A stretch of DNA of 13,969 bases, taken from assembly GCA_038127595.1 (NCBI GenBank), contig JAYPIC010000014.1, positions 23,858-37,826 of the forward strand, read 5' to 3'. The notes below the pieces were generated by a model. That model was not told where the DNA came from. It saw nothing but the letters and a program-made list of their open reading frames with translations, and searched no databases. The first letter of the stretch is position 1; each line of letters opens with the position of its first letter. This DNA is from a bacterium. Its GTDB lineage: Bacteria; Fidelibacterota; Marinisomatia; Marinisomatales; UBA1611. The translations under genes were made by a program, and so were the position numbers. Positions 1 to 13,969 of this stretch are shown one piece after another.

Positions 1-3000
1 TAATTTATTTCCTGTACGATGCCAAAACTCTACATAAGCTTGAACTCCATTCCATATGTAATGAAGCCAACGCATTTGCCATCTGTCTTTTTTATTGCCT
101 GAAATAATTTCAATTTTGTGCCGCTCTAAATAAACATCCACAGTGTCATTCGTAATATATTCCTCGGTGTATATTGATTCCTCTGGCCAGTACCCACCAA
201 ATTTTTCTACTAATTGAGTTTGGCCAGAACTTTTTGAGCCCATTAAAATGAGCCATTTAATTTCATCTTCAAAAAATTCTCTGTCATGATTATGATTAAG
301 GTTCAATATAATGTTATAAGATCCGAAACTGATCGTTTTTACTAAAACACGGAAAGAGCTTTTGTCATTTTTTGTACTAAGGTGCTTTATCCATATCCCA
401 TTTTTTGGAATGTCAGATAATTGTAAAATAGTATCATCGGTAAATAAAAATATTGATTCCTTAATTAAAGCAGTTGAACTAATTGCTTTGATTAATTTGG
501 ATTTATGATTGTCTCTAACATTGTCGTCAAAGGTAATGACTTCTTTCCAGGTATACTCTTCTTTTGTTTCTCTATCGATTGTTAAAGATGTGTTTGGGCC
601 AAGCCACTGCCTAAAACCATTAATTAAATCATAATATTCTTTTTGTGCAGATGATTTAATCTGTGATGGAGATTCTGATAATTGCCACCAAACTAATTCC
701 GCTCTACTTGATACAAATTGGGTTGGATGAATTTTACCATATTCACATATGATTTTTAATGTATTTTGAATGAAATCAAGATCAATAGAATCAATGTCAT
801 CAATATCATTGTGAAGGTCTTGTAATAGTTTTATTAATCTAGAATATTGATTTAAAGTGATTTTATTGACATTAAAATCAAATTGTACTTCATTATTTGT
901 TTCTTTGAAATACCTAAAATCAGATCTTAATCTCTCCACAAAAAGATTTTCCGATAAAATAGGTGCCAATGTTTCCAACAAACTTAACCTAATAGAAGAA
1001 TCTGGATGATTTAAATATTGTATAAAGGTGTTAAGAATTACATCGGACCAATCATTATCTTGCTTTTCCAATATTCTAATAAGGTAATCATTAAAAGAAA
1101 AATCTTTATTTAAATAGAGAGATAAGGCTAAGTGAATGAGTTCTAACTGATATTGGCTATCTTCTAAAGTATGAATATTTTCTTTTTTACTAAATGCGTT
1201 TTCACCAACAACTAAAGATACATGCTGATAATTAATAGCCTCTTTGATTCTGAAGATTGTATTTGAAATAAAATCAACTAGTTCTATGTTACCAAGCCAT
1301 AGTTTTGGATCATTGATAAAAGAGTCTAAATCAAAAATTTTATTTTCAATTATATAGGTAAAGTTTCCAATTACAGCTTTATTATTGTGCCATCTAAAAG
1401 TTAAAAATACATTTTTATCATTTACTTTAATATCATTCCCGTCCCATTTGATATTTGTTTTTATAGTTCCAATTTCACGTATTAACCAATTAGGGAATTT
1501 TATTTCTTTATCATCATTGTATAAACTCAGATAATTTTTTTTATACATTGAAGAAATAGCGGTGCTAAAGTTTTTTATAACATTTTTTCTTTTATAGGTA
1601 CCTTTTTGCGTTAATTCCCCTTTATCCATAGAGAAATCTCTAGCAATTATTGAAAAGTTTACAATGCGCTCATATGGTGATAAAAATCCATTTATGGAAA
1701 TTAACATTGCACTAAAAATTTCATGTATTTGATTGTCGTTCATATTCTCCAAATTATATTCATCATTGCTTCTATTTGGATAAATAAGAACTGTGTTATA
1801 TTCTTTTCCATCGCCTACAAGAAAAACTGATTGAACTAAATCGAAGTCTTGAAAAAGATTTTCTATTTTTTGAGGGGCGATAGTTTGTCCACGACTATTT
1901 TTGTAAATATCTTTCTTTCTATCTACAATAAAATAATATCCATTTTCTTTCTTAAAAATATCTCCGCTATAAAACCAACCATTTTTAAAAGATTCAGAAT
2001 CTTTAATCTTATAAAACCCTGATGAAACATATGGCCCTTTCATGCAAAGCTCGCCATCGTCTTCAATTTTGAGTTCTATGCCTGGTAATGATCTACCAAC
2101 ACTATTTGCAATATACTCTCTTGGTGGTGTCATTGTTATTCCACCTGTTGCTTCGGTCATTCCATATCCGCTTATTAATTCAATTTCATTTTCCTGGAAA
2201 AATAGAAAAATGTCTGGGTCTAAATATCCAGCCGCTGATAGGCCCCATTTTAAATTTCCTCCTGTAATATTTTTTAACTTTTTATTTATCTCTTCTTCTG
2301 ATGATAGGTCTAAATCAATGGAGTCATTAATTGAGTCATATATTTGCACCCACCTTTTTGGAATACTTATAAAAACAGTGGGAGATATGATTGAGAAATC
2401 TTTTAATAAGGAATTAAATGCTGGTGATTCAGCAAAAGTATATGTTGCACCCCAAAAAATTGAACCCATTAATTCAAAATATCTGCCAAATGTATGGAAA
2501 AGAGGTAGGTAGCATAAAAAAATATCAGTACTTCCTATTTCAGGCAACGCAAGTGCTCTAGAAAACCTCTTCGAAATTATATTAAGCTGTGAAAATTTCA
2601 CTCCTTTAGGGTTGCTTGTTGACCCTGAAGTATACATTATAGTATTTGTCCAATTCATATCAATATCTGGCAGATATTTTATTTTGTTTATTGGAGTGTA
2701 ATTATCACTATTATCAAGAAAATCATCCCATGAAATGAAATTACTTTTTACAGTCCCAATTCCGTTAACATCTACAACATACATTTCATAATCTTGTGAA
2801 ATAGAATTCCATAAATGAACAGAATTCTCTCCTCCTAAAAATAATGTATCAACCTTTGATTCTTTTAGAATGTAAGAAAAATGTTCTTTGGTAGAGTTTA
2901 AAGGGATGGGAATTATTCTAATTCCAAAAGATAATGATGCTAGATCCACTAAAGCAGTTTTATACTGGTTATGAGATAGTACCCCAACGACTGGCCTTTT

Positions 3001-3393
3001 ATTTTTAGAAATTTTTTGTAATGCACTCGCGGTTAGCAATATATCGTTCCAGAGTTTCTTGAAACTAATCTCAATCTTATTGTTTCCATCTACAATGTAG
3101 ATTGCAGTTTTATTTTTATACCTATTAAATCTCTGTAGCAATAATTGTCCTGTATGATAATTATATTTTTCAATAATCTCTACAGTTTTCATTGCCCAAA
3201 AGTGGCTGTTATTTTGCGATATAATTTTCGATACAGATGAGAAGTGTAAAAGGTCTAAAAATGAAAAAGCTTCATCTTTTGAGACATCATTATCAATAAC
3301 ATATTTTAGTGTTAATTCTAGTTCATCATAGGCAATTTGGCCCTCATTAACGGAATTTAGTAGGTTGGTAATTTTATGTTTAATTTCAGTCAC
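1..3393 (-). CDS. Large multidomain AMP-binding (ANL superfamily, long-chain acyl-CoA synthetase-like) protein with long C-terminal extension; 3' end runs off the window (>=1131 aa)
   Basis: Manual translation of the minus strand shows no stop from GTG at 3393 to base 1; an in-frame TAA at 3405-3403 bounds the 5' end. ANL motifs: YTSGSTSNPKG (2634-2602), YLPLFH, GYGMTE (2169-2152), GELCMKGP, GWFYSGD (1980-1960), IVDRKKD, GQTIAPQKIE, GELTQKGTYKR (1620-1588). Probably absent from the ORF track because it has no stop in the window. Confidence 0.93.
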   Translation of the reverse strand, partial: MTEIKHKITNLLNSVNEGQIAYDELELTLKYVIDNDVSKDEAFSFLDLLHFSSVSKIISQNNSHFWAMKTVEIIEKYNYHTGQLLLQRFNRYKNKTAIYIVDGNNKIEISFKKLWNDILLTASALQKISKNKRPVVGVLSHNQYKTALVDLASLSFGIRIIPIPLNSTKEHFSYILKESKVDTLFLGGENSVHLWNSISQDYEMYVVDVNGIGTVKSNFISWDDFLDNSDNYTPINKIKYLPDIDMNWTNTIMYTSGSTSNPKGVKFSQLNIISKRFSRALALPEIGSTDIFLCYLPLFHTFGRYFELMGSIFWGATYTFAESPAFNSLLKDFSIISPTVFISIPKRWVQIYDSINDSIDLDLSSEEEINKKLKNITGGNLKWGLSAAGYLDPDIFLFFQENEIELISGYGMTEATGGITMTPPREYIANSVGRSLPGIELKIEDDGELCMKGPYVSSGFYKIKDSESFKNGWFYSGDIFKKENGYYFIVDRKKDIYKNSRGQTIAPQKIENLFQDFDLVQSVFLVGDGKEYNTVLIYPNRSNDEYNLENMNDNQIHEIFSAMLISINGFLSPYERIVNFSIIARDFSMDKGELTQKGTYKRKNVIKNFSTAISSMYKKNYLSLYNDDKEIKFPNWLIREIGTIKTNIKWDGNDIKVNDKNVFLTFRWHNNKAVIGNFTYIIENKIFDLDSFINDPKLWLGNIELVDFISNTIFRIKEAINYQHVSLVVGENAFSKKENIHTLEDSQYQLELIHLALSLYLNKDFSFNDYLIRILEKQDNDWSDVILNTFIQYLNHPDSSIRLSLLETLAPILSENLFVERLRSDFRYFKETNNEVQFDFNVNKITLNQYSRLIKLLQDLHNDIDDIDSIDLDFIQNTLKIICEYGKIHPTQFVSSRAELVWWQLSESPSQIKSSAQKEYYDLINGFRQWLGPNTSLTIDRETKEEYTWKEVITFDDNVRDNHKSKLIKAISSTALIKESIFLFTDDTILQLSDIPKNGIWIKHLSTKNDKSSFRVLVKTISFGSYNIILNLNHNHDREFFEDEIKWLILMGSKSSGQTQLVEKFGGYWPEESIYTEEYITNDTVDVYLERHKIEIISGNKKDRWQMRWLHYIWNGVQAYVEFWHRTGNKL

Positions 3394-3501
3394 GAATAGC
3401 GATTAGTTTCTAATCTGTTTTTGAAAGAAGCATTGCTGTATATCATTCTAATATGTACATTCATTTGCTTTCTAAAATTTTACTAATAAAAATTCAATAA
3501 A
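3394..3501. promoter_or_regulatory. Divergent promoter region; candidate sigma70 promoter for the plus-strand run, TTGCTG-N17-TACATT (3433-3461)
   Basis: This 108-bp gap between head-to-head starts (GTG 3393, ATG 3502) is the only sizeable intergenic region. The hexamer match is imperfect and lies in AT-rich DNA, so the exact boxes are tentative. Confidence 0.45.
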
Positions 3502-5106
3502 ATGAGCGATAAACAAAAAATAATAGATCTTGAAAATAGGATTCATAGGCTAAATGAAATTGGAATGGCGCTCTCAACAGAGTCCGACTCAAATAAATTA
3601 TTTGAAATGATTTTAGAAGAGGCTAGAAATATAACCAATGCTGACGGGCGCACATTATATAGTAAGAATGAAACAGGTGATCTTCAGTTTGAAATTCTTA
3701 GGAATGACACTATGAACACCACTATGGGAGGAAGCTCTGGAACTAAGATTCCTTTTGACCCCGTAAAATTATGGGTTGACGAATCAACTCCCAATCAAAG
3801 TAATGTATCAGCTTATGTTGCCTTAACAGGTGAGACTGTTAATATTAAAGATGCTTACGAAGAGGCTGGGTTTGATTTTAGTGGTACAAAGTCTTATGAC
3901 CAAAAAACTGGATACCGTTCACAATCATTTTTAACAGTGCCTTTAAAGAACCATGAAAATGAGATAATTGGTGTAATGCAGTTGATAAATGCCAGAGATA
4001 AAAATGGTAGGGTTGTTTCATTTGATAATGATATGCAAGAACAAATTGAATCCTTAGCGTCTCAAGGTGCTGTCGCCTTGACAAATAAAAAACTGGTTGG
4101 TGAACTGAAAACTTTGTTTGAAGCATTTATTCAGCTAATTGCAACTGCGATTGACAAAAAATCTGAATACACCGGTGGCCATTGTTCAAGAGTCCCTGTA
4201 ATTACCATGATGCTTGCAGATGAGGTTGCAAAAACAAAAACCGGTAAATATAAAGATTTTGCAATGACAGAGGATGATAGATATGAATTATATATTGCAG
4301 CGTGGCTTCACGACTGTGGGAAAGTTGCTACACCGCCGCACGTTGTTGACAAAGGAACTAAGTTGGAGACAATATTTGATAGGATTGAATTGGTTAAAAC
4401 TAGAATGGAAATTCTAAAAAGAGATGCTGAAATAGATTTTTTAAAGAGGAAGTTAAATGGTTCTTTACCTGATTATGACGAAGAATATAGAAATTCAATT
4501 AAGCAAATTGATGAAAATATAAAATTCATTGAATCTTGTAACATTGGTGGTGAGTTTATGAAACCAGAGCTTCAGGAAAGAATAAAATCCATATCTGAAC
4601 AAAAGCTACTATTAAATAATGAGAAGGTAAATATCCTTACTGAAAATGAAGTGCGAAATTTAAATATAACAAAAGGTACTTTACTTCCTGAAGAAAGAGA
4701 TATAATCAATGATCATATATCTATTACCATTGATATGCTTGAACAATTACCATATCCAAAAAATTTAAAAAATATACCAGAATTTGCTGGCGGTCATCAT
4801 GAAAAAATGGATGGTACTGGTTACCCAAAAGGGCTCAAAGCAGATCAAATGTCTCCACAAGCAAAGATTATGGCAATTGCAGATATCTATGAAGCATTAA
4901 CCGCCGCTGACAGACCATATAAAGATGGGAAAAAACTATCTCAAGCAATGAGAATAATGGGCTTTATGAAAAATGACTATCATATTGATGAGGATTTATT
5001 TGAGATTTTTGTTAATTCTGGGGTATATAAACACTATGCCGATGAGCATGTTGCTGCAGGGCAAATAGACGATGTAGATGAAAAGGCTATACTCGGAGTA
5101 AAATGA
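3502..5106 (+). CDS. GAF domain + HD-GYP domain metal-dependent phosphohydrolase (putative cyclic-dinucleotide phosphodiesterase)
   Basis: N-terminal GAF features (NADGRTLY, VALTGETVNIKDAY, D-x-KTGYRSQSFLTVPLKN, IIGVMQLIN). HD-GYP motifs YTGGHCSRV, WLHDCGK, HHEKMDGTGYP, IADIYEALTAADRPYK. Confidence 0.93.
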   Translation: MSDKQKIIDLENRIHRLNEIGMALSTESDSNKLFEMILEEARNITNADGRTLYSKNETGDLQFEILRNDTMNTTMGGSSGTKIPFDPVKLWVDESTPNQSNVSAYVALTGETVNIKDAYEEAGFDFSGTKSYDQKTGYRSQSFLTVPLKNHENEIIGVMQLINARDKNGRVVSFDNDMQEQIESLASQGAVALTNKKLVGELKTLFEAFIQLIATAIDKKSEYTGGHCSRVPVITMMLADEVAKTKTGKYKDFAMTEDDRYELYIAAWLHDCGKVATPPHVVDKGTKLETIFDRIELVKTRMEILKRDAEIDFLKRKLNGSLPDYDEEYRNSIKQIDENIKFIESCNIGGEFMKPELQERIKSISEQKLLLNNEKVNILTENEVRNLNITKGTLLPEERDIINDHISITIDMLEQLPYPKNLKNIPEFAGGHHEKMDGTGYPKGLKADQMSPQAKIMAIADIYEALTAADRPYKDGKKLSQAMRIMGFMKNDYHIDEDLFEIFVNSGVYKHYADEHVAAGQIDDVDEKAILGVK

Positions 5107-5405
5107 ATATTTTAGAAAAACGTAAACTTTTAAAAAATAAAATATTTTCATTGCAAGATGAGGTTTCAAGAATTTTAAGTATTGATAATGATGTTGATAA
5201 GTTTTTAGATAACTCAACCATTCTTGATGAATGGGAAGAAATAATTCCTGATGCAGAATATGGTATTTTTGTAATGGCAATTCTTAACAATGTAAAAAGA
5301 GAATCGATTATTGATAAAATTTTAGATTCTATTTTAAATACTGATAAATCAGATTTTAGGGGACCAGCTACAGAAAATAATATAAAACAACACCCGTTTT
5401 GTTAA
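5103..5405 (+). CDS. Small hypothetical protein (100 aa, acidic core)
   Basis: ATGA start/stop overlap with the HD-GYP gene; fills the gap to the next gene; no recognisable motif. Confidence 0.75.
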   Translation: MNILEKRKLLKNKIFSLQDEVSRILSIDNDVDKFLDNSTILDEWEEIIPDAEYGIFVMAILNNVKRESIIDKILDSILNTDKSDFRGPATENNIKQHPFC

Positions 5406-5425
5406 AATAATTCTGAATATTTAAT

Positions 5426-7219
5426 ATGAATATAGAAATTATTATAGTTCTATTAATATTGTCCTTAGGGTTTTTCCTTTTTATAAAAGAATACTTTAGT
5501 ATAGATGTAACTGCCCTTATTATCCTTTCTAGTTTTTTTGGGCTGGGCTATCTCACGCCTTCTGAGGCAGTATCAGGCTTTTCTAATCCTGCAGTAATAA
5601 CCATCGGTTTGTTATTTATTTTAAGTAGTGCAATTCAAAAGACTGGTCTTTTAGAATATATTGTTGTGACAATAAATAGATTGGTTCATTCCTCAAAAAC
5701 TATTGGATTAGCGGCTTATTACTTTACTATTAGTATAGCATCCTCGCTCATAAATAATACTGCTATAGTAGCTATTTTTATGCCTATTACTATTCGGCTA
5801 GCTCATAATTATCGTGTAAGTCCATCAAAGATGCTAATACCATTAAGCTATGCAGCAATTTTAGGAGGTACGCTGACACTAGTTGGTACGTCAACCAACC
5901 TACTTGTAAATTCCATTTACATGAGTTATGAAGGATCTCAGCCTTTAGGGATGTTTGAATTCTTAAAGTACGGGTCCATCATTTTGGTTATAGGTACTGT
6001 TTATTTATTATTCATTGCTCCAAGATTAATTCCATCAAGAACTACTACTTCAAGTTTAACAAAAAGTTATCATCTAGGTGGTTACTTAACGGAGATGAAA
6101 GTAAGGAAAGGTTCTGTCCTTATTGGAAAATCATGCTTTGATAGATCAATTAATCAAAATTATGATGTTACTGTACTTGATATAATCAGAGAAAAAAAAC
6201 ATATTGTTAAAGATATTAGAAGAACAATTTTAAAAGAGGGAGACATACTTTTTGTAAGAGGCACATTAGAGAACTTCCTTCGGATGAAGGAAGTGGAGGG
6301 AGTTGCATTACTTACTGATGAGAAATTAACACAATCTGAGCTCGAGCAAGAGGATAATGAACTGGTAGAGTGTTTGCTTACAGATGATTCAGGTCTTGTT
6401 GGCAAGAGTTTAATGTCAACAAATTTTCGTCAAATATATGGTGCATTTATTTTAGCAATAAGGCGTGAAGGTGATATTTTTAGAAAAAAAATTGCACATA
6501 TGAAATTGCGTGCTTTTGATACATTATTGGTTTATGGTCCATCAAAAAAAATAGCAAGTTTATCTGATGGAGGAAACTTCATCGTGTTAGGAAAAGTGCA
6601 AGCTAGGTTGATTAAAGAAAAATTTTGGTGGGTTAGTATTTACGTGGTATTAATATCAATTATTTTTGCGGCTATTGGATATATACCAATAATGAAAGGC
6701 GCATTCTTAAGTGTAGTTATACTTCTTAGTTTGAAAATTATTACAGCGCAGGAAAGTTATCAATCTATCCATTGGCAGGTGATCTTTCTAATAGCAGCTC
6801 TGATACCGATAGGTATAGTAATTCAGAAAACAGGTACCGCTGACTGGATAGGAAATAATATTTCAAATTTTATTTTTTTATTTTCTAGTGAACTTCAACC
6901 CTATGTATTGTTAGCTACGATATATTTTATAACAATGATTTTAACAGAGATTTCATCAAACGTTGCTACAGCAATTATAATGGTCCCTATAGCTATAGCA
7001 GTTTCAAACCAACTAGGTTTAGAATCTAGACCGTTCGTTTTTACTGTTGCTTTTGCTGCTAGCTCCTCATTTATAACCCCTATTGGTTATCAAACTAATT
7101 TGATGGTTTACGGTCCAGGAGGGTACAAGTTTAGTGATTACATTCGAGTTGGTTTACCTTTGTCATTAATCCTATTCATATCTGCAATATTGATCATTCC
7201 TAAACTTTGGCACTTTTAG
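5426..7219 (+). CDS. SLC13/DASS-family permease with central TrkA-C (RCK_C) domains (di/tricarboxylate or sulfate-type transporter)
   Basis: Hydrophobic N- and C-terminal halves with GFSNPAVIT, INNTA, LGGTLTLVGTSTN, EISSNVATA and FITPIGYQTNLMVYGPGGYKFSDY. The soluble middle carries two TrkA-C-like units (S-x-L-(I/V)-GKS ... IIR/IRR ... L-x-x-x-D-x-L). Confidence 0.92.
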   Translation: MNIEIIIVLLILSLGFFLFIKEYFSIDVTALIILSSFFGLGYLTPSEAVSGFSNPAVITIGLLFILSSAIQKTGLLEYIVVTINRLVHSSKTIGLAAYYFTISIASSLINNTAIVAIFMPITIRLAHNYRVSPSKMLIPLSYAAILGGTLTLVGTSTNLLVNSIYMSYEGSQPLGMFEFLKYGSIILVIGTVYLLFIAPRLIPSRTTTSSLTKSYHLGGYLTEMKVRKGSVLIGKSCFDRSINQNYDVTVLDIIREKKHIVKDIRRTILKEGDILFVRGTLENFLRMKEVEGVALLTDEKLTQSELEQEDNELVECLLTDDSGLVGKSLMSTNFRQIYGAFILAIRREGDIFRKKIAHMKLRAFDTLLVYGPSKKIASLSDGGNFIVLGKVQARLIKEKFWWVSIYVVLISIIFAAIGYIPIMKGAFLSVVILLSLKIITAQESYQSIHWQVIFLIAALIPIGIVIQKTGTADWIGNNISNFIFLFSSELQPYVLLATIYFITMILTEISSNVATAIIMVPIAIAVSNQLGLESRPFVFTVAFAASSSFITPIGYQTNLMVYGPGGYKFSDYIRVGLPLSLILFISAILIIPKLWHF

Positions 7220-7229
7220 TTTAAGTTTT

Positions 7230-8360
7230 ATGAGGGATTTATTTTTAATCGATCCTAAGGTTACTTATCTTAACCACGGTTCTTATGGAGCTTGTCCAAA
7301 GTCAGTATTCCTTGATTATCAAAATTTTCAAAAGAGACTTGAAAAGCAACCTGTGCAGTTTATGACCAAATATTTTTGGGAAGATTTAAAAATTACTAGA
7401 GATACTCTAGGTGATTTTATAAAATGTGATGGGGACGATATATTATTATTCCCAAATCCGACAACTGCTATAAATAATATCATTGAAAACTTAGATATTG
7501 CTGAAGGCGATGAGATACTAACAACACAGCATGAATATGGAGCATTGATTCGTGCTTGGAATAGGTTGTCGATAAGGAAAAGTTTTTCGTTTATTCAACA
7601 AAAAATTGATTTGCCATTAGGATCAAAAGAGACATTTATTGATCAGTTTTGTGCGGGTATTAATGAAAGAACTAAAATCATTTTCATTTCTCATATAACT
7701 AGCCAAACTGCATTGATATTTCCTGTTGAAGAAATTTGCAAAATTGCTAAAAGTAAAGGTATCATAACAATAATTGATGGGGCTCATGCTCCAGGGCACA
7801 TTGATTTGGATATAACTCAAATTGGATGTGACTATTACACAGGAGCTTGTCATAAATGGATGTGCGCTCCAAAAGGATCATCATTTTTATATGTAGCTAA
7901 AAATTTTCAAAAAGGTATGAGTCCTCAGATTATGAGTTGGGGAGAGGAAGGGGATGATCCAGGGCCATCACAATTTTTAATGGACTTTCAATGGCAAGGT
8001 ACTAAAGATATGAGTGCGTTTTTAGCAATACCCTCAGCAATAAGATTTTTACAAAAAAATAAATGGAAAGAAAAAAGTGTAATTAGTAAAAATTTAATCA
8101 GTCATCTTGCTGGCCGTTTAAAAGACATCCTTGGTACGGAGAGTCTTTTTAAAAATAAAAACTGGATAGGACAAATGATTAGTCACCCTTTGCCTATGGA
8201 TAGCCCAGTTAATTTAAAAGATATGTTGTGGAATGATTTTAAAATAGAAGTGCCTATTTTCGATTGGGGAAAACGAAACTTTATTAGAGTATCAGCGCAT
8301 TTTTACAATGATCAAAAAGATATGGATCATTTGATTAAGGCTTTAAAGGAGATTTTTTAA
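7230..8360 (+). CDS. Class V PLP-dependent enzyme (isopenicillin-N epimerase / C-S lyase-like subfamily)
   Basis: YLNHGSYGA, HEYGA, SHITS, IDGAHAPG, CHKWMCAPKG (PLP lysine), QGTKD, RVSAHFYN. Confidence 0.9.
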   Translation: MRDLFLIDPKVTYLNHGSYGACPKSVFLDYQNFQKRLEKQPVQFMTKYFWEDLKITRDTLGDFIKCDGDDILLFPNPTTAINNIIENLDIAEGDEILTTQHEYGALIRAWNRLSIRKSFSFIQQKIDLPLGSKETFIDQFCAGINERTKIIFISHITSQTALIFPVEEICKIAKSKGIITIIDGAHAPGHIDLDITQIGCDYYTGACHKWMCAPKGSSFLYVAKNFQKGMSPQIMSWGEEGDDPGPSQFLMDFQWQGTKDMSAFLAIPSAIRFLQKNKWKEKSVISKNLISHLAGRLKDILGTESLFKNKNWIGQMISHPLPMDSPVNLKDMLWNDFKIEVPIFDWGKRNFIRVSAHFYNDQKDMDHLIKALKEIF

Positions 8361-8361
8361 C

Positions 8362-9033
8362 TTGGCCCTAAATAAAAAAAACTCATTTATTTTTTGCTTA
8401 TTATTCTTGATTTTTAGTGATTCGATTTATTCTCAATCAATTTCTTTATACCCTAAGAGGAGTAAAAAAATTAAAATATATGATACCTATGATATAAAAA
8501 ATGGAAGTATTATAATCAAAGATAGTAGTTTAATTAAAAAAGTAATTCCTCTAAAATCATTAAGGAAAGTAAAATATTCACAAAAATCTTACAAATCTTA
8601 TGGTGACATTCTCCTTGTTTCAGGTAAGTGGATTTTAAATTGTTCATTGTTCCCTGCTGTCATAGGCTACCCTAATTTATTTTACTCATATGGTTCCGTC
8701 AGTTCAGCTTTAATTTTATCAGGTTCAATTTTAAATCAGATAGGAATGAGACTTGGACGAAATGTTATTACTTATAAGTTAAAAGGACTTAATTACATAA
8801 ATAGAGAATTGATTTTTTCATCGATTTTTTCTGACTTGGACTTATTAAAAAGTAATAGCGACATCAAAGGAGAATATTATTACGAGCCGCACGGAAAAAA
8901 AATTGAATTACCTAAGGCAAATTGGCTTCTAAAATTTTCTGCTAATAATAAACCATTTGGAATAGAGGCTTGGATAAAGAAACATAGACTCAGAGAAAAG
9001 AGATTCTTGCAATTTGCAGTGCCAAAAAAATAG
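8362..9033 (+). CDS. Hypothetical exported/membrane protein (basic, signal-peptide-like N-terminus)
   Basis: TTG start 1 nt after the upstream stop; N-terminus KK + hydrophobic stretch + IYSQ; central mildly hydrophobic segments. No family recognised. Confidence 0.65.
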   Translation: MALNKKNSFIFCLLFLIFSDSIYSQSISLYPKRSKKIKIYDTYDIKNGSIIIKDSSLIKKVIPLKSLRKVKYSQKSYKSYGDILLVSGKWILNCSLFPAVIGYPNLFYSYGSVSSALILSGSILNQIGMRLGRNVITYKLKGLNYINRELIFSSIFSDLDLLKSNSDIKGEYYYEPHGKKIELPKANWLLKFSANNKPFGIEAWIKKHRLREKRFLQFAVPKK

Positions 9034-9038
9034 CAGTT

Positions 9039-9632
9039 ATGCAATATATCATTACAGCTTTAAAGTCTGAAGCAAAACCTATAATTGATTATTATGGTTT
9101 AAAATTTTCAGGTTTAAGCAATTTTCCGTTATATAAAAATGATAATATTACTCTGCTCATTACAGGAGTTGGCAGAAAAAATGTCTCCAACGTTCTCAAT
9201 TTGTTTTTTCAAAAAAATAAAGTTACAAAAAATCAAATTATAAATATTGGAATATCAGGAGGTAAAAAGGGTGATTGTAGTATTGGCCAATTATTCTTAA
9301 TCAATAAAGTTTCTGATGAAAAATCAAAATTAAGTTTTAATCTTGGATCTCAGTACTCTTTTGGTTTGCAAAATAACGAAATTACTACTGTTTCAAAACC
9401 TGTTGTAGATAACAACTTTAAAGGTGAGGGGCTTGTAGATATGGAGGCATATGAAATATGCAAGACAGTTAATGATTTAGAAGGTTTAAATCGACTACTT
9501 ATTTTAAAAATAGTTTCTGATCATATGGACATGAAACATCATATTAGTGCGAATCAAGTAGAAAGTTTAATTAAACAAAAAATTCCAGTAATAGACAAAT
9601 TCATAAGAGATCTTCGTAAATTACAGAATTAA
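9039..9632 (+). CDS. Nucleoside phosphorylase/nucleosidase (NP-I, MTA/SAH nucleosidase-like fold) protein
   Basis: Motifs IITALKSEA, LITGVG, INIGISGG, VDMEAY and KIVSD appear in the canonical order. Confidence 0.8.
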   Translation: MQYIITALKSEAKPIIDYYGLKFSGLSNFPLYKNDNITLLITGVGRKNVSNVLNLFFQKNKVTKNQIINIGISGGKKGDCSIGQLFLINKVSDEKSKLSFNLGSQYSFGLQNNEITTVSKPVVDNNFKGEGLVDMEAYEICKTVNDLEGLNRLLILKIVSDHMDMKHHISANQVESLIKQKIPVIDKFIRDLRKLQN

Positions 9633-9636
9633 ATAA

Positions 9637-9735
9637 ATGAAACTTATTTTATACATAGCCTTTTTAGTTTTCATTATCGGTGCTGTAGTGCTTGCTATCA
9701 TGTATAGAATGCATGATGATCAAGATATTGAATAA
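9637..9735 (+). CDS. Putative small single-pass membrane protein, 32 aa (MKLILYIAFLVFIIGAVVLAIMYRMHDDQDIE)
   Basis: ATG 4 nt after the upstream stop; fills the apparent intergenic gap; MK + ~20 hydrophobic residues + acidic tail. Confidence 0.6.
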   Translation: MKLILYIAFLVFIIGAVVLAIMYRMHDDQDIE

Positions 9736-9753
9736 ATATATTGAGTTTATTCT

Positions 9754-10506
9754 TTGTTAATATTTTCAACAATAAAAAGAATAGCACTTATAGTTTGTAA
9801 TTTTTATTTATTTTCTATGAATATTATAACTGGCCTTGAGACAAAAAATATATCTTATTGTGGTATACCTTTTGAAGTTTTAGGCAATAACTCATCTGAA
9901 ATAAGCTATATTTTGATTCACGGAGATGAAGAAACAGCTAGAATGCTTTTGAAAAACCACATTAAAAAAAATAATGGTAGAGCATTCATTATAAAATCGA
10001 AAAATCGAGAAGTCCCATTTGGGCCAACGATTGTTGACCCTAATAGATTGTTCTCAAATATTGGAGCAAGAAGAGCCCTTAAAAATTTTAAATCAGATTG
10101 GGATAGAGACGAATTAGATAATTTATTAATTGAATTAGAAGAATTACGAGAAAGTTTTTTATTTGATATATTCCCTGATAAAGGAGGTTTATTGATAGCT
10201 TTACATAATAATTTTCGAGGATATAATGTAGAAGATGAATTAAATGATAGCGAATTATATTCAATCAAAAAAGATGAGAATCCTAGAGATTTCATTCTAT
10301 GCACAAACGCTAATGATTATCAAAAGTTAAAAGATGGTCCTTATAATGTTGTACTACAAAATAGAATGAAGAATAATAATAATGGTTCGTTATCTTGGGC
10401 TGCTTTAGAGCATGGAGTCAGGTATATTAATATTGAAACAAGGTTGGGTTGGCTATCTCAACAAAGAAAAATGTTACAATTTGTTGAAAAGAGATTAAAA
10501 AAATAA
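9754..10506 (+). CDS. M14-like zinc carboxypeptidase / succinylglutamate desuccinylase-aspartoacylase fold hydrolase, possibly exported
   Basis: Ordered motifs IHGDE (HxxE), DPNRLF, IALHNN and YINIET. Start uncertain (TTG 9754 or ATG 9817). Confidence 0.7.
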   Translation: MLIFSTIKRIALIVCNFYLFSMNIITGLETKNISYCGIPFEVLGNNSSEISYILIHGDEETARMLLKNHIKKNNGRAFIIKSKNREVPFGPTIVDPNRLFSNIGARRALKNFKSDWDRDELDNLLIELEELRESFLFDIFPDKGGLLIALHNNFRGYNVEDELNDSELYSIKKDENPRDFILCTNANDYQKLKDGPYNVVLQNRMKNNNNGSLSWAALEHGVRYINIETRLGWLSQQRKMLQFVEKRLKK

Positions 10507-10512
10507 TTGGAT

Positions 10513-10764
10513 ATGGGAAAAATCATTCAAAAAATAATTAAGCTTATGCCGCTTGTGCTCTTTTTTATGCTGATATTTGTAGATAGGGAAGATAAAATGC
10601 AGGTATTTGGTTTTCTTTTTTTATTGTTCACTTATACTATTATTTTGGTGAGCAGAATTTTATATGCTAAGAAAGTATGGCACAAAGAATTCAATGATGA
10701 AAATTATGCAAAAGATGAAAGCATATTGAAAATGAAAGATTTAATAAAAAAATTTGATAAATAA
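10513..10764 (+). CDS. Small two-helix membrane protein, hypothetical
   Basis: Two hydrophobic segments and a charged tail. ATG at 10513 is preferred over TTG at 10507. Confidence 0.7.
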   Translation: MGKIIQKIIKLMPLVLFFMLIFVDREDKMQVFGFLFLLFTYTIILVSRILYAKKVWHKEFNDENYAKDESILKMKDLIKKFDK

Positions 10765-10790
10765 AGATTTTAAAAAGAAAGGTAATTTTT

Positions 10791-11132
10791 ATGAGAAATA
10801 TAGACCCTAAAAGTTTATGTATAGGTTTTTTGGGAGCAGCTTTGATTTTTACTTTAACTGGAGCTAAGCAAAAAAAGAACCTTGGAGATATAGTTGTAAA
10901 CTCAATTACTGTGTTAGATGATGGTTATGGTGGTTTTATTACCGCGTATAATCAAGATCAAAAAAGAACTTTATATCTCGGTACCGGTGAGGAAAACAAT
11001 GGATATATACAAACATTTAATAAATTTCAACAGCCTACAGCTTATGTTGGTACTAACAAAGACATGGATGGTATATTAGTTCTCAACGATAGGTATGGAG
11101 AGCTAGGTTGGTCAAGATCTGCAAAACAATAA
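10791..11132 (+). CDS. Small exported hypothetical protein with ~23-aa beta-type repeats
   Basis: AAGGT upstream of the ATG; N-terminal hydrophobic helix; internal repeats GFITAYNQDQKRTLYLGTGEENN / GYIQTFNKFQQPTAYVGTNKDMD / GILVLNDRYGE. Confidence 0.8.
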   Translation: MRNIDPKSLCIGFLGAALIFTLTGAKQKKNLGDIVVNSITVLDDGYGGFITAYNQDQKRTLYLGTGEENNGYIQTFNKFQQPTAYVGTNKDMDGILVLNDRYGELGWSRSAKQ

Positions 11133-11153
11133 TTATGAGGAGAATATAATTCA

Positions 11154-12347
11154 ATGAAAATTGCTTTTTTAACTGCAGGCGGTATAGCGCCGTGCCTTTC
11201 TTCAAGCATTGGTGCTTTAATTGAGCAATATGCTACATTAAAACCAGAAGCTGAATTGATAGGGTATTTAAATGGCTATAGAGGCCTGCTGCTTGGTAAA
11301 TCTATTAAGTTTCCAGAATCTGCTAAAAATAATTTTTCCGTTTTGTACGAATTTGGTGGCAGTCCCATAGGAAACAGTAGAGTAAAATTAACGAACGTAA
11401 AAGATTGTGTTGAACGCGGCTATGTAAAGGAAGGTGAAGATCCGTTAAAAGTAGCAGCAGAGCAATTGAAGAGAGACAATGTTGATATTCTTCATACAAT
11501 CGGTGGAGATGATACAAATACAATGGCGGCTCAACTTTCAAATTACCTTAAGGAAAATAATTATGACCTTACAGTTGTTGGACTTCCAAAGACTGTTGAT
11601 AATGATGTGTATCCTCTGGTTCAAACCCTTGGTGCTTGGACTGCAGCAGAGCAAGGTGCTATTTTCTTTGAAAATATTGTTAATGAAAATACTACAAGTA
11701 CGAGACAACTTATTATTCACGAAGTTATGGGTCGTAACTGTGGGTATCTTACTGCTCAAACAGCTTTAGAATATAATAACAGGGTTAAAAATAAAGTGTT
11801 TTTTCCCGAGCTATTGATCGATGATAATAAGTGGGGCATAGATGCAATTTACATTCCAGAAATCGATTTTGATTTTCAGGTAGAAGCTGAACGTTTGAAA
11901 AAGGTTATGGATAAAAAAGATTGTGTAAATATTTTTTTAAGTGAGGGGGCTGGATTAGAGGCTATTACTAGAGAAATGGAAAGTAATGGGGAGGAAATTC
12001 CTCGAGATGCATTCGGCCATGTAAAACTAGATGAAATCAATCCAGGACAGTGGTTTGCAAAAAGGTTTTCAAAAGCATTAAACGCTGAAAAAACATTGGT
12101 CCAAAAAAGTGGGTATTTCGCTAGATCAGCTAAATCAAATGATAGAGATCTTCAGCTTATCAAAAACTCTGCCCAATTAGCAGCAAAATGTGCTTTAGAT
12201 CACGAGAGTGGTTTAGTCGGTTTGGATATGGATGAAAATGGTGAACTATTACTCATTGATTTCAATCGTATAAAAGGAGAAAAACCTTTTGACCACAAAG
12301 AAAAATGGTTTGTTGATATTTTAAGATCTATCGGGCAAATTGATTGA
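11154..12347 (+). CDS. pfp: Pyrophosphate--fructose-6-phosphate 1-phosphotransferase (PPi-dependent phosphofructokinase)
   Basis: LTAGGIAPC, GGSPIGNSRVK, IGGDDT (the second Asp is the PPi determinant), PKTVDND, EVMGR, KSGYFARS; GAGGAG ribosome-binding site upstream. Confidence 0.95.
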   Translation: MKIAFLTAGGIAPCLSSSIGALIEQYATLKPEAELIGYLNGYRGLLLGKSIKFPESAKNNFSVLYEFGGSPIGNSRVKLTNVKDCVERGYVKEGEDPLKVAAEQLKRDNVDILHTIGGDDTNTMAAQLSNYLKENNYDLTVVGLPKTVDNDVYPLVQTLGAWTAAEQGAIFFENIVNENTTSTRQLIIHEVMGRNCGYLTAQTALEYNNRVKNKVFFPELLIDDNKWGIDAIYIPEIDFDFQVEAERLKKVMDKKDCVNIFLSEGAGLEAITREMESNGEEIPRDAFGHVKLDEINPGQWFAKRFSKALNAEKTLVQKSGYFARSAKSNDRDLQLIKNSAQLAAKCALDHESGLVGLDMDENGELLLIDFNRIKGEKPFDHKEKWFVDILRSIGQID

Positions 12348-12348
12348 A

Positions 12349-13734
12349 CTAGGTTTTATTATTTGAATTTATTCTAAAATATCCAAAAAATATTATAGAT
12401 GTTAACATACCAAGGTAAAATGGCTCAATTATTGAAAATTGTTGAAAGCCTAATTTTTCCATGATAAATGAAAGCGTTGAAATGCAAATAGGCATGACTA
12501 TCCATATAATCATGTTTTTTTCCGTAAAGTGAAGTTTTTTGTTAAGGATTGCATTTATGAATGGTATGATAACACCGGGAATAAAAAGCGAGCCTAGTAT
12601 AAATAACATTTTAACAACAGACGGAATTAAAATAGAAAGTAAAATAGATAAAACAGCAACAATGATTAGCCCATTTTTTATTAAAAAGACTGGGTTTTTT
12701 CTTGAATCTTTTTTTCTTAACCTCCATATTATGTCTCTTCCAATCGTTATTGCATTCACAAAACTCATAGAATCGATTGTCGACATAATAATTGCAAATA
12801 ATGAGACAATAAATAATCCCAAAAATCCCGGAGGCAGTACCTTTAGTCCTAGTAGAGGATAAGACATAACAGGATTATCAGGGACTATGAAAATAAATGC
12901 ATATAGTCCTGCTGTGATGGTAATTAGATCAAAAATAAACCACAAAAATATTGAGACAATTAAGCCTTTTTTTGCTATTTCTGCAGATTTAACAGAAGCA
13001 ACCCTCTGAAAAAAATTAGGGTCAATTATTGTCCAAATAGCTATAAAGAACCAGACTGTAATATATTGTAAACTATTTCCACCAAGAGGGTCCAAGTGAC
13101 TATCAGGCAAAGATGAATATAATTCTAATGGGGAAACAGAATTATACCATGCAAAGCATACGAGCATGAAAAAACCTGCAAACATTAAAAACATTTGAAG
13201 ATAATCTGTTTTTACTATGGCAGATATACCCCCATTCCATACATAAATAGTGCTAAAACCAGTTGCAATAAAAATGCACCAAATTAATTCAATGTCAAAT
13301 ACGAAATTAATTAAAACACCAAGGCTAAGTATATATGGTGCTGGGCTAGATAATAAAAAAATAAAAACAGCGCTGATAATTCCAATGTTTTCGCCATAAC
13401 TGCTTCGAAATACATCCGGGATGGATAATATATTTTTGCTCCAAATTTTTTTTGAAAGCCAAAAAGCATATATTACTGCAAAAAAATAATAAGGTAACCC
13501 GAAAATAAACCACGTCTGAATTCCGTATAAGTATGTATTTTCTCCGACTCCTAAAATAGCACCGTACCATGTACTTACTAGCGAAATTACAAAACCTGGT
13601 AAGCTTAATTTTCTTCCATGTATTATGTAATCTCTTTGGCTAATAGTTGCTTTTGGTTTTCTGAAAAATCCGAGTAGAACTAAAAAGATAAAGTAAGCAA
13701 TAATAATAATGATATCGGTTTTTGTGATATTCAT
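12349..13734 (-). CDS. Sodium:solute symporter (SSS/SLC5) family transporter, candidate thiamine transporter
   Basis: About 13 hydrophobic segments; family-type motifs DYIIHGR, SLVSTWYG, GGISAIVKTD, FFQR, IMSTIDS. The substrate is inferred only from the abutting thiN. Confidence 0.9.
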   Translation of the reverse strand: MNITKTDIIIIIAYFIFLVLLGFFRKPKATISQRDYIIHGRKLSLPGFVISLVSTWYGAILGVGENTYLYGIQTWFIFGLPYYFFAVIYAFWLSKKIWSKNILSIPDVFRSSYGENIGIISAVFIFLLSSPAPYILSLGVLINFVFDIELIWCIFIATGFSTIYVWNGGISAIVKTDYLQMFLMFAGFFMLVCFAWYNSVSPLELYSSLPDSHLDPLGGNSLQYITVWFFIAIWTIIDPNFFQRVASVKSAEIAKKGLIVSIFLWFIFDLITITAGLYAFIFIVPDNPVMSYPLLGLKVLPPGFLGLFIVSLFAIIMSTIDSMSFVNAITIGRDIIWRLRKKDSRKNPVFLIKNGLIIVAVLSILLSILIPSVVKMLFILGSLFIPGVIIPFINAILNKKLHFTEKNMIIWIVMPICISTLSFIMEKLGFQQFSIIEPFYLGMLTSIIFFGYFRINSNNKT

Positions 13735-13968
13735 TTAATCGATGTGGTTTAGAAATAAAAAAATTTTATCAGTGCATTCAATATAAAATTCTTCTCCAAT
13801 TGCTTCATTCGAAATTGCTCTTGATGATGGGCTCAGAGGCTCATTTGTTAAACTATATTTTAATCCAGTTACTGTGATTCTTTCGACATTTTCAGCTGCA
13901 ACAATTGATATTTGCTGTCCTATTTTTGTTTCTATTGTTTTTGAACCTTTAATACAAAAAATTGTAGA
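13735..13968 (-). CDS. thiN: Thiamine pyrophosphokinase, C-terminal thiamine-binding domain (5' part outside the window)
   Basis: Translation ...GQQISIVAAENVERITVTGLKYSLTNEPLSPSSRAISNEAIGEEFYIECTDKIFLFLNHID* matches the TPK C-terminal pattern (S ... GLKYxL ... L ... ISNE). The TAA stop (13737-13735) directly abuts the symporter ATG. Confidence 0.85.
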   Translation of the reverse strand, partial: STIFCIKGSKTIETKIGQQISIVAAENVERITVTGLKYSLTNEPLSPSSRAISNEAIGEEFYIECTDKIFLFLNHID

Positions 13969-13969
13969 A

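Follow-up and report, generated by a model that had tools for sequence, protein, structure and literature searches.

In this study, we found that the first 420 nucleotides of the window (the whole stretch of 13,969 nucleotides of DNA analysed here) encode, as seen in the predicted structure and in fold searches, the N-lobe of a PKL-fold pseudokinase together with the first part of its C-lobe. The domain is a real new pseudokinase family, and it lies within an uncharacterised multi-enzyme protein, between an acyl-CoA-ligase-like domain and a C-terminal GNAT domain.

The reading frame and its domains

The peptides from which the initial annotation had read a kinase-like order of elements were recovered, in that same order, in the stop-free minus-strand translation of window positions 1-420. 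This corresponds to amino acids 992-1131 of an ORF with a GTG start at 3393, which runs on in contig C14, ends with a TAA at 22682 and has 1,522 codons in total. The catalytic loop had been expected just outside the window and does follow helix alphaE at the window edge. A 10-N assembly gap abuts window base 1 and masks the first half of this loop; it is spanned in frame by P0001 (98% identical, 1,524 aa) and by L052 (97% identical, from a genome of the same genus), both of which have six residues at the gap site and no frameshift. The gap (genome G000, C14 23848-23857) is two codons short of the real sequence, and short N gaps within open frames were noted in the assembly both here and at L204. 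The named close relatives of the fusion protein are Marinimicrobia. The features of the gene are collected in Table 1.

Table 1. Features of the fusion gene, in window coordinates unless stated otherwise
Feature	Position	Strand	Evidence or remark
Fusion gene, 5' three quarters (~1,524-aa ligase / HEAT / pseudokinase / helical / GNAT protein)	1..3393	-	length and domain order equal in relatives
ANL-superfamily adenylation (acyl-CoA-ligase-like) domain, aa 88-619	1537..3132	-	PF00501 E=2.5e-50, PF23562 E=7.5e-13
Invariant cationic patch Lys275, Arg276, Arg279, in the helix after the P-loop	2557..2571	-	each 102/102
A10 motif with Thr599 in the canonical position of the catalytic lysine, which is shifted upstream by two residues (Lys597)	1588..1617	-	
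Segment aa 621-745	1159..1533	-	without Pfam or NCBIfam match
HEAT/armadillo-like helical region, aa ~746-930, weak assignment	604..1158	-	Pfam HEAT E=0.1
Helical extension preceding the N-lobe, aa 931-994	412..603	-	model helices H37-49, H52-61
PKL beta1, degenerate Gly loop, beta2 (near-invariant Arg1015), beta3 (Asn1031 at 301-303 replaces the lysine)	295..396	-	
PKL alphaC helix, Glu1044 at 262-264	238..282	-	predicted structure
PKL beta4, beta5, hinge	160..201	-	profile alignment and predicted structure
PKL alphaD and alphaE, then catalytic loop at the window edge	16..141	-	predicted structure
Remainder of the fusion gene: pseudokinase C-lobe, helical domain aa ~1251-1390, GNAT aa ~1400-1510	contig C14 22682-23857, beyond the window		

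A fusion of the kinase-like domain to an adenylation domain had been proposed. The ligase is indeed present and is not the whole of the fusion, as Pfam places a GNAT domain at the C-terminus, beyond the window. This architecture is fixed in the family: the 28 long members all carry the ligase, and 27 carry the GNAT, the exception ending early in the alignment. The HEAT/armadillo-like region gave atlas matches to HEAT clusters at 0.88, under the atlas evidence level, and the family profile matched armadillo-repeat proteins at E=5e-6. The helical extension that follows it aligns with the N-terminal parts of Bud32, RIO and APH structures, the aligned ranges beginning at model residue 33-40.

Evidence for the PKL fold

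Profile-profile comparison of the family with Ser/Thr kinases gave E=0.0011 with 123 columns in register and an HH probability of 20.7%. All 18 controls (two reversed-kinase and 16 unrelated families) gave E>=0.06, which indicates that the order of the elements exceeds chance. The structure was predicted for one domain of a 97%-identical relative, with a pLDDT of 94.7. It contains strands at aa 1000-1008, 1011-1019, 1025-1033, 1065-1069 and 1074-1078 (model E76-84, E87-95, E101-109, E141-145 and E150-154), and helices alphaC at 1038-1052 (model H114-128), alphaD at 1085-1097 and alphaE at 1099-1126. The model thus has the five-stranded N-lobe with alphaC of the PKL fold, and its C-lobe (alphaD, alphaE, catalytic loop and helical base) and whole-domain structural match agree with the same fold. 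Fold searches with the model returned PKL matches only, the best being Bud32, with many small-molecule kinases among the neighbours; the TM-scores to the query were moderate (0.28-0.47), and the structural alignments showed 11-15% identity. Profile and model upheld each element that had been assigned (beta1-beta2, beta3, alphaC, beta4, beta5/hinge, alphaD and alphaE), and structure prediction and fold search bore out the proposed PKL fold, with both the N-lobe containing alphaC and the PKL matches found. By sequence, the Pfam kinase families gave no match among 40 members at E<=1, and NCBIfam gave none for the pseudokinase in the 3 members scanned; among these 40 and 3 members, no membership of the Bud32/RIO family was detected.

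Loss of the catalytic residues

The beta3 lysine had been reported as apparently absent, and this proved correct: the column is occupied by Asn1031. A lysine within one column of this place was found in none of 102 loci and in 6 of 208 pooled rows, the latter being partly overlapping sets with an effective number of ~174. The absence of the Gly-rich loop, suggested at the same time, is true of this protein, which has lost both glycines, and is only partly true of its relatives, where the two positions are Gly in 24/40 and 26/40 same-phylum rows. Glu1044 of alphaC is kept, as it is in 30/40 same-phylum rows, and it is replaced by Thr in 50/62 other rows.

A search of the continuation for equivalents of HxD-x4-N and DFG, advised by the initial annotation, found Pro1135, Asn1140 and Ser1156. 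The catalytic-base column is Pro1135 in P0001 and L052 (our own genome having the N gap here), and Asp in 28/106 representatives. Asn1140 of the catalytic loop is kept in 91/102. The DFG column, which was set by the sequence register after beta7-beta8 and not by coordinates, is Ser in 92/106 representatives and 82/102 loci, with Asp within one column in 1/208. Conservation had also been proposed as a check for the FGGYW and EEY motifs: 90/102 loci retain the second glycine of FGGYW, and EEY is confined to one subfamily, as the hinge Glu1078 is found in 38/40 same-phylum rows and is outside the six commonest residues in the 62 other rows.

In the pooled rows, 162 of 208 lacked all three catalytic residues within one column. 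The catalytic Asp alone was kept in 39, Lys alone in 3, Lys and Asp in 3 and the DFG-place Asp alone in 1; no row had all three. P0154, a member of a rare type, still has a glycine-rich loop together with the Lys, the Glu, the hinge Glu, the Asp and the Asn, each in its predicted column. Such members anchor the register and show graded decay of a real kinase site. In the 62-row subfamily outside the phylum, the Gly loop, alphaC Glu and hinge Glu are lost too. Within the cleft, no conserved acidic metal ligand was found. A pseudokinase is defined, in the accessible sections of PMC12599244, as lacking at least one of the beta3 Lys, HRD Asp and DFG Asp. As all three are absent here, the domain is a pseudokinase by that definition and, judged by its residue loss, cannot perform ordinary phosphoryl transfer. 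The atypical small-molecule kinase that had been named as an alternative is unlikely, given that the protein lacks the catalytic and DFG aspartates as well as the lysine.

Selection on the pseudokinase

The pooled dN/dS of the pseudokinase was 0.13 (22 pairs), compared with 0.08 for the ligase core and 0.15-0.19 for the linker regions; these values are rough because synonymous sites are near saturation. The pseudokinase is maintained under purifying selection, and every full-length member that we examined contains it. Conservation within it is highest at structural residues and at two others, Arg1015 (strand beta2) and Asp1147 (beta7-beta8 loop), which occur together in 188/208 rows. Their pattern of conservation suggests that they are perhaps an inter-lobe clamp that holds the domain shut. 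We suggest that the pseudokinase has been retained for a structural role and probably for an allosteric one.

The ligase and GNAT domains

The ligase core is the most conserved part of the protein, with every Mg/ATP residue kept. Motifs A3, A4, A5, A7 and A8 of the ANL superfamily were all found: His300, Glu414 and Arg492 are each present in 102/102, Lys263 in 101/102, and Asp478 in all 62 full-length representatives shown. The domain is apparently active. The canonical A10 place was set by aligning bacterial CARs, whose lysine falls against Thr599, and the ordinary ligases of the same genome. It holds Ser/Thr in 102/102, and Lys597 is likewise present in 102/102, so that the lysine is absent from its canonical place throughout. 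The excerpts of PMC6122825 report the canonical lysine in all 374 ligases aligned. The same swap is found in active fungal CARs, for which the upstream lysine was proposed as a possible substitute (PMC5826065, in part).

The cationic patch aligns with the position of luciferase Arg218, according to the alignment indices of PMC6122825 (available portion) and near-gapless alignments to solved ligases; that arginine lines the substrate site, or acid pocket, in the same source. The best solved matches to the patch segment were oxalate- and o-succinylbenzoate-CoA ligases, with weak scores. Since the patch stands at the Arg218 position and these ligases match it, the substrate is probably an acid with a further anionic group, for example a di- or tricarboxylate; we infer the pocket placement of Lys275, Arg276 and Arg279 from these alignments. 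No named ANL subfamily (FadD, MenE, CAR and others) could be assigned: the best NCBIfam match, a long-chain-fatty-acid CoA ligase, scored 158 against a cut-off of 476. A carrier (T) domain after the adenylation domain gave no Pfam match in our own protein, nor in 28 relatives at E<=0.01.

The C-terminal GNAT is above the Pfam cut-off, and its closest solved relative is Tetrahymena Gcn5 (E=4e-10), a protein lysine acetyltransferase. The CoA-loop Gly of motif A (R/Q-x-x-G-x-G/A) is kept in 74/102 (19/40 same-phylum and 55/62 others) and is Asn1474 in our own protein. The column of the Gcn5 Glu, the catalytic residue of that enzyme, is variable (His1460 here), and an acidic residue stands two places on in 91/102.

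Comparison with known systems

Bud32/PRPK and the RIO atypical kinases (PDB 4ww5, 4ww7 and 1zp9) match the pseudokinase in structure at 11-15% identity. They keep the Lys and both Asp and turn over ATP. They are also stand-alone subunits of KEOPS or pre-40S particles, whereas the pseudokinase here lies inside a ligase-GNAT chain. In AAC(6')-Ie-APH(2'')-Ia, each domain is an active enzyme that modifies antibiotics, the domain order is reversed and there is no ligase; we found no sign of common descent with the fusion protein.

Bacterial pseudokinases include EssB/YukC, a scaffold, and SidJ, a glutamylase (PMC12599244, accessible sections). EssB/YukC likewise lacks the three catalytic residues and has a degraded Gly loop (same sections). 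The pseudokinase of the fusion protein lacks a membrane anchor and has an enzyme on either side of it in the chain. The words GNAT, acetyltransferase, adenylation, AMP-binding and acyl are all absent from that 2025 review of bacterial pseudokinases (PMC12599244).

Salmonella Pat, E. coli PatZ and Streptomyces PatA are likewise large proteins that join an acyl-CoA-synthetase-like domain to a GNAT, and type I lysine acetyltransferases carry the GNAT at the C-terminus (PMC8556138, in part). Their synthetase domain has the NDP-forming fold and is inactive, whereas that of the fusion protein has the unrelated AMP-forming ANL fold (PF00501); unlike the Pat types, the fusion protein also has ~780 residues, including the pseudokinase, between ligase and GNAT. 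By analogy, the fusion protein most likely works most like the Pat types, yet without their defining inactive NDP-forming domain, and it fits none of the five bacterial GNAT acetyltransferase types described in the available part of PMC8556138. The fungal CARs NcCAR and AtCAR and long-chain acyl-CoA ligases likewise combine PF00501 with PF23562, and Lys522/Thr524 of NcCAR show the same A10 swap as Lys597/Thr599 (PMC5826065, in part). In contrast to fungal CARs, the fusion protein yielded no carrier or reductase domain in the Pfam scans and has the cationic patch and a terminal GNAT. No paper describing the combination of ligase, pseudokinase and GNAT was found in searches of an open-access library.

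Proposed function and alternatives

The explanation that we favour, at about even odds, is that the pseudokinase is a scaffold between the ligase and the GNAT in a self-supplied acyl transfer. The ligase would activate a carboxylic acid with ATP, probably a doubly anionic one (a di- or tricarboxylate), and would then form its CoA thioester. The GNAT would pass the acyl group to a protein lysine or another amine. The HEAT-pseudokinase-helical scaffold would hold both sites together and gate or target the transfer, perhaps with the Arg1015/Asp1147 pair clamping the pseudokinase shut. Several observations weigh against this explanation: Asn1474 in the CoA loop, the non-conserved Gcn5 Glu column, the moderate TM-scores, the limited reach of the citrate synthase link, and the presence in the same genome of ordinary ligases for acetate and long-chain acids whose A10 motifs are canonical. 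In a bolder version, which we consider speculative and unlikely, the fusion protein would represent a sixth type of lysine acyltransferase in bacteria: it would make its own donor from a TCA- or glutamate-derived di- or tricarboxylate and place a negatively charged mark (succinyl, glutaryl or similar) on enzymes of central metabolism such as citrate synthase, with the dead kinase as gate and acylation replacing phosphorylation.

A Pat-like sensor acetyltransferase, in which the ligase would mainly sense an acid, acyl-adenylate or acyl-CoA and the scaffold would switch an acetyl-CoA-using GNAT on metabolic enzymes, is suggested by the otherwise invariant A10 Lys being off its canonical place and by the Gcn5-like GNAT. 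We find it rather doubtful, since the ligase core is the best conserved part with every Mg/ATP residue kept, and the invariant Lys597 has its counterpart in active fungal CARs with the same swap (PMC5826065, in part). The protein could instead carry out small-molecule or lipid N-acylation, with an N-acyl amino acid, polyamine or lipid as product and the pseudokinase as spacer or as acceptor binder in its old cleft. This would be consistent with the many small-molecule kinases among the structural neighbours, with a Gly-rich A5 region suited to a bulky or long acid (PMC6122825, excerpts) and with the long-chain-fatty-acid CoA ligase as best NCBIfam match, far under its cut-off. It is improbable, however, as 121 loci showed neither conserved biosynthetic neighbours nor a conserved carrier protein or exporter, the cationic patch speaks against a simple fatty acid as substrate, and the closest solved GNAT acts on protein lysine.

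It is very unlikely that the PKL domain keeps a nucleotide site or atypical chemistry, such as ATP/AMP sensing, a Bud32-like ATPase, or SelO/SidJ-like AMPylation or glutamylation: the cleft has no conserved acidic metal ligand, the 62-row subfamily has lost its hinge and Gly loop, and our own protein lacks both loop glycines, the Lys and both Asp. These losses stand against a best structural match to Bud32, one subfamily that keeps the Gly loop, alphaC Glu and hinge Glu, the conserved catalytic-loop Asn (91/102) and DFG-position Ser (82/102), three members with Lys and Asp, and the precedent of SidJ, a pseudokinase with other chemistry (PMC12599244, accessible sections). It is hardly credible that the resemblance to kinases arose by chance, or that the domain is a decaying relic, given the high-confidence model with PKL matches only, the dN/dS of 0.13 and the presence of the domain in all full-length members examined, even though no member scanned had a Pfam or NCBIfam kinase match, the HH probability was 20.7%, and the wider profile brought up no kinase among solved sequences.

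The pseudokinase family is outside Pfam and NCBIfam coverage, and it shows a gradient from near-complete to erased active sites. If the ligase feeds the GNAT, the enzyme would select its acyl donor and produce it itself, and the fusion protein may be a new kind of protein-acylating machine. Few bacterial enzymes are known that are dedicated to writing charged lysine acylations. The carriers are common marine Marinimicrobia and many uncultured phyla.

Distribution and gene neighbourhood

The fusion protein has one match per genome in 65/201 genomes of the phylum, and the family forms 275 clusters at 50% identity. Species-representative genomes contain at least 582 loci, and 80 of these were retained for study. 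The other phyla include Acidobacteriota, Gemmatimonadota, Krumholzibacteriota, Bacteroidota, Fibrobacterota, Zixiibacteriota, Ignavibacteriota, Calditrichota, Myxococcota, Methylomirabilota and KSB1. In a quick tree, a long branch separates the same-phylum rows from the remainder.

No universal operon was found around the fusion gene. Citrate synthase lies within 8 kb of it in 24/27 genomes of two other families and in 0/37 of the window's taxonomic order, and a full-length eukaryote-type citrate synthase was not found in 13/50 carriers of other phyla, so it is not an obligate partner. The link to citrate synthase is not general to the family. In the other phyla, 10/80 loci had a TCA-type gene within two genes and 70/80 had none; the ten were citrate synthase (4), fumarase (3), and isocitrate dehydrogenase, PrpD or a succinate-dehydrogenase-type Fe-S gene, several of these loci being kin and the counts having no formal baseline. 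In L032-L051 (families f22 and f27), the fusion gene lies between citrate synthase and a divergent gene that resembles glutamate dehydrogenase by inspection. In three genomes of two phyla (L182, L185 and L188), genes for a GntR regulator and a B12-dependent glutamate (methylaspartate) mutase adjoin it.

In the window's order, an HD-GYP gene and a DASS/SLC13 permease gene point away from the fusion gene, which often converges on a cytochrome c oxidase cluster. The GAF and HD-GYP gene (window 3502-5106, plus strand) adjoins the fusion gene in 15/41 same-phylum loci, and the DASS/SLC13-like permease after it (5426-7219, plus strand) stands beside it in 18/41. The cytochrome c oxidase-like cluster, named from its translations by inspection, is outside the window (L001 9591-13537, plus strand), and a hairpin with flanking A and T tracts at L001 13561-13588 resembles a shared terminator. 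Five loci (L151, L193, L196, L140 and L132) have the fusion gene in two frames, through frameshift errors or true splits. In P0294, part of the pseudokinase is joined to a DnaB C-terminal domain; this is a single sequence and probably a chimeric assembly. Further along the plus strand of the window, three ORFs without an NCBIfam match (8362-9033, 9754-10506 and 10791-11132) precede a pyrophosphate-dependent phosphofructokinase gene at 11154-12347 (NCBIfam score 641 against a cut-off of 395).
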